A stretch of 64,000 bases of DNA from Dehalococcoidia bacterium (GTDB taxonomy: Bacteria > Chloroflexota > Dehalococcoidia > GIF9 > AB-539-J10). Of the stretch, positions 1 to 64,000 are shown in pieces; within the stretch, counting starts at the first letter, position 1; each line of letters starts with the position of its first letter. The position numbers and the translations under genes were made by a program. The stretch covers positions 4,319 to 68,318 of the forward strand of contig JACUUR010000001.1 in assembly GCA_014859205.1 (NCBI GenBank), written 5' to 3'. Under the pieces are notes generated by a model. It was not told the DNA's origin. It ran no database searches and saw nothing but the letters and a program-made list of their open reading frames with translations.

Positions 1-1
1 G

Positions 2-172
2 TCAGTGAAGATCTCCATCGCCGAGCTGGGACAATGGGTCTGGGATTACCTCACAGGTGGAGTAGAGCTACGAGTCGCGGGCACCATGCAGGTCCCGCTC
101 AGAATCTGGGGATTCAGAATCGCGTCGGTCCCCATAACGTTTGATGAGTCGACCTACTACAGGCTTGGTTAA
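2..172 (+). CDS. 3' end of an unidentified upstream gene (C-terminal 56 codons, ...RVAGTMQVPLRIWGFRIASVPITFDESTYYRLG*)
   Basis: Open frame runs from the window edge to TAA at 170-172, directly upstream of the pfkA promoter. No family recognised. Confidence 0.3.
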   Translation, partial: SVKISIAELGQWVWDYLTGGVELRVAGTMQVPLRIWGFRIASVPITFDESTYYRLG

Positions 173-195
173 CACTGCGATGCCTCGATTGCCCG

Positions 196-220
196 TGGTA
201 GAATAGAACCTCAGAAGGAG
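196..220 (+). promoter_or_regulatory. pfkA promoter: extended -10 (TGgTAGAAT, 196-204) and SD GAAGGAG (214-220)
   Basis: TGnTAnAAT-type extended -10 lies 23 nt upstream of the ATG. SD is 6 nt before the ATG at 227. Confidence 0.5.
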
Positions 221-226
221 AACATC

Positions 227-1195
227 ATGAAGAAGATAGGAGTCCTGACCAGCGGGGGCGATGCCCCGGGTATGAATGCCTGTATCAGGGCCATCGTTCG
301 TTACGGGATCAGCCGCGGAGTAGAGGTCACGGGTATTCGCGGTGGATACCGCGGACTGCTTTCGAAGGACGTGGTGAGGCTGGGCAACAGATCGGTGGCC
401 AACATTATTCAGCGCGGGGGCACGGTACTGGAGACGGCTCGTTGTGACGAGATGAAGACTGAGGAAGGCATAAGGAAGGCCCACCAGACCCTGAAAAGCG
501 AGGGCATCGAGGGTCTGATCACGATAGGTGGTGACGGAACGTTTCGCGGTGCGGTGGCTCTGGCCGAGGCGGGAGACGTGAAGGTGATCGGTGTGCCGGG
601 CACCATAGATAACGATGTCTATGGCACCGACTACGCCGTCGGCTTCGACACAGCCGTGAACACAGCGCTGGACGCCATAGACAAGATCAGAGATACCGCC
701 GGGTCGATGCAGCGTCCCTTCTTCGTAGAGGTCATGGGCAAGAGCAGAGGCTTCCTGGCCCTTGAGGTGGGGATCGCCGGCGGAGCCGAGGAAATCCTGA
801 TGCCCGAATTGCCTACCAAGGTAGAGCAGCTTGCCCTCGACATAAGGCGGAGCTTCAAGCGAGGCAAGAAGTCCTCCATAATCGTAGTTGCTGAAGGAGA
901 CGATGCAGGCAGCGCGTTCTCAATCGCCCAGCAAGTGTGGGAGAGGCTGAGGGTGGAGTACCGGATATGTGTGCTGGGGCATGTACAGAGAGGCGGCTGC
1001 CCCACGGCCAGGGACAGAGTTCTGGCCAGCAAGCTGGGAGCGGCGGCGGTGGATGCACTGCTTGAGGGCAAGGCAGGCTATATGGTGGGCGAGTTCAAGG
1101 GAGACATAGCGCTTACTCCTCTCAGAGACACCTGGGAGAAGAGGAAGGACCTGGACAGCAACTCCTTGCGTCTGGTAAAGGCGCTGTCAGGATAG
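227..1195 (+). CDS. pfkA: ATP-dependent 6-phosphofructokinase
   Basis: VLTSGGDAPGMNA, GGDGT and GVPGTIDND motifs. Near-colinear with E. coli PfkA, with Gly at the positions that specify ATP rather than PPi dependence. Confidence 0.93.
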   Translation: MKKIGVLTSGGDAPGMNACIRAIVRYGISRGVEVTGIRGGYRGLLSKDVVRLGNRSVANIIQRGGTVLETARCDEMKTEEGIRKAHQTLKSEGIEGLITIGGDGTFRGAVALAEAGDVKVIGVPGTIDNDVYGTDYAVGFDTAVNTALDAIDKIRDTAGSMQRPFFVEVMGKSRGFLALEVGIAGGAEEILMPELPTKVEQLALDIRRSFKRGKKSSIIVVAEGDDAGSAFSIAQQVWERLRVEYRICVLGHVQRGGCPTARDRVLASKLGAAAVDALLEGKAGYMVGEFKGDIALTPLRDTWEKRKDLDSNSLRLVKALSG

Positions 1196-1245
1196 CGAGC
1201 CGAAGAAACACAGCCATTCTTCTGCCAACATCGCCTCTGCTCCCG

Positions 1246-2169
1246 TCACATCTCACGCCCCGTCAACCTCCGATACACCTCGCGATATCTCCTGGCTGTT
1301 CCTTCTATCACCTCGGGTGGCAGCACGGGCGCAGGCGATCCCTCAGCCCATCCCGAACCGGACAGCCAATCACGGACGGGCTGCTTGTCGTAGCTGGGCT
1401 GCGGCCGGCCGACCTCGTACCGGTCCGCCTCCCAGAAGCGGCTTGAGTCGGGCGTCAGCAGTTCATCTATAAGCGACAATCTGCCATCGATGAAGCCGAA
1501 CTCAAACTTGGTGTCGGCGATTATGATGCCTCTATCGCTGGCGTAATCGCGAGCATAGCCATAGACAAGCAGGCTCTTCTCGGCCAGTTCCTCGTAGATG
1601 TCCCTGATGCCCAGTTCCTCGATATCTTCACTCACCAGCGGCCGGTCGTGCCCTGTGTCGGCCTTGGTGGTGGGGGTGAAGATGGGCCGGGGGAATTCCT
1701 GGCTTTCCTTCATGCCCGAGGGCAACGGTATGCTGCCCACCTTTCCCGTCTCCCTATACTCCGCCCATGCCGAGCCAGACATATATCCCCGCACTATGCA
1801 CTCTACAGGTATGCGCTCGGCCTTAGTCACCAGCATAGAGCGGCCGATCAGGGCATCCGACCACCCCTCGTTATGCCCGGACAGGCTCCTTACTTCGTCC
1901 AGAACAGCACCGCTATCCACTACCTTGACAACATGATTGGGCAGGATATGGGCCGTCTTTCCGAACCAGAATGCGGAGAGCTGAGTGAGCACCTTACCCT
2001 TGCCGGGAATGCCGGAGGGCAAGACCACATCAAAGGCCGAGACTCGGTCGGTGGACACGATGAGCAGTCTATGGCCCAGATCGTAGACATCTCGCACCTT
2101 GCCCCGCCGAAACGAGGGCAGGGGCAGGTCTGCACTCATCAGAACCGCTGCATCATCACTCATGCTCAC
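1246..2169 (-). CDS. purC: phosphoribosylaminoimidazole-succinocarboxamide synthase (SAICAR synthetase)
   Basis: N-terminal RGKVRDVYDL and downstream SAICAR synthetase motifs. Last gene of the minus-strand pur operon. Confidence 0.9.
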   Translation of the reverse strand: MSMSDDAAVLMSADLPLPSFRRGKVRDVYDLGHRLLIVSTDRVSAFDVVLPSGIPGKGKVLTQLSAFWFGKTAHILPNHVVKVVDSGAVLDEVRSLSGHNEGWSDALIGRSMLVTKAERIPVECIVRGYMSGSAWAEYRETGKVGSIPLPSGMKESQEFPRPIFTPTTKADTGHDRPLVSEDIEELGIRDIYEELAEKSLLVYGYARDYASDRGIIIADTKFEFGFIDGRLSLIDELLTPDSSRFWEADRYEVGRPQPSYDKQPVRDWLSGSGWAEGSPAPVLPPEVIEGTARRYREVYRRLTGREM

Positions 2170-2231
2170 CTCCGTTCAGAGCTTAATGGTCGCCGTAATG
2201 CCACATGGAGTCGCCACCCTCAGGCCGCCGC

Positions 2232-3683
2232 TTACGAATCGATGCCGCATAGTCTCCTGGCGCTGCTCTTCATCCTCTCCATGTCAACCTGCCTGCCTAT
2301 CATGATCTTCTGGGCCATGGGCGATCCCGCACCATGCATCGATTCCGGCAGATAGCAGGCTGCACCTGCACCCACCGTCAGGTTCTCGATCAATCGCAAT
2401 ACACGGACGCGGCTCTCTACCTCAGTGCCGTCAACACCCTTTAGGTACTTGGCCATGTGCCTTCCTATCTCGGGATGCTTAAGGTCCTTCTCGGACGGCA
2501 TGGTCACAATTATGCCTCCGGCGATGTCCTGGGCCAGCCTGGCAATATCATAGGGAAACCTGGTCACGTTCAGCTTGGATACATTTGCCCTCAGAGTGTC
2601 CACGGAGTATGTTCCGGAAGCTTCTTTATGGCCCTCATAAGCACAAGCCAGACTGCAGGACATCATGGTCTCGTTAAGATGGATCATATCAACGATCTTG
2701 TCCTTGATGTGGGAAGCCCCGGCCGTGCCCTGATACTCGGCTATCAACTGACTGGCTCCGATCAACACATCACCAATGCCGGACTTGCAGGCATAGCTCT
2801 GGCGATGATAGGCGGCGAACTTCTCCACCAGGTCGCCGGCAAACTCATATTCTCTGTACATGAACACCCGTTCCCAGGGAACGAATACGTCGTCGAAGAC
2901 GACCATACATTCTTGTCCCCCGTAAAGGACATTCCCCACATCCATGTGAGGGCTTTCTATCTTCCTGGTGTCACAGGGCTGCCTTCCATAGATGTATATG
3001 ATTCCCTGTGTGTCAGCGGGAAGGGCAAAGGAAATGGCATAGTCCTTGTCTTCCTCGCGCATAGCCCTGGTGGGCATGCAGATGATCTCGTGGGAGTTCA
3101 CTGCCCCGGTCTGGTGCATCTTGCAGCCCCGTACTACGATCCCGTCCGGTTTCTCCTCCACCATGTGCAGGTACTGATCAGGATCGGCCTGCTGGGCGGG
3201 ATGCAGGCCTCGATCGCCCTTGGCATCGGTCATGGCGCCATCGCAGACGAGGTCTTCGTCCTGGACGTACCTCAAGTATGCCAGAAAACGCCGGTTGTAC
3301 TGGCTGCCGTACTTGCGATCGAGATCATGGGTCAATATAGACAGGGCGTTCAGGGCATCCATCCCCACGCAACGTTGAAAGCAAGAGCCGGTATGCGCGC
3401 CCAGCAGCCTGCCCATCTTTGACTTGTTGACAAGGTCGCCCGTGCTCTGATGAATATGGCAGAACCGGTTTATCCTCTGGCCAGTCAGATGAGAGGTGGC
3501 CGTCATCACGGCCTGGTATTGAGGAAACCTCGCTTCGTCCGCCAGGTCATAAGTGGCGGCAACGCAGTTCATCGCAGGCCTGATAATGGGGTGCTCCACA
3601 TGATCGGCAATCCGCTCTCCGAACATGTAGAGTTCGAAGCGCATCCTCCTCATGCTGTCGATGTATTCCCTGGCAGTCTTCAT
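2232..3683 (-). CDS. 4-hydroxybutyryl-CoA dehydratase / vinylacetyl-CoA isomerase family protein (AbfD/HpaB superfamily)
   Basis: 483 aa with the HpaB/AbfD fold signature. A C-x3-C pair (CFQRC) is consistent with the AbfD [4Fe-4S] ligands. Sits between purB and purC. Confidence 0.6.
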   Translation of the reverse strand: MKTAREYIDSMRRMRFELYMFGERIADHVEHPIIRPAMNCVAATYDLADEARFPQYQAVMTATSHLTGQRINRFCHIHQSTGDLVNKSKMGRLLGAHTGSCFQRCVGMDALNALSILTHDLDRKYGSQYNRRFLAYLRYVQDEDLVCDGAMTDAKGDRGLHPAQQADPDQYLHMVEEKPDGIVVRGCKMHQTGAVNSHEIICMPTRAMREEDKDYAISFALPADTQGIIYIYGRQPCDTRKIESPHMDVGNVLYGGQECMVVFDDVFVPWERVFMYREYEFAGDLVEKFAAYHRQSYACKSGIGDVLIGASQLIAEYQGTAGASHIKDKIVDMIHLNETMMSCSLACAYEGHKEASGTYSVDTLRANVSKLNVTRFPYDIARLAQDIAGGIIVTMPSEKDLKHPEIGRHMAKYLKGVDGTEVESRVRVLRLIENLTVGAGAACYLPESMHGAGSPMAQKIMIGRQVDMERMKSSARRLCGIDS

Positions 3684-3836
3684 CTCTTGATTCCCCTCAG
3701 GCTGCGCAACTCCGTACCATGGTTGGACCCAGACTTATCTATGCTGTAGCCGGAACGCTCCACCACCGAACCCTGTAGTGCGGCCCTTCATGGTCGTCAA
3801 TCATCCCGCTGATCCATCCCCAACGGCACGTTGCTG

Positions 3837-5138
3837 TCATCCACCCCGGGCCAGACCCAATCGTTCAAACACGGCATCCACGTGTTTCAGGTAGTACTCG
3901 TAGTCGAACAGAGACTCTAGTTCATGCGGGGACAGCCGGCTCGCAATCCGGTTCTCCGACTGGAGCAAATCCAGAAAGCTCTTGCCCCCCCGCCAGGCCT
4001 CCATGGCATTATCCTGGACTATCTTGTAGGCCTCTTCGCGAGTTAGACCTGTGTCTATCAGCGCCAGCAGTATCCTCTGGGAGAAGACCAGTCCCCGGGT
4101 TCGCGCAATGTTGCGGCGCATGTTCTCGACATCCACCTCCAACCCCTTCATCACGAAGGTGAACGTGGACAGCATGTAGTCGAGGGCCAGACACGAATCA
4201 GGCAGGGTGATCCGCTCCGTGGAGGAATGACTGATATCGCGTTCATGCCACAACGCAATGCTTTCCAGCGAGGCCAGAGCATGGCCCCTTACTATCCGTG
4301 CCAGCCCGCAAATACGCTCGCAGAGTTCGGGATTTCTCTTATGGGGCATCGCCGAGGAGCCCGTCTGTCCCTCCGCGAAAGGCTCTTCAGCTTCACGTAC
4401 TTCGGTCCGCTGGAGGCCTCTGATCTCGGTGGCGAACTTCTCCAGCGAGCCGGCCATAATGGCCAAGGTGGTCAAGAACTGCGCATGCCGGTCGCGCTGG
4501 ACTATCTGGCTCGATATTGAATCAGGAGCAAGTCCTAACCTGGCGCAGGCGAGTTCCTCAACCCGGGGTGACACGGTGGCATACGTGCCCACCGCTCCTG
4601 ATATCTTGCCCACGGAGATATTCCGCCCGGCCTCGGCCAGCCTCTGAGCATTGCGCCTCATCTCCTCCCTCCACAGGGCCATCTTCAGCCCGAAGGTGGT
4701 TGGCTCGGCGTGGACGCCGTGGGTGCGGCCTATCATGATGGTACGCTTATGCTCAACGGCTTTGTCCTCCAGCACGGATATCAGTGCGGCGACATCCTCG
4801 GCCAGGATATCCGCCGCCTGGGTCAACTGCAGGCCCAGTGCGGTATCCATGACATCCGACGAGGTAAGACCGAGATGTATGAAGCGAGACTCTTCACCCA
4901 GGCTTTCAGCCACCGACTTAAGAAAGGCGGTCATGTCATGCCGGGTGACTTGCAGCCACTCAGCAATGCGCTCCGGATCATAGCCGGCCTTTCTGATCTT
5001 GACGATGGCTTCAGGCGGGATCTCGCCTAACTCAGCCCAGGCCTCACACACGGCCAGTTCGACCTTGAGCCACTGGTCGAACTTGTTGTCCTCAGACCAG
5101 ACGTTCTTCATCCGGGGTCTTGAGTAACGCTCAATCAT
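3837..5138 (-). CDS. purB: adenylosuccinate lyase
   Basis: Fumarate-lyase family, 433 aa, typical PurB N-terminus (MIERYSRPRMKNVW...). Start overlaps the purE stop. Confidence 0.92.
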   Translation of the reverse strand: MIERYSRPRMKNVWSEDNKFDQWLKVELAVCEAWAELGEIPPEAIVKIRKAGYDPERIAEWLQVTRHDMTAFLKSVAESLGEESRFIHLGLTSSDVMDTALGLQLTQAADILAEDVAALISVLEDKAVEHKRTIMIGRTHGVHAEPTTFGLKMALWREEMRRNAQRLAEAGRNISVGKISGAVGTYATVSPRVEELACARLGLAPDSISSQIVQRDRHAQFLTTLAIMAGSLEKFATEIRGLQRTEVREAEEPFAEGQTGSSAMPHKRNPELCERICGLARIVRGHALASLESIALWHERDISHSSTERITLPDSCLALDYMLSTFTFVMKGLEVDVENMRRNIARTRGLVFSQRILLALIDTGLTREEAYKIVQDNAMEAWRGGKSFLDLLQSENRIASRLSPHELESLFDYEYYLKHVDAVFERLGLARGG

Positions 5139-5140
5139 GG

Positions 5141-5605
5141 TTATGCCCTGGCCAGGTCCTGCCTGTATTTGCGATAGGCCTCTCTTATCTCTTCATATTC
5201 CGTGCCCAGAATCTGGGCGGCAAGTAAGGCAGCGTTCCTGGCCCCGCTCTTGCCGATTCCGACGCACGCCACCGGCACTCCACCGGGCATCTGGCTTATT
5301 GAGAACAGCGCATCTATCCCTTTCAGGTCGCTGGTGGGCAGGGGCACGCCGATTACGGGCAGATTTGTCCAGCTAGCCAGAACGCCAGGCAGGTGAGCAG
5401 CGTAACCCGCAGCCGCAATTAGCACTTTGAGCCCCTTCTTCTCTGCCTCAAGGCCATACTCCCGTGCTCTCTCCGCATTCCTGTGGGCCGACACAACCGA
5501 GAATTCGTAATCAACGCCCAGTTGCTCCAGCATTTCCAGCGCCGGCTGTATCAGTTCCGTATCCGACTTGCTGCCTATGACTATGCCTACTAATGCAGTT
5601 CCCAT
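5141..5605 (-). CDS. purE: N5-carboxyaminoimidazole ribonucleotide mutase
   Basis: 154 aa with the GSKSD and AGYAAHLPGV PurE signature motifs. Confidence 0.93.
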   Translation of the reverse strand: MGTALVGIVIGSKSDTELIQPALEMLEQLGVDYEFSVVSAHRNAERAREYGLEAEKKGLKVLIAAAGYAAHLPGVLASWTNLPVIGVPLPTSDLKGIDALFSISQMPGGVPVACVGIGKSGARNAALLAAQILGTEYEEIREAYRKYRQDLARA

Positions 5606-5737
5606 ATAGATCCCCCAGACCTCAATGATTGAATGCTGACATCAGAGCTGCACTCGAGAACCCGGACCTCAAATCTGACCATACTCCGGCAGTGGTCCTG
5701 CACTCTGTGTCTCGATCTCTGGCTCGCTGCCGCCCTG

Positions 5738-7039
5738 TCACTCGGTACTCCCACTCTTGCCGTTTGAGTTTATCGCATCTATCTCCCTCAAGGCAATATC
5801 CCTGCGATAGTAACAGCCTTCAAAGTCTACATTCGATATGTTGCGGTAGACCTTTTCCCTGGCTTCAAGCAGATCCTTGCCCGTACAGACTACGCTGAGC
5901 ACCCGCCCGCCATCGGTGCAGACCGCACCGTCGTTCGCCAGCTTAGTTCCGGCATGAAAGACCAGCACATCTTCCTCGATGTTGCCCAACCCGTGTATGG
6001 GAAGGCCGGTCTTATAACTCCCGGGATAACCGCACGAGGACATGACCACTCCAACGCAGGCCCGGGAACTCCACTCTGCCTTCACCCTGTCAAGACCGCT
6101 CTGGACTACCGCCATAAACAGGGCGACGAGGTCGGTCTCAAGCAGCGGCAGAATGACCTGGGTTTCGGGGTCGCCGAAGCGAGCGTTGAACTCCAGCACC
6201 ACTGGCTTCCCATCGACGATCATCAGCCCGGCATAGAGCACTCCCTTATAGGATATGCCCTCCCCGGCCATGGCCTTGACCATCGGCGCCAGAATATCGC
6301 TAGTCACCCGCTCCGTCATGGCGGCCGAGAAGAACCCGGGCGGGCTGTAACTCCCCATACCGCCGGTATTGGGTCCCTGATCATAATCGCCGATCTTCTT
6401 GTAGTCGCAGGCCGGCACCATTGGTACGACCGTCTTACCATCGGTAAAGGCGATCAGACTTACTTCTCGCCCGGCAATGTACTCATCTATGACCACCTGG
6501 TCTCCAGCGGAGCCGAAAACCCTGGCTTCCATGATATCACTCAGAGCCTCATCGGCCTGCGTCAGGGAACTGGCGATGATCACGCCCTTGCCCGCTGCCA
6601 GGCCGTCCGCCTTAATGACCACAGGCAGGCGCTGTCCCCGGAGATACTCACGGGCCTCGGAGTAAGAAGAAAAGGCGGCTCCTTTGGGACAGGGAATGCC
6701 ATGCTTCTCCATCATGTTCCGAGCGAAAGCCTTGCTCGATTCTATTCGGGCGGCGGCCTTACCGGGACCGAAGACTGGAATGCCCAGATTATCCAGATCA
6801 TCGACTATGCCCGAAGCCAGAGGAGCCTCGGGGCCGACCACGACCAGGTCAATGCTCTTATCTTTGCACACCATGCCCAGGCCTTCTATATCGGTGGGGC
6901 GCAGATCGAGGTTTTCCGCTATCATAGCTGTGCCGGCATTCCCCGGTGCGGCGTAGACAGTTTCCACCCTGGGACTCTGAGCAATCTTCCAGACCAGGGC
7001 GTGCTCCCTCCCCCCGCCACCAACAACCAGTATCCTCAG
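5738..7039 (-). CDS. purD: phosphoribosylamine--glycine ligase (GAR synthetase); start inferred at CTG 7039..7037, whereas the track ORF begins at an internal GTG at 6967
   Basis: The conserved PurD N-terminus (L/M)RILVVGGGGREHALVWKIAQSP is encoded in frame upstream of the track start. An in-frame TGA lies immediately 5' of the CTG, and AAGGAGGTGA sits 6 nt upstream of it. No ATG/GTG/TTG is available. Confidence 0.8.
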   Translation of the reverse strand: MRILVVGGGGREHALVWKIAQSPRVETVYAAPGNAGTAMIAENLDLRPTDIEGLGMVCKDKSIDLVVVGPEAPLASGIVDDLDNLGIPVFGPGKAAARIESSKAFARNMMEKHGIPCPKGAAFSSYSEAREYLRGQRLPVVIKADGLAAGKGVIIASSLTQADEALSDIMEARVFGSAGDQVVIDEYIAGREVSLIAFTDGKTVVPMVPACDYKKIGDYDQGPNTGGMGSYSPPGFFSAAMTERVTSDILAPMVKAMAGEGISYKGVLYAGLMIVDGKPVVLEFNARFGDPETQVILPLLETDLVALFMAVVQSGLDRVKAEWSSRACVGVVMSSCGYPGSYKTGLPIHGLGNIEEDVLVFHAGTKLANDGAVCTDGGRVLSVVCTGKDLLEAREKVYRNISNVDFEGCYYRRDIALREIDAINSNGKSGSTE

Positions 7040-7185
7040 AGGTCACCTCCTTGCAGAACTCCCGCCCAGATAGCAGCTATCGCGTTCCTGGAGGCAGCGG
7101 CAGCACGTATTGACGACCCGCCCACCTGGCTGTGCTCAGGCTCATGAGGCAGATCTGACACAAGAACGGTCATCCAGGGCAATCG

Positions 7186-7251
7186 CCTCAATGCTTCTTC
7201 TTATGCTTCTTCCTGTTCTTCTTTACGCCCTTAAGCTTCACTCTGCTGGCC
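7186..7251 (-). CDS. possible 21-aa polybasic micro-ORF (MASRVKLKGVKKNRKKHKKKH), starting 4 nt after the stop of the acidic protein
   Basis: ATG..TGA frame read from the sequence. Only a weak SD. Could be coincidental. Confidence 0.2.
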
Positions 7252-7257
7252 ATGGCC

Positions 7258-7515
7258 TTACACGATCCCCTTCAGCTTCTCGGCCTGAACCGGGTCGAGA
7301 TTCTGTATCAGTCTCAGCAGTTCTGCGACATGCTCCTTTTCCTCTTCAATCAGACGTTCCAGCGCAGTCACAGCCTCCTCACTCTCCATGCTTAGCAGAT
7401 GCTCCTCATACTGGTTGATAGCCTGCAGTTCACTTATCAGATCGTCGCGGAGCATCTCCAGGTCATCCAGTGCGGCCAGTTGTTCCTCGCTGATCTCTTC
7501 AGAAGAATAACTCAT
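7258..7515 (-). CDS. small acidic ferritin-like (EncFtn-like) protein with two ExxH motifs
   Basis: 85 aa, pI very acidic, helical. Motifs QYEEH and EEEKEH resemble the half di-iron site of encapsulated-ferritin-like proteins. Strong SD GAGGAGG upstream. Confidence 0.45.
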   Translation of the reverse strand: MSYSSEEISEEQLAALDDLEMLRDDLISELQAINQYEEHLLSMESEEAVTALERLIEEEKEHVAELLRLIQNLDPVQAEKLKGIV

Positions 7516-7612
7516 CTCTTTGCCTCCTCTTAAATCTCGTTCTACTCCTAATGGCGAGCTCTCGACCGTCCCGTGTCACCCTGAGCAAAGCTAAGGGCCC
7601 GCACGATTCATC

Positions 7613-7639
7613 GGACGTTCCGATGTTATCCGAACGTCC
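7613..7639 (-). terminator. perfect 8-bp stem hairpin (GGACGTTC-N11-GAACGTCC) downstream of guaA
   Basis: Inverted repeat seen in the sequence, 25-50 nt past the guaA stop. No clear U-tract. Confidence 0.3.
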
Positions 7640-7663
7640 TGGGAATGACACGGAGTTCAGCGG

Positions 7664-9328
7664 CTACTCCCACTCTATGGTTGCCGGCGGCTTGCCGGTG
7701 ATATCGTAGACTACTCGGTTGACGCCCGGCACCTCGTTGACTATGCGGTGGGATATTCCGGCCAGCAGATCGTGGGGCAGGCGGGCCCAGTCGGCAGTCA
7801 TGGCGTCTTCGCTGGTTATCGCCCTGACCGCTATCAGATAGCCGTACGTCCTGTAGTCGCCCATGACTCCGACGCTTTTCACGTCAGTAAGCACAACAAA
7901 GCTTTGCCAGAGCTGCCTGTAAAGCTTGGCCTTCTTGACCTCATTCATAAGAATCCAATCAGCCGACCGCAGTATGTCCAGCTTCTCTCTGGTCACCTCG
8001 CCAATAATACGAATGGACAATCCCGGCCCGGGAAACGGTTGCCGCCAGATCATGTCCTCGGGCAGGCCCAGAGCCAATCCCACCTCTCGAACCTCGTCCT
8101 TGAACAGATACCTCAGAGGTTCAATAAGCTTGAATCTCATCTTGGCCGGCAATCCACCGACATTATGGTGGCTCTTGATCTTATGTGCAGCTTTGGTCTC
8201 CGGAGATGTGCTCTCAATAACATCGGGGTAGAGAGTGCCCTGAGCCAGAAAATCAATTATGCCCAGTTTGGCCGCCTCTTCCTCGAAGATGCGGATGAAC
8301 TCGTTTCCCACCAACTGCCGCTTCTTCTCAGGGTCGGTAACCCCCGCGAGGCCATCCAGGAATCTGCCGGTGGCATCCACGTAGACCACGTCCATCTTGA
8401 GGTTACGCTTGAAGGTATTGAGGACCCTCTCAGGTTCATCGCGCCGCAGCAGACCATTGTTGATGAAGATACAGGTCAGCTTATTGCCGATAGCCCTGTC
8501 GATAAGGGTAGCCGCTACCGCCGAATCGACGCCTCCGGAAAGAGCACAGACCACTCTGCCATCGCCCACCTGCGCCTTGATCTTGTCTATGCTCTCCGCT
8601 ATGAAATTGGCCGGTGTCCAGTTGCCCTGACAGCCACATATCTGCAGGACGAAGTTCTGGAATATCGTCTTCCCGTAAGCAGTGTGCACCACTTCGGGAT
8701 GAAACTGCAGTCCGTAAATGCCATGCTCACTGCCGATAACGGCGAACGGTGAATTCTCAGTGTAGGCCAGGCTCCTGAACCCCGGCGGTAGCTCCATCAC
8801 CTGATCGCCATGGCTCATCCACACGGGGAGCGACGAAGGCAGACCCGCCAGGAGAGGAGAGTCTTCGCTACTGAGGTGCAGGATTGTATGTCCGTACTCA
8901 TGTTTTGGTCCCCGGGCGATCTCTCCCCCCAGTTCATACGCCACCGCCAGCATGCCATAACAGATGCCCATTACAGGCAGGCGCTGCTCGTAGATGTAGG
9001 GGAGAGGCAGAGGAGCGCCGGCATCGTAGACGCTTGCCGGACCTCCTGAGAGTATGAAGCCCCGCGGGTTAAGAGGAGCTATCTTCTCCCAGGGCGTGTC
9101 GTACGGCACCAGCTCACAGTAGACATGGCATTCCCGCACCCGCCTGGCGATGAGCATGCTGTACTGAGAACCAAAGTCGAGCACTACTATAGTTTCACGC
9201 TCGGCTGGGGGCGATTCGGGCTCAACTACAGGCTGCTCACCGCGCAGCTCCCTGGCCAGCTCTAGATAGGCAGACACCTCGATATCATCGCTGGTGGCGA
9301 TTCTATGGCTTTGCGGCTTCTTCTTCAT
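7664..9328 (-). CDS. guaA: GMP synthase (glutamine-hydrolysing)
   Basis: GATase class I domain (VLDFGSQY...) plus ATP-pyrophosphatase domain (SGGVDSAV). 554 aa with an N-terminal extension of about 45 aa, so the true start may be internal. Confidence 0.92.
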
Positions 9329-9519
9329 TGCGGAGGTGCCAGGTCGGATGGGTGTAGCTTATCACCATCCGAGGGCTATTATCAAATCAAACGGATTGCC
9401 TCCTCACGCCGCGACAAGCACGGTCTCTAATGCATCATGAGCGTTTGAGCGAGGCGCACGGCAGAACCAGATAGCCTTCTACCCAGGGGGAGCGCCGTGG
9501 TATACTAAGATCAAGGACC

Positions 9520-10248
9520 ATGAATGCTTTGCAGCGAGACATCGACCATGCCGTCGACATCCTAAAGCAGGGTGGCGTGGTGGCCTTCCCTACCGATACC
9601 GTCTACGGCCTGGGAGCCGACGCCTTCAACTCAGAGGCGGTGGCCAGGACCTATGAGATCAAGGGCCGGCCCAAGGATAGGCCGCTGCCCCTGCTGATCG
9701 CTGATGTGGAGAGATCGACCGCTCTGGTCAAGCCGATACCGGGCATCGCCCGGTTCTTAGCCAGGCGGTTCTGGCCGGGTGGCCTGACTCTGGTGCTGTC
9801 GAAGGCAGATCGTATGCCTGCTCATCTGTCAGCAGGGGAGGGCATAGCGATACGAGTTCCTGACCACCCGGTCTGCCGGGCTCTCCTTCAGGGCCTGAGC
9901 GGCCCCATGATCGGAACCAGCGCCAATCTAAGTGGCAGACCCTCAGCGCTGACCGCCGATGAAGTCTCACTGCAGTTGGGGGAAAGAGTCGACTCCATCG
10001 TCAACGGAGGCGAATGCCCCGGCGGCAGAGAGTCCACAGTCGTGGACGTCAGGGGCCAGACGCCCGTCGTATTGCGCGAGGGCATCATACCCTCATACGA
10101 GATTGACAAGGTATGTCAGGAATACCTGAGGCTGCACGAAGGCCGCGAGGATGCAGGGGCTCCAGGCACGCCCGGCGGCCCTGACACTCGGGGGTTGAGC
10201 TGCCTGTACTCCAACCAGAGCACTTCTGCGGGAGGATCAGGGTTATGA
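9520..10248 (+). CDS. tsaC: L-threonylcarbamoyladenylate synthase (Sua5/YwlC/YrdC family)
   Basis: YrdC-like domain (VVAFPTDTVYGLGADAFN) with Sua5-like C-terminal extension. Confidence 0.85.
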   Translation: MNALQRDIDHAVDILKQGGVVAFPTDTVYGLGADAFNSEAVARTYEIKGRPKDRPLPLLIADVERSTALVKPIPGIARFLARRFWPGGLTLVLSKADRMPAHLSAGEGIAIRVPDHPVCRALLQGLSGPMIGTSANLSGRPSALTADEVSLQLGERVDSIVNGGECPGGRESTVVDVRGQTPVVLREGIIPSYEIDKVCQEYLRLHEGREDAGAPGTPGGPDTRGLSCLYSNQSTSAGGSGL

Positions 10249-10712
10249 AGCGCATTGCCATAGGCTGCGACCACCGGGGCCTTGCGGTGAAGGAGTTGAT
10301 CATCGGCTTCCTGCAGAACTCCGGCTACAGCTATCACGATTTTGGCTCCTGCAGCACCGATCCCGTAGACTATCCCGACGTCGCCCTGAAAGTGGGTGAG
10401 GCAGTGGCCTCGGGCAACTTCGACCAGGGCATTCTTATCTGCAGCAGCGGCATAGGCATGAGTATAGCCGCCAACAAGATAAAGGGCATAAGGGCGGCTC
10501 TATGCCACGATGTGTTTGCATCACAGAGGGCCCGGGGGCACAACGACGCCAACGTCCTCTGCCTCAGGGGAGAGTACATCGAGGCTGAGTCGGCCCTGGA
10601 GATCGTGGAGACCTTCCTGGCCACGGATTTCGAAGGCGGCAGACATATACGGCGGGTGAAAAAGCTAGAGGCTTTGGAAGCGGAGTGGCACGACAACAGA
10701 CCCTACCCTTGA
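10245..10712 (+). CDS. rpiB: ribose-5-phosphate isomerase B
   Basis: RpiB/LacAB family motifs (IAIGCDHRG, ICSSGIGMSIAANK). ATGA overlap with tsaC. Confidence 0.9.
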   Translation: MKRIAIGCDHRGLAVKELIIGFLQNSGYSYHDFGSCSTDPVDYPDVALKVGEAVASGNFDQGILICSSGIGMSIAANKIKGIRAALCHDVFASQRARGHNDANVLCLRGEYIEAESALEIVETFLATDFEGGRHIRRVKKLEALEAEWHDNRPYP

Positions 10713-10745
10713 GGGCACTTCCCCAGGACGGGGCCATTCGGAGGA

Positions 10746-11783
10746 TCACGCCGCATAGCGACTCCGCATACATTGTGACAGATCAGCCGTGAGCGCCAGA
10801 GCCTGCTCCGCTGCCTCCAGAGAGAGGCCTGCCAGGCCACAGGAAGGAGTCAGCAGCCCCTGAGCTACAATCTGTCTGAAGCTGACGCCCTCCCTCGAAA
10901 GAGCAGCCATGCCTTCTTCCAGGCGGTCACGCAGGCTGGGCAACGATTCTTTGGCAAGAGCCTCTTCATCGCTGGGAACTATGCCCCAGGCGATGCTGCC
11001 ACCCCGCTCAAGGAAACACTTCACCTTGCCGGAGTGCGAGCTTAGAGAAGAGGCAAAGCTGTAGGCATCAAAGCTGAGGATATCAACTGCCGTGTCCAGC
11101 AGCACCGGCCAATCGGTATTGCCGCAGCAGTGCAGCCCCTTTATCCCCTTGATTCCGCTGAAAACCTCGCCCAGTAGAGCCGGCACCTTCTGCTCAGGAA
11201 TGGGAGTGAACACCGAGCCCAGGGAGACCAGGCACGGCTCGTCAACAAAGACAATGGTGTTACGTGATAACTGTCTCAGAGTGCTCTCCTGCCAGGAGGC
11301 CTTCAGTCGCAGGAACCTGGCGGCAGTGTCGGCCAGCATGTCATCATAGAGAATGCCCAGGCCGTCGGGACGGGTGACGGTGAGCCCCCAGGTGATAGGT
11401 CCTGTCACCTGTCCCTTAACCATTCGGCTGCCCCTTGCTGCGGACAGCAAGGCATGAAGTCCAGCCGCATATGCGGCGGAGATGCCATATTCATCAGCGT
11501 TGTCTTGCTCCGAGTCAACGTGGATCTGCTCAAGCCGGCCTTCAAAATCAGCGGGCGGCTCCACACGAATCCGATCGCCCTCTATGACCACGCCAGGAAA
11601 GCCCTCGCTGTTCTGGATGACCATGTTCTCCATAGGAGAGCGTCCGGGCAACTGGGGCCAGACAGGGATGTCGGGGAGGTACTTCATAACGATCGCACAG
11701 GCCTCGTCGGGATCGGTGTGAGGCATGCTGCCGATGGCAGTGGGCAAGCATCCGACCTCAAGCCTGGCCGGCATGTTCCTCAC
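10746..11783 (-). CDS. core-MetE-type methionine synthase (short, cobalamin-independent MetE catalytic domain only)
   Basis: About 345 aa. Zinc-ligand motifs HCCG and SCGL in MetE-like spacing. Adjacent to mtnP. A short core-MetE form is known in Dehalococcoidia. Confidence 0.6.
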   Translation of the reverse strand: MRNMPARLEVGCLPTAIGSMPHTDPDEACAIVMKYLPDIPVWPQLPGRSPMENMVIQNSEGFPGVVIEGDRIRVEPPADFEGRLEQIHVDSEQDNADEYGISAAYAAGLHALLSAARGSRMVKGQVTGPITWGLTVTRPDGLGILYDDMLADTAARFLRLKASWQESTLRQLSRNTIVFVDEPCLVSLGSVFTPIPEQKVPALLGEVFSGIKGIKGLHCCGNTDWPVLLDTAVDILSFDAYSFASSLSSHSGKVKCFLERGGSIAWGIVPSDEEALAKESLPSLRDRLEEGMAALSREGVSFRQIVAQGLLTPSCGLAGLSLEAAEQALALTADLSQCMRSRYAA

Positions 11784-12645
11784 CGTCCAGATACCTGCCG
11801 ATCAGCAACTCCAGTTCCTTTCTCTTCGGCTCCGATATGTGTTTGGCCTCAGTGGCGATGGCGCCCTGCAGGGCACAGGCACAGGGGCAGCCACGCTCAT
11901 CAGGAATCGCGGGCAACAGCAGCCTCAGGATTCCCTTGACCGTGTCGATGCCCTTTCTCAAGTTAGTGAGAATCATCTCGGTGGTCACCGACTCATGAGC
12001 TTCATGCCAGCAGTCATAATCGGTCACGAAGGCAATCGTGGTGTAACAGATCTCCGCCTCCCTGGCCAGCTTAGCTTCAGGCAAAGCCGTCATGGCGATG
12101 ATATGGGCATCCCACATGCGATAGAGCCGCGACTCAGCCTTGGTGGAGAACTGGGGGCCTTCCATAACCAGATAGGTGCCACCTTTGTGTGCCCTCGCTC
12201 CAAGCTTCACGCTGGCCTCAAAAGACAGTTGACTCAGAACGGGACAGAAGGGTTCAGCAAGGGAGACATGGCCCACTATCCCATCTGAGAAGAAAGTGCT
12301 GTTTCTCCCTCTGGTCCAATCTATCAACTGGTCAGGAATGACCACATCGAGGGGCATTATCTCCTCCTTGAGACTGCCTACGGCGCTCACAGAGATGATC
12401 CTCTCCACACCCAGAGACTTCAGAGCGTAGATATTGGCCCTGGCCGGTATTTCAGCAGGCCCTATCTTATGTCCCTCTCCATGTCTGGGCAGAAAGGCAA
12501 CCTCTACTCCTTCCAGGTTGCCCAGGATGATGGCGTGGCTGGGCTCGCCAAATGGCGTGCTTACGTCCACGCTCTTAACGCCGGTCAGCCCCTCAATCCT
12601 GTAGAGACCGCTTCCGCCGATTATGCCCACCTTTGCCTCGGGCAT
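11758..12645 (-). CDS. mtnP: S-methyl-5'-thioadenosine phosphorylase
   Basis: PNP/MTAP family motifs (GIIGGSGLY..., Cys-rich C-terminal extension typical of MTAP). Confidence 0.88.
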   Translation of the reverse strand: MPEAKVGIIGGSGLYRIEGLTGVKSVDVSTPFGEPSHAIILGNLEGVEVAFLPRHGEGHKIGPAEIPARANIYALKSLGVERIISVSAVGSLKEEIMPLDVVIPDQLIDWTRGRNSTFFSDGIVGHVSLAEPFCPVLSQLSFEASVKLGARAHKGGTYLVMEGPQFSTKAESRLYRMWDAHIIAMTALPEAKLAREAEICYTTIAFVTDYDCWHEAHESVTTEMILTNLRKGIDTVKGILRLLLPAIPDERGCPCACALQGAIATEAKHISEPKRKELELLIGRYLDGEEHAGQA

Positions 12646-12984
12646 TAGACTCCCCTGCTATCACTCATATTGCAGCGATTATAACACAAGAACACGCTCA
12701 GGCTTAGCTAGCACAACCCGCTGTGATGCCGGGACAAGCAGACGATATCCCATGTGCTGACAACCACTAGTTTGAAAAGCATATGAATGGCCGCCTACTC
12801 TGCCCGTCGGCCCTGGAGGCCGTAGTACCGAAGCAAATCACAACAAGCCCCTGGAACGTGCAGCAAGCAGGCCGATGAACGCTTGACTAGACAGACCTGA
12901 TGAAGTACCTTCTGACTCGCTATTAGTGGCGGCATGTGACCCGCCCCCAGGTGGCTGGTTTTGGCGGGCCCGATGCATCAATGC

Positions 12985-13737
12985 TTACTTCACGGCTTTG
13001 AAGACGAATGAAGAACCCTCGTCGTACATGGGAGAATCTGTCAGCAACTGAACACTGCCAAAGCCCGCATCGGTCAGAAGCCTGACGAACTCGTCTTTCC
13101 AAAACCATCTTATGTTTAGATCATTGATGATGCATGAGACAAGGCGCTTATCACTGTAGAATTCATAGCGGTAGGTCCCGAGCTTGACCTGCTTCTCGAT
13201 ATCGATGGAAAACCGCTCATGAACAACGCTTCGATCCCCATTGGGCCTGGAACTGTCTCTTGTCACGCGATATACAGAGGCTTCGCGCTGGGCGATCTCA
13301 TCCCAGGGGACGAAAACGTCTGTGACAAAGGAGCCGCCGTCCTCTAGATGCCGGTAGATGCAGCTGAGAGAACTCATAATGTCGTCGGGATCGGTGAGCA
13401 ATTGGAATGAGCCGCTCGCCACGAATATGATGTCAAACCGCCTTCCGATATCAAACAACTCCATCGGTTGTCGGTACACCAGGATATCGGGAACACCTTC
13501 TGCTTTCGCCTTGGCCTTCAATATGCGGAGCATATCCTCAGAGCCATCGAGGCCGTGAATCTCCACACCAGCCCTGGCAATGGGAAGAAGGATGCGGCCG
13601 GTACCGCAAGCCAGCTCCAGAGCGGTTCCCTGGAAACCGTCGAGATAGCTCGAGTAGAAATCAACATCGTCATGACGCGCGCTCAACCAATCGTCATACC
13701 AGTCCGCGACTAACCCCATATAGTGATCGCCCTGCAT
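12985..13737 (-). CDS. class I SAM-dependent methyltransferase
   Basis: Motif I LELACGTGR and downstream Rossmann-fold motifs. Confidence 0.75.
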   Translation of the reverse strand: MQGDHYMGLVADWYDDWLSARHDDVDFYSSYLDGFQGTALELACGTGRILLPIARAGVEIHGLDGSEDMLRILKAKAKAEGVPDILVYRQPMELFDIGRRFDIIFVASGSFQLLTDPDDIMSSLSCIYRHLEDGGSFVTDVFVPWDEIAQREASVYRVTRDSSRPNGDRSVVHERFSIDIEKQVKLGTYRYEFYSDKRLVSCIINDLNIRWFWKDEFVRLLTDAGFGSVQLLTDSPMYDEGSSFVFKAVK

Positions 13738-14270
13738 AATGGTGTCCTCCTGTCCAGCTAATTCCCCGGCCGGAGAGCGCTACTGAAGAATCCAGCCCCA
13801 CCCAGACGTCACAACCCCGCAGATCAGGTGCCATCGTGTGCCCTGCCCATTGGCCCCGGGGGATCTCAGGCAGTAGGCGATGAACCACCTCCCGTCACGC
13901 TCGAACCACCAACCCCCAGCGTTATACCCACTATCCGGGCTAGTCTAGCTCGCCCTGCCCCTGCTGTCAATGGACGCCATCTTCCACGACTTTTGTCGAC
14001 GCGTAGCTTCTCGAGCCTCCCGCTGTCCATGACTGACCTTGGCCACTGCACATCAGCTGGTCTGGTTCTCTCGACGATTAGCGTTGCTGCTGAACAGGTA
14101 GAGGATTCTCCTCATACCTGCTATAATCCCGCCCGCAGGCAACTACATATCTGAGACACGAAACGTGATGATCTGTACCGCCATGTCGGATCCCGGTTCG
14201 CCGCGCACGTCATGACAGGGTCGGCCTGCGCTACAGCTTCACGTATCGTGTCAACAAAAGGGAGGAAAAG

Positions 14271-15302
14271 ATGGAACTGCTGAAAAAGCTCTCAGAGGCC
14301 GCCGGAATACCCGGCAGAGAGGAGGGTATCCGGACCATTGTTCGCGAGGCACTGACTGACCATGTAGACGAGATTTCGGTTGACCGTCTGGGCAACGTCA
14401 TAGCTCACAAGAGGGGTACAGGCCCCAGAGTGGTAACAGCTGCCCACATGGATGAGATCGGATTCCTGGTATCCCATGTGGACGAGGAAACGGGGTTTCT
14501 GCGTATCGAGCCGGTGGGCGGATTCGATCCCCGCACGCTGATCGCCCAGCGGGTAATGGTCCATGCCCGGAGCGGATCCACTTACGGACTCATCGGCATC
14601 AAACCCGTCCACGTACTGACGGATGAAGAACGGAAGAAGACGCCGGAGATGAAGGACCTGTTCGTTGATATTGGTCTTCACGGCAAGGAAGCCAAGGAGA
14701 AGGTGCGGGTGGGCGATCCCGTAACCCTTGTGCAGACATTCGACGAGGTAGGCAATCTGGTAACGGGCAAGGCGCTAGATGACCGACTGGGAGTATATGT
14801 AGGAATCGAGGCAATGAGGAGGCTGGGCAAGCACAAGGCCGATATCTACGCTGTGGCCACTGTCCAGGAGGAAGTGGGGCTGAGGGGAGCACGAACTTCG
14901 GCCTTTGCCATTGCCCCCGATATCGGAGTCGCCCTGGATACCACCATCGCCTGTGACATACCCGGCGTGCCGGCCCATGAACAGGTGACCCGCCTGGGCA
15001 AGGGCGTAGCCATCAAGCTGAAGGATTCGGCATCGATTTCCCATCCAGGGCTTGTGCAGTTCCTGGTGAAGACAGCCGAAGAGCGGAAGATCCCCTACCA
15101 ACTCGAGATACTGCCGCGGGGCGGCACTGACGCCGGCGCAATGCAGCCGGCCCGCGAGGGGGTAGCCGTGGTCACCATCTCGGTTCCCTGCCGTTACGTT
15201 CACACCGTAGTGGAGGCTGCCCACAAGGAAGATATCGAGGCCGCCATCAACCTGCTTACCGCCTTCCTCGAGACCTGCCAGAAGGCTGACCTGCAGCTAT
15301 AG
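14271..15302 (+). CDS. M42 family metallopeptidase (glutamyl aminopeptidase / FrvX-like)
   Basis: M42 motifs (AHMDEIGF, metal-binding D/E/H pattern). Paralog of 17758..18840. Confidence 0.88.
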   Translation: MELLKKLSEAAGIPGREEGIRTIVREALTDHVDEISVDRLGNVIAHKRGTGPRVVTAAHMDEIGFLVSHVDEETGFLRIEPVGGFDPRTLIAQRVMVHARSGSTYGLIGIKPVHVLTDEERKKTPEMKDLFVDIGLHGKEAKEKVRVGDPVTLVQTFDEVGNLVTGKALDDRLGVYVGIEAMRRLGKHKADIYAVATVQEEVGLRGARTSAFAIAPDIGVALDTTIACDIPGVPAHEQVTRLGKGVAIKLKDSASISHPGLVQFLVKTAEERKIPYQLEILPRGGTDAGAMQPAREGVAVVTISVPCRYVHTVVEAAHKEDIEAAINLLTAFLETCQKADLQL

Positions 15303-15500
15303 GACAGAGGCGCTATCGCCCAAACAGGGCGAGCGTCCGCTAACGGACTCAGATCGCGGCGCTCCTTCCGCCAGTTCATACACAGAGAGGGGCGCACAGC
15401 CGATGCCGGCTCTTGCCCGGAGACCCAATGCATGCTTCCATAGAGGGCTTGTCAGCGGGGTGAATCTCCCGGCCTGAACAGGCGGGGCGTGATAACAGTC

Positions 15501-16508
15501 CTACACTGAGCTTTGTCCGGAAGGCCCGACTTCCACCAGCTTGATGGCTTCTGCCTCACAACCAACGGCACAGACGCCACATCCGTAGCACCCGTCCGTG
15601 TTCACCTGAGCCTTGAGCTTCTTCTCGCCGGACACCTTGATCATGTCTATCGCCTCAAACGGGCATCTATCCACACAGGTCTGACACCCTGTGCAGCTTG
15701 CCACGTCCACCTTTGCCCGGAAGCTGCTCTTAACCACGCCCTTGTCCAGTCCGCCATACTTGAGGAGGGGATAGTAGAAAACACAGCAGTCGTTGCAGCA
15801 GTTACAGATCACGTTGCTCACTTCGACTCCGGTGTACACACTGTGTATCAGGCCGGCCTCAGCGGCTACGTCCAGCACCTCCAGCGCTTCCTCGCGGGTC
15901 AGCTCCTTGCCGGTTCCTCTGGCCATGGCGTATTCAGCCGCCCGGTTGAGTTGAAGGCAGACCTCCAGAGGCGAATCGCACCTGCCAGCTATCCTGCGGC
16001 AAGAGCAGCGTACAACTGCAAACCTGGTGGCCTTACCCAGCATAACCTCCAGGTCCTCGGAAGGGACGAGTTTGGTTCCTGCAGAGACCGCTTTGCGGGC
16101 CGGGATGATCCTCCAGACAGGCGCCTCCAGGGCCTGAATCCCCTTGGCCCAGCCGGGATACAATTCGGCCTCGCAGAAGTGCTCCCAGAGGTCCAGCAGT
16201 TCACGCCCCCAGATGTAGTCCAGCCTAACATCAGAGGCGGTGGCATCATGCAGTTGCAGTATGTCCCTGGCAGGCCGGTAGCCTTTGGAGGTCATGAACA
16301 CCACCCCCTTGCCGAACAGGCCCCCGAGCCTCTTGTTGACGTCATCCTCCGTCTTGTCCAGCTTTCGGGCTAGATCAGCTACAGGAGAGGGAAGCGAAGC
16401 TACTATCTCTGCCTCTTCCTCATCCATCAGCCTCTTGAGTATCTTCTTGAGCCTCTCCGACCCCGGATAACCATACTTCTCAGCCAGGATTTCGTAGCCA
16501 TCGCTCAT
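15501..16508 (-). CDS. 4Fe-4S dicluster domain protein with an N-terminal winged-helix-like segment; start taken at an internal ATG with a GAAGGAGG SD (track start was TTG 16571)
   Basis: C-terminal CxxCxxCxxxCP and CxxCxxCxxxCE ferredoxin motifs plus extra Cys clusters. The ATG overlaps the TGA stop of the upstream MBL gene (ATGA coupling). Confidence 0.6.
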   Translation of the reverse strand: MSDGYEILAEKYGYPGSERLKKILKRLMDEEEAEIVASLPSPVADLARKLDKTEDDVNKRLGGLFGKGVVFMTSKGYRPARDILQLHDATASDVRLDYIWGRELLDLWEHFCEAELYPGWAKGIQALEAPVWRIIPARKAVSAGTKLVPSEDLEVMLGKATRFAVVRCSCRRIAGRCDSPLEVCLQLNRAAEYAMARGTGKELTREEALEVLDVAAEAGLIHSVYTGVEVSNVICNCCNDCCVFYYPLLKYGGLDKGVVKSSFRAKVDVASCTGCQTCVDRCPFEAIDMIKVSGEKKLKAQVNTDGCYGCGVCAVGCEAEAIKLVEVGPSGQSSV

Positions 16509-17503
16509 GTGTATACCTCCTTCTTCCCTGATGTGAGAAAGAACACCACTGCCTGTCCATCCATCTCCCAACCCACGGCACCCTCCTCCTCAAGGTACTT
16601 AAGGTGAGCCACAGTCTCCGCAAAGGCGAACAGCTTCTGCAGCGCAGGAAAGAGATACCAGGACTGGCAGTCTATGTCCCAGGTCATCTGCGAAGCAACT
16701 GCAAAGGCGTCTTGCTTGCCATTCTCCAGTATGGAGGCGATCTCGGCGAGCCTGGCCCGATGATGATGCTTGAGCTCCCGGATCCTCTCCCTGTGATCAC
16801 GGAATATTCTCCTGTGCCCCGGCAGTACAAGCTCAACATCCAGGTCATACACTTTGTCCAGACTCGTCAGATACTCGGCCAATGGGTTTCGCTCTCTGGA
16901 GGATAGGGTAATGTTCGGAGTGATATCAACGAGTATATGGTCGCCGCATAAGAGCACCTTCTTGCCAGGCTCGTAGAGACACAGGTGCCCTTGAGTATGC
17001 CCCGGCGTTTCAACGCATTCGAACAGGTAATCCCCGACGCTTATCGTGTCGCCATCCCCCAGGACACAGATGTACAGGGGCGAACCTGTACTGTATCTGC
17101 GCCCGGGATGATTGCCGATGGCTTTCTCAAGCTCTTCTCGAGGAAACCCCCTTTCAATGGCAAAATCGATCTGCTCCTGCCAGTGCTCAGGCGTAGCGAA
17201 TCTGATGATCCGGGCGTCTGCCTGCCCGAAGTAGGCTCTCGCTCCTTCGCGAGCCAGCGTTGACACCAGCCCCGAGTGGTCCGCATGCATGTGTGTTATG
17301 AAGAAATCGACCTGATCCAGGTCTATGCCACATCCGCTCAACCCGGACCCCAGCGCCTCCCTGCACTCCTCTCGATTCCACCCGGTGTCAATGACCAGAG
17401 ACCGCTCTGCTCCCTTTATGGCATAGCAGTTGGTCGCTTTGAGAGGACTTCCGTGAAGGGGAACCTCGATTCTATACAGACCGGGTAACATTTCCTCGAT
17501 CAA
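16505..17503 (-). CDS. MBL-fold metallo-hydrolase
   Basis: HxHxDH motif (THMHADHSG) and downstream His/Asp ligands. Confidence 0.85.
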   Translation of the reverse strand: MIEEMLPGLYRIEVPLHGSPLKATNCYAIKGAERSLVIDTGWNREECREALGSGLSGCGIDLDQVDFFITHMHADHSGLVSTLAREGARAYFGQADARIIRFATPEHWQEQIDFAIERGFPREELEKAIGNHPGRRYSTGSPLYICVLGDGDTISVGDYLFECVETPGHTQGHLCLYEPGKKVLLCGDHILVDITPNITLSSRERNPLAEYLTSLDKVYDLDVELVLPGHRRIFRDHRERIRELKHHHRARLAEIASILENGKQDAFAVASQMTWDIDCQSWYLFPALQKLFAFAETVAHLKYLEEEGAVGWEMDGQAVVFFLTSGKKEVYT

Positions 17504-17757
17504 TGCGGCTCAAAACCCTCTCATCGCGATATCAACCCCGAACGCAGCATGTTCCGGGCAACGTGGCTCCTGTACATCGGCAAACCTAGCACATTTCGGC
17601 CCAATTGTCTACCTTGGCACAGCGGATATCCCCGCGCTCACCAGCCTTACCGTTAACGCTTGACAGGGGATGCCCGCAGTTGTAGCATTGTACGGCAGAC
17701 CACCAATACGAGGAACTGCCGCAGCGATCAGAAGTCCTGCGCGATTGGAGGAGACTC

Positions 17758-18840
17758 ATGGACGAAGTAGAAGGGTTACTCAAGGAACTGACAGAGGCCG
17801 GCGGAATACCGGGGCATGAGGCTGAAGTACGGCAGTTGGTTCGCAAGCACCTCGGGCCGCTGGGTGACATCAGCTATGACAGACTGGGCAGCGTAATCTG
17901 CGAGAAACGCGGTGAGGCACGGGGACCGAAGATAATGCTGGCGGCTCACATGGATGAGATCGGCTTCTTGGTGAGCCATATCACAAAGGAAGGCTTCATC
18001 AGATTTGCCGCCCTGGGCGGTTGGTGGGACCAGGTCTTGCTGGCACAGCGGGTAAGGATCAAGACTGCGCAAGGGGACGTTATCGGGACGATCGGTGCAA
18101 AGCCCCCTCACCTCCTGTCAGATGAAGAACGCAGGAAGCTGGTGGAGAAGGACAACATGTACATAGACATCGGTGCCACTTCGAGTGACGAGGTGGAGAA
18201 AGCAGGAGTACGTATTGCAGACCCCATCGTGCCCGTCAGCGAGTTCACGGTTCTGGCCAGCGGCAGGACTTACCTGTCGAAGGCCTTTGATGACAGGGGG
18301 GGCTGTGCAGTTATGATAGCAGTGACGCAGAGAATGGTCAGCCTCGATCATCCCAATACGCTTTTCGCTGTGGCTACGGTGCAGGAGGAGGTGGGCCTGC
18401 GAGGTGCAAAGACGAGTGTAACCCTGGTGAACCCTGACGTAGCAATTGTCCTGGAGGGCACCGCGGCCAATGACATGCCCGGAGCGAGCAATGAAGGTCA
18501 TCAGGTACTGAGGCTCGGCGGAGGACCGGTGGTGACGTTCTACCGCGGAGATATGATCCCAAACCGGCATCTGCGTGACCTGATGATCGATATTGCCCGC
18601 AAGAACGCCATACCATTGCAGATTCGGGCAGACGGCAGGGTTCGGGGTGGCACCGACGGCGCAGCCATTCACCTGCATGGCAGCGGCGTCCCCACGGTGG
18701 TGCTCAGCCTGCCGGTTCGTTATGTACATAGCCACGGTGCGATCATGCATCGGGCCGATTTTGATGCTGCTGTTGAGTTACTGACGGAGGTGATCCGGGG
18801 GCTGGACCAGAAGACCGTGACAGATATGACCGCCTGGTAA
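17758..18840 (+). CDS. M42 family metallopeptidase (second paralog)
   Basis: Same motif set as 14271..15302 (AHMDEIGFLVSH). About 45% identity by eye. Confidence 0.88.
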   Translation: MDEVEGLLKELTEAGGIPGHEAEVRQLVRKHLGPLGDISYDRLGSVICEKRGEARGPKIMLAAHMDEIGFLVSHITKEGFIRFAALGGWWDQVLLAQRVRIKTAQGDVIGTIGAKPPHLLSDEERRKLVEKDNMYIDIGATSSDEVEKAGVRIADPIVPVSEFTVLASGRTYLSKAFDDRGGCAVMIAVTQRMVSLDHPNTLFAVATVQEEVGLRGAKTSVTLVNPDVAIVLEGTAANDMPGASNEGHQVLRLGGGPVVTFYRGDMIPNRHLRDLMIDIARKNAIPLQIRADGRVRGGTDGAAIHLHGSGVPTVVLSLPVRYVHSHGAIMHRADFDAAVELLTEVIRGLDQKTVTDMTAW

Positions 18841-19219
18841 GGCCGCTGGCGCTTGATCTTAGCACTGGCCCCGGACCTCCGTGTCTCCTCAGTCCTCCGG
18901 TTATGGATCCGTGCCGTATCTGCACGCATAGATCCGTCGTCCCGCTCGTGCCAGGGTTTGACAAAAACCGTAGAAAGCTGTAGGATTCTGCTAACGTTGA
19001 TCTGGCGCATACGGCTCAAAGTACATAAGGAAGCAGCCCTCAGGATGGCGAGTGAAAGGCCAAAGGCGGGAAGATTCTGAGATGCTGTCCCATCAGCAGC
19101 AAGACCTCCTCTACCTAAAGCCCACCTATACTCTGGTTGACATGTGCAGTGCTATATCACTCTGCGACACAGCCTGCCATAAGAACAAAATACAAAATCA
19201 CAAAGGAGGAAAGTAAGAC

Positions 19220-20797
19220 GTGGACAAGACTAGCGCAAAGACGATCGGGGAGATATTCCCCTGGCACCCTGATGAGATGTCGGGTGCCAAGCCCGCGAGG
19301 CTGAAGAACTTCATCGACGGCAAATGGGTGGAGGCAAAGAAGTACAAGGACGTTGTCGACCCGGTATCGGGCGAACCCTTCATCCAGATGCCGGACACCA
19401 GCGAAGCAGAACTGCAGCCCTTCATTGAGTCGCTGGCAAGATGCCCCAAGTACGGCCTGCACAATCCGTTGAGAAACCCCGAGAGATATCTGCTATACGG
19501 AAGAGTGAGCGACAAACTGGGCGAGTTCATCAGGAGCAGCGAAGGGGAGAAGTTCTTCACTAGGCTGATCCAGAGGGTCATGCCCAAAGATACCGAGCAA
19601 TGCCGCGGAGAGGTGACCGTCACGGCCACGTTCCTGGAGAACTTCTCGGGAGACCAGGTCAGGTTCCTGGCCAAGGGACAGACCACTCCTGGCGACCACC
19701 TGGGACAGGAGGCCACCGACTACCGCTGGCCATACGGACCGGTGGCTGTGATCACGCCTTTCAACTTCCCTCTGGAGATAATGGGTCTGCAGGTGATGGG
19801 CGCCCTGTTCATGGGCAACAAGCCGATCCTGAAACAGGCCTCGACCACCTCCATTGTGGCCGAAGCCTTCGTCCGGCTGCTTCTTCACTGCGGCATGCCC
19901 GAGCAGGATCTGCTGCTGATCCACTGTGGCGGTCAGGTCATGGAGAAACTGGCAACCAACCCGGTTATCCAGTTCATCCAGTTCACGGGCAGTACAGCCG
20001 TTGCGGAGCGACTCCTGGAGCTAACGGGAGGCAAGTGCCGAATCGAGGATGCCGGATTCGACTGGAAGATAATCGGGCCCAATGTCATCCCCTCTATGGT
20101 AGATGCGGTAGCAGCACAATGTGATAGGGACGCCTATGCGGCAACCGGCCAGAAATGCTCGGCACAGAGCCTGCTGGCAGTACATGAGAACTGGGTGAAC
20201 GCAGGCCTGTTAGAGAAGATAGCTGCGCTCGCTGCCAAGCGCAACCTAAAAGACCTAACCGTTGGTCCCGTACTGACCTGGGACAACGAGATGATTGAGG
20301 CGCACGTGAAGAAGCTGTTGGCCATCCCTGGCGCCAAAGTGCAGTTCGGCGGCAAGCGCCTGACCGGGCATTCGATACCGTCCTGCTACGGTAGCTTTGA
20401 ACCGACTGCCGTCTTCGTGCCGCTGGAGCAGATCATGCCCAATCTCGATGCGGTCGGAACCGAGCTGTTCGGTCCCTTCCAGGTCATAACGACCTGGAAG
20501 TCCAAGGAAGAACTGAAGCTGTTCCCGCAGATATTCAACACCATGACACACCACCTGACTGCCGGAATAGTTGACAATGATCCAGACTTCATAAACTACA
20601 TGCTGGGCCAGACCATCAACGGCACCACTTATGCAGGGATAAAGGCCAGGACTACGGGGGCACCGCAGTGGCACTTCTTCGGTCCGTGCGGTCATCCCGC
20701 GGGCGCCGGTATCGGGACGATAGAGGCCATCAGGAATATCTGGTCACAGAACAGAACGATCATCAAGGACACTAATGCCCTGACTTACACGGGATGA
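19220..20797 (+). CDS. aldehyde dehydrogenase family protein, ALDH4A1-type 1-pyrroline-5-carboxylate dehydrogenase-like
   Basis: ALDH catalytic Cys in GQKCSAQS, Glu-motif region, and N-terminal FIDGKWV typical of P5CDH. GTG start with GGAGG SD. Confidence 0.65.
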   Translation: MDKTSAKTIGEIFPWHPDEMSGAKPARLKNFIDGKWVEAKKYKDVVDPVSGEPFIQMPDTSEAELQPFIESLARCPKYGLHNPLRNPERYLLYGRVSDKLGEFIRSSEGEKFFTRLIQRVMPKDTEQCRGEVTVTATFLENFSGDQVRFLAKGQTTPGDHLGQEATDYRWPYGPVAVITPFNFPLEIMGLQVMGALFMGNKPILKQASTTSIVAEAFVRLLLHCGMPEQDLLLIHCGGQVMEKLATNPVIQFIQFTGSTAVAERLLELTGGKCRIEDAGFDWKIIGPNVIPSMVDAVAAQCDRDAYAATGQKCSAQSLLAVHENWVNAGLLEKIAALAAKRNLKDLTVGPVLTWDNEMIEAHVKKLLAIPGAKVQFGGKRLTGHSIPSCYGSFEPTAVFVPLEQIMPNLDAVGTELFGPFQVITTWKSKEELKLFPQIFNTMTHHLTAGIVDNDPDFINYMLGQTINGTTYAGIKARTTGAPQWHFFGPCGHPAGAGIGTIEAIRNIWSQNRTIIKDTNALTYTG

Positions 20798-20883
20798 TCT
20801 ATGGATAGAGGCAGCGCAGAGGATAGAGCGTCGCAACAGCTTGAGATGAGACGATAGTCGGCAGACGGCTCGGGTAGCAGCAG

Positions 20884-21102
20884 ATGAATAAGATTGAGGT
20901 CTATCAGGCCTGGTGCAAGAGGTGCGGCATCTGCATTGCGTTCTGTCCCAAAGGGGTTCTGGAAGCAGGATCGACGTCATATCCGATTGCAGCGCACCCC
21001 GAAAACTGCACGGGGTGCAACCTGTGCGAACTGAGGTGTCCTGACTGCGCTATTACCGTCTATGAAGATGAGGAAGACCTAGATGGAAACAGTTCTGCTT
21101 GA
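20884..21102 (+). CDS. 2-oxoacid:ferredoxin oxidoreductase delta subunit (2x[4Fe-4S] ferredoxin)
   Basis: 72 aa with two CxxCxxCxxxCP motifs, immediately upstream of the alpha subunit. Confidence 0.85.
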   Translation: MNKIEVYQAWCKRCGICIAFCPKGVLEAGSTSYPIAAHPENCTGCNLCELRCPDCAITVYEDEEDLDGNSSA

Positions 21103-22207
21103 AGGGAATGAAGCCTGTGCAAGAGGAGCCCTGGCCGCCGGCTGCCGCTTCTACGCGGGCTACCCCATAACCCCTTCCACCGAGATCATGGAGTTCATGT
21201 CACGAGAACTCCCCAAGTTGGGCGGCATGTTCATACAGATGGAGGACGAGATGGGCTCCATGGGCGCCGTCATCGGGGCATCGCTGGCTGGTGTAAAGGC
21301 GATGACGGCCACCAGCGGGCCGGGATTCTCGCTCATGCAAGAACACATAGGCTTCGCCTCCATGGCCGAGGTTCCCTGCGTGATTGCACTCGTCATGCGG
21401 GGCGGACCCAGCACGGGTCTTCCCACCCAGCCATCGCAGGCAGATGTCATGCAGGCTGCCTGGGGAACACACGGCGACCACCCTGTCATTGTCCTCTCCG
21501 CCTCGTCAGCTTATGAAACGTTCGACCTCACCATCAAGGCCTTCAACCTGGCGGAGAGATATCGAACGCCCGTGATAATGATGACGGACGCCATAGTGGC
21601 CCATACCAGAGAGGCGGTGACACTGCCCGACGCAGACGTGGAGATCGAAGACCGGCCACAGCCAACGGGCACCCCGGAGGAGTTCATGGCCTACGCCGAC
21701 CCGGGCAATGGCGTCCCTCCCATGCCTCCCTTTGGAGACGGATACCGCTACCATGTCACCGGCCTTTGCCACGATGTGCGTGGGTTTCCCACCACCCGTA
21801 GCGACGAAGTGGACTTCCTGCTGCGGCGGCTGCTATCGAAGATCACGCGGGATTCTGATCGACTTCAGTGGTTTGATCGCTGGCATGAGAATTCTGAGAC
21901 CATGGTCATAGCTCATGGCTGCGTTGCCCGTGCTGCGCTGAGGGCAGTCAGACAAGTAAGAGACAAGGGCCTGGATGTGGGACTGATCAAACCGAAGATT
22001 CTATGGCCTTTCATGTCTACCACAATAAGCAACGTGCTCGACAACTGCCGCAGAGTGCTTGTGCCGGAGATGAACTTCGGGCAAATCTCACGGGAGGTAG
22101 AGCGCGTGAATCAGGGCAGATGCGAGATCGTCACCCTCAACAAAGTGGACGGAACAGCCATAACGCCTCCTGAGATAGTTCAGAAGCTTGAGGAGATGCA
22201 GCTATGA
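21083..22207 (+). CDS. 2-oxoacid:ferredoxin oxidoreductase alpha subunit
   Basis: POR/KOR N-terminal domain (YAGYPITPSTEIMEFM). Confidence 0.88.
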   Translation: METVLLEGNEACARGALAAGCRFYAGYPITPSTEIMEFMSRELPKLGGMFIQMEDEMGSMGAVIGASLAGVKAMTATSGPGFSLMQEHIGFASMAEVPCVIALVMRGGPSTGLPTQPSQADVMQAAWGTHGDHPVIVLSASSAYETFDLTIKAFNLAERYRTPVIMMTDAIVAHTREAVTLPDADVEIEDRPQPTGTPEEFMAYADPGNGVPPMPPFGDGYRYHVTGLCHDVRGFPTTRSDEVDFLLRRLLSKITRDSDRLQWFDRWHENSETMVIAHGCVARAALRAVRQVRDKGLDVGLIKPKILWPFMSTTISNVLDNCRRVLVPEMNFGQISREVERVNQGRCEIVTLNKVDGTAITPPEIVQKLEEMQL

Positions 22208-23031
22208 AACACAAAGAGCACTTGATCCGCAAGTATCTGCGCCCCAGCAAGAAGATGCCCACTATCTGGTGTCCTGGCTGCGGAATCGGCATATTCATGC
22301 AGGCCCTGATCAGGGCCATCGACAGAAGCGGATACGGTAAGGACGATGTGGTCATGGTTTCAGGCATCGGGTGTTCCAGCCGCATTCCTATCTATCTGGA
22401 CTTCAACACACTGCACACCACTCACGGCAGGGCGCTCACTTTCGCCACGGGGATAAAGCTGGCCAGGCCCCACCTGAAGGTGATCACCATAATGGGCGAC
22501 GGCGACGCTGTGGCCATCGGTGGAAACCACCTCATCCATGCCGCCAAGCGCAATATCGACGTTTCAGCCTTCGTCATTAACAACCAGGTCTACGGTATGA
22601 CGGGGGGACAGTGCTCCCCGACCACTGCCCACGGTACCAGGACGACCTCTTCGCCCTACGGAAACCTCGAGTCCGCTTTCGACATCTCGCGGCTGGTTGA
22701 GGCCGCGGGAGCGGCCATGGTAGGCAGAGCAACCGTTTACCATACCCCTCTGCTCGACCGCCTCATAGATATGGCCCTGCATAAGAAGGGATTCGCCATG
22801 GTGGAGGTAATCGCCCAGTGTGTCACGTATTCGGGACGCTGGCTGGGACTGACCTCTCCGGCCGATATGATGCTGTGGCAGAGAGACAACTGCGTCAGAG
22901 TAGAGCGCGCCCAGGAGATGACAGAGGAGGAACTGGCCGACAAGATAGTCATCGGTGTCTTGAGCGACCGAGAAAGGCCAACCTATAGTCATGAGTACAG
23001 AAAACTGTTCGCAGAGCTATCCAAGGTATGA
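22204..23031 (+). CDS. 2-oxoacid:ferredoxin oxidoreductase beta subunit (TPP-binding)
   Basis: CPGCG Fe-S/TPP motif and GDGD TPP-binding motif. ATGA overlap with the alpha subunit. Confidence 0.88.
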   Translation: MKHKEHLIRKYLRPSKKMPTIWCPGCGIGIFMQALIRAIDRSGYGKDDVVMVSGIGCSSRIPIYLDFNTLHTTHGRALTFATGIKLARPHLKVITIMGDGDAVAIGGNHLIHAAKRNIDVSAFVINNQVYGMTGGQCSPTTAHGTRTTSSPYGNLESAFDISRLVEAAGAAMVGRATVYHTPLLDRLIDMALHKKGFAMVEVIAQCVTYSGRWLGLTSPADMMLWQRDNCVRVERAQEMTEEELADKIVIGVLSDRERPTYSHEYRKLFAELSKV

Positions 23032-23590
23032 GATAAGAATTGCCGGTTCGGGAGGGCAGGGGATTCTACTGGCCGGGATAATCCTGGCCGAGGCCGCCCT
23101 GCTGGACCGCAAATACGTCGCCCAGACCGCCAACTACGGCCCTGAGGCCAGGGGAGGCAACTCTATCTCTGAGGTCGTGATAAGCGATGGCGAGATCGAC
23201 TATCCCTCGGCGCTGGAGGTGGACCTGCTGGTTGCTCTCAGTCAGGAGGCCTGCGACCGCAATCTGGCAGGTGTGAAGGAGGGAGGCTCGGTGATTGTGG
23301 ACTCCAACCTGGTTCCCAATGTTCCCTGGCAGACGGCGGCATGTCTGCCCTTCGGCGAGATCGCCCGCAAAGCGGGCGAAAAACGGGCCATCAATATGGC
23401 AGCCCTTGGTGCCGTGGCCTCGTTCTGTCCGGCCGTCTCCGCCGATTCTATCATCGCGGTCATGGCCAAGCGACTCCCGGCAGCCAAGGTGGAGATCAAC
23501 CAGCAGGCCTTTAACGAAGCGCGACAGGCCGCCGATAATCTCAGAGCACAGTCACAGGCATACCAGAACCAGAGCGAAGCTGACGCCTAG
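22991..23590 (+). CDS. 2-oxoacid:ferredoxin oxidoreductase gamma subunit
   Basis: IRIAGSGGQG motif of the POR gamma family. 41-nt overlap with the beta subunit. Confidence 0.85.
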   Translation: MSTENCSQSYPRYEIRIAGSGGQGILLAGIILAEAALLDRKYVAQTANYGPEARGGNSISEVVISDGEIDYPSALEVDLLVALSQEACDRNLAGVKEGGSVIVDSNLVPNVPWQTAACLPFGEIARKAGEKRAINMAALGAVASFCPAVSADSIIAVMAKRLPAAKVEINQQAFNEARQAADNLRAQSQAYQNQSEADA

Positions 23591-23610
23591 GAAGGCGACC
23601 GAGCAGTTAT

Positions 23611-23628
23611 CGCTGAGAGCTCTCAGCG
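23611..23628. terminator. perfect 18-bp palindrome CGCTGAGAGCTCTCAGCG between convergent korC-type and beta-helix genes (candidate bidirectional terminator)
   Basis: Seen directly in the sequence. No strong U-tract on either side. Confidence 0.35.
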
Positions 23629-23670
23629 GTGCCCGTCAAAACCCGAATCGCTCGCAGCCGCAACATTATG

Positions 23671-25434
23671 TCAGGAGTTGCTCGGCCACCATCGGTCTTG
23701 ACTCCAAGTCAGAACTACCACAATCGGATCAACAAAGCCCACCCTTACCAGCGTACGAAGAGGCTCGCACCTAGAGATGAAGTCGGCTATGGGAGGACTG
23801 ACGCTGTAGTAGACCGACACGAAACTCGCCCCAAGGCTATTGGGCAGCAGCACCGCGTCCCTGAAGTCCCTCAGGACGTCTATCTCATCGGCAGCATCGG
23901 TACCGTAGACCGCGGTCGAGATGAAACACCCACACCCATTCGGCACACCCGGCGAGGACCCGTAGCCGCCAAACGGTGTCCCGCCCAGGTCGGCCAGGGA
24001 CGGCGTGGTGTCGCTCGTGATCTTCGCCCAGATATACTTGTCGGAGGTATTCACCCAGGTATCCGAACACTGTTTCCACTCTGTGCCATCCCACCACAGC
24101 AGCCTGAAGAATGTCTGGTATAACTGGCTGACGTTTTCCACTTCAGCGTCCGTATAGTGAAGCCTAATCTCAACCTCGGCAACGTCCTGGGTGTCGGCAA
24201 CGCGAACATCGATATACTTGCCCAGTGTGATGAACCGCGAAGGCGCGGCATCCTCAGGATTCTCGGCGTACTTGGCGACGGTCACCGTGGCACCGATTAT
24301 GTCAACCTCAGTCTCAGCCTCCGTATTCAGGGTCCTGGCAGTCGTCGCAGCCGGCGTTCGCATCGTCACCCACACCTCGGTGTCGGCCTGGTCCAAAGCA
24401 TTGACGACACCATCAGCGGTCAACGTCGCTGTCACTACATCGGCCACCACCCAGGGCCGGAAATCCACATTATTGCTGACGGCATTACCCCTGCCGGTGA
24501 CATTCTCTGTAGGGTGAAATGGTCCGGTACCATGCCCCCACCAGTTATGGAGGGCGTCCACCCTCTGGCCTCCATCATTGAAGACGCCCAGCGCAGCGTT
24601 GCCAACGATGTTATTGAAGTGGGCCTCCACGACCGAGCTATCACAGACGTAGATGCCTATGTCATTGTTGTCAGTGATGGTGCACCCTTTCACCTTTGCG
24701 ACCGCCGGTCCCTGCCAATCATCGCCCGGTATCCCCACCACGATTCCCACACCACTGTCCATGATGCCGAAGCCGCCGTTGCCTGTCATTCTTGTGATAG
24801 TACAGCCATCAAGATCGGCCTCCGCATCCCAGATAATAATGCCCGCCATCGAGTTCCTGACCGTCACGTCTGCCAGATTCACCGAGGGCTCGCGTGCGTG
24901 TCCTATGATAGCCACTCCCACACCTAGTTCTGCCCCGAAGGTATTCTCCACCCTCACATTGGCAATTCTGCCTGTGCTGCCAACATAGGCGATGCCCACA
25001 GCCACTTCTCGGTACACGTCCAGTTCGCTGAGTGCAGCTCCGTCAAAGTCAATGCCTCGGATGATGATGTTGTGCGAGTCCTTGACAGCGGCCATGCTCC
25101 ATGCATCTCCTATCGGCCCGCGATCTATCGCGAACCAATCGCCTGCAACGACGGTTGCTCCTGCATCGCCAATTATGCTTATGTTGGTCTTGTTAACCAT
25201 CGAGAAGGCCCCGTAGTTGCCTGCTGCCACCCTGACCATATCGCCATCACGGGCAGCCTCAACAGCATCCTGGATATCGGCAAAGGCGCTGGTCCAACTA
25301 AGGCCCGTCTCATCCCCAGCGCCACCCTCGACGACATACCATGTCGTCGAGCTGGCGGCCGCCGGCAGAGCCGGGACCACTGTCAGGCTCAACACCAGTG
25401 CCAGGACAAATAGGCTAGTGAGTATCTTCTTCAC
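23671..25434 (-). CDS. secreted right-handed parallel beta-helix protein (NosD / pectate-lyase-like repeats) with a conserved C-terminal 'CFI-AAYG' domain
   Basis: GTG start behind AAGGAGAGAGA. Signal peptide MKKILTSLFVLALVLSLTVVPALPAAAS. Beta-helix repeat periodicity. The last ~85 aa are shared with 25826..28105. Confidence 0.8.
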   Translation of the reverse strand: MKKILTSLFVLALVLSLTVVPALPAAASSTTWYVVEGGAGDETGLSWTSAFADIQDAVEAARDGDMVRVAAGNYGAFSMVNKTNISIIGDAGATVVAGDWFAIDRGPIGDAWSMAAVKDSHNIIIRGIDFDGAALSELDVYREVAVGIAYVGSTGRIANVRVENTFGAELGVGVAIIGHAREPSVNLADVTVRNSMAGIIIWDAEADLDGCTITRMTGNGGFGIMDSGVGIVVGIPGDDWQGPAVAKVKGCTITDNNDIGIYVCDSSVVEAHFNNIVGNAALGVFNDGGQRVDALHNWWGHGTGPFHPTENVTGRGNAVSNNVDFRPWVVADVVTATLTADGVVNALDQADTEVWVTMRTPAATTARTLNTEAETEVDIIGATVTVAKYAENPEDAAPSRFITLGKYIDVRVADTQDVAEVEIRLHYTDAEVENVSQLYQTFFRLLWWDGTEWKQCSDTWVNTSDKYIWAKITSDTTPSLADLGGTPFGGYGSSPGVPNGCGCFISTAVYGTDAADEIDVLRDFRDAVLLPNSLGASFVSVYYSVSPPIADFISRCEPLRTLVRVGFVDPIVVVLTWSQDRWWPSNS

Positions 25435-25548
25435 GTCTCTCTCCTTTTGCTTTATCTCTATTGCCTTGTCGCCCCTTCGACCCGGGGCATGGCGGCCTCT
25501 CTATCGCAAATCTCTGACTTCCATCATAGGCATCAACCCGCTGAGAAA

Positions 25549-25575
25549 CGAAAAACCGGCCCGCTGAAGGCCGAT
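25549..25575 (-). promoter_or_regulatory. terminator-like hairpin plus U-tract inside the leader of beta-helix gene 1 (CGGCC-N7-GGCCG then GUUUUUCGUUUCUC), about 120 nt upstream of the start codon
   Basis: Read on the minus strand. An analogous element sits at the equivalent position in the gene 2 leader. Confidence 0.4.
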
Positions 25576-25754
25576 CTGGACATGGACCTCTGAACAGACA
25601 GAGTTCCGCGGAAGCGCGGCTTCCTGTAACTGCACCTTACCTCCCTTCTCCGCGATTGCCTCATTACCACTCCTGGACTGCCGCTCAACGTATGGCGTGA
25701 TCAACAGGCGGGTTTGGCCAGAATTGCGACCACTCGCCAATGAACTAAGAATAT

Positions 25755-25786
25755 GTTAACAGGTAAGTGTTAAGATATTATTAAGG
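25755..25786 (-). promoter_or_regulatory. direct repeats GTTAACA / GTTAAGA / ATTAAGG about 330 nt upstream of beta-helix gene 1
   Basis: AT-rich heptamer repeats in a roughly 60% GC background. Paralogous repeats (GTTAAGA x2) lie upstream of gene 2 at the same distance. Confidence 0.4.
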
Positions 25787-25825
25787 TCTGCGGACGACAA
25801 TGAAGCAGGCGGAGTGCGACCCCGC

Positions 25826-28105
25826 CTAATAGCCCCACTCTGACCAAGAGTGCCGGCTCCAGTTCAAGACAGAGACAATCGGCTCAACAAGACCGGCGCG
25901 CACCACTGCCCTGAGCGGCTCATTGCGGGAGATCAAAAGGGCAACGGGACGACTGACCCTATAGTAGAGGGACACAAACCCTGCACCCAGGCTGTTGGAT
26001 AGTAGAACCTGATCCCTGAACTCCCTCAGAATATCTATCTGATCGGCGGTATCCGTACCGTAGGCTGCGCTGGCGATGAAGCACATCATGCTCCTGAACC
26101 TGGCAGTTATGGAGTAGTCGCCGTCCATGGTGATGGTGGTCACAGGGGCTCTGACATTGGCAATGGTGTCCACGTCACCCGTCCACCTGTCAAACTCGTA
26201 GCCATCATCTGGAGTCGCCTCCAGGCCGACCTCAGTGCCGGGCGCATAGACGAAAGCCCTCTCGCCCGGACTAGTTACCACGCCTCGAGCGTCGCTCGAG
26301 ACCTTCAATGTGCGGAGAGGAGCACCCAGCCAGGGCTGGAAAACCACATCGTTGCTGACGCCATTACCAGTTGCCCCGGGATTGGCTGATGCATGGTACG
26401 GCCCGCTGGCATCACCCCACCAGTTGTCCGTGGCGTCACCAGTAACAGCGCTATCTCTTACTAGCAGCCCGTATTCGCCGTTCTCCACGATGTCGTTGAA
26501 GTTGATCAGCACGGCACTGCCGGCGCCAATGGCTGCCAGATGGATTCCATACTCGTTGTTCTGGCGTATTCTGTTGTACACAATGGTTACAGTGCTGTTG
26601 TCCCCAAGTCCATCGGGACAGGTATCCACGCCGGCAGTAGCACCGGCAAGGATGTTCTCCCTGACGGTGACCTGGCTGCCATCCTCAAGGCAGAGCCTCA
26701 AGGCATAATCACGACCATCGGCCTGGACGGTGAACCCGACGCCATCCCCACCAAGGAAGACTATCTCATCGGTCAAATCCACGCTTACAGAGCCGATGAT
26801 GGCCGTCGCCTCAGCCCCGTTCGCAGACCTGATGGTCAGCGACTTACCGATACCCAAGTCCTCCCTGTATTCGCCCTCCGTCACTACGATTGTATCACCG
26901 GAGGTCGCCAGATCAACGGCGTACTGAATAGAGCCGGTGGGGTCCACTCCCCAGGTCATCGGCTCAGTGCCAGTCTCAGCCCCCAGCCATGGCGAGTAGA
27001 AAACCCTTGCCGAGACGCGATCTCGATTACCGGGTCCCAATCCACCGGGGCCGTCCACATGACCCCACCAGTTACCGATGGCATCCAGATCCAAGGGGCC
27101 ATCGTTACGCACACCCCGCGAGGAATTGCCGAATATTCTATTGAAGCTGACTCTAAGGTCGATCTGCCTATCGTCGGGGTACTCCGGAAGAGGAGGAAAC
27201 ACATATATGCCGTAGAGATTCCCGGTGAAGGTGTTCCCCTCCACGGTCACATTAGTAGAAGGAAACCGGTCGAGACGATGCGCGAAGCTCAGGCCCGCGC
27301 CTTTGACATAACCACTCACTATGTTGTTCCTGACCACGGTATCCAGGAACTGCCCCCTGATGCCTTCTCCTTCGGTGATTACGCTATCCGTGGTCTGGCA
27401 CAGCACCTGGTTGCCTTCCACAAGCGAATACTGGAGATACCCGATTATGCCATACCTCACGTTTACGATCAGGTTGTTCCTGAAGAGCGCTATGGTGGGA
27501 TCAACGGGCCGTAAGGCGCCCGCGTTGATGCCGTACCTGGCGTTTTCAACATAGCAGTACTCGATGGTAGCCTCCTTCGTGAAGGTGAGGCTGAGCCCGA
27601 ACTGTTCGGAGTTCAGGGCGCGTACGTTCCTGACAACGATCTCAGCCGCCAGCGGTTTTCGATCAGGGTCAGGCGTGGACATAGCATGGAAGGTGTTCTG
27701 GATGGTCAACCCGTCGATCACCACCTCACGGTCGGTATCGTTGATTATGCTTATGCCGATCACTTCACGATAGTCTGCGTCAATGATCGTCTCGGGGCCG
27801 GTACGGTCCCGTGCGTCAACTCCGGCCTGGGCACCCTTCAAGGTCAACGATTTGTCGATGACGACATTTTCTTTGTACAGGCCCGCCGCCACCACGACTG
27901 TATCTCTTTCGCCGGCATGATCAATGGCGTACTGTATGGTAGCGAACGCGTCTCCGCCTGGCCCGGTGCCCTTGCCCTGATCATCCTCGCCCAACGAGCC
28001 ATCGACATACCACGTGGAATTGCTGGCCGCCACCGGCACCCCCGGCACCAGGATCGGGTCGCCGACCAGCACGATTAGCAACAGGATACCGAATATCTTC
28101 TTCAT
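25826..28105 (-). CDS. secreted parallel beta-helix protein (two beta-helix regions) with an InlB-B-repeat-like module and the conserved C-terminal 'CFI-AAYG' domain; start taken at ATG 28105 (MKKIFGILLL...) rather than the track start 28180
   Basis: AAGGAGAGAG SD is 3 nt before ATG 28105, followed by a signal peptide. C-terminal 85 aa are about 65% identical to 23671..23925. Confidence 0.8.
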   Translation of the reverse strand: MKKIFGILLLIVLVGDPILVPGVPVAASNSTWYVDGSLGEDDQGKGTGPGGDAFATIQYAIDHAGERDTVVVAAGLYKENVVIDKSLTLKGAQAGVDARDRTGPETIIDADYREVIGISIINDTDREVVIDGLTIQNTFHAMSTPDPDRKPLAAEIVVRNVRALNSEQFGLSLTFTKEATIEYCYVENARYGINAGALRPVDPTIALFRNNLIVNVRYGIIGYLQYSLVEGNQVLCQTTDSVITEGEGIRGQFLDTVVRNNIVSGYVKGAGLSFAHRLDRFPSTNVTVEGNTFTGNLYGIYVFPPLPEYPDDRQIDLRVSFNRIFGNSSRGVRNDGPLDLDAIGNWWGHVDGPGGLGPGNRDRVSARVFYSPWLGAETGTEPMTWGVDPTGSIQYAVDLATSGDTIVVTEGEYREDLGIGKSLTIRSANGAEATAIIGSVSVDLTDEIVFLGGDGVGFTVQADGRDYALRLCLEDGSQVTVRENILAGATAGVDTCPDGLGDNSTVTIVYNRIRQNNEYGIHLAAIGAGSAVLINFNDIVENGEYGLLVRDSAVTGDATDNWWGDASGPYHASANPGATGNGVSNDVVFQPWLGAPLRTLKVSSDARGVVTSPGERAFVYAPGTEVGLEATPDDGYEFDRWTGDVDTIANVRAPVTTITMDGDYSITARFRSMMCFIASAAYGTDTADQIDILREFRDQVLLSNSLGAGFVSLYYRVSRPVALLISRNEPLRAVVRAGLVEPIVSVLNWSRHSWSEWGY

Positions 28106-28210
28106 CTCTCTCCTTATAGACGCTCCTTCTAATCGCTCTTCGTCACTAGGCCGGAGACATGGTGACCTTTCCTCACACAACCCGCACTCTCTCAGACATC
28201 AAGCCGCCGA

Positions 28211-28240
28211 CAACACAGAACCGGCCCCTGGGGGACCGGT
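28211..28240 (-). promoter_or_regulatory. terminator-like hairpin (CCGGUCCCC / GGGGCCGG) plus U-rich tract in the leader of beta-helix gene 2
   Basis: Same position and downstream GG(C/G)TTGATG(C/T)CT box as in the gene 1 leader. Confidence 0.35.
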
Positions 28241-28431
28241 CTCATCGTGAACAGCTCCCGCGCGAGTAGCCCTGTGAAGCGGCCACCCTGCAACCCCTGT
28301 GATAGGTCTTCCTTGCAATTCGCTCGCATTGGCTCCCCGATTACCAGTGGGCACGTGGCATAGGCAAAAGCCGATATCTCCCAGGACATCCATAAGTCAA
28401 CAGGGAACAACAAATATGGTAGCATCCAACT

Positions 28432-28449
28432 GTTAAGATTCTGTTAAGA
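28432..28449 (-). promoter_or_regulatory. direct repeat GTTAAGA-N4-GTTAAGA about 335 nt upstream of beta-helix gene 2
   Basis: Matches the repeat upstream of gene 1. Candidate transcription-factor site. Confidence 0.4.
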
Positions 28450-28623
28450 CTTCGGTGGTCGCCAGCATAAGACCCTGCCCGCGATCCGTGACAGCACCAC
28501 ACACGCTATCGACCTTGCCTGCTCGGGCAAGATGATCTGCCCTCGATCCAGGAAGTGATTCCGGCCCCTATCACGCGCCGGCGTCTACCATAACACATCT
28601 GCCGCTTTTTCTCCGCAGACGGC

Positions 28624-28664
28624 TTGTTTTTCACCATATTTAGTGGTACAATGGCATCATGCCA
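28624..28664 (+). promoter_or_regulatory. nrdR promoter TTGTTT-N17-TACAAT with a candidate NrdR box TCACCATATTTAGTGG (28631-28646) in the spacer and a perfect inverted repeat TGGCATcATGCCA (28652-28664) at the start site
   Basis: The NrdR box matches 12 of 16 positions of the published consensus acaCwAtATaTwGtgt. The palindromes are seen directly in the sequence. Confidence 0.55.
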
Positions 28665-28683
28665 CAATTCCTGGGAGGAATCG

Positions 28684-29208
28684 GTGAATTGCCCTAATTG
28701 CGGCAGGCAGGATTCAGGTGTGGTGGATTCGCGAAGCCTGGGCGACGTCGTGAGACGACGAAGGAAATGCCTTGCCTGCGGCGCTCGCTTCACTACTCAT
28801 GAACGGGTACATGTGCACGATCTATTCGTTATCAAGAAGGATGGGCGGCGTGAGGACTTCAGCCGGGAGAAGCTCTCCCTTGGGATTCGCAGGGCTTGTG
28901 AGAAGCGTCCGCTTCCCACGGGCGCCATAGACAAGCTTGTGGAGAGCATCGAGGCTGAGCTATATAAGATGGGTAGGGGCGAGGTCTCCAGTGCCCACAT
29001 AGGCGATCTGGTCATGGAAGGATTGCGGAAGCTGGACCACATTGCTTACATACGGTTTGCCAGCGTCTATCGCACGTTTGCTGATATCGGCGATCTGAAA
29101 CAAGAGGTGGACAGCCTGGCCGAACGGGGAGAACTGACACCGACGAATCAACTCCCCCTGCCCTCCTGTGAGACGGTGAGTGCTCTAGCTGGTCGTAAGA
29201 GAAGGTAG
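28684..29208 (+). CDS. nrdR: transcriptional repressor NrdR (zinc ribbon + ATP-cone); start at GTG 28684 giving MNCPNCG..., whereas the track ORF starts at a TTG inside the promoter
   Basis: CPxCG...CxxCG zinc ribbon at the N-terminus, RRR motif, ATP-cone. GGGAGGAA SD is 5 nt upstream of the GTG. Confidence 0.85.
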   Translation: MNCPNCGRQDSGVVDSRSLGDVVRRRRKCLACGARFTTHERVHVHDLFVIKKDGRREDFSREKLSLGIRRACEKRPLPTGAIDKLVESIEAELYKMGRGEVSSAHIGDLVMEGLRKLDHIAYIRFASVYRTFADIGDLKQEVDSLAERGELTPTNQLPLPSCETVSALAGRKRR

Positions 29209-29209
29209 A

Positions 29210-31738
29210 ATGCCCAGGACGCGGCGGAAGGAGACCCGGAAGACTATCGGCCAAGATGAAGTGGCTCGTGCTGTCTTCGCTGCTGCCGAGTCCATGGGTA
29301 TAAGCGACAGGAAACTGCTGGACAGGTTTGCGGAACAGGTGAGCGAACGGCTACAGATAGCGCAGCCTCTGCCGGGTATGGAAGGACTGGTGCCCCGGCG
29401 GATCGGACAGCACATGTCCCCCTCCCGGATACGGGAGATGGTCAAGGAGATGCTAACTGTGGATGAGTTTTCTCCTCAGTCCAGAAGCCAGGTCATCTCC
29501 GGCATCGAGCTTAGTGAGAATGCCTTGAGGGTTCTGGCGAGGAGATATCTGGGCAAAGACGGCGAGGGGACGCCTACTGAAACTCCACAGGAGCTATTTC
29601 GCCGCGTGGCCAGGCATATCGCCTCAGCTGAGTCTATCTACGATCCGGATGCCGATGTCTCGCTCCATGAAGAGGACTTCTATCGATTGATGGAGAGACT
29701 GGAGTTTCTGCCCAATTCGCCGACACTGATGAACGCCGGTCGCGAACTCGGACAGTTATCGGCCTGCTTCGTACTGCCCATCGAGGATTCTATGGAGTCC
29801 ATCTTTGACGCGGTGAAGTATACCGCCCTGATTCACAAAAGCGGGGGAGGCACCGGCTTCTCATTCTCCCGGCTCAGGCCCGAGAAGGACAGAGTGGGGT
29901 CCACAGGTGGCATTGCCAGCGGTCCCGTCTCTTTCATGCGGGCGTTTGATGCCACAACTGACGTCATTAAGCAAGGCGGGATGCGACGGGGAGCCAATAT
30001 GGCAATACTCAGTGTTGACCATCCCGACATTCTGAGATTCATTGAGGCCAAGGAGGACCCCGAAGCCCTTACGAATTTCAACCTGTCCATAGCTATCACC
30101 GACGAGTTCATGAAAGCAGTGGAAGAAGGCGCCGACTACAGCCTGACCAACCCCAGAACTCGAGAAGTGGTAGATAAGCTTAACGCCAAGGAGGTATTCG
30201 ACAAGATAGTGGACATGGCCTGGCGCACGGGCGACCCGGGCATCGTCTTCATCGACGAGATCAACAGACATAACCCCACACCTCAACTGGGCAAGATAGA
30301 GAGCACCAACCCCTGTGGCGAACAGCCGCTGCTCCCCTTTGAGTCCTGTAATCTCGGGTCTGTGAATCTGGCCAGGATGGTAGCCGCTAGGAACGGTCAG
30401 CCACAGGTTGATTATGACAAGCTGGCCCGAACCGTCAGGCTGGCGGTCCGCTTCCTCGACGACGTTATCGAGGTGAACCGATTTCCGCTGGCGGAGATCG
30501 AGGAGATGACGAAGACCACCAGGAAGGTAGGATTGGGGGTGATGGGTTTTGCCGATATGCTGATTCAGCTCGGCATACCCTATGACAGTGAACAGGGACT
30601 TGTCGCCGCCGAAGACATAGCCCGTTTCATATCCCAGGAGGCGGACAAAGCTTCGATGGAGCTGGGTCAAGAGAGGGGCGTTTTTCCTGCCTTTGAAAGC
30701 AGCATATACGACAGGCCCGACGGTCCCCGTTTCCGAAACGCTTCCCGAACCACCATTGCGCCTACGGGCAGCCTGAGCATAATCGCCAACTGCTCCAGCG
30801 GCATTGAACCGCTGTTCGCCCTGAGCTATGTGCGTCATATTCTAGAAGGCGAGGAGTTTGTCGAGGTTAACCCTTACTTCGAGGAGGCGGCCAAGCAGGG
30901 AGGGTTCTACTCTCCTGATCTGATGAAGCAGCTAGCCGAAGGAAAGAGGTTAAGAGACCTGGAAGGCGTTCCCGAACAGACCAAGAAGGTCTTTGTCACC
31001 GCCCATGACATATCACCCGAGTGGCACGTTAAGATGCAGGCGGCCTTCCAGAGGTTTACCGATAGCGCTGTATCCAAGACGGTCAACTTCCCTCATGAGG
31101 CCAAGCCCGAGGATGTAGCCGAAGTGTACATGCTGGCCTACAGGGAGAGGCTGAAGGGGATAACCATCTACCGTGATAGGAGCCGGGCGAGTCAGGTGCT
31201 CACCGTTGGTGAGAGCGAGAAGAAGGCGGAAGGGCCTGCCCAAGGCAGAATCGAAGGGAAGCTGGCTCCCCGGAGAAGGCCCAAGGTTACCAGGGGCGTA
31301 ACCGAGAGGGTGAACACCGGATGTGGCTACATCTATGTGACGGTGAACTTCGATAGCAGAGGCATATCGGAGGTTTTCTCGGCTCTGGGAAAGGCCGGAG
31401 GGTGCGCAGCAGCTCAGTTGGAGGCAATCAGCCGGCTTACTTCGCTGGCCCTGAGATCGGGAATAGACACGGACTCAATAGTGAAGCATCTGCGCGGAAT
31501 TAGATGCCCTTCTATTGCCTGGGAGCAGGGACATGCCGTCCTGTCCTGTGCCGACGCGATTGCCAGCGTGCTGGAGAAGTACATTAGAGAAAAGGGCGCT
31601 GATAATCCAGGGGGGCCTTCCCCGAATCCCGAGATGGTCAAGAGCTGGGCAGGGCAATGCCCTGATTGTGGCGGACCCCTGATCTATCAGGAGGGGTGCA
31701 ATATTTGCATCGCATGCGGTTTCACCAAATGCGGATAG
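29210..31738 (+). CDS. nrdJ: adenosylcobalamin-dependent (class II) ribonucleotide reductase
   Basis: 842 aa with RNR class II catalytic motifs (NPCGEQPL with active-site Cys, C-terminal Cys pair) and an ATP-cone-like N-terminus. Directly follows nrdR. Confidence 0.9.
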   Translation: MPRTRRKETRKTIGQDEVARAVFAAAESMGISDRKLLDRFAEQVSERLQIAQPLPGMEGLVPRRIGQHMSPSRIREMVKEMLTVDEFSPQSRSQVISGIELSENALRVLARRYLGKDGEGTPTETPQELFRRVARHIASAESIYDPDADVSLHEEDFYRLMERLEFLPNSPTLMNAGRELGQLSACFVLPIEDSMESIFDAVKYTALIHKSGGGTGFSFSRLRPEKDRVGSTGGIASGPVSFMRAFDATTDVIKQGGMRRGANMAILSVDHPDILRFIEAKEDPEALTNFNLSIAITDEFMKAVEEGADYSLTNPRTREVVDKLNAKEVFDKIVDMAWRTGDPGIVFIDEINRHNPTPQLGKIESTNPCGEQPLLPFESCNLGSVNLARMVAARNGQPQVDYDKLARTVRLAVRFLDDVIEVNRFPLAEIEEMTKTTRKVGLGVMGFADMLIQLGIPYDSEQGLVAAEDIARFISQEADKASMELGQERGVFPAFESSIYDRPDGPRFRNASRTTIAPTGSLSIIANCSSGIEPLFALSYVRHILEGEEFVEVNPYFEEAAKQGGFYSPDLMKQLAEGKRLRDLEGVPEQTKKVFVTAHDISPEWHVKMQAAFQRFTDSAVSKTVNFPHEAKPEDVAEVYMLAYRERLKGITIYRDRSRASQVLTVGESEKKAEGPAQGRIEGKLAPRRRPKVTRGVTERVNTGCGYIYVTVNFDSRGISEVFSALGKAGGCAAAQLEAISRLTSLALRSGIDTDSIVKHLRGIRCPSIAWEQGHAVLSCADAIASVLEKYIREKGADNPGGPSPNPEMVKSWAGQCPDCGGPLIYQEGCNICIACGFTKCG

Positions 31739-31774
31739 GGTGCAGGAAAAGCATGTCCTGAGCGGAGTGGAAGG

Positions 31775-33220
31775 ATGGCCAGGTCGAGAGGTAGTTACTA
31801 TTCGGCTCTCAAACGGATAACCAGAGTCGCTAATTCAGGGTTCGGCCTGAAGAAGACCTGCAATTCGATAGCCAAGAGCGCCGCCAGGGCCATGCAGGCG
31901 AACGGCTGCCGCATCTTATCTCTCAGTTCCCAGAAGGAATACCTGATCACCGTCGGCACATACGGGCTGAGCGACCTGTACCTGAAGAAAGGCCCCCTTG
32001 ATGCCCGTAAGAGCCTCCCCGATATACTCGACGGTAAGGTGGTGTATATTGCCGATGCTGCTACGGATGACAGGGTGCAGCACCCTCAGACAGCACTGTC
32101 GCAGGGAATATCCTCAATACTCGGCGTTCCGGTGCTCGGCAAGGGGCAGGCCATCGGCGAGATCAGGATCTACACTCGTGAGCCTCGCCAGTTCTCAGAA
32201 GCTGACAAGAGCTTCCTCCTGAGCGTTGCTGATACTTGCGCAGTGATCTTTGAGAGGGCAGAGCTGCATCAACTGCTTCAGAAGGACTACAGGGCGGATG
32301 AGAGACGCAGAAAGGCATCCCCGGCATCTCCGGTACCGACCAGCACATTGAGGCCGACCACATTCGCTCACTCCAGCGAGGAGGACTTTGCCAGGCTGCT
32401 GGACTTCTACTGCATTGACTGGCTCTACGAACCCCGTTCCTTCCCGCTCAGATGGGAAGGCGACAAGCTGGCAGAGATGTTCACCCCAGATTTCTACCTA
32501 CCAGAATTGGACCTTTACGTTGAGTTGACCACGCTCAGACAGAACCTGCTGACGGAAAAGAACCGCAAGCTACGTCAACTCAGGGAACTCCATCCTGAGG
32601 TGAATGTCAGGCTTCTGAACAAGAGCGATTTCATCAAACTGCTGGCCAAATATGGCTATGGCCCTCTGGGCGAGGCCAAAGTAGAAGGAGTCGACCGGGT
32701 TCTGTACAGCCATGCCCAGATTCAGCGGAGGGTGCGCACCCTGGCCAGGCGGATCTCAGATGACTACGCTGGACAGCGGTTGATGCTGATAGGCATTCTC
32801 AAGGGCGTTGTCTGCTTCATGGCTGACCTGATGCAGCATCTATCACTTCCCGTCACCCTGGACTTCATGGCTATCTCCTACTATGGCCGCGATGACGAGG
32901 TAGTGGAGATAACCCGGGACCTCGACACCAGCATTACGGGACAACACGTACTGATGGTTGAAGACATAGTGGACACAGGCATGACGCTCAATTACATTCT
33001 CGGCCATCTCTCTGCTCATAATCCAGCCAGCCTTAGCGTCTGTACATTGCTCGATAAGAGAGCGCGTCGCCTGGTGAACGTTCCCCTGGGTTATGTAGGC
33101 TTCGAGATCCCGGACGAGTTCGTAGTGGGGTACGGCCTGGACTACAAAGGAGAGTACCGTAACCTTCCCTTCATCGGTATCCTCCACCCCGAGCTAATCA
33201 AGGGCGAGTCACCTCAATAG
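31775..33220 (+). CDS. three-domain fusion: N-terminal GAF domain, central Vsr/DUF559-like (degenerate PD-(D/E)xK) segment, C-terminal hypoxanthine phosphoribosyltransferase
   Basis: GAF signature at residues 40-170. Central segment DFYLPELDLYVEL resembles the DUF559/Vsr core but lacks the DG..H. C-terminal VLMVEDIVDTGMTL PRPP-binding motif of HPRT. Single uninterrupted ORF. Confidence 0.7.
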   Translation: MARSRGSYYSALKRITRVANSGFGLKKTCNSIAKSAARAMQANGCRILSLSSQKEYLITVGTYGLSDLYLKKGPLDARKSLPDILDGKVVYIADAATDDRVQHPQTALSQGISSILGVPVLGKGQAIGEIRIYTREPRQFSEADKSFLLSVADTCAVIFERAELHQLLQKDYRADERRRKASPASPVPTSTLRPTTFAHSSEEDFARLLDFYCIDWLYEPRSFPLRWEGDKLAEMFTPDFYLPELDLYVELTTLRQNLLTEKNRKLRQLRELHPEVNVRLLNKSDFIKLLAKYGYGPLGEAKVEGVDRVLYSHAQIQRRVRTLARRISDDYAGQRLMLIGILKGVVCFMADLMQHLSLPVTLDFMAISYYGRDDEVVEITRDLDTSITGQHVLMVEDIVDTGMTLNYILGHLSAHNPASLSVCTLLDKRARRLVNVPLGYVGFEIPDEFVVGYGLDYKGEYRNLPFIGILHPELIKGESPQ

Positions 33221-33690
33221 GCATCGGCGGATCATCCACCTCGACCATCTCCGGGTGACCCGGAAATGCCGGCATACGCATCCCCGGATCCAGGACAAAG
33301 ACGCCTCTGGAGATGACCACAGACCAAGCCCTCGCCCACGGGTCGATGGTGTCCGCAGAGAGGTCTCTAAGAACAGAACGCCCCAAGTAACCTCACTGCC
33401 CCTAGCTTTGCACAACTCTCCTTTCAGCTTCCGCCTACCTTGCGCCGGGTTCTTCCTCCCCAGCGCCTTTCAGCTTCCACCTACTCGGCGTTCAGCTCCG
33501 CACATGCCAGGTCCTTGCTTGATTACTTGGAGCATCATCATGCTAGCACATAGTCGGATCGCTGTCAAGTTTTGCGGGTCCACGTGTAGATAGCTTCAAA
33601 AAAGGTGTTCCGACAGGTATTGGTGCAATACCATTCGCCCGGTTCACCTGTTGAGGTGTCAATATGCTCGCGTGTTCGGCGTCCCGATCA

Positions 33691-35688
33691 TCATCCTGTC
33701 AGGCTTTCCAGCGCCCTGCTGTACTCCAGCTTGAGCCGCTCGGCCTCAGCAGTCAGACCATCCCATTCGGCCGTGAGCGTGGCCATTCTGTCCCGCAGTA
33801 TGGCGTACTCGCGATTGACAGCCACCACGTTCTGAGAGTCCTCATAATGAGATGGGTCGGCTATCAGGGCTTCGACTTCTCTAATGCGAACTGCAGTCGC
33901 CTCCACCTCGTGCTCTACTTCCTCTATACGCCGGTTCACAGGTGATAGGGCGCGGTGGTGTTCATTGCGGAGTTCACCCTCCAGTGCTTTGCGCTGACGC
34001 TTATTCAAGGGGCTCGACGGACGGCCTGAGGCTAGAACTAACTGGCGCTGGCCGGACCGAGTCTCGACCATGCTTGCTCCATCACGTGGATGTGCACTCT
34101 GCCAGAGATAGTCATCGTAGCCACCCAGGAACACTCTTGCCTGGCCACTCCGTACTTCGATGATCTTGTTGGCGACTTCCCTTATCAGCATGCGGTCATG
34201 TGTGATGAAACATATTGTCCCTTTGTAAGCATCCAGTGCGTCGGTCAAGATCTCACGCGACGGTATGTCCAGATGATTGGTGGGCTCATCCAGAAGAAGG
34301 AAGTTGGCCGGCCTGGTCAGCATGCGGGCAATGGCAACCCGGGTCTTCTCGCCGCCAGAGAGCACCGATATTCGCTTGGTCACTTCGTCCCCACTGAACA
34401 GGAATGCACCCAGAAGCCCCCTCAGGCGCTGCTCCGTCTCATCAGGTGCTATGTTGCGGAGTTCCTCGATTATCGTGTTGTGCGGGTTGAGCGACTCTAT
34501 ATAATGCTGGGCGAAGTACGCCATTGTCACGTTGTGACCTATGGTACGCTGCCCCCTCTCAAAGGGCAGAACCCCCGCCAGTATGCGCAGCAGGGTTGTC
34601 TTGCCTGCCCCGTTCAGGCCGACCAGCGCCGCACGGTCGCCTCGCTCCAGTGCCAGGTTGAGGTTCCGGTATACAGCATGCTGTCCGTAGGACTTCGACA
34701 CGTGCTTGAGTTCGATCACGACACGGCCGCTCCGGGGAGGCTCCGCGAAGTTGAAGTGTATCCTCTTGGTCGAGCGGGGCACAGTGACACGCTCGATCTT
34801 CTGGAGTTGCTTGATGCGGCTCTGCACCTGCGACGCTTTGGTGTTCTTGGCCCGGAACCGCTCGATAAAGCGCATCTGTCGGTTGATCTCACGTTCCTGT
34901 CGCCTGGCGGTTGCCTGACGCGCCTCAATATCCTTCTCCCGGGCCACCATGTAGCTATCGTAGTTACCTCGGAAAAAGACAACACCGTCATCCTCGATGG
35001 CAATCACTCTGCTTACTACATTGTTCAGGAAGGCACGGTCATGGGAGGTGAGCAAGACGGCCCCGTGATAGCGCTTCAGATAGCCCTCAAACCAGCGCTG
35101 CGTCTCCAGGTCAAGGTAGTTGGTCGGTTCGTCCAACAACAGGATATCCGGGTTAACGAAAAGCAGTCTTGCCAGTTCAATGCGTGTCCGCCAGCCTCCG
35201 CTGAACTCGGACAGAGACCGCCCGAGATCAGATTCGGCGAACCCCAGCCCCGACAGGACGACCTCTGCCTGGTGCTCCGAATCGTAGCCGCCCCTGGCCT
35301 CATACAGTTCTTGCAGTTGCCCCAGTTCTCTTAACAGGCCGGCCACCGTGGCATGGTCTTTCTCCTCAGCCAGTTCCTCCTGGACCAGCTGCATCTTATG
35401 GGCTAGGTCAGTGACGACATCGGATGAACTCGACACGTACTCCAGCAAGGCCTGGTCCGCCGAGGGCTGGGCATCCTGTCGAAGATAGCCGATGGCCGTG
35501 CCACGTCGCACCGACACGCTCCCGCAATCCGGCACAATGTTGCCGGTTATGATCTCGAAAAGGGTGGTCTTTCCGCTGCCGTTTCGCCCGATGACCGCGA
35601 TGCGGTCGCTTATGCCGACGGCGAAACTGACCCCGCTGAAGAGTTCATGATCGTCATATGACTTGGAGATGCCTGCGACGTTGAGCAT
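33691..35688 (-). CDS. ABC-F family ATPase (tandem ABC domains, no TMD; EttA/Uup-like translation factor) with a C-terminal coiled-coil
   Basis: Two Walker A (GRNGSGKTT / GLNGAGKTT) and two LSGGE signatures with an inter-domain linker. 665 aa. Confidence 0.88.
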   Translation of the reverse strand: MLNVAGISKSYDDHELFSGVSFAVGISDRIAVIGRNGSGKTTLFEIITGNIVPDCGSVSVRRGTAIGYLRQDAQPSADQALLEYVSSSSDVVTDLAHKMQLVQEELAEEKDHATVAGLLRELGQLQELYEARGGYDSEHQAEVVLSGLGFAESDLGRSLSEFSGGWRTRIELARLLFVNPDILLLDEPTNYLDLETQRWFEGYLKRYHGAVLLTSHDRAFLNNVVSRVIAIEDDGVVFFRGNYDSYMVAREKDIEARQATARRQEREINRQMRFIERFRAKNTKASQVQSRIKQLQKIERVTVPRSTKRIHFNFAEPPRSGRVVIELKHVSKSYGQHAVYRNLNLALERGDRAALVGLNGAGKTTLLRILAGVLPFERGQRTIGHNVTMAYFAQHYIESLNPHNTIIEELRNIAPDETEQRLRGLLGAFLFSGDEVTKRISVLSGGEKTRVAIARMLTRPANFLLLDEPTNHLDIPSREILTDALDAYKGTICFITHDRMLIREVANKIIEVRSGQARVFLGGYDDYLWQSAHPRDGASMVETRSGQRQLVLASGRPSSPLNKRQRKALEGELRNEHHRALSPVNRRIEEVEHEVEATAVRIREVEALIADPSHYEDSQNVVAVNREYAILRDRMATLTAEWDGLTAEAERLKLEYSRALESLTG

Positions 35689-35889
35689 GGATTCCTCTGA
35701 TCGCCATCATTATAATGGGAAAGGCTGTGCCGGCGAAAGCGAAGCCGGGCGCAGAGACACGGGAGGGTGCGGTGGACGAGACCTCAGGCCTCCGGGCACA
35801 ATCGTTATCATGCCTTGGAATGCCGGAGGTGCTACAATGTGCGCCAGCGTTTTGCGGAAACCAAACTATCAGGACAAAGGAGAGTAGAA

Positions 35890-36936
35890 ATGTGGGATGC
35901 TTCGAAGTGCAACCTGTGCGGCGATTGTCTGGTGAAATGCCGGTTTGTCGATTACGATAAGGACAGAGCAGTCGCTGAGATCAAACTGCTCATGGAGGGC
36001 AAGGATGCTGAGATACTCGGCAGGTGTATTACCTGCATAGCCTGTAATGATTACTGCCCGACGGGAGCCGACCCTTCCGACCTCATTTTCCGGATGCAGG
36101 AGCAGATAGGCACGTGTCCCATTGCCATGATCGGCAAGACCGTGCTCGGTGGATTCGCCGATGCGCTCGAAGGGAAGACAGACCCTGCCCAGATCATACC
36201 CGGCGATTCTGACAAGCCGGTCCTGTCGCTGGACTCGTTCCATCTGGAGAACTTCCCAGAGGGCACATTTGACAGCCAGATATTCGCGGGCATGACCATA
36301 GTGAGAGGAGGGGAGTACGGGTCTCTTGTGGGCTTCGTGCATATGGGCGGGCACAGCTTCGTCGAGAGGTACGGCCAGCGCATCCTAGCAAGGCTGGCCA
36401 GCCTGGGCAAGGACGTTGTCTACATGCACAATGAGGGCTTCGTTCTGGCAGATGTCACGGCCAGGGAGTACGGCTTCAATGTTGGCTTCAAGTACATGCA
36501 CCTCTTTGAGTACCTGCGTGATTACCTGAGGGACCACAAGGACCAGGTCACAAGGCTGGATAAGAAGGTCGCCTACCATGCCAACTGCGGCACCAGGTGG
36601 ATACCCGAGTATGATGCCTTTCTTGACGAGATCTTTGAACTGGTCGGCGTGACGCGGCCTCCCAGGCAATACGAGCGTATAAACGCCCTGTGTTGCAGCG
36701 CACCCCTGATATACACCAACAGAGAACTGGCAATCGACATCCAGAGGAAGAACTTCGAGGACGCCCTCGCCTGCGGCGCCGATGCCATCGTAACTTCCTG
36801 CCCAGTATGCGACAGTGTTCTGCGACGACCGAGTTCAAGCTTCGGTCTGCCCAAGATCTTCATCACCGACCTGTGCCGCATGGCCCTGGGCGAAAAGCCG
36901 TGGCCGGATGGCTCAAGCGAATCACGGACTACCTAG
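35890..36936 (+). CDS. (Fe-S)-binding oxidoreductase subunit with 2x[4Fe-4S] ferredoxin motifs and two CCG domains (HdrD/GlcF/LutA-like); start at ATG 35890 behind AAGGAGAG
   Basis: CNLCGDCLVKC and CITCIACNDYCP motifs, then Cys-rich CCG motifs (CGTRW...CC..P, SCPVC). Confidence 0.7.
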   Translation: MWDASKCNLCGDCLVKCRFVDYDKDRAVAEIKLLMEGKDAEILGRCITCIACNDYCPTGADPSDLIFRMQEQIGTCPIAMIGKTVLGGFADALEGKTDPAQIIPGDSDKPVLSLDSFHLENFPEGTFDSQIFAGMTIVRGGEYGSLVGFVHMGGHSFVERYGQRILARLASLGKDVVYMHNEGFVLADVTAREYGFNVGFKYMHLFEYLRDYLRDHKDQVTRLDKKVAYHANCGTRWIPEYDAFLDEIFELVGVTRPPRQYERINALCCSAPLIYTNRELAIDIQRKNFEDALACGADAIVTSCPVCDSVLRRPSSSFGLPKIFITDLCRMALGEKPWPDGSSESRTT

Positions 36937-36964
36937 ACGTCAAGTAACGGGAGGAACACGAGGC

Positions 36965-37390
36965 ATGGAGAAGAATAGGAGCGTCCTCCAAATCAGAGTT
37001 GCAGCGGCGGATACCGAGTTCCAGAACGTCCTCAGCAACCCGCGCTACTTCGAGTGGTTTTCCAGGGGCCGCATTGAGTATTACCGGGACCACGGCCTTC
37101 TCTCCATCGATGAGAGCGGGATACCGTCCATAGATGGGAAATGCGTGAGAGCCGTACTGGTCAACGTTAACTGCCGCTTTCACAGCATCGGCAGATTTGA
37201 TGACCTACTGGAACTGGTGACGACGGTGAGTCACATCGGCGAGCACAGCATTACATTCAGCCATGAACTGTTCAACCTGAGTCGAGGTCATGCCCTGGTG
37301 GCCTCTGCCCAGGCGGTACAGGTCTTTCTCGACGCCGCCACCGGGCAGAAGTGCCCCGTGCCGGAACGATTGAGAAAGCTGGCTGGCTGA
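36965..37390 (+). CDS. hotdog-fold acyl-CoA thioesterase (4HBT/YbgC-like); start at ATG 36965 behind GGAGGAA
   Basis: About 141 aa hotdog-fold pattern. The upstream part of the track ORF overlaps the previous gene and lacks an SD. Confidence 0.55.
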   Translation: MEKNRSVLQIRVAAADTEFQNVLSNPRYFEWFSRGRIEYYRDHGLLSIDESGIPSIDGKCVRAVLVNVNCRFHSIGRFDDLLELVTTVSHIGEHSITFSHELFNLSRGHALVASAQAVQVFLDAATGQKCPVPERLRKLAG

Positions 37391-37512
37391 GGCGGCGATC
37401 AGGCTCCGTGGGTTGAACGCCGCGGGGCCGTCGACCCCGTGAAACTCCGGTATCCCTCCCCTGAAGCCACCCATCTCACGCGCCGCACTGCCTGTCTGCA
37501 ATCAACTCTTGT

Positions 37513-38349
37513 CTAGCCCCAACTATCGAGTCCGAATGCCCTGACTGCATTATCAAACAAGAAGAGCCTCGTTACCTCGTCATCCAGTCCCAGCGTAGCC
37601 AGGTCCCGCAGGCACATATCAGCTGTAAGCATGGGAAAGTTGGTGCCGAACATCACCTTCTTGCGCCCGTTCCTCTTCATGTAGTTGACCAGTTCCGTCG
37701 GGTACCTCTTGGCTATATAAGCCGAGGTGTCTATGTACACATTCTCGTGTTTGGTTGCCACGGCTATCATCTCCATCGTCCAGGGGTATCCGATATGCCC
37801 GCAGATGATCCTTAGTTCGGGGAATTCAAGGGCCACCTCATCAACATAGGGGATGGGCCGGCCCGGTTCCGAAGGGCACAGAGGGCCGGTATGGCCGACC
37901 TGGAGACAGACCGGAACGCCGAGTTCGATACATTCAGCATAGAGAGGATAGTAACGCCTGTCGTTGGGAGGCAGATTCCATAACCACTGTACCATCCTCA
38001 GGCCTTTGAATCCAAGCTCTTTCACGCACCGCCTCAACTCGCGAATGCCGTCCATGGGTCTATATAGATCAACGGACGCAATACCGATCAGACGGTCCGG
38101 GTATTCCCGCACATATGCCGCCACCTCATCATTGTGAATGAGAGGCCCGCAGGGACCCCACCAGGCGCAGATCAGGCCCAGAGACACCCGGGCCTGATCC
38201 ATCGCCGCAATCGTCATATCGATGGGAATCTCCGAATCGAGCTTGTCCTGCCCCGTCCACTTCCTGAGAGAATCAAACATAGGGTGATTGCTGAACTTCA
38301 GCGTCGGGTGCTGCATCCAGACATCGATGATGTTGTGGTTTTCAGCCAT
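37513..38349 (-). CDS. amidohydrolase-2 family metal-dependent hydrolase (TIM barrel); start at the internal ATG (MAENHNIID...) behind GGAGG
   Basis: HxH-type N-terminal motif (IDVWMQHP) and conserved His/Asp pattern of the ACMSD-like amidohydrolase_2 family. Confidence 0.6.
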   Translation of the reverse strand: MAENHNIIDVWMQHPTLKFSNHPMFDSLRKWTGQDKLDSEIPIDMTIAAMDQARVSLGLICAWWGPCGPLIHNDEVAAYVREYPDRLIGIASVDLYRPMDGIRELRRCVKELGFKGLRMVQWLWNLPPNDRRYYPLYAECIELGVPVCLQVGHTGPLCPSEPGRPIPYVDEVALEFPELRIICGHIGYPWTMEMIAVATKHENVYIDTSAYIAKRYPTELVNYMKRNGRKKVMFGTNFPMLTADMCLRDLATLGLDDEVTRLFLFDNAVRAFGLDSWG

Positions 38350-38520
38350 GATACCTCCGATCATACGAGGCGCCGTCTTCACCTTCTCCAATTCTGGAGC
38401 CGGCCGCACTGCCGGGTCGCACATTGCGGAGTCGGTCATCCCCTGGAGTTGGCGGTCACCGGTCTCCAGACCGATGGGCGCCGGCAGGCTCCGACCCTCA
38501 GAAGCTCCTGGCTTCCCATA

Positions 38521-40578
38521 CTACTTCTTCTGCTCACTGCCGGCCAGTACCGCCGAAGCTGCCCTGGCCCACCCCTCCGGGCCGATGCCGGTGACACGTT
38601 TCAGGTTCTTGACGTTGACCTTGTTCCAGTTCTTGTTCACCGTCTGCACGATAATCGGTAAATCCACGGCGTTAAGCATCTCAACGTCGTTCAAGCTGTC
38701 GCCGATCCCGATCGTGTATACATCGCCGGAGTTGAGCTTGAAAAGCTCCATCAGGATCTTGACCGCCTTCCCTTTGTCGGCCCCCAGGCACACCTCGTAG
38801 AACTTGCCGCCGAAGGTGTAACCCAGCCCCACCTCCTTGATGGCTGCCAGAGTTGCCTGCACTCGTTTCTTGTCGCCCTCTATTGTCACGGTCTCGGTGT
38901 ACTCCCGTTGCTTGGCCAGCGCCGCCATGACCAGGTTGAGGCCGGTCACCTTGGATACTTCCTCGGTAGTAAGGTCACCGAAGCATGTGATCTGCAGCTC
39001 TGGCCTGGCGCATAATTCCTTCAGCTTGCTCTTCACCTCCGCGTACGGGCTCCCGATTTCAATGACAAAGCAATCATCAGCCGTCCTGCTATAGGAGAAA
39101 GAGAACCTGAAGTAGTCTTTGGGCACTACGACCGCCGCTCCGTTCTCGATGACAAATGGGTCCGCAATGCCCAGTTCCTGACGGTAGACCTGCTGTTCAG
39201 CCCGGGTCTTAGCCGAGCAGAACACTATGGGTATATTCGCTTCCTGTAATGCCCGTACCGAATCAAGTGCTGCTGCATAGGAGTAGCTGACAGGATGGAG
39301 CAGGGTACCGTCAAGGTCGGTGAAGACCAGCCTGGCAGCCTCCTGCGCTCTGCGGACGGCGGCCGGCAAGCTGGCCCGTACCGCCGCACCCTTCGGCACA
39401 GCATACTCGCTAAGCTGTCTGTCCACGAGGCCGGCGAAGCGCCCGGCATCCACAGTCTCCGGGGGCGGCAGAATCAGCAGTTCGGGCACTTCACCATCCC
39501 GTGGAATGCACTCCAGGTCTACGAGCTGCCTGGTTATCAACTCTCTGGTTGCCTGCTCACACAGCGGGTTGTGGTAGATCACCGAGAGACTGGGCACAAG
39601 CATATCCTGGAGCAGGTGCTCTTCACCTTTTTCCTCGTGGACATGAGGGTTTATCGTCTCGGTCTGGATTATGTCCACACCCTTCTCCATGATCGTCCGG
39701 TCGGCCACGGGGCCCAGGCCTGAGAACTGCTCGAAGATGGACATGAGTTCCTGGGTCTCGACGCCATAGCCGGTGGCATAGGTCAGCTTCTTGGCCAGCT
39801 GGAGACTCATGGCATGCTCGCCCGCATTGGCCGTCCTGATGATGTCGGTCTCGAAGTTGCCCTTGGTGGAGATGAAATGGTTTACGTACTTGTTGGTAAT
39901 TTCCGAGACCCGTCCCCACTTCTTGAAGTAGAGCTTGCCGGAAATCTTAGGCTTGTACCTCCACAACAGCCTGGCCATCACATAGGGCGACTGCGATAGG
40001 CTGAATCCGACCGCATAGTGCTGGGCATATTCCCAGACCGCGCCGGGAATGTAGTTATCGGTGTCGATGAACCCCACATAATCCTTACCCAGTACTTCAG
40101 CCAGCAGGATACCGATGATCATCCCTTCCGCCTTGCCGCTTCTCACGAGGCTAGTCTCATCGAGAATCCGGCCGTATCCGCAGTCGGCCAGCGCCTCCGC
40201 CAGCCGGGGATCCTTTTGATGAACGATGATGGCATCCCTCTTCGTGGCAACGCAGAATCTTTCCAGCGTTTCCTGTTCTCTTTTCAGGTTGTCGACCTCG
40301 CCCCGCCGGCTATTGGACATCACAATCATCAGGCAGTCATGAGGGATGCCGCTCAGTACCCCTTCGAATACCTTCACATCCTCATCCTTTATGGGTAGCA
40401 CAATAGCCATCTTCTGGTGAATGCCGGCGATAACGTCACGTTCAATTCTCTGGGGCTCAACGCTTTCCTTGACCCGAGAGGGAACCCGGGCGCCGGAGTC
40501 AAGCTCCAGCATGCGGCGTACAGGATGGACCCTGACCGCTCCGACGTGTTCAACTTGCCCGCTACTTTCGATACGCAT
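38521..40578 (-). CDS. mgsD: bifunctional mannosyl-3-phosphoglycerate synthase / mannosyl-3-phosphoglycerate phosphatase (MgsD-type; GT55 + HAD-IIB)
   Basis: N-terminal GT55 MPGS domain, C-terminal HAD phosphatase (VFTDLDGTLL motif I, GDSLNDVEML motif IV). 685 aa fusion, as described for Dehalococcoides. Confidence 0.85.
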   Translation of the reverse strand: MRIESSGQVEHVGAVRVHPVRRMLELDSGARVPSRVKESVEPQRIERDVIAGIHQKMAIVLPIKDEDVKVFEGVLSGIPHDCLMIVMSNSRRGEVDNLKREQETLERFCVATKRDAIIVHQKDPRLAEALADCGYGRILDETSLVRSGKAEGMIIGILLAEVLGKDYVGFIDTDNYIPGAVWEYAQHYAVGFSLSQSPYVMARLLWRYKPKISGKLYFKKWGRVSEITNKYVNHFISTKGNFETDIIRTANAGEHAMSLQLAKKLTYATGYGVETQELMSIFEQFSGLGPVADRTIMEKGVDIIQTETINPHVHEEKGEEHLLQDMLVPSLSVIYHNPLCEQATRELITRQLVDLECIPRDGEVPELLILPPPETVDAGRFAGLVDRQLSEYAVPKGAAVRASLPAAVRRAQEAARLVFTDLDGTLLHPVSYSYAAALDSVRALQEANIPIVFCSAKTRAEQQVYRQELGIADPFVIENGAAVVVPKDYFRFSFSYSRTADDCFVIEIGSPYAEVKSKLKELCARPELQITCFGDLTTEEVSKVTGLNLVMAALAKQREYTETVTIEGDKKRVQATLAAIKEVGLGYTFGGKFYEVCLGADKGKAVKILMELFKLNSGDVYTIGIGDSLNDVEMLNAVDLPIIVQTVNKNWNKVNVKNLKRVTGIGPEGWARAASAVLAGSEQKK

Positions 40579-40674
40579 CTTCTTAACTACACAGTGATGG
40601 AGGTCGATGACTGCGCGCCCACATTACACTCGGTTCAACCGCCACAACCTACGGTCAGGCAGTAGGCCAGCCTA

Positions 40675-40696
40675 CCCTCGTGATATTCCACGAGGG
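40675..40696 (-). promoter_or_regulatory. perfect hairpin CCCTCGTG-N6-CACGAGGG between the Zn-ribbon gene and mgsD
   Basis: Seen in the sequence, followed by a second short hairpin. Either a terminator for 40869..41201 or an mgsD leader element. Confidence 0.3.
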
Positions 40697-40868
40697 TGCG
40701 ATTATGACACGGCAACTAGCAGAAATCAAACGAAGGCCCGAAAACGGAAGCCGCACACGCGGCCGAAGGCCCAGCCTCTTCAGGTCAACCGCAGCAGCGC
40801 AGACACGGCAAATCCTGGAACAAGCTGGCCGCCAAACACGACTCATGATCCGGGCGACAGCCTCAATA

Positions 40869-41201
40869 CTACCGCCCAAGGAGCCTCTTGAGATTGCTGG
40901 CCTTGCGTTCCTGCCTACGAGCCGCCGTGATGAACCCGACGCCCAGGCAGACAAGCACAATCCCAAAGAGCCCGATCGGATCCGATGAGACACAAAGGAC
41001 TCCGCCACCCGCCAACCCCAGAGTCACCAGAACTATGGTCAGAATGGTATACATGTTCGCTCTGTGTTCAGCCTCGTCAACCGCCCCCTGAATCTCAACC
41101 TCCTGCCGTCGTGTGTCAATCTCCAATGAGCGTTCGCCACACCAGTTGCAGAAGACTGCATCTTCATCCACCTTTCTCCCGCAATATCGACAGTATGCCA
41201 T
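40869..41201 (-). CDS. zinc-ribbon domain membrane protein (CxxC-N13-CxxC, two predicted TM helices)
   Basis: MAYCRYCG...CNWCG at the N-terminus, two hydrophobic segments, basic C-terminus. Confidence 0.5.
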   Translation of the reverse strand: MAYCRYCGRKVDEDAVFCNWCGERSLEIDTRRQEVEIQGAVDEAEHRANMYTILTIVLVTLGLAGGGVLCVSSDPIGLFGIVLVCLGVGFITAARRQERKASNLKRLLGR

Positions 41202-41287
41202 TTCCGCACCCTGGATGCGCTATTCAGGAACTGCATTATAATACATAGGCAACCAAAATTCACCATCTCCCGCCGGCGTATCTCTGG

Positions 41288-42955
41288 CTATGGCCGGAAC
41301 ACGGCACCCGCGCTGGCAGAACTCACTCCATCGCTGTATCTTCTGAGATAACCGGTCTTGACCCGGGGTTCGAAAACAGGCAACGAATCGATCCGTTGCG
41401 CTATCTCTTCCTTGCTCAACTCAACCTCCAGCCTGCGGGCAGGGATGTCTATGTTGATAAGGTCGCCGTTCCTCAGAGCAGCGATCGGACCCTTGTCCGC
41501 GGCCTCAGGAGATACATGGCCGATGGCCGCTCCTCTGGTGGCTCCAGAGAAGCGCCCGTCCGTAACAAGAGCCACCTCCCTATCCGCGCCCATGCCACTG
41601 AGCAGCGAGGTGGCGGCCAGCATCTCGCGCATTCCAGGACCTCCTCTGGGTCCTTCATAGCGGATGACCATTACCTCACCCGATCTGAACTCTTCTTTCA
41701 TGATTGCAGCGGTGGCCTGTTCCTCACTATCGAAGACCCTGGCAGGACCGCTATGGACCAGCATCTCAGAGGCCACAGCGGCTGTTTTCACCACGCAGCC
41801 CTCGGGGGCCAGATTGCCGAACAGTATGCTTATACCACCGGTAGAGGCGTACGGTCGGGACAGGGGACGGATCACCTCACTGTTTACGGATGCAGGTGTC
41901 TCTACAAGTTCCCCCAATGGCTTGCCCATGACCGTCTGCGCTTTGAGTCTAAGCAGGCCAGATAGCTCGTGCATTACCGCCGGGATGCCCCCGGCCCGGT
42001 CCAGGTCCTCGATGTGCTGGTCGCCTGCCGGGCTCAGTCTGCAGATATGAGGAGTAGAGTCGCTAACCCGGTTCACCAGCGAAAGGGGAAAGTCTATCCC
42101 GGCCTCATGGGCTATGGCGGCAAGATGCAGCACAGAATTCGTGCTGCCGCCCATAGCCATGTCCAGAGTCAAAGCATTGTGAAGAGAATCACCGGTCAGC
42201 ACATCCCGGGGTCTGATATCTAGCGCTACTGCTTCCATTATCTGGCTTCCCGCCCTGTACGCAAGCTGCGCACGCCGTTCATCCACGGCTGGTATGGTGC
42301 CGTTGCCCGGCAAGGCTATGCCCAGTGCTTCGCTAAGGCAGTTCATGGTATTGGCAGTAAACATGCCAGCACAGCTGCCGCAGCCGGGACAGGCAACCTT
42401 CTCCAGTTCCTCCAACTCAGCCTCGGTCATCTTGCCCTTAGCCACTGCGCCTACGGCTTCAAATACCGTCATCAGGTCAACAGCCCGGGCAGAGTCCCTC
42501 CCACCAAGCCTCCCGGCCAGCATGGGACCACCGCTCACAAACACGCAGGGCAAGTTAAGCCTGACTGCGCCCATCAGCATCCCGGGCACAACCTTGTCAC
42601 AACTCGCCATGAACACCAGTCCATCGAAGGCATGGGCCCGGGCCAGTATCTCAACTGAGTCAGCAATGATCTCACGGCTGGGCAGGCTGTATCTCATTCC
42701 CGGGTGGTTCATGGCAATACCGTCGCAAACAGCTATGGTATTCACTTCAAACGGCACCCCACCCCTGCTACGCACTCCATCCTTCACCGACACGGCCAAC
42801 CTCTGCAGATGGATATGCCCCGGGACTATCTCACTGAAGCTGTTGATTACGCCAATGAACGGCCTGTCCCAGTCATCTGAGGAGCACCCAACGGCCCGCA
42901 GCAGCGACCTGTGAGGTGCCCGTTCGATTCCCTTCTTGACTATGTCGCTCTGCAC
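41288..42955 (-). CDS. ilvD: dihydroxy-acid dehydratase
   Basis: IlvD/EDD family motifs (CDKxxP, SGGP, Fe-S Cys ligands). GTG start. Confidence 0.92.
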
Positions 42956-43209
42956 CTGGTTTCCGCTCCTCCGGAGGGCCTATGCCTGCTAACATAGCAG
43001 AATGACCACCCAGCGTCAACGAGTACGAGCTCGCCGTGCCACCCGCCGGCTGCACCCGTCGCGGCGAACACCGAACCGACCACCAGGAGCCTGTGGCCTG
43101 CTGCCAAACTGCCACAGGTGCCACATTCGGCTGTAACTCGACCGGCTCCGCCGACACCGAATCGGGGCAGAGTTCAAGCATTGAGTTTGTGTCAGGGGCC
43201 GATACGGGC

Positions 43210-43227
43210 TAGAATACCAGAGCCATG
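43210..43227 (+). promoter_or_regulatory. -10 hexamer TAGAAT only 9 nt upstream of the hypC ATG (probable leaderless or near-leaderless transcript)
   Basis: Seen in the sequence. No SD between -10 and ATG. Confidence 0.35.
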
Positions 43228-43452
43228 TGTCTGGCAGTGCCGGCAAAGATTGTCTCCATAGACGGGGACTATGCTGAAACAGAAATCGCGGGAGTCAAGC
43301 GCCGGATCAGCATCGCCCTCACCCCGGAGGCCAGCCCCGGGGACTACGTATTGCTTCACACAGGCTATGCCATAGCCGTCATAGGTGAGGCTGAGGCAGA
43401 GGAGACCCTCACAATCCTGGAAGAGATCGCAAGTCTAAGTGAAGTTCATTGA
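43225..43452 (+). CDS. hypC: [NiFe]-hydrogenase maturation chaperone HypC/HupF
   Basis: MCLAVP N-terminus (Cys2 essential). 75 aa. Confidence 0.9.
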   Translation: MCLAVPAKIVSIDGDYAETEIAGVKRRISIALTPEASPGDYVLLHTGYAIAVIGEAEAEETLTILEEIASLSEVH

Positions 43453-44542
43453 CGAGTATCGCGACAGCAGGCTAGCCAGGGGCCTGGCATGCAGAATCGC
43501 TCAACGCTCCACCAAAACCATAACGCTGATGGAGTTCTGCGGCGGACACACGCATGCAATACTGCGGCACGGAATCCGACAGCTAGTGCCGAGAACGGTG
43601 GAGATGAGGTCGGGGCCGGGCTGCCCCGTCTGTGTTACAGCCACCGCCGATCTGGACAAAGCCATAGCCCTTGCCCGGCTGCCGGAGGTTATCATCACCA
43701 CCTTCGGAGACATAATGAGGGTCCCCGGCAGCTGCTCCAGCTTACAGAAGGAACGGGCCAACGGAGCTGACGTACGAGTAGTGTATTCCACCGTAGACGC
43801 GCTCGAGTTCGCCAGGGCCAACCCTGAAAGGCCCGTCATCTTCATCGGCATCGGCTTTGAGACCACGGCGCCGACCATAGCTGCGGCGATACTGAGAGCG
43901 CACAAGGAAAGAATAGAGAACTTCCATGTCCTGTCTCTCAATAAGCTGACCCCACAGGTGATGAAGGCGCTGCTCGACGCAGGCGAGATAAAGCTGGACG
44001 GCATCATCTGTCCCGGTCATGTCAGCGTCATAATCGGTTCGCACCCCTACGAGTTCATCCCCCGCGACTATCGAGTTGCCTGCGCCATCTCAGGCTTTGA
44101 GCCGCTGGATATCCTGCTATGCATAGATACGCTGGTGGAGCAGATCGAGAGGGGAGAACCTGCAGTGGAGATAGCCTACGCGCGGGGAGTGAAGCCCGAG
44201 GGAAACAAGAGGGCCCGGCAGCTGATGGAGGGTGTTTTCGAAACATGCGAGGCCGACTGGAGGGGCATCGGAGTCGTGCCTGGAAGCGGCCTAAGGTTGC
44301 GGGCAGAGTACCGACGTCTTGACGCCGACAAGGCGTTCTCAGTGAACGTCGCACCTCCCAGAGAGATCATGGGGTGTCGCTGCGGGGACATAATCCGTGG
44401 ATCAGCTACACCACTTGAGTGCGAACTCTTCACTAAGGCCTGCACCCCGGAAACCCCGGTCGGCCCCTGCATGGTCTCTGGTGAAGGCGCCTGTGCCGCC
44501 TACTATCAATACGGGGTACCGCCGGACCTGCCGGGTGCCTAG
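43439..44542 (+). CDS. hypD: [NiFe]-hydrogenase maturation protein HypD
   Basis: CGxH, GPGCPVC and FETT motifs. C-terminal CxxC pairs. Confidence 0.9.
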   Translation: MKFIDEYRDSRLARGLACRIAQRSTKTITLMEFCGGHTHAILRHGIRQLVPRTVEMRSGPGCPVCVTATADLDKAIALARLPEVIITTFGDIMRVPGSCSSLQKERANGADVRVVYSTVDALEFARANPERPVIFIGIGFETTAPTIAAAILRAHKERIENFHVLSLNKLTPQVMKALLDAGEIKLDGIICPGHVSVIIGSHPYEFIPRDYRVACAISGFEPLDILLCIDTLVEQIERGEPAVEIAYARGVKPEGNKRARQLMEGVFETCEADWRGIGVVPGSGLRLRAEYRRLDADKAFSVNVAPPREIMGCRCGDIIRGSATPLECELFTKACTPETPVGPCMVSGEGACAAYYQYGVPPDLPGA

Positions 44543-44563
44543 GTCGCAGCATGGAGCACGACT

Positions 44564-45568
44564 ATGAATGACAGCGTTCTTCTAGCCCATGGCAGTGGAG
44601 GAAGACTGAGCCACGAACTGGTGGAGAGGATGTTCCTGCCATTCCTGGCCAATCCCGCACTGAACAAGCTGGATGATTCAGCCACCTTCGAGGCCAGCGG
44701 GCGCCTGGCATTCACCACTGATAGCTATGTCGTGAACCCCGTCTTCTTTCCCGGTGGCGATATAGGAAGGCTGGCCGTCTGCGGCACCGTAAACGACCTG
44801 GCCATGACCGGAGCCAGGCCTCTGTATTTGAGCCTGTCGGCAATCATAGAAGAGGGTTTTCTCATCAGTGAACTGGAGCGAATAGTGCAATCGGTGAAGA
44901 AGGCAACTGAGGAGGCCGAGGTCAGCATAATCGCCGGGGATACCAAGGTGGTAGACCGAGGACACGCCGACAGGTTATTCCTCACCACGTCCGGAATAGG
45001 CCTGGTCCCTCCGGGAGTTGATATCTCAGGCGCTAACGCCAGACCGGGAGACAAGGTGCTGCTCAGCGGCACCATCGGCGACCACGGCATAGCCGTGATG
45101 AGTCAGCGCGAAGGACTCAGATTCGCGGTAACGCTGGAAAGCGATTGCGCTCCGTTGAACGGACTGGTACGTCAGATGCTTGAAGTCTCATCGAGGATCC
45201 ATTGCCTCCGTGATCCCACCAGGGGTGGTCTGGCCACCACTCTTAACGAACTTGCCCGGCAATCAAAGGTGAGCATGGTGATACAGGAGGCTGAAATACC
45301 GGTCAAGGAAGAGGTCAGAGCCGCCTGTGAACTGCTCGGCCTCGATCCGCTTCACGTGGCCAATGAAGGCAAAATGGTGGCAGTAGTTGACCGCGCCGAC
45401 TCCGATAGGATTCTTGTTGCGATGAGGCAAGATCCCTATGGCAGAGAGGCTGCCATCATCGGCGAGGTGGCCGAGGAGCACCCGGGTAAGGTTGTCATGA
45501 AGACAAAACTCGGTCCCTCACGAATCGTGGACATGCTGTCGGGAGAACTGCTGCCCCGCATATGTTAG
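44564..45568 (+). CDS. hypE: [NiFe]-hydrogenase maturation protein HypE (carbamoyl dehydratase)
   Basis: AIR-synthase-related fold. C-terminal PRIC (Cys at C-terminus). Confidence 0.9.
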   Translation: MNDSVLLAHGSGGRLSHELVERMFLPFLANPALNKLDDSATFEASGRLAFTTDSYVVNPVFFPGGDIGRLAVCGTVNDLAMTGARPLYLSLSAIIEEGFLISELERIVQSVKKATEEAEVSIIAGDTKVVDRGHADRLFLTTSGIGLVPPGVDISGANARPGDKVLLSGTIGDHGIAVMSQREGLRFAVTLESDCAPLNGLVRQMLEVSSRIHCLRDPTRGGLATTLNELARQSKVSMVIQEAEIPVKEEVRAACELLGLDPLHVANEGKMVAVVDRADSDRILVAMRQDPYGREAAIIGEVAEEHPGKVVMKTKLGPSRIVDMLSGELLPRIC

Positions 45569-45612
45569 TGGTTTGACAGCTAGAATTTGCGGGTGTTACA
45601 CTGCCCTCACCT

Positions 45613-46434
45613 GTGAAGCGCATTGGTATTCTCTATCGCCCCCTATCGGAGAAGACCCGGGACCTTGCTGAGAAACTGGAGGACTTCCTATCATCGCGCC
45701 AGATCTCTTCGTGGCGGTGTGCAACGTGGGACGAAGATGAAGCCAGGCCTCAGGTAGCCGACACAGACCTCATCCTGAGCGTTGGTGGAGACGGCACTAT
45801 CCTCCGTGCCGTCAGAATCGTAACTCCCCTGTCGGTGCCGATCCTGGGCATCAACCTCGGCAAGCTGGGGTTCATAACAGAGATAGACGGCAATCAAGCC
45901 TTGCGTGTTCTGCCCGATTTGATTGAAGGAAAAGGCTGGATCGAGGAGAGGGCCATGCTGGAGGCCGGGGTTGAGGACAAGAGCCTTCACGCGTTGAATG
46001 ATGTGGTGCTGAGGAGTGTTCCTGTCAGGCTGGTCAACGTAGAAGCAGAGGTTGACGGTGCAGCGATCACCACTTATCGGGCCGACGGTGTTATCATGTC
46101 CACCGCCACCGGCAGCACTGCCTACTCGCTGGCATGCGGTGGCCCCATACTTCATCCTCGATCGAGGGACATCATCCTCCAGCCGATATCCTGCCACCTG
46201 GGCCTGAGTCAGGCCCTGGTTCTGCCGCCGCAGAGCAAAGTTGTCGTGCGGGTTGGCCCTGGAGAAAAGGCCGTGCTTTGCCTTGACGGACAGGTTGAAC
46301 TGCCGCTGGCAGACGGCCAGGACATAACAGTAAAGGTCAGCCCTCACATAGCCCGGTTCCTGAGAATCCATGAGCCGGCCCATTTCTACGGTTCGTTGTC
46401 ACAGAAACTGCAAGGCAGGCGCGCTGCCTGCTAG
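45613..46434 (+). CDS. nadK: NAD+ kinase
   Basis: GGDGT motif (SVGGDGTILRA), NE/D motif and conserved C-terminal region. Confidence 0.88.
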   Translation: MKRIGILYRPLSEKTRDLAEKLEDFLSSRQISSWRCATWDEDEARPQVADTDLILSVGGDGTILRAVRIVTPLSVPILGINLGKLGFITEIDGNQALRVLPDLIEGKGWIEERAMLEAGVEDKSLHALNDVVLRSVPVRLVNVEAEVDGAAITTYRADGVIMSTATGSTAYSLACGGPILHPRSRDIILQPISCHLGLSQALVLPPQSKVVVRVGPGEKAVLCLDGQVELPLADGQDITVKVSPHIARFLRIHEPAHFYGSLSQKLQGRRAAC

Positions 46435-46574
46435 ACTCGACGCAGCTTCGCCACGAGGTACAGGCGCAATGCTGTCACGGGCCGGGTTGTGCGGGCTGCG
46501 GTCGGGCGGTTCCCGTGCATCGCCTCTGAGGGTCTCCAGGCAGACCACTGCAGTGTTGCCAGATTAGGAGGAGC

Positions 46575-47105
46575 ATGCCGAAGCAGGAGAAGAAGCTAGC
46601 TACCCGTCAGATCTATCAAGGTCGGGCGGTGAGCCTGCGCGTGGACACGATCGAGAAGGGCTGCGGGGTCAAGAGCACCAGGGAGGTGGTGGAGCACAGC
46701 GACTGCGTCGCCGTCGTGGTCATCGATGACCGGGACAATGTGCTGCTCGTTCGCCAGTTCCGACACCCGGTGCAGAAGTCCCTCCTGGAAATACCTGCGG
46801 GTGGCATCGACCCCGGCGAGGAACCAGTTGACTCAGTACGCCGCGAACTGCAGGAGGAAATCGGCTACCTGCCACGCAAGATAGAGAGTCTGGGGGGCTT
46901 CTACTCCATCCCGGGTTACGGCACCGAGTACCTCCACTGCTTTGTGGCTACCGAACTGGTGCCAGGACGACTCCTCGCCGAGGATACCGAGGATATCGAA
47001 CTGGTCCGGGTTCCCCTGGATGAAATCCCCAGACTGATCGCTTCAGGAGAGATCTGCGACGCGAAGAGCATCGCTGCCCTGCTCATGTTCCTCTCTACCC
47101 AGTGA
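46575..47105 (+). CDS. NUDIX hydrolase (ADP-ribose pyrophosphatase-like)
   Basis: Nudix box GGIDPGEEPVDSVRRELQEEIGY. Confidence 0.85.
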   Translation: MPKQEKKLATRQIYQGRAVSLRVDTIEKGCGVKSTREVVEHSDCVAVVVIDDRDNVLLVRQFRHPVQKSLLEIPAGGIDPGEEPVDSVRRELQEEIGYLPRKIESLGGFYSIPGYGTEYLHCFVATELVPGRLLAEDTEDIELVRVPLDEIPRLIASGEICDAKSIAALLMFLSTQ

Positions 47106-49548
47106 AATTGGCAATGACCGCCTGGCCCAGAGAGACGCCCCCGTCATTACAGGGCACCTGCCTGTGGGCAAAGACCTGGAAACCGCTGCCTTCCAGCAAG
47201 CTGACGACTCTTCTCAGCAGCAGCCGGTTCTGAAACACGCCGCCGCTCAAGGCCACCTGGCCGATGCCGGTCTGATCAGCGATCAGACGGCACATCTCGG
47301 TGGTCATCCGGGCTACGGTGTTGTGGAATCTGGCTGATATCATCGCTACCGCCATACCCCCACGCAAGTCCTCTATTACGGCTGAGACGAGTTCGCTTAG
47401 CCGCACGACCTTCATTCCCCCGTCAACTGCTATTCGATAGGGGTATGTTTCATCATTGCCGAAGATTGCTTCGTCGCTTACGCGACTCGCAATGACGAAC
47501 GAGTGAGCGGCCATCTCCAGTTCCACCGCCGCCTGTCCTTCATAGCCTATCTCACCCCTTATGCCCAGCAGGGCCGATACGGCATCGAACAGGCGCCCCA
47601 TGCTCGAGGTAAGAGGAGAGTTTGTCCCTCTCTCTATCTGGCGCTTGATAACCTCCATTTCAGCTTCAGCAACCTGCCCGACGGAACCCGGTGGAGACTG
47701 CGCCCGCTTCACAGAACATGCCCCGCGCGCACTGACGTCCTTCGCTTCGCTCAGGACGACAGAAGGAGGATGCCCCGGGGGCGCCACGGCATTTCCCCGG
47801 CTTATGGCGATGACAGCGTTGAGGACGTCTTCGCCCAGCAACGTGAGGATATAGGCGATGGCCGTGCGGTAGGGCCTCTTTGTGGCTGCATCTCCCCCGG
47901 GCAGCGGCAGGTATTCTAGATGCCCCGCCCTGTGAAAACCACGGTAGTCGGCCACCAGAAATTCCCCTCCCCAGATTCTTCCATCCGCACCCATGCCCGT
48001 GCCGTCGAAGGCGACCCCTATGACGGGCCCTTCCAGGCCGTTGTCTGCCATGCAGCTGGCGATATGAGCGTGGTGGTGCTGCACTGGAACCAACCTCATC
48101 CCAGCCTGGCCCAACTCACCGGCATATCTGGTGGCGAGGTAATCAGGGTGGAGATCGTGAGCTACGATCTCAGGCTCTAAGCCGAACAGCCTCTTATACA
48201 GAGATATGGTGCCCTCGAAATGCTCCAGAGTTTCCAGGTTCTCCATGTCCCCGATGTGCTGTGATAAGAAGGCATAGTTGTTCCGGGTCAGACAGAAGGT
48301 GTTCTTCTGCTCAGCGCCGCAGCCGAGCACCTGCCTGCTCCCAAACGGCAGTCGGATGGGATAAGGAGCGTGGCCACGGGCCCGCCTTATAAGCTGGCAT
48401 GTGCCTCGCTCGACTACGGCCACGCTGTCGTCGTAGCCTGAATAGATCTCCCGGTTATGGACCAGGAAGTAATCGGCGATCTCCGACAGTCTCTTCAAGG
48501 CTTCATCGTTGTCTGTGGCTATGGGCTCCTCACTGAGATTGCCGCTGGTCATCACCAGAGGCAGGCCGGCATCTCTGAGCAATACATGGTGAAGCGGCGT
48601 GTAGGGCAGCATGATACCCAGGAACCGCAAGTCTGGTGCTACTTCTCGCGATATGGATGATTGGTCCCTCCACTTCGTGAGCACTATGGGGCTTTGAGGC
48701 GAGCCAAGCAGCTTCTCCTCCTCCGATGAGACGCAGCAATGCCTTTCAGCCTCATCTACAGTGGTAACCATCACCGCGAGGGGCTTGGAGGGTCGCTGCT
48801 TTCTCCGCCGCAATTCCCCCACCGCCGCATCATTGGTGGCATCGCAGGCCAGGAGATAGCCGCCCAAGCCCTTGATGGCCACGATTCTGCCTTTCCTGAG
48901 AAGTTCAGCGGCGGCGGCTATGGGGTCTGCCTCGGCCAGCAGATTGCCCCGCCTGTCAACCAGCGCAACCCGGGGGCCGCACTCCGGGCAGGCATTGGGC
49001 TGAGCATGAAACCGTCTGTTCATCGGATCATCGTATTCGGCCTGACATAGGGAGCACATCTGGAAGCGGCGCATGGTCGTCCTCGGGCGGTCATAGGGCA
49101 TGTCTTCGATGATCGTGAAGCGCGGTCCGCAGTTCGTGCAGTTGATGAACGGGTAGCGGTAGCGGCGGTCGGCAGGGTCCAGCAGTTCGCCAAGGCAGGC
49201 CGGGCAGGTAGCTACATCGGGAGAGATGAGTTGATATCTGCCTTTCAGGGCCTGGCTAGGGCGGATTTCAAAGCCCTCATAGCCTACGGGCGGATGCAAC
49301 TCAACAGCCACGTCCTCAATGCGGGCCAACGGCGGGGCTTGCGCCCGCAGGTCGATCTCGAACTGCCCGATCGTCTCGGTGTCTCCCTCTACCTCGATCC
49401 TGACATCCTCGGAAGTATTGCACACCCAGCCCCCCAGTCCGTGTCTGGCAGCCAGCCCGTATACGAAAGGCCTGAAGCCGACGCCCTGCACAACGCCCCG
49501 CACACGGATACGGGCCAGTTTGACCGACTGCCTCGTCTTCTGTGACAT
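47095..49548 (-). CDS. hypF: [NiFe]-hydrogenase maturation carbamoyltransferase HypF
   Basis: 817 aa: acylphosphatase domain, two Zn-finger CxxC-N18-CxxC modules, YrdC domain and Kae1-like domain. Stop overlaps the NUDIX gene by 11 nt (convergent). Confidence 0.9.
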   Translation of the reverse strand: MSQKTRQSVKLARIRVRGVVQGVGFRPFVYGLAARHGLGGWVCNTSEDVRIEVEGDTETIGQFEIDLRAQAPPLARIEDVAVELHPPVGYEGFEIRPSQALKGRYQLISPDVATCPACLGELLDPADRRYRYPFINCTNCGPRFTIIEDMPYDRPRTTMRRFQMCSLCQAEYDDPMNRRFHAQPNACPECGPRVALVDRRGNLLAEADPIAAAAELLRKGRIVAIKGLGGYLLACDATNDAAVGELRRRKQRPSKPLAVMVTTVDEAERHCCVSSEEEKLLGSPQSPIVLTKWRDQSSISREVAPDLRFLGIMLPYTPLHHVLLRDAGLPLVMTSGNLSEEPIATDNDEALKRLSEIADYFLVHNREIYSGYDDSVAVVERGTCQLIRRARGHAPYPIRLPFGSRQVLGCGAEQKNTFCLTRNNYAFLSQHIGDMENLETLEHFEGTISLYKRLFGLEPEIVAHDLHPDYLATRYAGELGQAGMRLVPVQHHHAHIASCMADNGLEGPVIGVAFDGTGMGADGRIWGGEFLVADYRGFHRAGHLEYLPLPGGDAATKRPYRTAIAYILTLLGEDVLNAVIAISRGNAVAPPGHPPSVVLSEAKDVSARGACSVKRAQSPPGSVGQVAEAEMEVIKRQIERGTNSPLTSSMGRLFDAVSALLGIRGEIGYEGQAAVELEMAAHSFVIASRVSDEAIFGNDETYPYRIAVDGGMKVVRLSELVSAVIEDLRGGMAVAMISARFHNTVARMTTEMCRLIADQTGIGQVALSGGVFQNRLLLRRVVSLLEGSGFQVFAHRQVPCNDGGVSLGQAVIANFTG

Positions 49549-49886
49549 GCGACACGGTTCCCGGGAGATCAGGTGCTCGAACCGGTATTATACTAGCACG
49601 TACGATTCTGACCAAACTCCCGCATACACCTCGCGTATCACCGGAGCCCTGGCTGACGGTCACCAGACACATTCCACCACTTGAGCATGCTCCAGGCTGC
49701 ACTGTTGCCCGGAAGTCGTCTATAATGACAGAACAGTTCGGCAGCCCCCGTTAACGCCCCTGGCCAGCCGGTCTGACAGAGAGATGCTTGACCGTGAGAC
49801 CGTTAACACATGCCGCCGAGTTTCCTCGATGCTCCGCGGACAGTCACGGCTGACGCCCGGCATTGAGCAGGGATCCATGAAAGCCC

Positions 49887-50669
49887 ATGAATGCAGTTGA
49901 CGCGGTAGCCCTCGGACGCAGCCGGCTGAAGGTGTCAAAGCTGTGTTTTGGCACTGCCTACTTAGGAGCGCCCTCTCTGAAGATCAGCCCGGACGAAGGC
50001 GGCAGGGTTCTGGTGGAAGCGCATAAGCTGGGAGTGACCTTCTGGGACACCTCCGATGACTACGGAAGCCACGCTCACATAGCCTCGGCTCTAAGGCACA
50101 TACCCAGAGAGAAGGTCGTGATCTCCACCAAGACGAGCGCCAAGAACGGCCGAGAGGCGGCAGAGAGCCTCCAGAGGTCTCTCCGTGAGCTAGGCACAGA
50201 CTACGTGGACATCTTCTTCCTGCACGCAGTCGAATCAGACTGGATAGATGGCTGTCACAAGCTGTTGACAGAACTGCATGAGTTGACGACGGCCGGAACC
50301 GTAAAGGCAATCGGTCTCACTACTCACAGCGTTGCCGTCGGGAGAAAGGCCTCCGAGTTCGAGCAGCTAGATGTGCTCATGACTATCTGTTGCGGAGCAG
50401 ACCAGGCCACCATAGACAGGTTTCCTGAGCACATTCCGCTGGAGGACGGCACCATCGAACAGATGCTCGAGGCAGCTGAGTTGGCCCATAGTCGTGGGAT
50501 AGGCATTGTTGCCATGAAGGTGCTTGGGTGTTCTGCGCCACCTCTCGTCGATGACTACCGGGCATCTATAGAGGCAGTGACTAAGCTGCGCTTTGTGGAT
50601 GCAATCGTGATAGGCATGAGAAGCCTCTGCGAGGTTCAGAAGAACGTAGAAGCCGTCATGTCCCGCTAG
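49887..50669 (+). CDS. aldo/keto reductase
   Basis: AKR catalytic tetrad context (DTSDDYG, ...K...H). Confidence 0.8.
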   Translation: MNAVDAVALGRSRLKVSKLCFGTAYLGAPSLKISPDEGGRVLVEAHKLGVTFWDTSDDYGSHAHIASALRHIPREKVVISTKTSAKNGREAAESLQRSLRELGTDYVDIFFLHAVESDWIDGCHKLLTELHELTTAGTVKAIGLTTHSVAVGRKASEFEQLDVLMTICCGADQATIDRFPEHIPLEDGTIEQMLEAAELAHSRGIGIVAMKVLGCSAPPLVDDYRASIEAVTKLRFVDAIVIGMRSLCEVQKNVEAVMSR

Positions 50670-50727
50670 CCATATTCCCAATCCCAACTTGCGTCGCCAG
50701 CGGTTTATCCGTAAAATGCCTGATGTT

Positions 50728-50801
50728 GCCCCCATCGTCTAGAGGCCTAGGACATCAGCCTTTCAAGCTGAAGATCAGGGGTTCGAATCCCCTTGGGGGC
50801 A
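50728..50801 (+). tRNA. tRNA-Glu (anticodon UUC); no encoded CCA
   Basis: Cloverleaf folded by hand: acceptor GCCCCCA/UGGGGGC, anticodon stem UCAGC/GCUGA, loop CUUUCAA, T-loop GGTTCGAATCC. Confidence 0.85.
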
Positions 50802-50943
50802 CTTCTTATTAGTGCACACGGTGCCTCACTACCCTCTGTCTCACAGTATCACAGATCATCAAGAGACAGGATTACGGGCCGGCCGCGCAGGCTGTCATCG
50901 GCCCATTTAACCGTGCCTCTGAAGGCGCGGCAGCCGCGAGCAG

Positions 50944-51879
50944 CTAGAGTTCTCTTTCGAAGGTGAGATGCTTTCGCTTGGCACTGAACCCGACCCTCTC
51001 GTAGAGCATGATGGCCTCGGTAGGGTTAGCGTCGTCGACGCCCAATATCGCCTTGTTCATACCCTTGGCCCTGAGTATCTCAAAGGCGTGTAGCAGTAGC
51101 CTGGCCCCTATGCCTGTACGCCTAAACGGCTTCAGGACCCCGATGGTGAAGATCTCGCCCGCCTTCACCTTCTTCTCCAGATTGTACTTGTCATCTATGC
51201 CTACGCCCACATACCCGACGCTCTCACCACCAAGAAGGGCAAAGAAGACCTCCTGTTCCCTAAAATAGGGGTTATTCAGCAGGTGGTGGCGCGTCTCTTC
51301 TACGGTGTCGGGACGATAGTTGAAATGCTCCCGGAAGCTTTCGTTGTCCAGGCGGTTGAACAGCACGACATCCTCATCCACGTCCTTCCGTAGAGGTCTT
51401 ATGTGCACCTGTCGATTCTCGCCAACGTCCTGTGGAGTCTTGTCCAGGTCGGCCTCCATAGTGCTGAACACCCGAACACTCCGGAAGCCCGACCCTTCCA
51501 GCAGCTGGATTCGGTCGGCCTGGTCGGAATCAGCCCACGCCTGAGCGGCTACCATGCCGCGCGCCTTCAACTCTCGCAGGGCTGTGTCCAGCAGTTGCTG
51601 GTTCACGCTGCTGCGGAATTCGGGGATGACGCAGAGGCGGATAGACCCCTTCATGTCCGTCCTCAGCTTGTCCACGTTGGCATGCACCACACCCACCGGT
51701 CTTCCATCGGACTCGCCCACGAACCTCCCCTCAAAGTCGAAGTCCGGGGCCTTCGCTTCCAGAAGGAACTCTTCAACCGTAATGGCCCTCCAGTCCTCAC
51801 GATCGGCATAGTGCTTGTTCAGTACGTCAACCCAGATGGGCTCATCAGCCCCGTGCACAAAACGTCTGATATTCATCAT
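50944..51879 (-). CDS. GNAT family N-acetyltransferase with tandem GNAT domains
   Basis: Two acetyl-CoA binding motif A regions (RxxGxG/A pattern: RGMVAAQ..., RRTGIGARLL). Confidence 0.75.
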   Translation of the reverse strand: MMNIRRFVHGADEPIWVDVLNKHYADREDWRAITVEEFLLEAKAPDFDFEGRFVGESDGRPVGVVHANVDKLRTDMKGSIRLCVIPEFRSSVNQQLLDTALRELKARGMVAAQAWADSDQADRIQLLEGSGFRSVRVFSTMEADLDKTPQDVGENRQVHIRPLRKDVDEDVVLFNRLDNESFREHFNYRPDTVEETRHHLLNNPYFREQEVFFALLGGESVGYVGVGIDDKYNLEKKVKAGEIFTIGVLKPFRRTGIGARLLLHAFEILRAKGMNKAILGVDDANPTEAIMLYERVGFSAKRKHLTFEREL

Positions 51880-51919
51880 GATTCCTTAACGGTGATGCCA
51901 TCGAGTGGATTCGCCGTTG

Positions 51920-52600
51920 CTAGAAGCCGTGCCAGTTGCTTACACTATCGAGAGGCTCCCGTTCAGAGTGCAGTTGATTCACCGGGTCATCCCAGTCAGG
52001 ATAACCGACAGCTATCCCCAGCACCATGAGCTTGGAGTCCGGTATGCCCAGCACCTGCTTCAAGACGTCAGGATACATCACAGCTTGAATCTGGGCGATG
52101 GTGCCCAGCCCATAACCGGCAGCCAGCAGCATGATATTCTCAGCGACCAGGCCGCAATCAAAGAGAGGCCAGACATTCAGTCCCTCTTCCTGAAGATAGA
52201 AACTGCGGTCAATGTAGATGTAGATAGCACATGGAGCCTCGAACAGCCTCAAGCCCTGCAGGAGCCACCACTTCCTCTTCTCCTTGTCCTCCCTGCTTAT
52301 CCCCTTCAGTTCAAAGACCTTTCTGCCTATTGCGCGGTAACGGGTCATGTAAGGCTCGGGAAACCCCGGAGGCATAGGAATGTCTGTCTTGCCCATGTCT
52401 TCGGCCCTTTGAACAAAGGCCTGCCTTATTGTCTCAAGTTGACGGCCCGTGACTATCGCAAACTGCCACGGCTGGGTGTTGCCCCAAGAGGGGGCCCGCA
52501 CAGCTAACTCCATGATCTCCCTGAGAACTTCCAGGGGTACCGGGTCTGGCTTATAAGCCCTTATGCTCTTCCTGCTGTTAATGGCTTCTGCGATTTCCAT
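51920..52600 (-). CDS. nitroreductase family protein; start at the internal ATG (MEIAEAINSRKSIRAY) behind AGGAG, track start 52654
   Basis: Nitroreductase N-terminal signature RKSIRAY and FMN-binding pattern. Confidence 0.75.
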   Translation of the reverse strand: MEIAEAINSRKSIRAYKPDPVPLEVLREIMELAVRAPSWGNTQPWQFAIVTGRQLETIRQAFVQRAEDMGKTDIPMPPGFPEPYMTRYRAIGRKVFELKGISREDKEKRKWWLLQGLRLFEAPCAIYIYIDRSFYLQEEGLNVWPLFDCGLVAENIMLLAAGYGLGTIAQIQAVMYPDVLKQVLGIPDSKLMVLGIAVGYPDWDDPVNQLHSEREPLDSVSNWHGF

Positions 52601-52789
52601 GCCTGTCGCTCCTTTCTTCAGTCCGTTGTCTTTGGTCATGACGCACCGTCTCATCTCTCAATGCAGGCAGCCTATCCTGCACTGCACCTTCACCAACACT
52701 AATGCTCAAGCACTACGCCTACTGTGAAAGCCTGCGTGTCACCTTTTCCTGATTACAGGAACCCGCCTGCATCGCGAAAGACGCTCTAC

Positions 52790-54982
52790 TCAACGTTTCT
52801 TCCTTGGTGTAACCCTCCCGGCGCTCTTCCTCTTCGCCGAACGCGCTTTCTTCGCACCGGGCCCTGTCATCCGGCTGGTTCTACGTCTGCGCAACAGAAA
52901 GACGACCAGCCCGGCTACCACCGCTCCCATTATCGCGCCCACCAACGGCCACTTAACTGCCGCGGCCTCAGCAAAATTGGCCATGACCTCGTAATCGCCT
53001 TGCATCGTGATGGTGGTTGCAGCGGCCCCAACACTGGCGACCGTGGCCACATCGCCGCTCCAGTTGACAAAGCGAAAACCCCGGTCAGGCTCGGCAAGCA
53101 ACTGAACCGTCAGCCCGGCAGTGTAGGTGAAGGTGCCCTCACCATGAGTGATCACCGAACCGCCACCGCTGCTGGAGACGGTAAGGGAATACTCTACAAC
53201 ACCGAGGTCCCAGTCGGTAAGCTCCATCTCAACACCCGCAGAAACCAGCGAGCCGTCGGATCTGATCCCCACCGTTTGATATCCGCCCGCCGCTACCCCG
53301 ACGATGTCCGTCCAGGCATCGACATTGCACTGCCCCCAGTCGTTGTCTCCCACTGCGACCACAGTGCCGTCGGGCCTCAGGCCCACAGTGTGATAGCCAC
53401 CGCTCGCCACCCCCACGATGTCCATCCAGTCACCGACATCACACTGCCCGTAGGAATTGTATCCCGTCGCAACCACGCTGCCGTCGGACCTGAGCCCCAC
53501 TGTATGTGCGGCGCCTGCCGCCACCCCCACTACATCCGCCCAGTCATGCACGTCACGCTGCCCATGATAATTGTCTCCCACAGCAACCACGGTGCCGTCG
53601 CTCTTAACTCCAACCGTGTGATAGCCACCGGCCACCACCCGGACTATGTCCATCCAGTCCCCGACATCGCACTGCCCGTAGAAGTCATGTCCTCTCGCAA
53701 CCACGGTGCCGTCAGACCGCAGGCCCACAGTGTGTGCAGCGCCTGCCGCTATCATCTCGATCTCCCTCCAGTCCGCCACATCAGATTGTCCTGCCACATC
53801 ATCTCCAACGGCCACTGCAGTGCCGTCGGTCTTGAACCCCACCGTGTGATAACCACCGGCCGCAATTCCTTTAATGCCCGCCCAATCGGCAACATCGCAC
53901 TGCCCGTGGTAGTTATATCCCGTTGCGACCACGGTGCCGTCGGACCTGAGCCCCACGGTGTGCGAGAACACTGTGGCGACCTCCACCATATCCATCCAGT
54001 CGCCTACATCACCCTGCCCATGGTACCTCTCTCCCGCAGCGACGACTGTCCCATCAGATTTCAGCCCCACTGTATGACGCTCACCTGCCGCTATCGAGAT
54101 CATCCCACTCCACTCCTCTACATCACCTTGCCCTACTACGTTATCACCCACCGCCACCGCCCCACCGTCAATCTTGAGCCCCACAGTGTGATAACCACCC
54201 GCCACAACCTGCATGATGTTCGTCCAGTCCGCCACGTCGCTCTGTCTCCAGGCGTTATCTCCGACCGCGACTACTCCGCCGTCGATATTAAGCCCCACCG
54301 TGTGATAACCACCTGCGGCAATCCCAACGATGTCGGTCCAGTCGTCCACATCACACTGCCTCCAGTCGTTGTCTCCCACCGCAACCACTTTGCCGTCGGC
54401 ATCAAGCCCCACAGTATGCGCCCCGCCTGCCGCAACCTCCACGATGCCCGCCCAATCGGCAACATCGCACTGTCCGTAGTAGTTGTGTCCCACTGCGACG
54501 ACAGTTCCGTCAGATTTCAGGCCCACAGTGTGACGCTCGCCTGCAGCGACCCGGACAATGTCCGTCCAGTCGCCCACATCGCACTGCCCGGCCAGATTCT
54601 CTCCCGCTGCCACCACGGTACCGTCGGCCTTAACACCAACCGTATGATAGCTACCGGCGGCGACATGGGTTATGTCCGTCCAGTCCCCCACATCGCACTG
54701 CCCGTGCTGATTATGTCCCACTGCGACCACCGTGCCGTCGGACCTGAGCCCCACCGTGTGGCCCTCGCCTGCGGCCACCATAGGCGTTACCTGCCCCTCA
54801 GCCACAGCCAGTACCACTGTAGGCGCGGTGCCAGCGGCGTCCACACGCTCAGCAACTATCACCCTGCTATCCACCAGGAACGCGGTCCCTGATGAAGCTC
54901 CTGCTGCCGAAGCAGGAAGAACTGCGCTGAACATGAGCACCACCGAGATCACGAATAATAGGAGCATCGTTCTACTTCTCAT
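52790..54982 (-). CDS. secreted RCC1-repeat (beta-propeller) protein with an InlB-B-repeat-like module, C-terminal TM anchor and polybasic tail
   Basis: Signal peptide. About 14 tandem repeats of the ~38-aa unit GxxHTVGLxxDGTVVAxGxNxxGQCDVxDWxDIV. C-terminal hydrophobic helix then RRRRTSRM...RKKR. Confidence 0.8.
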   Translation of the reverse strand: MRSRTMLLLFVISVVLMFSAVLPASAAGASSGTAFLVDSRVIVAERVDAAGTAPTVVLAVAEGQVTPMVAAGEGHTVGLRSDGTVVAVGHNQHGQCDVGDWTDITHVAAGSYHTVGVKADGTVVAAGENLAGQCDVGDWTDIVRVAAGERHTVGLKSDGTVVAVGHNYYGQCDVADWAGIVEVAAGGAHTVGLDADGKVVAVGDNDWRQCDVDDWTDIVGIAAGGYHTVGLNIDGGVVAVGDNAWRQSDVADWTNIMQVVAGGYHTVGLKIDGGAVAVGDNVVGQGDVEEWSGMISIAAGERHTVGLKSDGTVVAAGERYHGQGDVGDWMDMVEVATVFSHTVGLRSDGTVVATGYNYHGQCDVADWAGIKGIAAGGYHTVGFKTDGTAVAVGDDVAGQSDVADWREIEMIAAGAAHTVGLRSDGTVVARGHDFYGQCDVGDWMDIVRVVAGGYHTVGVKSDGTVVAVGDNYHGQRDVHDWADVVGVAAGAAHTVGLRSDGSVVATGYNSYGQCDVGDWMDIVGVASGGYHTVGLRPDGTVVAVGDNDWGQCNVDAWTDIVGVAAGGYQTVGIRSDGSLVSAGVEMELTDWDLGVVEYSLTVSSSGGGSVITHGEGTFTYTAGLTVQLLAEPDRGFRFVNWSGDVATVASVGAAATTITMQGDYEVMANFAEAAAVKWPLVGAIMGAVVAGLVVFLLRRRRTSRMTGPGAKKARSAKRKSAGRVTPRKKR
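52960..54800 (-). repeat. tandem ~114-bp coding repeats (RCC1-like blades) inside 52790..54982
   Basis: Recurrent DNA strings such as ccgtcggacctgagccccac(c/t)gtgtg every ~114 bp. Confidence 0.7.
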
Positions 54983-55057
54983 TGTTATACCTCCTCTTGT
55001 CAGTCAGTGTCGGCCTAATCTTTCATACTGCGACGTTTCCATTGCAGATTATCCTTA

Positions 55058-55693
55058 TCACTGCTGCCAGGCCCCTTCGCCGATGAGCGGCACGAAATAA
55101 CAGCCGCCCAGGTTTTCGGTCTTGTTTCCCTGCCGCAACTTGGTAACCCTGAGCAACTCCTGCTGCCACCGCGAGCCAACCGGGATCACCAATCGGCCGT
55201 TGAAAGCCAGCTGATCCAGAAGCACCTGAGGCACACGGGGCGCACCGGCAGAGACCACGATCGCATCGTAAGGCGCTCCTTCCGGCCAGCCCAAACTCCT
55301 GCCTGCCATGCGCACTTCAATGTTGGAGTAGCCGAGATCGTCCAGCGCCCTTTTGGCAGCCTCAGCCAGCTCGGGGATACACTCCACAGTAACCACCGTC
55401 CGGGCCAGTTCAGCCAATACGGCAGCCTCATAGCCACTTCCGGTGCCGAGCTCAAGCACTTTCTCGTCGCCCCTCAATTCCAGGGCCTGCACCATCATGG
55501 CTACGATGAACGGTTGAGAAATGGTCTGTCCGAAGCCGATGCCCAGGGGTCTATCGTCATACGCGGCGTGGACCAGCGCGGCCGGCACGAAGGCCTCACG
55601 CCGCACGCGTCTCATAGCCTCAACTACACGCCGATCAGCGATTTCACGGTCAAGATGCCTGAGTAGACGCTCTCTAGCTTGCTCTAGATCCAC
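55058..55693 (-). CDS. pcm: protein-L-isoaspartate O-methyltransferase
   Basis: PCMT motifs (QTISQP, VLELGTGSGY, post-I/II/III regions). Confidence 0.9.
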   Translation of the reverse strand: MDLEQARERLLRHLDREIADRRVVEAMRRVRREAFVPAALVHAAYDDRPLGIGFGQTISQPFIVAMMVQALELRGDEKVLELGTGSGYEAAVLAELARTVVTVECIPELAEAAKRALDDLGYSNIEVRMAGRSLGWPEGAPYDAIVVSAGAPRVPQVLLDQLAFNGRLVIPVGSRWQQELLRVTKLRQGNKTENLGGCYFVPLIGEGAWQQ

Positions 55694-55715
55694 CCCAGTT
55701 CACCGGTCCGCGATG

Positions 55716-55961
55716 TTAGCCAATGACGAAAGACAGGACTATGAGGACCAGAATCATGACTCCAGCAATGATGCCGATGCGCCTGACCTCGGGCATCACA
55801 TGCCGGTAGCGAATGGCAGGATCCTGGGCTCTGGTCAACACCCGAGCCGGCGATGCTGGCTCAGACGGCATTGCTCTTGGCTGCTGCACAGGCCTTGACC
55901 CTTCCGGCCTGGCCGGTCTGCTCTGGTACTTTGCTTTACTGCGCCGTGATCTCTTTGTCAT
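55716..55961 (-). CDS. small basic tail-anchored membrane protein (hypothetical)
   Basis: 81 aa, Arg/Pro-rich N-terminus and a single C-terminal TM helix. Overlaps the xerC/D stop by 4 nt. Confidence 0.4.
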   Translation of the reverse strand: MTKRSRRSKAKYQSRPARPEGSRPVQQPRAMPSEPASPARVLTRAQDPAIRYRHVMPEVRRIGIIAGVMILVLIVLSFVIG

Positions 55962-56806
55962 TGTCCCTTCCTTGCCGCGGATTGCTCGTAAACTCTTGTG
56001 CTGGACACGTACGCGTGACCCAACAACTGCTGAACCTGGCGGAGATCAGCACCGCTTTGCAGCCTGTGTCTGGCGAAGCTATGACGCAAGGTCTGAGGCG
56101 TCACCTTACCGCTCAGGCCGGCTTTGCCGGCATAGCCCTTGACGATCTGCCAGAATCCCTGCCGGGTCAATCTCTTGCCGCGCCGGTTCAGAAACAGAGC
56201 TTCCTCGCTCTCGTCATAGAGTAAGTCCAGTCTATCGTTCCTGAGGAAATTCCCCAGAATCAGATTCAACCTGTCATCAAAGGGCACCTGTCTTCCGGAA
56301 CCAACGCGCACCAGGCTCCTACCCAGATCAATGTCTCCCGTATTCAACGATACGAGTTCGCTTATGCGCAGGCCGGTGGCATAGAGGAACTCCAGCATCA
56401 CCACATCTCTTCTCGCCTCGGGAGTGGGCAGCTTTGTTGCCTCGGCCAACAACCCCTCAAACTCCGCAGAAGACAGGAAGCTGAGCGAGCGTCTGCTAAC
56501 TTGAGGAGAGGGCAGGTTCTGGGTGGGATTCCCGTTGATCCGGCCCGAAGCAACCATGAACTTGAAGAAGGACTTGGCGGACGCCACCTTGCGGGCCATG
56601 GTGGCCACCGAGTATCTCTTCTCCCGGAGCTTGAGCAGATAGCCTTTCAGAAGATCGTCATAGGACTCGATGATGCCCTTTGCCTTCTCTGCTGAGATGA
56701 AGCTTGCCATCTGGGTCAGATCGTTGCGGTAAGCGGCCACAGTGTTCTGAGAACAACCCTTCGCCCGGGCCAAATGCTGCAGAAAGGCATCGATATCCGG
56801 CTTCAT
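55958..56806 (-). CDS. tyrosine recombinase XerC/XerD family; start taken at internal ATG 56806 (MKPDIDAFLQHL...)
   Basis: N-terminal SAM-like core-binding domain and C-terminal catalytic R..HxxR..Y (LRHSFARH, Y in STRVY). The 137-aa upstream extension of the track ORF overlaps uvrC on the opposite strand and has no homology. Confidence 0.8.
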   Translation of the reverse strand: MKPDIDAFLQHLARAKGCSQNTVAAYRNDLTQMASFISAEKAKGIIESYDDLLKGYLLKLREKRYSVATMARKVASAKSFFKFMVASGRINGNPTQNLPSPQVSRRSLSFLSSAEFEGLLAEATKLPTPEARRDVVMLEFLYATGLRISELVSLNTGDIDLGRSLVRVGSGRQVPFDDRLNLILGNFLRNDRLDLLYDESEEALFLNRRGKRLTRQGFWQIVKGYAGKAGLSGKVTPQTLRHSFARHRLQSGADLRQVQQLLGHAYVSSTRVYEQSAARKGQ

Positions 56807-56875
56807 CACCACAATTGTAACATAATCCAGACGGTTTTTGCCTCTGTGTAGATCGCTTGCTACAATGCAACCATC

Positions 56876-58705
56876 GTGGAGGCAGAGCAACTGAGAGCCT
56901 TGCCTGCAAAGCCCGGAGTATACCTGCTCAGGGACAGAGATGGCAAGGTCATCTACGTGGGCAAGGCTGCCAGCTTGAGCAGCCGGGTAAGGAGTTACTT
57001 CGGCTCTCCCTCTGGCCTGTCTGCGAAGACCCGACGATTGGCGGCAAGGATACGGGATTTCGAGTTTGTGGTGACCGATTCCGAGCAAGAGGCGCTCATT
57101 CTCGAGTGCGATCTCATAAAGAAGTATGTGCCCGAGTTCAACGCCCGTCTCAAGGATAGCAAGAGTTTCCCTTATCTGAAGATAGACGTCAACGGTGATT
57201 GGCCTGGCGTTCATATCACCCGCCGGGTACAGAGAGACGGAGCCAGGTACTTCGGGCCCTTTGCCAGCGCCGGATCGGTGCGAAAAACCCTGCGGCTAAT
57301 AGAGAGGATCTTCCCGATTCGCACCTGCAACAAGCCCCTAGACGGCAAAGACCGGCGGCCCTGCCTGGATTATCATATCCACCGCTGTCTGGGACCGTGC
57401 ATAGGGGCAGTGGAAAGAGAAGAATACAGAGAGATGATAGACAGGGTCATCCTGTTCTTGCAGGGCAAGCAGGAATTGGTCCTCCGCGAGCTGAACGACA
57501 GGATGCAGACCGCAGCACAGCAGCTTCAGTTCGAGAGGGCAGCCCTGCTGCGGGACCAGATCGAGGCCATAACAGGAGTCATAGAGGGGCAGAGGATCGC
57601 AGTGAAACTGCAGGGAGAAAAGGATGTCATTGGCCTGGCACAGAACGAACGACAGGCCTATGTCGAGCTGTTCTCTATCCGCAACAGCAGACTTATCGGC
57701 CGGGAGCACTTTGCCATGGAAGGCCTTCAGGGCGATCCTCCCGGGCAGGTGATGACCGATTTCGTCAAACAATACTACGCCTCAGCTTCCTACATACCGC
57801 CGCTGATCCTGATCCAGCATCCTGTCGATGAGCCGGTCGTGCTCTCCGAATGGCTCAAGCAGCAGAGAGGGAGCAGAGTGGCGCTCGAGGTGCCGCAGCG
57901 AGGAGCTAAGAAGAAGCTGATCGATATGGTGGCCGACAATGCCGTTCGGGGCCTGGAGTTGGCCCGGGCCAGGGAGTTGACGCTAGGGGCCTTGACCTCG
58001 GGACTACGAGAACTGAGGGACAAGCTCGGCCTGGACCGAATGCCGCGGAGAATAGAGTGTTACGACGTCTCCAACATCCAGGGCACTTCGGCTGTGGGCA
58101 GCATGGTCGTTCTGGAGCAGGGCCTGCCCAAACCGGCGCACTATCGTCGCTTCCGGATCAGGACAGTGGCAGGGGCGGACGACTATGCCATGATCCGGGA
58201 GACTTTGAGGCGCAGGTTCAAGCAGGGCGCGGCAGGCGCAGGCACCTGGGCGATCATCCCCGACCTGGTCCTGATTGACGGCGGCAAGGGACAGCTCAAC
58301 GCCGCCCTAAGTCTGAGCCGGGAACTGGGTCTGGAATCGGTCCCCATGGTCAGCCTGGCCAAAGGACAGGAGGAGGTATTCATACCCGGTCGGGCCTCGC
58401 CGGTCGCCATAGCCGCCGATTCTCCTGCTTTGCACATACTGCAAAGGGCCAGAGATGAGGCCCATCGCTTCGCCGTAAGCTATCACCGGAAGCTGCGTGA
58501 CAGGAGAGTCGTTGCCTCTGCCCTGGACGAAATTCCCGGCATCGGACCGAGACGAAAGAGGGCGCTGCTCAAGGAGTTCGGCTCGATCAAAGGCATCAGG
58601 GAGGCTTCGCCGCAGGAGCTCAGCAGGGCAGAAGGCATCAACCCGGCCCTGGCCCAGAGAATCAAACAACATCTGGGAGACTCGTCGGTGTCGGGGCATT
58701 CCTGA
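56876..58705 (+). CDS. uvrC: excinuclease ABC subunit C
   Basis: GIY-YIG domain (GVYLLRDRDGKVIYVGKA), UvrBC-interaction region, RNase H-like endonuclease domain and C-terminal (HhH)2. Confidence 0.92.
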   Translation: MEAEQLRALPAKPGVYLLRDRDGKVIYVGKAASLSSRVRSYFGSPSGLSAKTRRLAARIRDFEFVVTDSEQEALILECDLIKKYVPEFNARLKDSKSFPYLKIDVNGDWPGVHITRRVQRDGARYFGPFASAGSVRKTLRLIERIFPIRTCNKPLDGKDRRPCLDYHIHRCLGPCIGAVEREEYREMIDRVILFLQGKQELVLRELNDRMQTAAQQLQFERAALLRDQIEAITGVIEGQRIAVKLQGEKDVIGLAQNERQAYVELFSIRNSRLIGREHFAMEGLQGDPPGQVMTDFVKQYYASASYIPPLILIQHPVDEPVVLSEWLKQQRGSRVALEVPQRGAKKKLIDMVADNAVRGLELARARELTLGALTSGLRELRDKLGLDRMPRRIECYDVSNIQGTSAVGSMVVLEQGLPKPAHYRRFRIRTVAGADDYAMIRETLRRRFKQGAAGAGTWAIIPDLVLIDGGKGQLNAALSLSRELGLESVPMVSLAKGQEEVFIPGRASPVAIAADSPALHILQRARDEAHRFAVSYHRKLRDRRVVASALDEIPGIGPRRKRALLKEFGSIKGIREASPQELSRAEGINPALAQRIKQHLGDSSVSGHS

Positions 58706-58709
58706 CCGC

Positions 58710-58725
58710 AGATGCCCGGGCATCT
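58710..58725 (+). terminator. palindrome AGATGCCCGGGCATCT directly after the uvrC stop
   Basis: Perfect 8-bp inverted repeat. No U-tract. Confidence 0.3.
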
Positions 58726-58872
58726 CTGCCCAAGCAGATCTAGCTTGCTCTGACCTCCGGATAGGACAGTGCTTGTGTCCGCCGACGGAGTTGCCAGTCG
58801 GGGCACCAGCCCCGGTAGGGATTGCGCCCAGGTATTGACTTCAGTTCCCTGATATGACCACAATAGCAGCCC

Positions 58873-59646
58873 GTGGAGATCTTCTTAACACTCCTGTTTG
58901 CCCTTGTGGGCCTGACCGTAGGCAGCTTCCTCAATGTATGTATCGACCGCCTGCCCCAGAACAAGTCGATTGTACGTCCGCCCTCCCACTGTGACGCCTG
59001 CCAGCGCAGGCTGGTGATCAAGGACCTCATCCCTGTATTCAGCTATCTGCGCCTCCGGGGCCGTTGCCGCTACTGTCAGGCTGCGGTGCCCCGGAAGCTG
59101 ATGTGGGTGGAACTCGTCACCGGGCTGATATTCGCCTTCCTCTACCGGCACTACGGCCTTAGTCCAGAACTGGCGGTCATGATCTTCTACAGTTGCCTGT
59201 TCATTGTGGTCTTCGTCATCGACCTGGAGCACGGTCTGATCCTGAACAAGGTGATCTACCCGGCCCTGGTTGTGGCTCTGCTATTGTCTCTGTATCCCTG
59301 GCCCTGGCTCACTCAGATCATCACGCCCGGGATCGCCAGTGCGGCGCTGGGCGGAGGCGTCGGCTTCGCCGTGTTCCTGCTGATCGCAATAATCTCGCGC
59401 GGCGGCATGGGGTGGGGAGATGTCAAGCTGGTCGGCCTGATCGGACTGGCTACCGGCTTTCCTCTGGTCTTCTTCTCCGTAGTGCTCGGGGCCGTGCTGG
59501 GCGGCATCGTAGCCGTGGCTCTGGTCATAGCCAGAAAGAGGACCTTCAAGGAGACGCTCCCCTTCGGCCCGTTTCTGGCCCTGGGCGCCATGATAACGCT
59601 GATCTGGGGCAACAACGTCCTGAACTGGTACCTGGGACTGATCTAG
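58873..59646 (+). CDS. prepilin peptidase (A24 family, PilD-like)
   Basis: N-terminal CxxC...CxxC zinc motif, polytopic membrane domain with catalytic Asp pattern. No pilin genes in the window. Confidence 0.85.
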   Translation: MEIFLTLLFALVGLTVGSFLNVCIDRLPQNKSIVRPPSHCDACQRRLVIKDLIPVFSYLRLRGRCRYCQAAVPRKLMWVELVTGLIFAFLYRHYGLSPELAVMIFYSCLFIVVFVIDLEHGLILNKVIYPALVVALLLSLYPWPWLTQIITPGIASAALGGGVGFAVFLLIAIISRGGMGWGDVKLVGLIGLATGFPLVFFSVVLGAVLGGIVAVALVIARKRTFKETLPFGPFLALGAMITLIWGNNVLNWYLGLI

Positions 59647-59721
59647 CAGGGAACAGTCGTTCGGGCAGACCGTGGTCGGAGGCGTGCGCCGACGCTCTCG
59701 CAGCACCCGTCTCCCGCAGGC

Positions 59722-60402
59722 CTACCTTCCTCTGAACAGCGAGAAGAAGCGGTCCTGATATTCGGGGAATAGACCCCAGCGGTTCAACTCCACCACCAAC
59801 TCCGGAGCGCGCGATAGATTGCGAGCGGTATGCTCGAACAGCTCCTCAATATACTCCCGCGCACCATGGGGGACTCCGTCGGCATCCATGTCCAGGAACC
59901 CCCGACGATCCAGCTCAACCATATTGGTGCGGACCGACCTGGTGGTCAGTTCGTAGATGAACATGAGCAGCGATACATCCCACAGCTCCTCCACACCCTT
60001 GATTATAGTGCTCAGACGATTGCGCTGCGCCTCCACCTGCGAATCGAGCTTGCTTATCACCTGCTTGATGGGTTCGGAAACGACGCTCATGCCCCCCGGT
60101 TCGTTCTTGTACCTGTAGAAGATGCCCGATTCATGAGGGCGCTCCCGGGCTATCATGGCCATGTATCTCCTTGCCTGCTCACTGAAGCCCTCCACATTGA
60201 CCAGGTAGGCAGGCGTGACGATCTTGGGCCTCTCGGCAATGACCTTACCATCGCGCACCACACTCACATTCCCGACCAGCTCGGTGACAACGTAATAGTC
60301 GATTACCGAACTGCCGAAGGTGTCCAGCTCCTGCCGCGGCGCCCGAACTAGCTCGGTGTGCTCCAGCGCGTATCTGGTCTTGTCATCCAGTTCCATATTC
60401 AC
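59722..60402 (-). CDS. hypothetical protein (226 aa, no family recognised)
   Basis: Long ORF with coding-like composition. Confidence 0.4.
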   Translation of the reverse strand: MNMELDDKTRYALEHTELVRAPRQELDTFGSSVIDYYVVTELVGNVSVVRDGKVIAERPKIVTPAYLVNVEGFSEQARRYMAMIARERPHESGIFYRYKNEPGGMSVVSEPIKQVISKLDSQVEAQRNRLSTIIKGVEELWDVSLLMFIYELTTRSVRTNMVELDRRGFLDMDADGVPHGAREYIEELFEHTARNLSRAPELVVELNRWGLFPEYQDRFFSLFRGR

Positions 60403-60505
60403 TCAACCTGTCTCGGAACCTTGTGCTCTCCCGGTTTCAGCCGAAGCGCCGCCATTGCGTCTGCTGGCTTCTAACCGAGTTCGCGGGAGCAACTCATCTG
60501 CTCCG

Positions 60506-61234
60506 CTATATGAACATCTTCACCGCGTAGAAGTTCCGCCTCACATCGTCGCTGCCGGCGATTATGCTGCCGGCCTCAGTGCTGTGACCGGGAACGACGT
60601 ATTCCACGTCCAGCTGAGACAACTCATCGATGCTCTTGCGCAACAGCGAGGGACTGCCACCGGGAAAATCGGTCCTGCCCACGCTGCCCGCGAAGACCAC
60701 GTCGCCGGTGATCAGAATCCTGCCCTCTTCCAGATAGAGAGAGACCGAACCGGGAGAATGCCCCGGGGTGAGTAAGACCTTGACGGACAGCCTGTCATCG
60801 CTGGCTCCCAGTGACAAATCGCCCGCTTCAAGAAAGAAGTAGGGCTCGACCTGCGGCGGCCTGGCGCCAAACGCCTGGAAGAACATCTTGCCTATGTTGC
60901 GGTAGAACTCATCCTCTTCGCGCGACAGTGCGAACAGGGCGCCGCTCTTTGCCACCACCGGTTCAGCGGCTTCGATGTGGTCGGGATGGCTATGAGTGCC
61001 GATCACCAGACCCACACCGCCCATACTGAACCCATCGCTCTCCAGAGCCTGGGTCAGTGAATCGAGACAGGGCTCCCCGAGTTCGTTTCTAATATGCCCT
61101 GGATCAACCAGAATGTGCGGACGCTCGCCTCTCAGGACAGAGGGCAGCAGCACCGTATTGCAATTGCTGCCCCTGCCCTGCCACACGTAGCAGTGCAAGT
61201 CCTTGGCCAGCTTCACAGAACTGTGGTACAGCAT
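60506..61234 (-). CDS. MBL-fold metallo-hydrolase (glyoxalase II-like)
   Basis: HxHxDH motif (THSHPDHIEAA) and downstream metal ligands. Confidence 0.85.
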   Translation of the reverse strand: MLYHSSVKLAKDLHCYVWQGRGSNCNTVLLPSVLRGERPHILVDPGHIRNELGEPCLDSLTQALESDGFSMGGVGLVIGTHSHPDHIEAAEPVVAKSGALFALSREEDEFYRNIGKMFFQAFGARPPQVEPYFFLEAGDLSLGASDDRLSVKVLLTPGHSPGSVSLYLEEGRILITGDVVFAGSVGRTDFPGGSPSLLRKSIDELSQLDVEYVVPGHSTEAGSIIAGSDDVRRNFYAVKMFI

Positions 61235-61436
61235 CTATGTGACCTCACATCAGCTTCGTTGAGCCTGGCCTACATTATAGGCTAAAATAGCTGGCATGGC
61301 TAACCACGTTGCTGACCCGGTAGCGCCGGGCGCCTGGCATAAACTGCCGGCCATGTCCGCCTGCTTCCCTGCGGTAGACGGCGACGCCCGACCATCCGGG
61401 TGAGAAACTCATGGTGATGCAGGAAGAGCAACTTCG

Positions 61437-61991
61437 ATGACCGAGATGAAGAGCGCCTGGGAGATCGCTCAGGAGAGGGCAGACAGACTGGGGCAGCTCT
61501 CCAGCGACGAGAAAGCAGAGCAGGAGCAGCAGAGGTACCGCCAGATCGGCCGGGCGCTGGCGCAGAAATGGCTGGATGGTGCCCCACGGCTGGATCTCCC
61601 TGCCGAGCTGAACAAGCAGGACCAGAAGGGCAGGACGATAGTGAAGCAGGCCGTGATCGGCCGCCTGGCCGAGGACATCGACTTCGCGAACGCCCGCCCC
61701 GTGGACAGCACGCAAGGGATAATCGAGGCCATAATCGGAGTGGAGCCCGCACTGCGGCCGCAGGCCGAGGAAATGGCCGGGCTTCTCCGGAAATACCAAC
61801 AGGCGGAACAGAAGAAAAGGCAGGAACTCGAAGCGGGCTACCGGGAGACCCTGCACCGGCTGAGGATCTCAGGAACGGCGGTGGGTGCCATCAACCTTGA
61901 GTCCGACCGGGCATGGCAAAAGGCCAGAGACGAACTGATTGCAGCCTTCGCCCCCAGGCTCAATGCTCTGAAGCAGGCGCTGGTCGGCTAG
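61437..61991 (+). CDS. hypothetical Gln/Arg-rich helical protein (184 aa)
   Basis: Long ORF. No family recognised. Lies at the boundary of the GC-rich terminal segment. Confidence 0.35.
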   Translation: MTEMKSAWEIAQERADRLGQLSSDEKAEQEQQRYRQIGRALAQKWLDGAPRLDLPAELNKQDQKGRTIVKQAVIGRLAEDIDFANARPVDSTQGIIEAIIGVEPALRPQAEEMAGLLRKYQQAEQKKRQELEAGYRETLHRLRISGTAVGAINLESDRAWQKARDELIAAFAPRLNALKQALVG

Positions 61992-61999
61992 ACGAGAGG

Positions 62000-64000
62000 T
62001 CATGGCGCCCCCAGGGTGAGGGTGTGGTCATACTGGGGGTGGCGGTCGAACAGCCGGACCCGGGTAAGGCCGGCGTAATCGATGCGGTCGGACAGGACCC
62101 GGTAGGCGCGGTCGACGCTGCAGACGGGATCGATGACGGTGACCACGTCGTACAGCTCCTGGCCGACGTTGGGCGGGACGGTGATGAGGGCCGGGTCGGC
62201 CCGCAGCTCCGCCAGCCGGGCCATGGCCAGGGCGCGGTCCTCCGCCTGCAGGGCGGTGGTGAGGTTGGGGTCGTAGACCTGGGCCAGGTCGTCGACGCCG
62301 TCGGCCAGGGCGTCCCAGTCCGCCTCATCCCAGAGGATGCGGGTGTCGGTGGCGGGATCGCGGCCCAGCGCACGCACCCTGGTGGTGATCGACTGGTGGC
62401 CGTAGCGGCCGGACAGGACGGGATGGGCCCAGCGGCTGAACTCGTAGGCCGGGGCCTCGGCGGGGCGGGGGTCCTTGGTCTGGGCCCGGCCGGCGTCGGT
62501 AAAGAAGAGTCGGTCCGGGACGGTGGCCAACAGCCGGCGGACGGCCGTGTCGCCCTTCTGCCCGGGCAGCACGGTGAAGTCGGGATAGAAGTTGTCGATG
62601 GCCGAGCTGCGGGGCTGGGGTGGGGCGGGGTCCAGGTGCACTCCCACCCGCGCCAGGATCCGCGCCAGGATATGAGCGACGGTGTACGGGGCCCCGGGGA
62701 CATCGTTCCAGCGGAGCTGGTAGCGGGGCGTCCAGGCCTGCAACAGGCCCCAGCCGTCGGTACAGGTGAGCGTGAAGCGGGTGATGTTGGGGGCGTGGTG
62801 GTAGTGCCAGGAGTCGATCCACCAGGTGCCGACGGCGATCTCCTCATGCTGGACGCCGGGGACTCCTCGGACCCGGTACCCGAGGTACAGCTCCACCTCG
62901 GAGCGGAGGCGGAGGGCGGCCAGGCCGGCGGTCCCTGGATTTTCATACTGGCCTTTCGAGTTGTCAAGCTCGATAATGAGGCTTCCGGGGCGGTTTACTG
63001 CGATTGAGGCGATATCCCCTGCCAGGACCAGGGCCGCCGGCATTACTCTGGGCGCTCGGTAAACGAGCGACGGGGTGGTGATCCACCAGTAATCGGCCGT
63101 GGTCTGCATGCGCAGACCGTAGGGCGTGGTAATGTCAAGAAAAGGCGCCGACTCTGTGACGGTGCTGTCGGACCAGGCGGTCCCCGGCACCAGGTGACAG
63201 GCCAGGGGGCGCGAAAAGGGGGCCACGCCGGCGAAGTCCTCGACGAACAGGGCCCGGGTGGGCTCGTAGGCCGCCGGGCTGGAGGGAAGGTGTACTTCGG
63301 GATAGGAGAACAGAACGTCCTCTCCCTCGGGGGTGCGGGCCAGGCTGTCCAGGGGGCCGAAGATCCAGGCGCCCGAGAACCAGGTCCGGTAGACGTTCAG
63401 GTGGTGATACGGGGTGTCGACCTGCCGGCCGGCCAGCAGGAGCTGGCAGCTCGGCCCGTCGTCCTCGTAGGTGGCCCCGATGCCGAATGTTTGGGCCAGG
63501 ACCGTGGGGCTGGGGGGCGTGAAAGAGTGCGTGTGCTCGTTGGTGCCCTGGGTGTCGGTGTCCAGGCGGATGGCATTTATGGCGTTATCACGAAGGGCAA
63601 AACAGATAACCGTGGACGTGGACCCCCACCAACAGGCGGCCAGGTGGCGCACGTCGGTGTAGGTCGACAGGACGCCGGCGGTCCAGCTGGTACCGTTGTT
63701 ATGGCTGTAGTATTTGACGATCTCGTTGTCGTCGGTGACCCAGAAAATGTAAATGCGGGGACCATAGGCGGCGATGGCACAGGGACCGTCAAGGTTGGTG
63801 GCCACCAGGGTCCACGAGCTGAAGGGCGATCCGGGACCCGGGCCTACCACACGCTGCCGGTACAGGTAATTGCCCTGGCCCCGGACCCGGTGCATGTAGC
63901 CCAGGTTGTCAAAAGCGAGGCCATGATAGCCGGCGACCTCGGCGCCGGTATAGAGGTTCTGCCAGACAAGACGCCTGGCGCCCTGGTAGCGGTCCGTAAC
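62000..64000 (-). CDS. large GC-rich (about 68% GC) protein, partial; its N-terminus lies beyond the window. Contains a BNR/Asp-box-like motif; possible phage tail/host-specificity or glycosidase-like protein
   Basis: No stop in frame between the track start (63895) and the window end. Motif SHNNGTSWT matches SxDxGxTW. Composition differs sharply from the rest of the window. Confidence 0.5.
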   Translation of the reverse strand, partial: VTDRYQGARRLVWQNLYTGAEVAGYHGLAFDNLGYMHRVRGQGNYLYRQRVVGPGPGSPFSSWTLVATNLDGPCAIAAYGPRIYIFWVTDDNEIVKYYSHNNGTSWTAGVLSTYTDVRHLAACWWGSTSTVICFALRDNAINAIRLDTDTQGTNEHTHSFTPPSPTVLAQTFGIGATYEDDGPSCQLLLAGRQVDTPYHHLNVYRTWFSGAWIFGPLDSLARTPEGEDVLFSYPEVHLPSSPAAYEPTRALFVEDFAGVAPFSRPLACHLVPGTAWSDSTVTESAPFLDITTPYGLRMQTTADYWWITTPSLVYRAPRVMPAALVLAGDIASIAVNRPGSLIIELDNSKGQYENPGTAGLAALRLRSEVELYLGYRVRGVPGVQHEEIAVGTWWIDSWHYHHAPNITRFTLTCTDGWGLLQAWTPRYQLRWNDVPGAPYTVAHILARILARVGVHLDPAPPQPRSSAIDNFYPDFTVLPGQKGDTAVRRLLATVPDRLFFTDAGRAQTKDPRPAEAPAYEFSRWAHPVLSGRYGHQSITTRVRALGRDPATDTRILWDEADWDALADGVDDLAQVYDPNLTTALQAEDRALAMARLAELRADPALITVPPNVGQELYDVVTVIDPVCSVDRAYRVLSDRIDYAGLTRVRLFDRHPQYDHTLTLGAP

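Follow-up and report, generated by a model that had tools for sequence, protein, structure and literature searches.

Two tandem genes on the minus strand of the 64-kb window (the whole stretch of DNA that was analyzed) encode secreted beta-helix proteins. Gene 1 (23671-25434) is an open reading frame of 587 aa with a GTG start, encoding a right-handed beta-helix protein that is identical to one on a Logan contig from SRR11917416; gene 2 (25826-28105) is an open reading frame of 759 aa with an ATG start, encoding a beta-helix protein with an additional InlB-B repeat. The mechanically called gene 2 frame extends to a TTG at 28180, and the 759 residues are counted from the ATG, which is preceded by an AGGAG Shine-Dalgarno sequence. 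Both starts have a Shine-Dalgarno sequence, in the near-identical context AAGGAGAGAGA(C)[A/G]TGAAGAAGATA. Reading of the sequences and a hydropathy scan place a Sec-type signal peptide at aa 1-27 of each protein (25354-25434 in gene 1 and 28025-28105 in gene 2, both on the minus strand), with probable cleavage of gene 1 at AAA/SS by the AXA rule (MKKILTSLFVLALVLSLTVVPALPAAA/SS) and of gene 2 at VAA/SN (MKKIFGILLLIVLVGDPILVPGVPVAA/SN). No other segment of either protein reaches a Kyte-Doolittle 19-residue mean (KD19) of 1.6.

The parallel beta-helix region of gene 1 spans aa 92-293 (24556-25161, minus strand; PF13229, E = 1e-6, and PF05048), and that of gene 2 spans aa 57-552 in two NosD/Beta_helix blocks (26450-27937, minus strand; TIGR04247 at aa 57-232, TIGR03805, PF13229 in three stretches and PF05048 at 36.4 bits). 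PF13229 scores 28.9 bits in gene 1 and 58.9 bits in gene 2, where the Pfam gathering score is 25.9 bits; both proteins therefore carry Pfam repeats above the gathering score and qualify as beta-helix/NosD passengers, confirming the earlier, sequence-only reading that each combines a signal peptide with beta-helix repeats. Gene 1 and gene 2 are tandem paralogues, Sec-exported right-handed beta-helix proteins with CFI-box-CTERM ends. A terminator-like hairpin detected by a consensus scan at the stop codon of gene 2 (25806-25828, minus strand) weakly suggests separate transcription of the two genes; such sites are no more numerous in the region than expected from shuffled sequence.

The similarity between the two proteins is concentrated at their C-termini, as had been proposed for a shared 85-aa domain: the last 80 aa are 66% identical without gaps (BLASTP, E = 4e-31), whereas the N-terminal beta-helix parts share 28% identity (BLASTP, E = 5e-16). 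In both genes a Cys-Phe-Ile opening places the Cys 85 residues ahead of the stop codon, at the extreme C-terminus. The gene 1 module (aa 503-587; 23674-23928, minus strand) comprises the peptide CFISTAVYG (23902-23928, minus strand), three helices and a Trp-rich tail, and matches NF041770 over aa 503-568 (E = 1.8e-24, 85.3 bits); the gene 2 module (aa 675-759; 25829-26083, minus strand) opens with CFIASAAYG (26057-26083) and matches the same model over aa 675-741 (E = 1e-22, 79.7 bits). A regular-expression search of all six frames of the window found only these two copies of the CFI motif. Both tails align to positions 1-66/67 of the 69-position model at twice its curated cut-off of 40 bits and, judged by these scores, their similarity to the curated HMM is far beyond chance and both clearly belong to NCBIfam NF041770, CFI-box-CTERM. 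The suggestion that the module was undescribed and assignable to no named family is thus overturned; "CFI-box-CTERM domain-containing protein" is already in use as an NCBI protein name. The match to a named family is confident, yet the family is one without known function: the NF041770 entry holds a name only, and no model, solved structure or paper for CFI-box-CTERM was found in Pfam, the PDB or the searchable literature. CFI-box-CTERM is a catalogued but orphan, experimentally uncharacterized module. Nothing essential distinguishes the window copies from NF041770, although their motifs are slightly atypical relative to the consensus CFIATAAYG; they belong to a subtype with a Trp-rich tail and no transmembrane (TM) helix that is common in Dehalococcoidia, and score 80-85 bits against 104-110 bits for TM-tailed forms.

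Neither protein ends in a TM or sortase-type (LPXTG) anchor, in keeping with the initial interpretation: KD19 within the C-terminal 95 aa peaks at 1.43 (gene 1) and 1.09 (gene 2), so no TM helix is present, and the terminal residues, ...TWSQDRWWPSNS and ...NWSRHSWSEWGY, form no Arg/Lys-rich cluster. The secreted RCC1-repeat protein elsewhere in the window (52790-54982, minus strand; Pfam RCC1_2 and Flg_new_2 in the translation) provides a direct comparison. A divergent InlB B-repeat (Flg_new_2) lies directly ahead of the CFI box in gene 2 (aa 599-671; 26093-26311, minus strand; PF18998, E = 5.2e-15), and its counterpart in the RCC1 protein (aa 598-672; 52967-53191, minus strand; Pfam) is 51% identical over 71 aa, verifying that the two proteins have this module in common. 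After the homologous repeat, where gene 2 has its CFI box, the RCC1 protein continues into a TM helix (52892-52951, minus strand; KD19 2.53 over PLVGAIMGAVVAGLVVFLL) and then an RRRR tail. A plain TM anchor with a basic stop-transfer tail thus occupies the same place, on another secreted repeat protein, as the CFI box, and the presumed outcome, retention at the membrane surface, is the same. In contrast to that anchor, the CFI-box tails are too weakly hydrophobic to span the membrane, and they are strongly conserved in sequence, which generic TM anchors are not.

The AlphaFold2 model (123 sequences) shows three helices with pLDDT values of 82-94, preceded in the gene 1 module by residues with pLDDT < 50 that include most of the CFI peptide, which is not docked. 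The module is accordingly modeled as a near-invariant CFIATAAYG peptide, left unpacked by AlphaFold, and a compact three-helix bundle; a peptide that is both undocked and the most conserved element would fit an intermolecular role. Across 346 non-redundant sequences, a sample in which close relatives of the query are over-represented, conservation at the nine motif positions is 96-100% each, and 343 sequences keep the Cys. The module begins with the Cys, at the exact boundary with the passenger, and a Gly/Pro/Ser-rich linker usually lies upstream; positions -1 to -3 vary, the most frequent residue being Gly at -1 (46%). Conservation between bacteria and archaea extends over about 65 module residues. 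The invariant polar residues include Arg20, Arg23, Asp24, Tyr40, Tyr41 and Ser44. A semi-conserved His is replaced by Cys in gene 1 and by Asn in gene 2. Two known arrangements were rejected for this Cys. It is not part of a lipoprotein lipobox (Lgt/Lsp), being internal, ∼500-675 aa from the N-terminus, and lacking an upstream hydrophobic stretch or L-[AS]-[GA] box; nor does it belong to a Hint/intein-like autoprocessing domain, as the model is all-helical and no family match was returned at E up to 10.

The family comprises 27,452 representatives of 50%-identity clusters, on diverse secreted passengers, and includes members from Dehalococcoidia, Nitrospirota, Desulfobacterota, gammaproteobacteria, ANME-1 and Thermoplasmata, substantiating the expectation that the module occurs widely elsewhere. 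The CFI box lies at the extreme C-terminus in the carriers from 80 related loci and, with few exceptions, in the 150 best representatives; the passengers are extracellular modules with no relation to one another (beta-helix, RCC1, papain C1, subtilase S8, LRR, PKD and He_PIG), and of 79 carriers at least 54 start with a signal-like segment. Many homologues continue from the CFI core through a linker into a TM helix and an Arg/Lys cluster, an order that places the TM helix after the bundle and the core at the external membrane surface. Most close relatives, like the window proteins, have neither TM helix nor Arg cluster. Both forms can occur in the same MAG (for example, L015 with L032, L058 and L073; L013 with L055; L027 with L077). 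Four minimal proteins score above the curated NF041770 cut-off: three lipoproteins (P0133, P0250 and P0317) that consist of a signal peptide, a lipobox Cys, a short linker and a CFI box only, and one (P0229) with the CFI core and a TM helix. Also above the cut-off, with neither signal peptide nor TM helix, are a leaderless stand-alone family of ∼103 aa encoded between guaA and purD, a Thermoplasmata carrier that combines a zinc ribbon with an Mrr-like nuclease domain, and a zinc-ribbon protein from Methanophagales; such cytoplasmic-type archaeal carriers (L066 and L046) are rare.

On balance, we interpret the CFI box as an autonomous envelope-retention or docking module that replaces a C-terminal TM anchor, a tentative reading to which we assign a probability of roughly 0.4. 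In its favor speak the C-terminal position on unrelated extracellular passengers, the TM helix that stands in the place of the CFI box in the RCC1 protein, the coexistence of TM-less and TM-bearing forms, the minimal proteins, and the lack of a conserved non-carrier neighbor in the 80 loci. The module would do the job of the C-terminal TM anchor seen in neighboring proteins and, after Sec export, would hold the passenger on the external side of the cytoplasmic membrane. Retention there would matter if the organism, like cultured Dehalococcoides, has no cell wall. The bundle and its exposed CFI peptide could associate with membrane-anchored CFI-box members, for which the minimal lipoprotein and TM forms are possible docking partners, or with the bilayer itself, and the invariant Cys would then contribute to an interaction or reactive surface and not to the fold. 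The 64-kb window encodes no anchored CFI-box protein. It is not obvious why simple docking would need the Cys, or a peptide of nine residues, to be invariant; moreover, the cytoplasmic-type carriers and the leaderless family need no envelope retention, so the core function may be more general. A further-reaching version, which we regard as doubtful, is that the CFI box constitutes an unrecognized envelope-attachment system common to bacteria and archaea, in which TM-less cargo docks on anchored minimal CFI-box proteins through the Cys-containing CFIATAAYG peptide, possibly by thiol chemistry, in a many-cargo, few-anchor arrangement without a sortase-like enzyme.

The module in gene 1 and gene 2 is not a classical tripartite sorting signal. 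Like signals of the LPXTG, PEP-CTERM, PGF-CTERM and MYXO-CTERM type, the CFI box is C-terminal and occurs on many unrelated secreted proteins per genome, it shares an invariant Cys in its signature motif with those of the Cys type, and its long forms likewise end in a TM helix and basic cluster. However, tripartite signals are ∼30-40 aa long and their motif immediately precedes the TM helix, whereas the CFI box inserts a conserved three-helix bundle of ∼55 aa; in the window proteins the short signature motif is present, but the TM helix directly after it and the Arg/Lys cluster are absent, and the domain also exists alone and on cytoplasmic-type proteins. No cognate protease was found in the 80 loci or the window. 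No conserved non-carrier neighbor or candidate processing enzyme recurs across the 80 related loci, and no linked sorting enzyme is encoded in the window. Of the proposed shared attachment or processing system, envelope attachment is still the most plausible reading, whereas a dedicated processing enzyme was seen beside none of the 80 loci. By analogy with MYXO-CTERM, the lack of an adjacent enzyme would be compatible with an unlinked housekeeping enzyme: Haft paired four Cys-containing C-terminal signals with CPBP proteases, which are often encoded away from the genes of their substrates (bioRxiv 10.1101/2023.06.07.544157).

This bears on the main rival, which we consider rather unlikely: a Cys-dependent processed sorting signal, in which the Cys would be lipid-modified after export, an unlinked endopeptidase (for which, within this rival, a CPBP/Rce1-type "myxosortase" or an exosortase/archaeosortase-like enzyme would be candidates) would remove the three-helix part, and the mature protein would be lipid-anchored via its new C-terminus. 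The often unlinked pairing of Cys-containing signals with CPBP proteases (bioRxiv 10.1101/2023.06.07.544157) speaks for it, as do the invariant Cys at the exact passenger boundary, with its upstream linker and frequent Gly, the tripartite-like ends of the long-form homologues and the "-CTERM" suffix, which was the curators' choice. Against it, the TM helix and Arg cluster are missing from the window proteins and most close relatives, and in the long forms the Cys is separated from the TM helix by ∼70 residues and a folded bundle. The ∼65 residues conserved in bacteria and archaea are far above known discarded signals, module-only minimal, leaderless and cytoplasmic-type proteins would be odd carriers of a discarded tag and argue against a strictly Sec-coupled cleavage signal, and no candidate enzyme was found in the 80 neighborhoods.

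The same non-exported carriers, which put the domain on both sides of the membrane, and the many invariant polar residues, which point to a specific binding site, would suit a general association or ligand-binding domain, acting in helical oligomerization or in Cys-mediated cofactor or metal binding, that is merely commonest on secreted proteins. We judge this improbable, as the overwhelming majority of carriers are secreted multidomain surface or exo-proteins with a strictly C-terminal domain, the TM-tailed and lipoprotein forms tie the CFI box to the membrane surface, and no match to a cofactor-binding family or to a known fold was found. An autocatalytic module is very improbable: an N-to-S acyl shift at X-Cys, as in Hedgehog/intein Hint domains, would form a thioester that a nucleophile of the envelope then resolves, so that the passenger becomes covalently attached and the tail is set free. 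An invariant Cys that opens the module, often after Gly, and the lack of an external enzyme at the 80 loci would agree with this. Yet the Hint fold is beta-rich, about 130-150 aa long and has conserved Cys, His and Thr blocks, whereas the module is predicted to be an all-helical bundle of ∼70 aa; it has no Pfam or NCBIfam Hint/intein match even at E up to 10 and no conserved His/Thr/Asn set (the His position varies even between gene 1 and gene 2), and AlphaFold gives no confident placement of the Cys near the conserved polar residues.

Like the type IX secretion CTD, a folded C-terminal sorting domain, and SLH, the CFI box is a folded domain of ∼70-90 aa on diverse secreted cargo that would serve as an address or attachment tag. 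The type IX secretion CTD (Por_Secre_tail) folds as a beta-sandwich and is confined to Bacteroidota-type diderms; SLH, a helical wall-binding module, is usually present in triplicate. The CFI-box tails have no Pfam or NCBIfam match to either, and the CFI box differs from both in being a single helical bundle that is found in monoderm Chloroflexota, diderm bacteria and archaea.

In the ORF map of the window, genes 1 and 2 follow each other in head-to-tail order on the minus strand and encode proteins of 587 aa (23671-25434, GTG start) and 759 aa counted from the ATG (25826-28105), respectively. In both, an N-terminal Sec-type signal peptide is the sole segment that a hydropathy scan finds hydrophobic enough to span a membrane, and Pfam detects Beta_helix/NosD repeats. 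Gene 2 further contains a divergent InlB B-repeat (aa 599-671), a family that recurs at aa 598-672 of the RCC1 protein of the window (52790-54982, minus strand), with 51% identity to the gene 2 module. The last 80 residues of the two proteins are 66% identical without a gap, compared with 28% for their beta-helix parts. The sequence-only reading had described tandem secreted beta-helix paralogues sharing a C-terminal domain, and the ORFs, signal peptides, Pfam repeats, InlB module and identities therefore bear out that description in every particular.

Both starts are preceded by a Shine-Dalgarno sequence in almost identical context: at 25420-25480 and 28090-28150 (minus strand) the ribosome-binding site and first codons are near-identical (AAGGAGAGAGA(C)[A/G]TGAAGAAGATA), whereas the passengers (the proteins outside the shared tail) are just 28% identical. 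This context fits a duplication that gave rise to the pair. On weak evidence, a terminator-like hairpin lies on the stop codon of gene 2. Housekeeping genes flank the pair: those for a korABG-like 2-oxoacid:ferredoxin oxidoreductase to one side, and to the other nrdR together with a class II ribonucleotide reductase gene. The wider window is likewise of housekeeping character (guaA, purD, hypDEF, ilvD and the gene for a bifunctional mannosylglycerate synthase). The nearest relatives of the window, like its gene content, suggest a Dehalococcoidia-like organism. No Pfam match was found for gene 1 between aa ~340 and 500. A second conserved element, ...IWAKI(T/R)xDTTPSLADLxGTxFGGYG(H)PS..., lies immediately N-terminal to the shared tail at 24016-24087 (gene 1 aa ~450-473), and also precedes it in many Dehalococcoidia homologues from the profile search described below (P0001, P0002, P0003, P0008, P0015 and P0034).

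The tails of genes 1 and 2 match the NCBIfam model NF041770, "CFI_box_CTERM", with E = 1.8e-24 (85.3 bits) and E = 1e-22 (79.7 bits), respectively, well above the curated cut-off of 40 bits. The label "CFI-box-CTERM domain-containing protein" is already applied by NCBI to homologues from Dehalococcoidia, Chloroflexota, Nitrospirota, Thermodesulfobacteriota and other MAGs. The module, earlier considered unassignable to a named family and possibly undescribed, is thus a catalogued one, and the two gene products are ordinary new members of it; the broader interpretation of a shared C-terminal module, probably envelope-related, stands without its claim to novelty. CFI-box-CTERM is nevertheless an orphan family: no Pfam family covers the tail (searched with the whole proteins and, with E relaxed to 10, with 26 diverse tails), a PDB sequence profile search returned no match at E up to 1, Foldseek found no fold match in the PDB below E 8, and full-text literature searches with the domain name and motif found no paper on it. 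Readings of the tail as a lipobox or as a Hint domain were checked against the criteria for those families and rejected.

Across 346 non-redundant sequences, positions 1-9 of the module (C-F-I-A-T-A-A-Y-G) are each 96-100% conserved, with the cysteine kept in 343, and Leu19-Arg20, Phe22-Arg23-Asp24, Gly33, Tyr40-Tyr41, Ser44-Pro45-Pro46 and Ala48 are also near-invariant. The residue preceding the cysteine is variable (Gly in 46%) and usually set in a Gly/Pro/Ser linker. In the AlphaFold2 model built on a 123-sequence alignment (mean pLDDT 77.5), residues 21-37, 41-63 and 65-85 of the 95-aa query form three helices with pLDDT 82-94, which were recovered from a shallower alignment too. The stretch before the CFI peptide and most of the peptide itself have pLDDT <50 and do not pack against the bundle, so in the model the most conserved element of the module behaves like an exposed linear peptide on a small folded bundle.

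An exhaustive profile search over 1.84 billion cluster representatives (50% identity) matched 27,452 proteins with E ≤ 1e-3, of which 16,023 reached E ≤ 1e-10. In the best 150 of the 27,452, the CFI box is almost always the last element of the protein. Four apparent "double" proteins (P0026, P0027, P0078 and P0107), considered as cases of internal domains, were rejected as fused or read-through calls of tandem carrier genes, in which a CFI box and TM helix are followed by a new signal peptide; such calls indicate that carriers commonly occur in tandem arrays. Scanning one genome per species gave at least 581 confirmed copies. The 80 loci kept from it are mostly from Dehalococcoidia and other Chloroflexota, and include Nitrospirota, Desulfobacterota, several gammaproteobacterial lineages and archaea (ANME-1/Methanophagales, Ca. 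Ethanoperedens, Thermoplasmata and one Halobacteriota MAG). The sources of the listed loci are MAGs or single-cell genomes throughout, with no isolate among them. Two or three carriers occur together at 12 of the 80, as in the window. Most carriers have a signal peptide, and their passengers are mutually unrelated and extracellular, comprising beta-helix, RCC1, LRR, PKD and He_PIG proteins and papain-like and subtilisin-like proteases.

The most informative result is the range of architectures, which fall into five classes, all above the NF041770 cut-off. TM-less tails, as in the window genes, run 74-95 aa from the cysteine to the stop codon, often ending W-S-x-x-L-W in Dehalococcoidia. In long tails (about 98-121 aa) the core leads through a short linker into a clear TM helix, which an Arg/Lys cluster follows, and such tails coexist with TM-less forms in the same MAGs; because the TM helix and Arg/Lys cluster lie downstream, the core of long-tailed proteins that bear a signal peptide would be placed on the outer face of the membrane. 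Minimal forms carry little but the module: P0133, P0250 and P0317 comprise a signal peptide, a lipobox cysteine, a ~10-aa linker and the CFI box only, and P0229 comprises the CFI core and a TM helix. The three lipoprotein forms are candidates for membrane-anchored partners onto which TM-less CFI-box cargo could dock. A fourth class, from Dehalococcoidia, is made up of leaderless stand-alone proteins of ~103-107 aa (L082:6001-6312, with counterparts at loci L083, L084 and L085, and L011:7911-8246), in which the domain is preceded by a basic/aromatic N-terminal peptide of 22 aa (MPDRRERDKGWWKGLDAYPPKA- or MPKRKDWAVFDLWRQKESGWRA-) and both signal peptide and TM helix are lacking. Four Dehalococcoidia-type contigs that are closely related to one another carry this gene between guaA and purD; it was sought at that position in the window and is absent. 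Finally, rare archaeal carriers of cytoplasmic type, also lacking signal peptide and TM helix, are represented by a Thermoplasmata protein that combines a zinc ribbon with an Mrr_cat restriction-endonuclease-like domain (L066:6573-8249) and a small Cys-rich zinc-ribbon protein from Methanophagales (L046:2420-2923).

We tentatively infer, with a probability of roughly 0.4, that the CFI box is an autonomous retention or docking module used in place of a TM anchor, such that TM-less cargo would be held by anchored members of the family or by the membrane surface itself. Family membership, the position of the domain, its predicted fold, the architectural variants and the lack of a linked enzyme are results of the analysis; retention, docking and any part played by the cysteine are put forward as hypotheses. 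Its position matches that of the TM anchor of the RCC1 protein, which follows the same InlB repeat, and the graded series among family members (core with a TM helix, bare core, and proteins that are nothing but an anchored core) is as expected if TM-less cargo is held by anchored partners or by the membrane surface. The exposed, invariant CFI peptide also looks like an intermolecular contact. The main rival, a cleaved sorting signal of the Haft type that is lipidated on its cysteine, would account for the invariant cysteine at the boundary and for the TM-plus-Arg tails of the long forms. However, the window proteins possess neither TM helix nor Arg cluster, a conserved 55-aa bundle separates the motif from the TM helix where there is one, and the stand-alone and cytoplasmic members are hard to square with a tag lost by cleavage, which also favours the retention reading; we consider this rival rather doubtful.

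A dedicated processing enzyme encoded alongside the carriers had also been proposed. ORFs of ≥90 aa in the 80 loci, together with those in 26 kb of the window and with carriers excluded, were clustered by all-against-all BLASTP. The only large cluster comprised antisense ORFs of the CFI box itself. Further InlB-B/RCC1 surface proteins came next in size, ahead of generic ABC ATPases, and the small clusters contained housekeeping enzymes; annotation of the 64-kb window revealed no sortase, rhomboid, CPBP or exosortase-like gene. With no candidate from either source, the proposed co-localised enzyme was not found among these neighbours or in the window. The prepilin peptidase (58873-59646) was considered, since its cleavage site lies between a Gly and a hydrophobic stretch, and ruled out as it acts on N-terminal class III signal peptides. 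An unlinked housekeeping enzyme could possibly act on the CFI box; in Haft's analysis of MYXO-CTERM, enzymes of this sort frequently lie away from their substrates (bioRxiv 10.1101/2023.06.07.544157). A more general role of the module in association or ligand binding is unlikely, and an autocatalytic N-S shift highly improbable.

For the window itself, these results are mostly a clarification, in that an "unknown" tail already has a name. The remaining interest lies in a very large, cross-domain orphan family with an unexplained invariant Cys peptide and a wide architectural range; at >27,000 clusters at 50% identity, it is one of the most extensive orphan C-terminal modules. Many exo-enzymes and adhesin-like proteins are displayed by uncultured Dehalococcoidia, ANME-1 and related anaerobes, whose cells possibly lack a wall, and the mechanism of the CFI box, once solved, would make the surface proteomes of these organisms predictable from metagenomes and might provide a display tag for these lineages.

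Several further features of the window were recorded. GC content climbs from about 0.57-0.60 to 0.63-0.73 across 61500-64000, a shift that may reflect foreign DNA or a join in the assembly where the window ends; a 631-aa ORF there (62000-63895, minus strand) has no Pfam or PHROG match. A tyrosine recombinase ORF (Phage_integrase and SAM-like domains; 55958-57214, minus strand) overlaps the start of uvrC (56876-58705, plus strand) by ~340 bp in the mechanical ORF call; the true recombinase start probably lies further downstream, and the protein would then be of XerC/D size. A tRNA-Glu gene lies at 50728-50802. The mannosylglycerate enzyme (38521-40578, minus strand) is a bifunctional mannosyl-3-phosphoglycerate synthase/phosphatase fusion (Osmo_MPGsynth and HAD domains), an architecture that is known from Dehalococcoides and fits the inferred lineage.

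Follow-up and report, generated by a model that had tools for sequence, protein, structure and literature searches.

A conserved leader with an internal terminator precedes genes for secreted CFI-box-CTERM proteins in uncultured Dehalococcoidia

In E. coli, the pyrBI and pyrE genes are controlled by transcription attenuators that are coupled to translation and for which the sequence of the leader peptide is irrelevant. Other long leaders are found upstream of S-layer genes (Lactobacillus slpA, Thermus slpA and others), where 5′ untranslated regions contain stabilising stem-loops or autoregulatory sites, and riboswitches of the c-di-GMP-II class often control surface proteins. At the promoter level, the boxes of the OmpR/PhoB family include the E. 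coli Pho box, the TT(A/T/C)ACA-N5 repeats of B. subtilis PhoP and, on the other strand, the WalR sequence TGTWAH-N5-TGTWAH. Marine sediments and aquifers harbour abundant Dehalococcoidia, most lineages of which are uncultured; to our knowledge, almost nothing has been described about the control of their protein envelope.

The leaders studied here resemble those of pyrBI and pyrE in that a terminator lies upstream of the regulated gene and is accompanied by a short open reading frame that has a ribosome-binding site of its own. This frame runs through the terminator in both leaders of the window (the whole 64,000-nt stretch of DNA that was analysed), as in pyrBI, and stops a few nucleotides before the terminator in the commonest leader subgroup, as in pyrE/rph. 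They differ from pyrBI and pyrE by the unrelated organisms and genes concerned and by an extra conserved module, about 120 nt long, that follows the terminator; inspection of the leaders revealed no obvious UTP-sensitive pause tract or other signal, and translation and its coupling to transcription are what we infer here. The trp, his and leu leader-peptide attenuators likewise have a short frame that precedes a terminator within the 5′ leader. In contrast to these, our leaders have no regulatory codon run (the UGG-UGG pair of one subgroup is not conserved) and no conserved 2:3 antiterminator, and the frame often crosses the terminator. With S-layer leaders they share their length and conservation, leader and signal peptide being more conserved than the mature protein. 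However, they contain an internal canonical terminator preceded by an open reading frame, and an S-layer role of the present proteins is only putative.

Leader 1 (25435-25825) and leader 2 (28106 to about 28450) are both located on the minus strand, each upstream of a gene for a secreted protein:

23671–25434, minus strand: gene 1, secreted beta-helix protein with a CFI-box-CTERM domain, 587 aa, GTG start at 25434
25826–28105, minus strand: gene 2, secreted beta-helix / InlB-B-repeat protein with a CFI-box-CTERM domain, 759 aa, ATG start at 28105
25796–25828, minus strand: terminator-like hairpin of gene 2 itself, overlapping its stop codon and parting gene 2 from leader 1

A 784-aa open reading frame starting at TTG 28180 is an overcall of gene 2, whose true ATG is at 28105. 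An earlier note on this DNA had described matching, similarly ordered leaders before both beta-helix genes, and we could locate both. Their local alignment score was 32, against 19.0 ± 2.5 in 500 dinucleotide shuffles (maximum 31), and their end-gap-free global score was 72, against a shuffle maximum of 16; the two leaders are thus significantly more similar than expected by chance. A Hidden Markov Model of the element, about 340 nt long, detected exactly two copies when both strands of the window were scanned, corresponding to leaders 1 and 2. Leader 2 faces a divergent nrdR gene, as had been noticed, the Zn_ribbon_NrdR and ATP-cone domains of its product being recognizable. Because nrdR is divergent and gene 2 possesses its own hairpin, the internal hairpin is not needed as the terminator of an upstream gene in either leader, so that a point originally made for leader 2 extends to leader 1.

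The analysis was extended to 80 related metagenomic loci, out of about 260 loci detected for the family. Using nhmmer (E ≤ 1e-3), we found 54 copies of the element (50 distinct sequences), always on the strand of the gene, and a covariance model of the 3′ module recovered 50 copies. All 48 of the 48 distinct copies considered end at most 35 nt before a gene whose product carries the signal peptide VKKIFSILFALVLV..., and the CFI box is present in at least 41 of these 48 genes. In the 80 loci, the element was not seen away from genes for secreted CFI-box-CTERM beta-helix proteins. The approximately 50 copies are diverged, and the proteins that they precede are only 40–65% identical. Both copies are retained at the syntenic locus of a Dehalococcoidia MAG (GCA_046538235.1), in the arrangement nrdR <> gene 2-like, gene 1-like, POR. 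The proposal of a functional leader, which would have fallen had orthologous loci displayed neither conservation nor covariation, is supported by the 54 copies, by this syntenic retention and by compensatory changes in the terminator. The element is a real control element, without counterpart in Rfam, located before about 50 related genes of uncultured Dehalococcoidia. It is composed of a promoter module, a 5′ domain of about 190 nt, an intrinsic terminator and the downstream module. Genome contigs searched with the exact consensus of the terminator yielded nothing but unrelated terminators from other phyla, the pattern being too strict or the lineages absent, and a literature search for ‘CFI-box-CTERM’ or for Dehalococcoidia S-layer leaders returned nothing.

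In every copy, putative promoter motifs are located about 200 nt upstream of the hairpin. In the window they are:

25768–25786, minus strand: promoter box of leader 1, CCTTAATAATATCTTAACA, read as CCTTAATA-ATAT-CTTAACA, a direct repeat TTAAYA-N5-TTAACA with an 11-bp period
25760–25754, minus strand: third GTTAACA copy of leader 1
25750–25755, minus strand: −10-like hexamer CATATT of leader 1, 12 nt after the second repeat
28431–28449, minus strand: promoter box of leader 2, TCTTAACAGAATCTTAACA, read as TCTTAACA-GAAT-CTTAACA
28413–28418, minus strand: −10-like hexamer CATATT of leader 2, 12 nt after the box

Searching the window for TTAACA-N5-TTAACA with up to 2 mismatches gave 4 matches, corresponding to 2 sites read on both strands, where 0.79 were expected, and both sites fall in leaders 1 and 2. 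The extended pattern TTAACA-N5-TTAACA-N12-(C/T)ATATT is present in both window leaders and in related loci. No hexamer with at least 4/6 matches to TTGACA was found 16–18 nt upstream of CATATT; hexamer repeats with an 11-bp period replace the −35 element at a fixed distance from the −10, which is the layout of OmpR/PhoB-type promoters. The resemblance to OmpR/PhoB boxes is one of sequence; ten window ORFs of 190–275 aa were scanned for a cognate response regulator, and none of them encodes one. The TTAACA-N5-TTAACA box is likely an activator site, and transcription of leader 1 would start about 7 nt downstream of CATATT.

The leader promoter comes in two interchangeable modules. The TTAACA box is found in about 19 leaders, whereas about 22 harbour a sigma-70-type promoter (UP-like A-tract and TTGACG-N15-TATAAT) at the same position with the same leader behind it, and CATATT matches the position of TATAAT in these members within about 10 nt. 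The TTAACA box also occurs before about 25 short leaders lacking the terminator, at 84 or 147 nt from the start codon. There it lies downstream of a separate sigma-70-type promoter, and could therefore equally act as an operator. Of the transcription-factor array suggested earlier, what stands is a conserved TTAACA repeat whose distance to a −10-like hexamer is fixed at 12 nt; the box is nevertheless only one of two swappable promoter modules, and no regulator was identified.

The most constant feature of the 5′ domain is a ribosome-binding site followed by the GUG or AUG that opens an upstream frame, uORF1:

25670–25674, minus strand: Shine-Dalgarno-like AGGAG of uORF1, leader 1
25533–25664, minus strand: uORF1 of leader 1, ATG, 43 codons, TGA; it crosses the terminator hairpin, and its TGA shares bases with the following ATG (UGAUG)
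28192–28338, minus strand: Shine-Dalgarno-like GGGGAG (28338–28333) and uORF1 of leader 2, ATG at 28329, 45 codons, TGA at 28194–28192, crossing the terminator

GGAG and GUG/AUG, separated by 4–6 nt, are conserved in nearly all of 43 aligned leaders, with GUG as the start in most and AUG in 5. In 42/43 leaders, uORF1 stays open to a point no more than 18 nt from the terminator core, against 1/43 and 11/43 for the other two frames, and its stops are located either 8–11 nt before the core stem or past the hairpin. An open frame arises in shuffles with a probability of 0.27–0.81 per sequence; the product of these probabilities is 1.7e-4 for 10 diverged representatives and about 5e-3 for the six most diverged. 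A gene caller independently reported a 42-aa ORF in the gene 1-like leader of locus L095, whose frame is that of uORF1 as judged from the identical sequence of L094. The uORF1 and uORF2 peptides showed neither conservation nor a period-3 signal across the family; we rejected them as conserved small-protein genes and kept uORF1 and uORF2 as possibly translated frames. The ribosome-binding site and the open frame, in sequences that are phylogenetically related, suggest that uORF1 may be translated. The family alignment also disposes of a TGGTAAT box that both leaders had seemed to share. In leader 1 this word sits between the Shine-Dalgarno-like AGGAG and the ATG, whereas in leader 2 it lies upstream of GGGGAG; it was mis-registered and the word match is coincidental. 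What is truly conserved at this site is the Shine-Dalgarno-like GGAG, 4–6 nt and GUG/AUG, followed by a purine-rich block. The 5′ domain holds strongly conserved purine-rich blocks of this kind (GGGGAAgAGAGAUUACgGGGAG), which could be a protein or ligand binding site.

Downstream of the 5′ domain, each leader contains a strong predicted intrinsic terminator:

25543–25577, minus strand: terminator of leader 1, stem-loop AGAUCGGCC-UUCAG-CGGGCCGGUUU with a U-rich tail
28209–28241, minus strand: terminator of leader 2, GACCGGUCCCC-CAG-GGGGCCGGUU with a U/G-rich tail

The two window hairpins have 10 pairs each, including 5 and 7 GC pairs, and are followed by T-rich tails. The family consensus, AACCGACCUU-N4-AAGGUCGGUUUUGUGUUUU, takes the form of a GC-rich core of 8–9 bp, a loop of 3–7 nt and a U-tract. 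Over the whole family, pairing of the helix amounts to 94.6%, changes on both sides are seen at 8 of its 13 pairs, and 0/500 shuffles equalled it; pairing drops to 29–51% once the partners are slid. RNAalifold found 6/8 pairs compensated. This is the only RNA helix of the leader with solid covariation. When the 5′ part of the leader is included in the fold, the core pairs have a mean pairing probability of about 0.85–0.9, and the terminator is predicted to form by default. The hairpin motif was found only inside leaders, so that we rejected a generic terminator or REP element. The terminator is placed as an attenuator would be, between the promoter suggested by the motifs and the start codon of the gene. 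A default-off terminator is unexpected before an envelope protein that may be very highly expressed.

The downstream module consists, in this order, of a GGGAGGG-UGAUG mini-frame, a hairpin with a GGUCGA loop, an A-rich tract and the Shine-Dalgarno sequence of the gene:

around 25540–25528, minus strand: TTGATG box of leader 1, GGGTTGATGCCT
25501–25533, minus strand: 10-codon frame MPMMEVRDLR* opened by the AUG of this box and ending in the conserved CGAUAG
25471–25488, minus strand: hairpin Y of leader 1, GCCCC-GGGUCGAA-GGGGC, with the conserved GGUCGA loop
25436–25446, minus strand: Shine-Dalgarno sequence of gene 1, AAGGAGAGAGA
around 28203–28194, minus strand: TTGATG box of leader 2, CTTGATGTCT
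28173–28199, minus strand: 8-codon frame MSERVRVV* opened by the AUG of this box
28106–28115, minus strand: Shine-Dalgarno sequence of gene 2, AAGGAGAGAG

The TTGATG box is not a −35 element; in the family it reads GGGAGGG-UGAUG, a Shine-Dalgarno-like run and the AUG of a frame of 9–10 codons. This AUG is present in most family members, not in all, and the Shine-Dalgarno spacing is short. At the site of hairpin Y, folds of individual sequences give a hairpin in most members, with differing stem sequences. Helices X (GCYU/ARGC) and Y (GCCCC...GGGGC) can be recognized by eye and in the folds of single sequences, but did not beat shuffles, even after covariance-model R1 realignment. Neither a promoter scan nor inspection of the alignment revealed an acceptable sigma-70 −10 element after the terminator, and an internal promoter there was rejected on this ground. 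Since the same leader follows either promoter module and no acceptable promoter follows the terminator, the leader is probably transcribed from upstream.

A riboswitch-like element had also been envisaged. At the gathering threshold, Rfam models detected only a tRNA in the window, and when leader 1 and 20 related loci were scanned by E-value, the output was noise and a single 27-bit match to c-di-GMP-II. This match (RF01786; locus L028, 3471–3550) scores 27.2 bits, against a gathering score of 53.5, and its 3′ end overlaps the 5′ arm of the terminator. In this relative, GGAGCGAUGA, UGGUCAC, AGC and AACCGAC align with conserved aptamer positions; nothing similar was detected in the window or in the 19 other leader-bearing loci. 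When the c-di-GMP-II fold was mapped on 43 leaders, its P1, P2 and P3 helices were 58.0% paired, compared with 58.6% in shuffles, and 421/500 shuffles equalled or exceeded the real value (P1, 46.5% paired; P3, 57.5%; P2 is the kink-turn). Being below the gathering score and folding no better than shuffles in P1/P2/P3, the leaders were rejected as members of this class. No consistent helix emerged outside the terminator from RNAalifold on nhmmer/MAFFT alignments, an all-pairs scan, pair probabilities, MFE folds or pair counts, and MFE folds differ between subgroups. The 5′ arm of the terminator found no conserved antiterminator partner once the 3′ arm was removed: the best candidate, GGUGGG x CCGACC, has a mean probability of about 0.18 and by eye is absent from other subgroups. 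With no Rfam family, no covarying helix but the terminator and no conserved antiterminator, the riboswitch proposal is not sustained; an aptamer backed by covariation was not found, in sequences whose high identity limits the power to see covariation.

The reading that we prefer, tentatively and with a probability of roughly 0.45, is that the region comprises a promoter and a transcribed 5′ leader in which a transcription attenuator would be relieved by ribosomes translating uORF1. Transcription of the window copies would begin just after CATATT, without a −35 element and with TTAACA-N5-TTAACA 12 nt upstream, in the manner of OmpR/PhoB-type activator-dependent promoters. The leader RNA, of about 300 nt, would carry the ribosome-binding site and GUG/AUG of uORF1, with the terminator about 80–90 nt further on. 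Unaided, the terminator would fold and halt most transcripts about 120 nt short of the gene. Ribosomes on uORF1, moving close behind the polymerase, would finish just before the stem or cross the terminator; they would block formation of the hairpin, and transcription would go on. Synthesis of the surface protein would in this way follow translational capacity, an arrangement known from the attenuators of pyrBI and pyrE, and the downstream module would be separate, probably serving translation or mRNA stability. Consistent with a ribosome-mediated attenuator, a predicted ORF of the leader, preceded by a ribosome-binding site, extends up to or across the terminator. However, in the commonest subgroup uORF1 stops 11 nt before the GC core, so that a ribosome terminating there would not get beyond the base of the stem, and the purine-rich blocks fall outside what a ribosome model explains.

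These conserved blocks are central to a rather unlikely alternative, an attenuator dependent on a factor or ligand (including a new riboswitch class), in which binding of a small molecule or an RNA-binding protein to the 5′ domain would decide the fate of the terminator and uORF1 would be incidental. The near-invariant sequence upstream of the terminator, a terminator that forms by default in prediction and so needs relief, and the sub-threshold c-di-GMP-II match of L028 overlapping the terminator 5′ arm are in its favour, whereas the lack of any supported 5′-domain helix, the subgroup-dependent folds, and the absence of an antiterminator and of any Rfam family at threshold in the window or the 20 related loci argue against it. 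A broader formulation, doubtful though not far-fetched, takes the 5′ domain and terminator as a new class of sensing leader RNA, so far confined to loci attributed to Dehalococcoidia, that would be either an aptamer or a ribosome-coupled attenuator. As an aptamer it would respond to a ligand or protein, its sequence being too conserved to show covariation. In either form, the leader RNA would set the expression of a large, diversifying family of CFI-box-CTERM envelope proteins, and the TTAACA box would provide a second, transcription-factor input. We regard as unlikely that the leader is a constitutive long 5′ UTR, of the kind known from many S-layer genes, whose main effects would be to stabilise the mRNA and to enhance the translation of a strongly expressed envelope gene, the hairpin being a leaky terminator, a pause or processing site or a 5′ protective structure rather than a regulated switch. 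Such a role would suit a leader bound to one family of abundant-looking secreted proteins, the strong sigma-70-type promoters and A-tracts of many copies, and a 3′ module that has several Shine-Dalgarno-like purine runs and an A-rich tract before the Shine-Dalgarno sequence and that stands on its own between two co-oriented genes in locus L017 (3709–3806). It accounts poorly for a stem followed by UUUUGUGUUUU, a canonical terminator that is the best-conserved feature, when a stabilising hairpin needs no U-tract, and paralogs with short leaders and no terminator indicate that the hairpin is not required for expression as such.

It is improbable that the region contains two transcription units, namely a gene of about 185 nt for an sRNA or small protein and a surface-protein gene with its own promoter in the 120 nt or so after the terminator. 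Promoter, ribosome-binding site, ORF and terminator would make up a complete small gene, as the 42-aa call in L095 illustrates, and after the terminator GCTTGTCG-N15-17-GATAGA loosely resembles the TTGACG...TATAAT promoter of the family. However, the candidate −10 elements (GATAGA/TAGAGA) lack the invariant final T, a 3-nt insertion destroys the −35 in leader 1, L001 and L002, the uORF1 peptide is not conserved, and the unit from box to terminator never occurs away from surface-protein genes. The putative sRNA has no excess complementarity to translation start regions of the family (mean z 0.0, 33 loci), and a trans-acting sRNA was rejected for this reason. A neutral relic of the tandem duplication behind the two paralogs, or a chance resemblance, has next to no probability left: some upstream similarity is expected between adjacent paralogs, but this explanation is already refuted by the significance of the similarity, the diverged copies before proteins of limited identity, the block-wise conservation, the covariation of the terminator and the syntenic MAG locus.

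Secreted CFI-box-CTERM proteins form a large paralogous family of which this leader is a hallmark: promoter, leader and signal peptide have been conserved, whereas the mature domains have diverged. The leader has about 50 instances, none of them matching Rfam, and is a candidate for RNA-family catalogues; if the 5′ domain does sense a ligand, it would represent a new riboswitch class. The regulation of the family can be approached concretely through the candidate regulator box, the short ORF and the terminator. The leader may also exemplify modular evolution, with promoters swapped, translation-start regions duplicated and the terminator present or absent.

Genes 1 and 2 are adjacent paralogs. 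In the product of each, a signal peptide is combined with right-handed beta-helix repeats and, at the C-terminus, a CFI-box-CTERM domain (NF041770; 85 bits for gene 1 and 80 bits for gene 2). The true start of gene 2 is the ATG at 28105, rather than the TTG at 28180. The product of gene 1 is 100% identical to a protein in an NCBI "Dehalococcoidia bacterium" MAG. The features of the region are as follows.

25434-23671, minus strand: gene 1 (587 aa, GTG start)
28105-25826, minus strand: gene 2 (759 aa, ATG start)
25786-25768 (leader 1) and 28449-28431 (leader 2), minus strand: direct repeat
25664-25533 (leader 1) and 28329-28192 (leader 2), minus strand: uORF1, a short frame reading through the hairpin in both leaders
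25577-25543 (leader 1) and 28241-28209 (leader 2), minus strand: terminator-like hairpin
25796-25828, minus strand: separate terminator-like hairpin, GGCGGGGTCGCACTCCGCC, overlapping the gene 2 stop codon

Because of this last hairpin, the two genes are probably separate transcription units. The similarity of their leaders, claimed in the earlier note, was confirmed: they are colinear, with a local score of 32 versus 19.0 ± 2.5 in shuffles and a global score of 72 (highest shuffle, 16). The direct repeat, the hairpin, the word (G/C)TTGATG(C/T)CT and an identical Shine-Dalgarno sequence (AAGGAGAGAG) are shared at the distances that had been proposed, and CATATT follows the repeat by 12 nt in both leaders. 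The supposed TGGTAAT box was lost once relatives were aligned, its words lying at non-homologous positions; what is actually kept at this place is an SD-like GGAG with a start codon after it. The direct-repeat pattern is confined to the two leaders within the 64-kb window, and an HMM of the element found only these two copies on both strands.

Homologues of gene 1 number in the hundreds, nearly all from sediment or groundwater metagenomes or from Dehalococcoidia/Chloroflexi MAGs. We searched 80 homologous loci by blastn and nhmmer, with leader 1 and afterwards a profile as query, and found the element of about 340 nt in 54 places (50 distinct sequences), each time on the same strand as the gene; a covariance model of its 3' third gave 50 places. 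All 48 of 48 distinct copies end at most 35 nt upstream of a gene starting with the signal peptide VKKIFSILFALVLVVSLGL, and at least 41 of these genes contain the CFI box, while their mature domains vary. The element is conserved, modular and linked to a single gene family; it is a new cis-regulatory element, present in many copies, in a bacterial class that is poorly understood and environmentally important. The locus of the NCBI MAG GCA_046538235.1 is syntenic (nrdR, divergent gene 2-like, gene 1-like, then POR genes) and keeps both leaders, with box, SD and ATG, terminator, UGAUG block, GGUCGA hairpin and SD. A lack of conservation at orthologous loci, which would have spoken against a functional leader, is therefore not what is observed, and it is highly improbable that the element is a relic of duplication.

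The promoter module occurs at the same position in two interchangeable forms. About 19 leaders, including the two of the window, have ACCTTAACAAAATCTTAACA-N12-(C/T)ATATT without a -35 element; about 22 have an A-tract followed by CGCTTGACGGTGCAGAGAATGTGATATAAT, and some loci (L093, L059) carry both forms in tandem. In these two related loci (L093 9591-9993, L059 259-665) the TTAACA box is followed, about 60-100 nt downstream, by an inserted A-tract/TTGGCA...CATAGT sigma-70-like promoter, which precedes the same leader as elsewhere. Short leaders, too, are preceded by the box, with only 84 nt (in many loci) or else 147 nt between it and the start codon; there it lies downstream of a sigma-70-type promoter and no terminator is present. 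Transcription would start after CATATT/TATAAT, because the same leader stands behind either promoter type and the box promoter directly ahead of short-leader genes. The direct repeat, at an activator-like spacing from the -10-like hexamer, is probably a regulator box; TTAACA-N5-TTAACA resembles PhoP and WalR sites. No cognate regulator was found among ten window ORFs scanned nearby.

After the promoter module come about 65 moderately conserved nucleotides, then the start region of uORF1, UGAGGAGCAAAAGUG, in which an SD-like run is followed after 5 nt by GUG (AUG in five copies, leader 1 included), and then purine-rich conserved blocks (GGGGAAgAGAGAUUACgGGGAG...). With one exception, every sequence having the conserved start keeps uORF1 free of stop codons for 26 codons or more. 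In 42/43 leaders this frame stays open until 18 nt or less before the terminator core, compared with 1/43 and 11/43 for the other two frames. The chance of an open frame in composition-matched shuffles was 0.27-0.81; the products, 1.7e-4 for ten diverged representatives and about 5e-3 for the six most diverged, are bounds and not p-values, since the sequences are related. A conserved ribosome-binding site and open frame lead into the terminator. The frame stops 8-11 nt ahead of the GC core (commonest subgroup), inside the U-tract or at the UGAUG junction (as in leader 1), and is fused with the second mini-frame, that of the downstream module, in some copies. It showed neither peptide conservation nor a third-position pattern; if it is translated, the act of translation matters and not the peptide. 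In the related locus L095, an automatic gene caller placed a 42-aa ORF (9775-9903) inside the orthologous leader; read from the identical L094 sequence, it would be uORF1, and small ORFs annotated in this way in MAGs may point to additional copies of the element.

The element contains a bona fide terminator structure, AACCGACCUU-N4-AAGGUCGGUUUUGUGUUUU, of textbook intrinsic form and restricted to leaders. Its helix is 94.6% paired across 43 leaders, with changes on both sides in 8 of 13 pairs; 0/500 shuffles paired as well, and sliding the partners reduced pairing to 29-51%. Its core pairs have a mean probability of about 0.85-0.9 when the 5' leader part is folded through the terminator. It is the sole helix with solid support: RNAalifold on two alignment kinds, an all-pairs scan, mapped pair probabilities and representative MFE folds gave no consistent helix outside it, and whole-leader folding energies were unremarkable (z +0.17 and -2.06). 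Two post-terminator helices were suggested, GCYU(GUC)/(GAC)ARGC (one pair being UA in 15, UG in 13 and CG in 11) and a GGUCGA-loop hairpin whose stems vary by subgroup; both stayed within shuffle controls before and after CM realignment. With the 3' arm removed, the 5' arm of the terminator found no conserved alternative partner that could form an antiterminator.

Rfam 15 gave no match to the element at the gathering threshold, nor did an E-value scan of leader 1. Among 20 related loci, the only relevant match was a sub-threshold c-di-GMP-II aptamer within one leader copy (L028 3471-3550, 27.2 bits), where conserved blocks coincide and the aptamer 3' end would overlap the terminator. This match was not reproduced in other leaders, and P1, P2 and P3 mapped on 43 leaders paired in 58% of cells, no better than shuffles; the assignment to c-di-GMP-II was rejected. 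Literature searches found no description of the element, which is absent from Rfam; as a leader attenuator with a regulated promoter, it is of a known kind. Of the original interpretation, the functional leader, attenuator-like terminator and probable regulator box are retained; nothing points to a riboswitch-like element.

We favour, with a probability of about 0.45, an attenuator in which the hairpin would terminate transcription and ribosomes on uORF1 would relieve it, in the manner of E. coli pyrBI and pyrE. The ORF of pyrBI runs through the attenuator, and both window copies likewise cross the hairpin; that of pyrE ends just ahead of it, as in the commonest subgroup. Attenuation dependent on a factor or ligand, which would also account for the invariant purine blocks, is a doubtful alternative, and a constitutive leader that stabilises the message or enhances its translation appears rather unlikely. 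A separate small transcription unit is improbable, as a good internal promoter is lacking and the putative sRNA shows no excess complementarity to targets.

The downstream module begins with GGGAGGGUGAUG, the start of a 9-10-codon frame with a conserved CGAUAG end. Then come a hairpin whose loop is UGGUCGA, the sequence AUAAGGCAAC, a tract rich in A and, 6-7 nt ahead of the gene's GUG/AUG, AAAAGGAGA. In the related locus L017 (3709-3806), this module (GGTGATGCC...GGTCGA hairpin...SD) separates two co-oriented family genes without box, uORF1 or terminator, and can therefore stand alone. The translation-start region of uORF1 is similar to the one with which the main gene begins in short leaders. 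The 147-nt leaders (L029 2098-2245, L062 3400-3546, L051, L064, L066, L071) contain a tandem duplication of the translation-start region, AAGGAGGTGAAGAGCG, 63 nt, GAAGGAGGTGAAGAGTG, the first start codon being inactivated from GTG to GCG. These arrangements suggest evolution by start-region duplication; leaders seem to grow and shrink through duplication and deletion between translation-start-like sites.

In one subgroup a palindrome, GTGAGA-TTC-TCTCAC, lies directly upstream of the box (without mismatch in L054, and with one in each of L070 ~2990-3012, L024 ~530-551 and L009), with a degenerate form, GTCAGATTCTCTCAT, in another subgroup; it is absent from leaders 1 and 2 and may be a second operator. 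The nrdR ORF, divergent and upstream of gene 2, is listed with a TTG start (28624-29208, plus strand) and has its Zn-ribbon domain from residue 22; its real start is probably about 20 codons further downstream, which would widen the divergent intergenic region. An ORF of ribonucleotide reductase size follows (29210-31738), as in syntenic MAG loci. The contig also carries a prepilin (type IV leader) peptidase gene (A24_N_bact and Peptidase_A24; 58873-59646, plus strand), unrelated to the leaders. In the CFI-box-CTERM family, as seen in the two window genes and loci L001-L080, the signal peptide (VKKIFSILFALVLVVSLGLVTAAPVLA) and the C-terminal domain are near-invariant, whereas the passenger domains vary greatly (beta-helix, InlB B-repeat, RCC1, He_PIG), and the genes are often in tandem; the pattern is similar to that of diversifying families of envelope or S-layer proteins.

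Follow-up and report, generated by a model that had tools for sequence, protein, structure and literature searches.

A conserved promoter and leader upstream of beta-helix surface-protein genes in Dehalococcoidia: a possible ribosome-coupled transcription attenuator

The Dehalococcoidia are abundant and mostly uncultured bacteria in which gene regulation is almost unstudied. A 64-kb stretch of DNA from one of them (64,000 nucleotides, hereafter the window) contains two neighbouring paralogous genes on the minus strand, here called gene 2 and gene 1, each with a long intergenic region in front of it, and the question raised by this locus is what these regions contribute to the expression of the genes that follow. 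The first-pass annotation, made from the letters of the window, had described the region upstream of gene 2 as the second copy of an architecture shared by two genes, and the same order of elements was indeed found before both; each of the four elements that it listed lies where it had been placed, or at most 1-2 nt away. The features discussed here are as follows, in the direction of transcription.

28431..28449 (28448..28431), minus strand: direct repeat CTTAACA-GAAT-CTTAACA, arranged 7-4-7 with 11-bp periodicity; the candidate activator-site sequence in the promoter is CTTAACAGAATCTTAACA
28416..28424, minus strand: predicted extended -10 element TGcTACCAT, from the sequence and a comparison of 19 sites
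28330..28409, minus strand: predicted 5' untranslated part of the leader
28333..28338, minus strand: putative Shine-Dalgarno sequence GGGGAG of the leader ORF, a GAGGAG-like motif in the alignment
28192..28329, minus strand: leader ORF of 45 codons plus TGA (MRANCKEDLSQGLQGGRFTGLLARELFTMRPVPQGPVLCCRRLDV), which reads through the hairpin
28219..28241, minus strand: intrinsic-terminator hairpin GACCGGUCCC-CCA-GGGGCCGGUU, from a terminator scan and folding
28207..28218, minus strand: U-rich tract (CUGUGUUGUCGG) after the hairpin
28194..28208, minus strand: conserved block GGCGGCUUGAUGUCU, containing the leader ORF stop codon and the ATG of a mini-ORF
28106..28115, minus strand: A-rich Shine-Dalgarno region (AAGGAGAGAG) of gene 2, followed by ATG
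25826..28105, minus strand: gene 2, encoding a 759-aa secreted protein
25435..25785, minus strand: the paralogous architecture in the gene 1 leader, with all elements repeated (repeat 25785..25768; TGtTAACAT 25761..25753; ORF of 43 codons 25664..25533; terminator 25577..25553)
23671..25434, minus strand: gene 1, the paralog downstream of gene 2

The product of gene 2 has a signal peptide, right-handed beta-helix/NosD repeats, an InlB B-repeat domain and a CFI-box-CTERM domain; that of gene 1 has a signal peptide, right-handed beta-helix/NosD repeats and, as in gene 2, a C-terminal CFI-box-CTERM domain (NF041770). The gene 2 protein is identical to one from a Dehalococcoidia metagenome-assembled genome, no sequence homolog of it was found among solved structures, and the literature yielded nothing usable on CFI-box-CTERM or on S-layer or beta-helix proteins of Dehalococcoidia. 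On the sole basis of domain content, both products are probably major envelope proteins. Another large protein in the window (52790-54982, minus strand; 730 aa) has nine RCC1 repeats and an InlB B-repeat (Flg_new_2) domain that is 49% identical to that of gene 2 over 78 residues; the leader profile has no match near its gene.

Divergent from gene 2 on its upstream side are nrdR and a ribonucleotide reductase gene, and downstream of the gene pair is a pyruvate:ferredoxin oxidoreductase operon; the gene order around the pair, from the nrdR side to the oxidoreductase operon, is kept in relatives. A palindrome, CACCATATTTAGTGGT (28632-28652, plus strand), is located upstream of nrdR and overlaps a -10-like sequence, TGGTACAAT; it resembles an NrdR box, which would mean autoregulation of nrdR. 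The nrdR ORF is listed from TTG 28624, and its probable start is GTG 28684, since the zinc-ribbon match begins only at residue 22. A terminator-like hairpin (TAGGCGGGGTCGCACTCCGCCTG plus CTTCATTGTC; 25806-25828, minus strand) overlaps the stop codon of gene 2, and the repeat promoter of gene 1 starts 20 nt past it. Thus, the two paralogs appear to be separate transcription units in the source genome, each with its own copy of the leader.

Related leaders were collected by three routes. When species-representative genomes were scanned for the C-terminal domain, five Dehalococcoidia loci came up, all carrying the genes as a tandem pair, along with distant CFI-box proteins from other phyla; the N-terminal region, used against metagenomes, added 21 loci, and 12 more came from exact look-ups, both of close homologs and of leader ORFs that had been called. 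The protein search found 275 homologs at E <= 1e-20, and 120 of these were listed. The final alignment had 32 full leaders, window copies included, after earlier subsets of 23 and 28 (loci L033 and L038, cited below, come from JGI 3300076001). The first-pass annotation had proposed that the architecture would be conserved in related genomes, and this was borne out by 30 further leaders with the same element order in front of orthologs and paralogs. The leader profile matches 25 of the related loci fetched and only two places in the 64-kb window, and has no match in the non-Dehalococcoidia loci that were fetched. Two Dehalococcoidia loci, L015 and L024, have an entirely different leader in front of genes of this family: there a perfect TTGACA-N17-TATAAT promoter precedes ~350 nt of unrelated leader (L015 1450-1866; L024 2500-2896), with a small conserved hairpin, GG(G/A)TTT(C/T)GG-AAAAA-(C/T)CGAAC, directly before the ribosome-binding site. 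The same GG(G/A)TTT(C/T)GG hairpin was noted in the short leaders of second genes at two other loci (L003 8390-8432; L004 8300-8340).

The most upstream element was examined for its place in the promoter. It had been reported as GTTAAGA-N4-GTTAAGA at 28432-28449, and GTTAAGATTCTGTTAAGA is present there on the plus strand, which is the strand opposite the gene; the gene strand is the minus strand, on which the repeat reads as listed above. The repeat pattern occurs twice in 64 kb, against 0.11-0.13 occurrences expected, and both occurrences are upstream of the paralogous genes, a coincidence that is therefore more than chance. In 298 kb comprising the window and the related loci, the degenerate pattern CTTAAYA-N4-YTTAAYA was found at 19 sites, all in the orientation of the gene; the distance from the repeat to a TAnnAT sequence is exactly 9 nt in 19 of 19, and TGn mostly precedes the TAnnAT. 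From the position of this -10 element, we infer that transcription starts at ~28409, about 7 nt beyond it. Ten related leaders have TTGAC...TGnTATAAT instead of the repeat, followed by the same leader, and one (L011) carries both the repeat and the TTGAC-type promoter. Because a TTGAC-type promoter can substitute for it in ten leaders, the repeat is a separable module of the promoter and not part of the RNA. The repeat is thus conserved, as had been proposed, although it belongs to a promoter exchangeable for a sigma-70-type one and falls outside the transcribed leader in which it had been included.

The repeat itself was considered as a -35 element and rejected, as its spacing to the -10 element is 9 or 20 nt, neither of which suits sigma-70; no hexamer was found in the sequence at a spacing of 16-18 nt from the -10. 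Two direct repeats with 11-bp periodicity that take the place of a -35 element are a geometry typical of winged-helix activators of the OmpR/PhoB type, and the repeat is probably a binding module for an activator. PHO boxes are likewise direct repeats with 11-bp periodicity (PMC11870197; PMC3978041), and the layout of 7 + 4 + 7 repeats replacing the -35, 9 bp from the -10, is like that of PHO boxes and of OmpR/PhoB family sites, including those of the SARP proteins. The hexamer TTAACA of the leader fits the half-site of Bacillus subtilis PhoP, TT(A/T/C)ACA (PMC11870197), whereas the repeat of Escherichia coli, CTGTCAT, differs from it in sequence. PHO boxes of B. subtilis have four repeats and the leader site has two, the 11-nt units upstream failing to match. 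Because only two repeats are present, and because a Pfam scan of 20 ORFs of the window showed no response regulator or OmpR-family gene, membership in a Pho regulon is not claimed. In one sub-lineage, GAGATTCTCTCAC, which contains an inverted GAGA/TCTC, adjoins the direct repeat on its upstream side (L003 5842-5856, and the same place in L004, L012, L014, L018, L019 and L028); it is absent from the window copies.

Within the predicted transcript, the element TGGTAATCGGGGAGCCAATGCGAG reported by the first-pass annotation was located at 28346..28323 on the minus strand, and the string TGGTAAT...CCAATGCGAG, also real, can now be read more precisely as the place where a small leader ORF starts, with a putative ribosome-binding site followed by the start codon. 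This ORF was found in 32 of 32 leaders with its start at the same aligned position, and in nearly all of them a GAGGAG-like motif ends 3-5 nt before the ATG or GTG. Most leaders have 89 nt from the start of the ORF to the stem of the hairpin (range 79-96), and this spacing holds in lineages whose sequence has otherwise diverged past recognition. From the start codon to 10 nt before the stem there are no in-frame stops in 28 of 28 leaders, compared with 56 stops in frame +1 and 26 in frame +2; the chance of an open frame per shuffled sequence is 0.25-0.53. Frame-shifting indels are present in L011, L027, L038 and the P0125/P0132 class, and the frame is still open to the hairpin.

The far end of the ORF is variable. 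Its length in relatives ranges from 26 to 77 codons: the 26-codon forms end at a TAA 7-11 nt before the core stem, those of 33-63 codons end inside or past the hairpin in two different frames, the 77-codon ORF of L033 has a stop that overlaps the main start codon (TGATG), and in L037 the leader ORF is fused in frame with the main gene. No leader has the stop more than 11 nt before the core stem, and in the window copy of gene 2 it is 46 nt past the 5' base of the stem. The peptide is equally inconstant. Its N-terminus, MTEWWGKEITGSDEAxxLAGHL, is recognisably conserved in the main lineage, and the window peptides resemble the main-lineage consensus in position only; across lineages the sequence and length vary, with C-termini in three different frames. 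No clear purifying selection on amino acids was found: differences among close relatives are mostly non-synonymous, those at codon position 1 are fewer than at positions 2 and 3, which are equal, and by synonymous counts the frame of the ORF does no better than frame +2. As no selection is seen at the level of the peptide, the evidence for translation consists of the Shine-Dalgarno sequence, the start codon and the openness of the frame. What appears to be selected is an open, translatable frame that reaches the hairpin, and not a particular peptide.

A profile search found 18 clusters of leader ORFs that had been called in metagenomes, all as 'hypothetical protein'. Public 'hypothetical proteins' of 42-77 aa correspond to the leader ORF (L033 3768-4001; P0121-P0138), and their annotated N-termini are probably artefacts, since the calls often extend to an upstream ATG in the -10 element of the promoter. 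A segment near the 5' end of the leader, GUUCCCUG, can pair with the ribosome-binding site of the leader ORF in the minimum-free-energy fold, with a z-score of 0.03 that is not significant. Helices that would sequester the ribosome-binding site in relatives show 74-81% pairing and few compensatory changes, and folds of single sequences do no better than those of shuffled ones.

The hairpin that the ORF reaches had been placed at about 28221-28239 and was found as GACCGGTCCC/GGGGCCGGTT at 28241..28219, followed by CTGTGTTGTC. Its 10-bp stem, 7 pairs of which are G-C, closes a loop of 3 nt; the hairpin folds at -19.2 kcal/mol with flanks and is followed on the minus strand by CUGUGUUGUC. The U-rich tract passes the scan criterion (at least 5 T in 8); it is poor in the window copy (UUCUGUGUUGUC) and strong in most relatives (UUUUGUGUUUUU). 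Folding of the alignments of 23 and of 32 leaders with RNAalifold gave the hairpin as the sole consensus structure, 93-94% paired, with compensatory changes, on both sides, at 6 pairs. The hairpin is also the most conserved segment of the leader (64% identity, against 46% for the coding sequences), and in the terminator scan the gene 1 hairpin is at a matching relative position. The hairpin and U tract together are an intrinsic (Rho-independent) terminator by these features, at which termination is predicted.

Beyond the terminator is a conserved block of ~110 nt with 62% identity between paralog types. Just past the terminator is the element GGCGGCTTGATGTCT, which the first-pass annotation had put at about 28195-28207 and which occupies 28208..28194 on the minus strand; the block GGCGGCUUGAUGUCU here may pair with AAGGUCACC at 28169..28161. 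This candidate helix, helix 5 (GGUGAUGCUU with AAGCCGCU), is 89% paired with changes mostly one-sided. A second mini-ORF of 8-10 codons (28173-28199, minus strand) has its ATG within the GGGTGATGC block (alignment columns ~235-265) and would encode MSERVRVV in the window and, in most relatives, MLVELKVVR; 27 of the 32 leaders have the ATG, substitutions are mostly conservative, and the same columns also form a candidate hairpin. A scan of the interval between the terminator and gene 2 found no promoter-like site. A natural deletion variant was noted before the second gene of L038 (6290-6512): it lacks the leader ORF together with the hairpin's 5' arm, and the repeat promoter with its -10 is joined almost directly to the U tract and downstream block. 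These observations point to a single promoter whose transcript reaches the main gene by way of the terminator.

Taken as a whole, the region would tentatively be read as a promoter and 5' leader of ~300 nt acting as a ribosome-coupled transcription attenuator of a beta-helix surface-protein gene, a reading to which we give slightly less than even weight. A candidate activator would switch on the promoter by binding the 7-bp direct repeats 9 bp upstream of the extended -10. Some 80 nt into the transcript, the Shine-Dalgarno sequence and start codon would open the small ORF, and RNA polymerase would meet the intrinsic terminator ~89 nt past that start codon, the ORF never ending earlier than 7-11 nt before the stem. 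A ribosome close behind the polymerase would occupy or abut the 5' arm of the hairpin while the U tract was being made; with the ribosome in place there would be no termination and the polymerase would continue into the main gene, and with no ribosome there the hairpin would form and the transcript would end after ~200 nt. A closely coupled ribosome is able to prevent intrinsic terminator hairpins from forming, as at pyrL/pyrBI (PMC5021804). Since the ORF always reaches the terminator, translating ribosomes probably decide whether the gene is transcribed. Several observations count against the attenuator reading or its promoter part: a ribosome terminating in the 26-codon forms would get no further than the base of the hairpin, the window copy has the weak U tract described above, the peptide shows no clear amino-acid selection, the 20 window ORFs scanned include no cognate regulator gene, the site has two repeats where B. 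subtilis boxes have four, and L015 and L024 have a different leader.

Three other explanations were weighed, and all of them leave one point unexplained, namely why the frame stays open, at a constant distance from the terminator, in spite of frameshifts. The first of these, that the region is a long stabilising or processing leader of the mRNA of a highly expressed surface protein, with an ORF that is incidental or an aid to ribosome loading and with little regulated termination, is unlikely. Long stabilising 5' untranslated regions are found on S-layer genes of other bacteria, and it would agree with such a role that the block after the terminator is conserved and partly structured (helix 5 and the 62% identity), that the main ribosome-binding region is A-rich, that the U tract of the window copy is weak, and that the L038 deletion variant retains only the downstream block. 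The strong U tract of most relatives is nonetheless the signature of a terminator and not of a 5' stabiliser, the hairpin lies ~170 nt into the transcript, and a stabilising function accounts for neither the open frame up to the hairpin nor the constant 89-nt spacing.

A more doubtful explanation is an attenuator that answers to a small ligand or to an RNA-binding protein acting in trans, as with riboswitches or antitermination proteins, in which a purine-rich segment would be the sensor and the ORF a by-product. A conserved purine-rich block (GAGGAGCA.AAGUGACAGAAUGGUGGGGAAAAGAGAUUACGGGGAG) does precede the terminator, and the lack of clear amino-acid selection on the peptide would be expected of a by-product. 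Yet Rfam 15 gave no relevant match for the window at the gathering score, for 25300-28700, which includes the window leaders, even at E <= 10, or for four related loci at E <= 1. Upstream of the terminator, RNAalifold and the stack scan gave no helix with covariation, and no antiterminator pairing was supported when the alignments were folded without the 3' arm or scanned exhaustively for column stacks, the other candidates of that scan being U-tract/purine pairings of no value. Moreover, the purine-rich block is not conserved in the lineage of the window, where the 89-nt spacing, the open frame and the start codon with its Shine-Dalgarno sequence are all kept.

An independent small gene, for a peptide of 26-77 aa or an RNA of ~170 nt, with the surface gene expressed by leak-through or from an unrecognised promoter, is the least probable of the three: the unit is complete with promoter, ribosome-binding site, ORF and terminator, gene callers have called the ORF (the 18 protein clusters) and its N-terminus is conserved in the main lineage, but the peptide varies in sequence and length to the point that the window copies share with the main lineage the position of the ORF only, the differences between close relatives are mostly non-synonymous, the ORF is fused to (L037) or overlaps (L033) the main gene, a scan of the interval from the terminator to gene 2 found no promoter-like site, and the unit was found solely directly upstream of the CFI-box-CTERM surface-protein family.

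The ribosome-coupled reading, if true, would amount to indirect genomic evidence of physical coupling of transcription and translation in the Chloroflexota, the argument for close following by the ribosome being that a frame is kept open up to a terminator despite frameshifts. With somewhat less confidence than the reading itself, it is suggested that these leaders form a new, Dehalococcoidia-specific family of translation-coupled attenuators, in which an ORF conserved only in its openness is held ~89 nt from a terminator, and which may gate major CFI-box-CTERM surface proteins behind an OmpR/PhoB-type promoter. The leader supplies a concrete promoter architecture and a candidate regulator-binding motif for an uncultured lineage, together with a testable attenuator candidate for probable major proteins of the cell envelope, and the 'hypothetical proteins' of 42-77 aa in metagenomes would be explained as leader ORFs and not as ordinary genes.

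The proposed attenuator was compared with known systems that end a leader in an intrinsic terminator. Riboswitches with terminator platforms are similar in having a conserved leader that ends in this way before the regulated gene, and differ in that the Dehalococcoidia leader has a translated-looking conserved ORF where the aptamer would be; an aptamer was considered and rejected, as RNAalifold on full and partial alignments and the stack scan support the terminator only. The trp, his and leu attenuators resemble the present leader in placing a short ORF, with its ribosome-binding site, ahead of an intrinsic terminator, whereas the Dehalococcoidia ORF reaches the terminator itself. A regulatory codon run of the trp type is not conserved: tandem Trp codons are present in some leaders and absent from both window copies and several lineages.

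The pyrBI operon of E. coli, with its leader ORF pyrL, is alike in that the leader ORF is translated up to or through an intrinsic terminator, with no antiterminator hairpin (PMC5021804). There is no sequence relationship between the two. The pyrBI operon is biosynthetic, the Dehalococcoidia leader precedes a gene for a secreted surface protein, and the Dehalococcoidia ORF, unlike pyrL, ends at widely varying places, upstream of the hairpin, within it or beyond it, or continues as a fusion with the main gene. No obvious U-rich run that could serve as a UTP-sensitive pause region of the pyrBI kind was seen in the alignment upstream of the hairpin. The likeness is one of logic, here read from sequence alone: in both, the ribosome itself would physically block the terminator. 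As this class of mechanism is already known, the Dehalococcoidia leaders would represent a new, uncatalogued family within it and no new principle.
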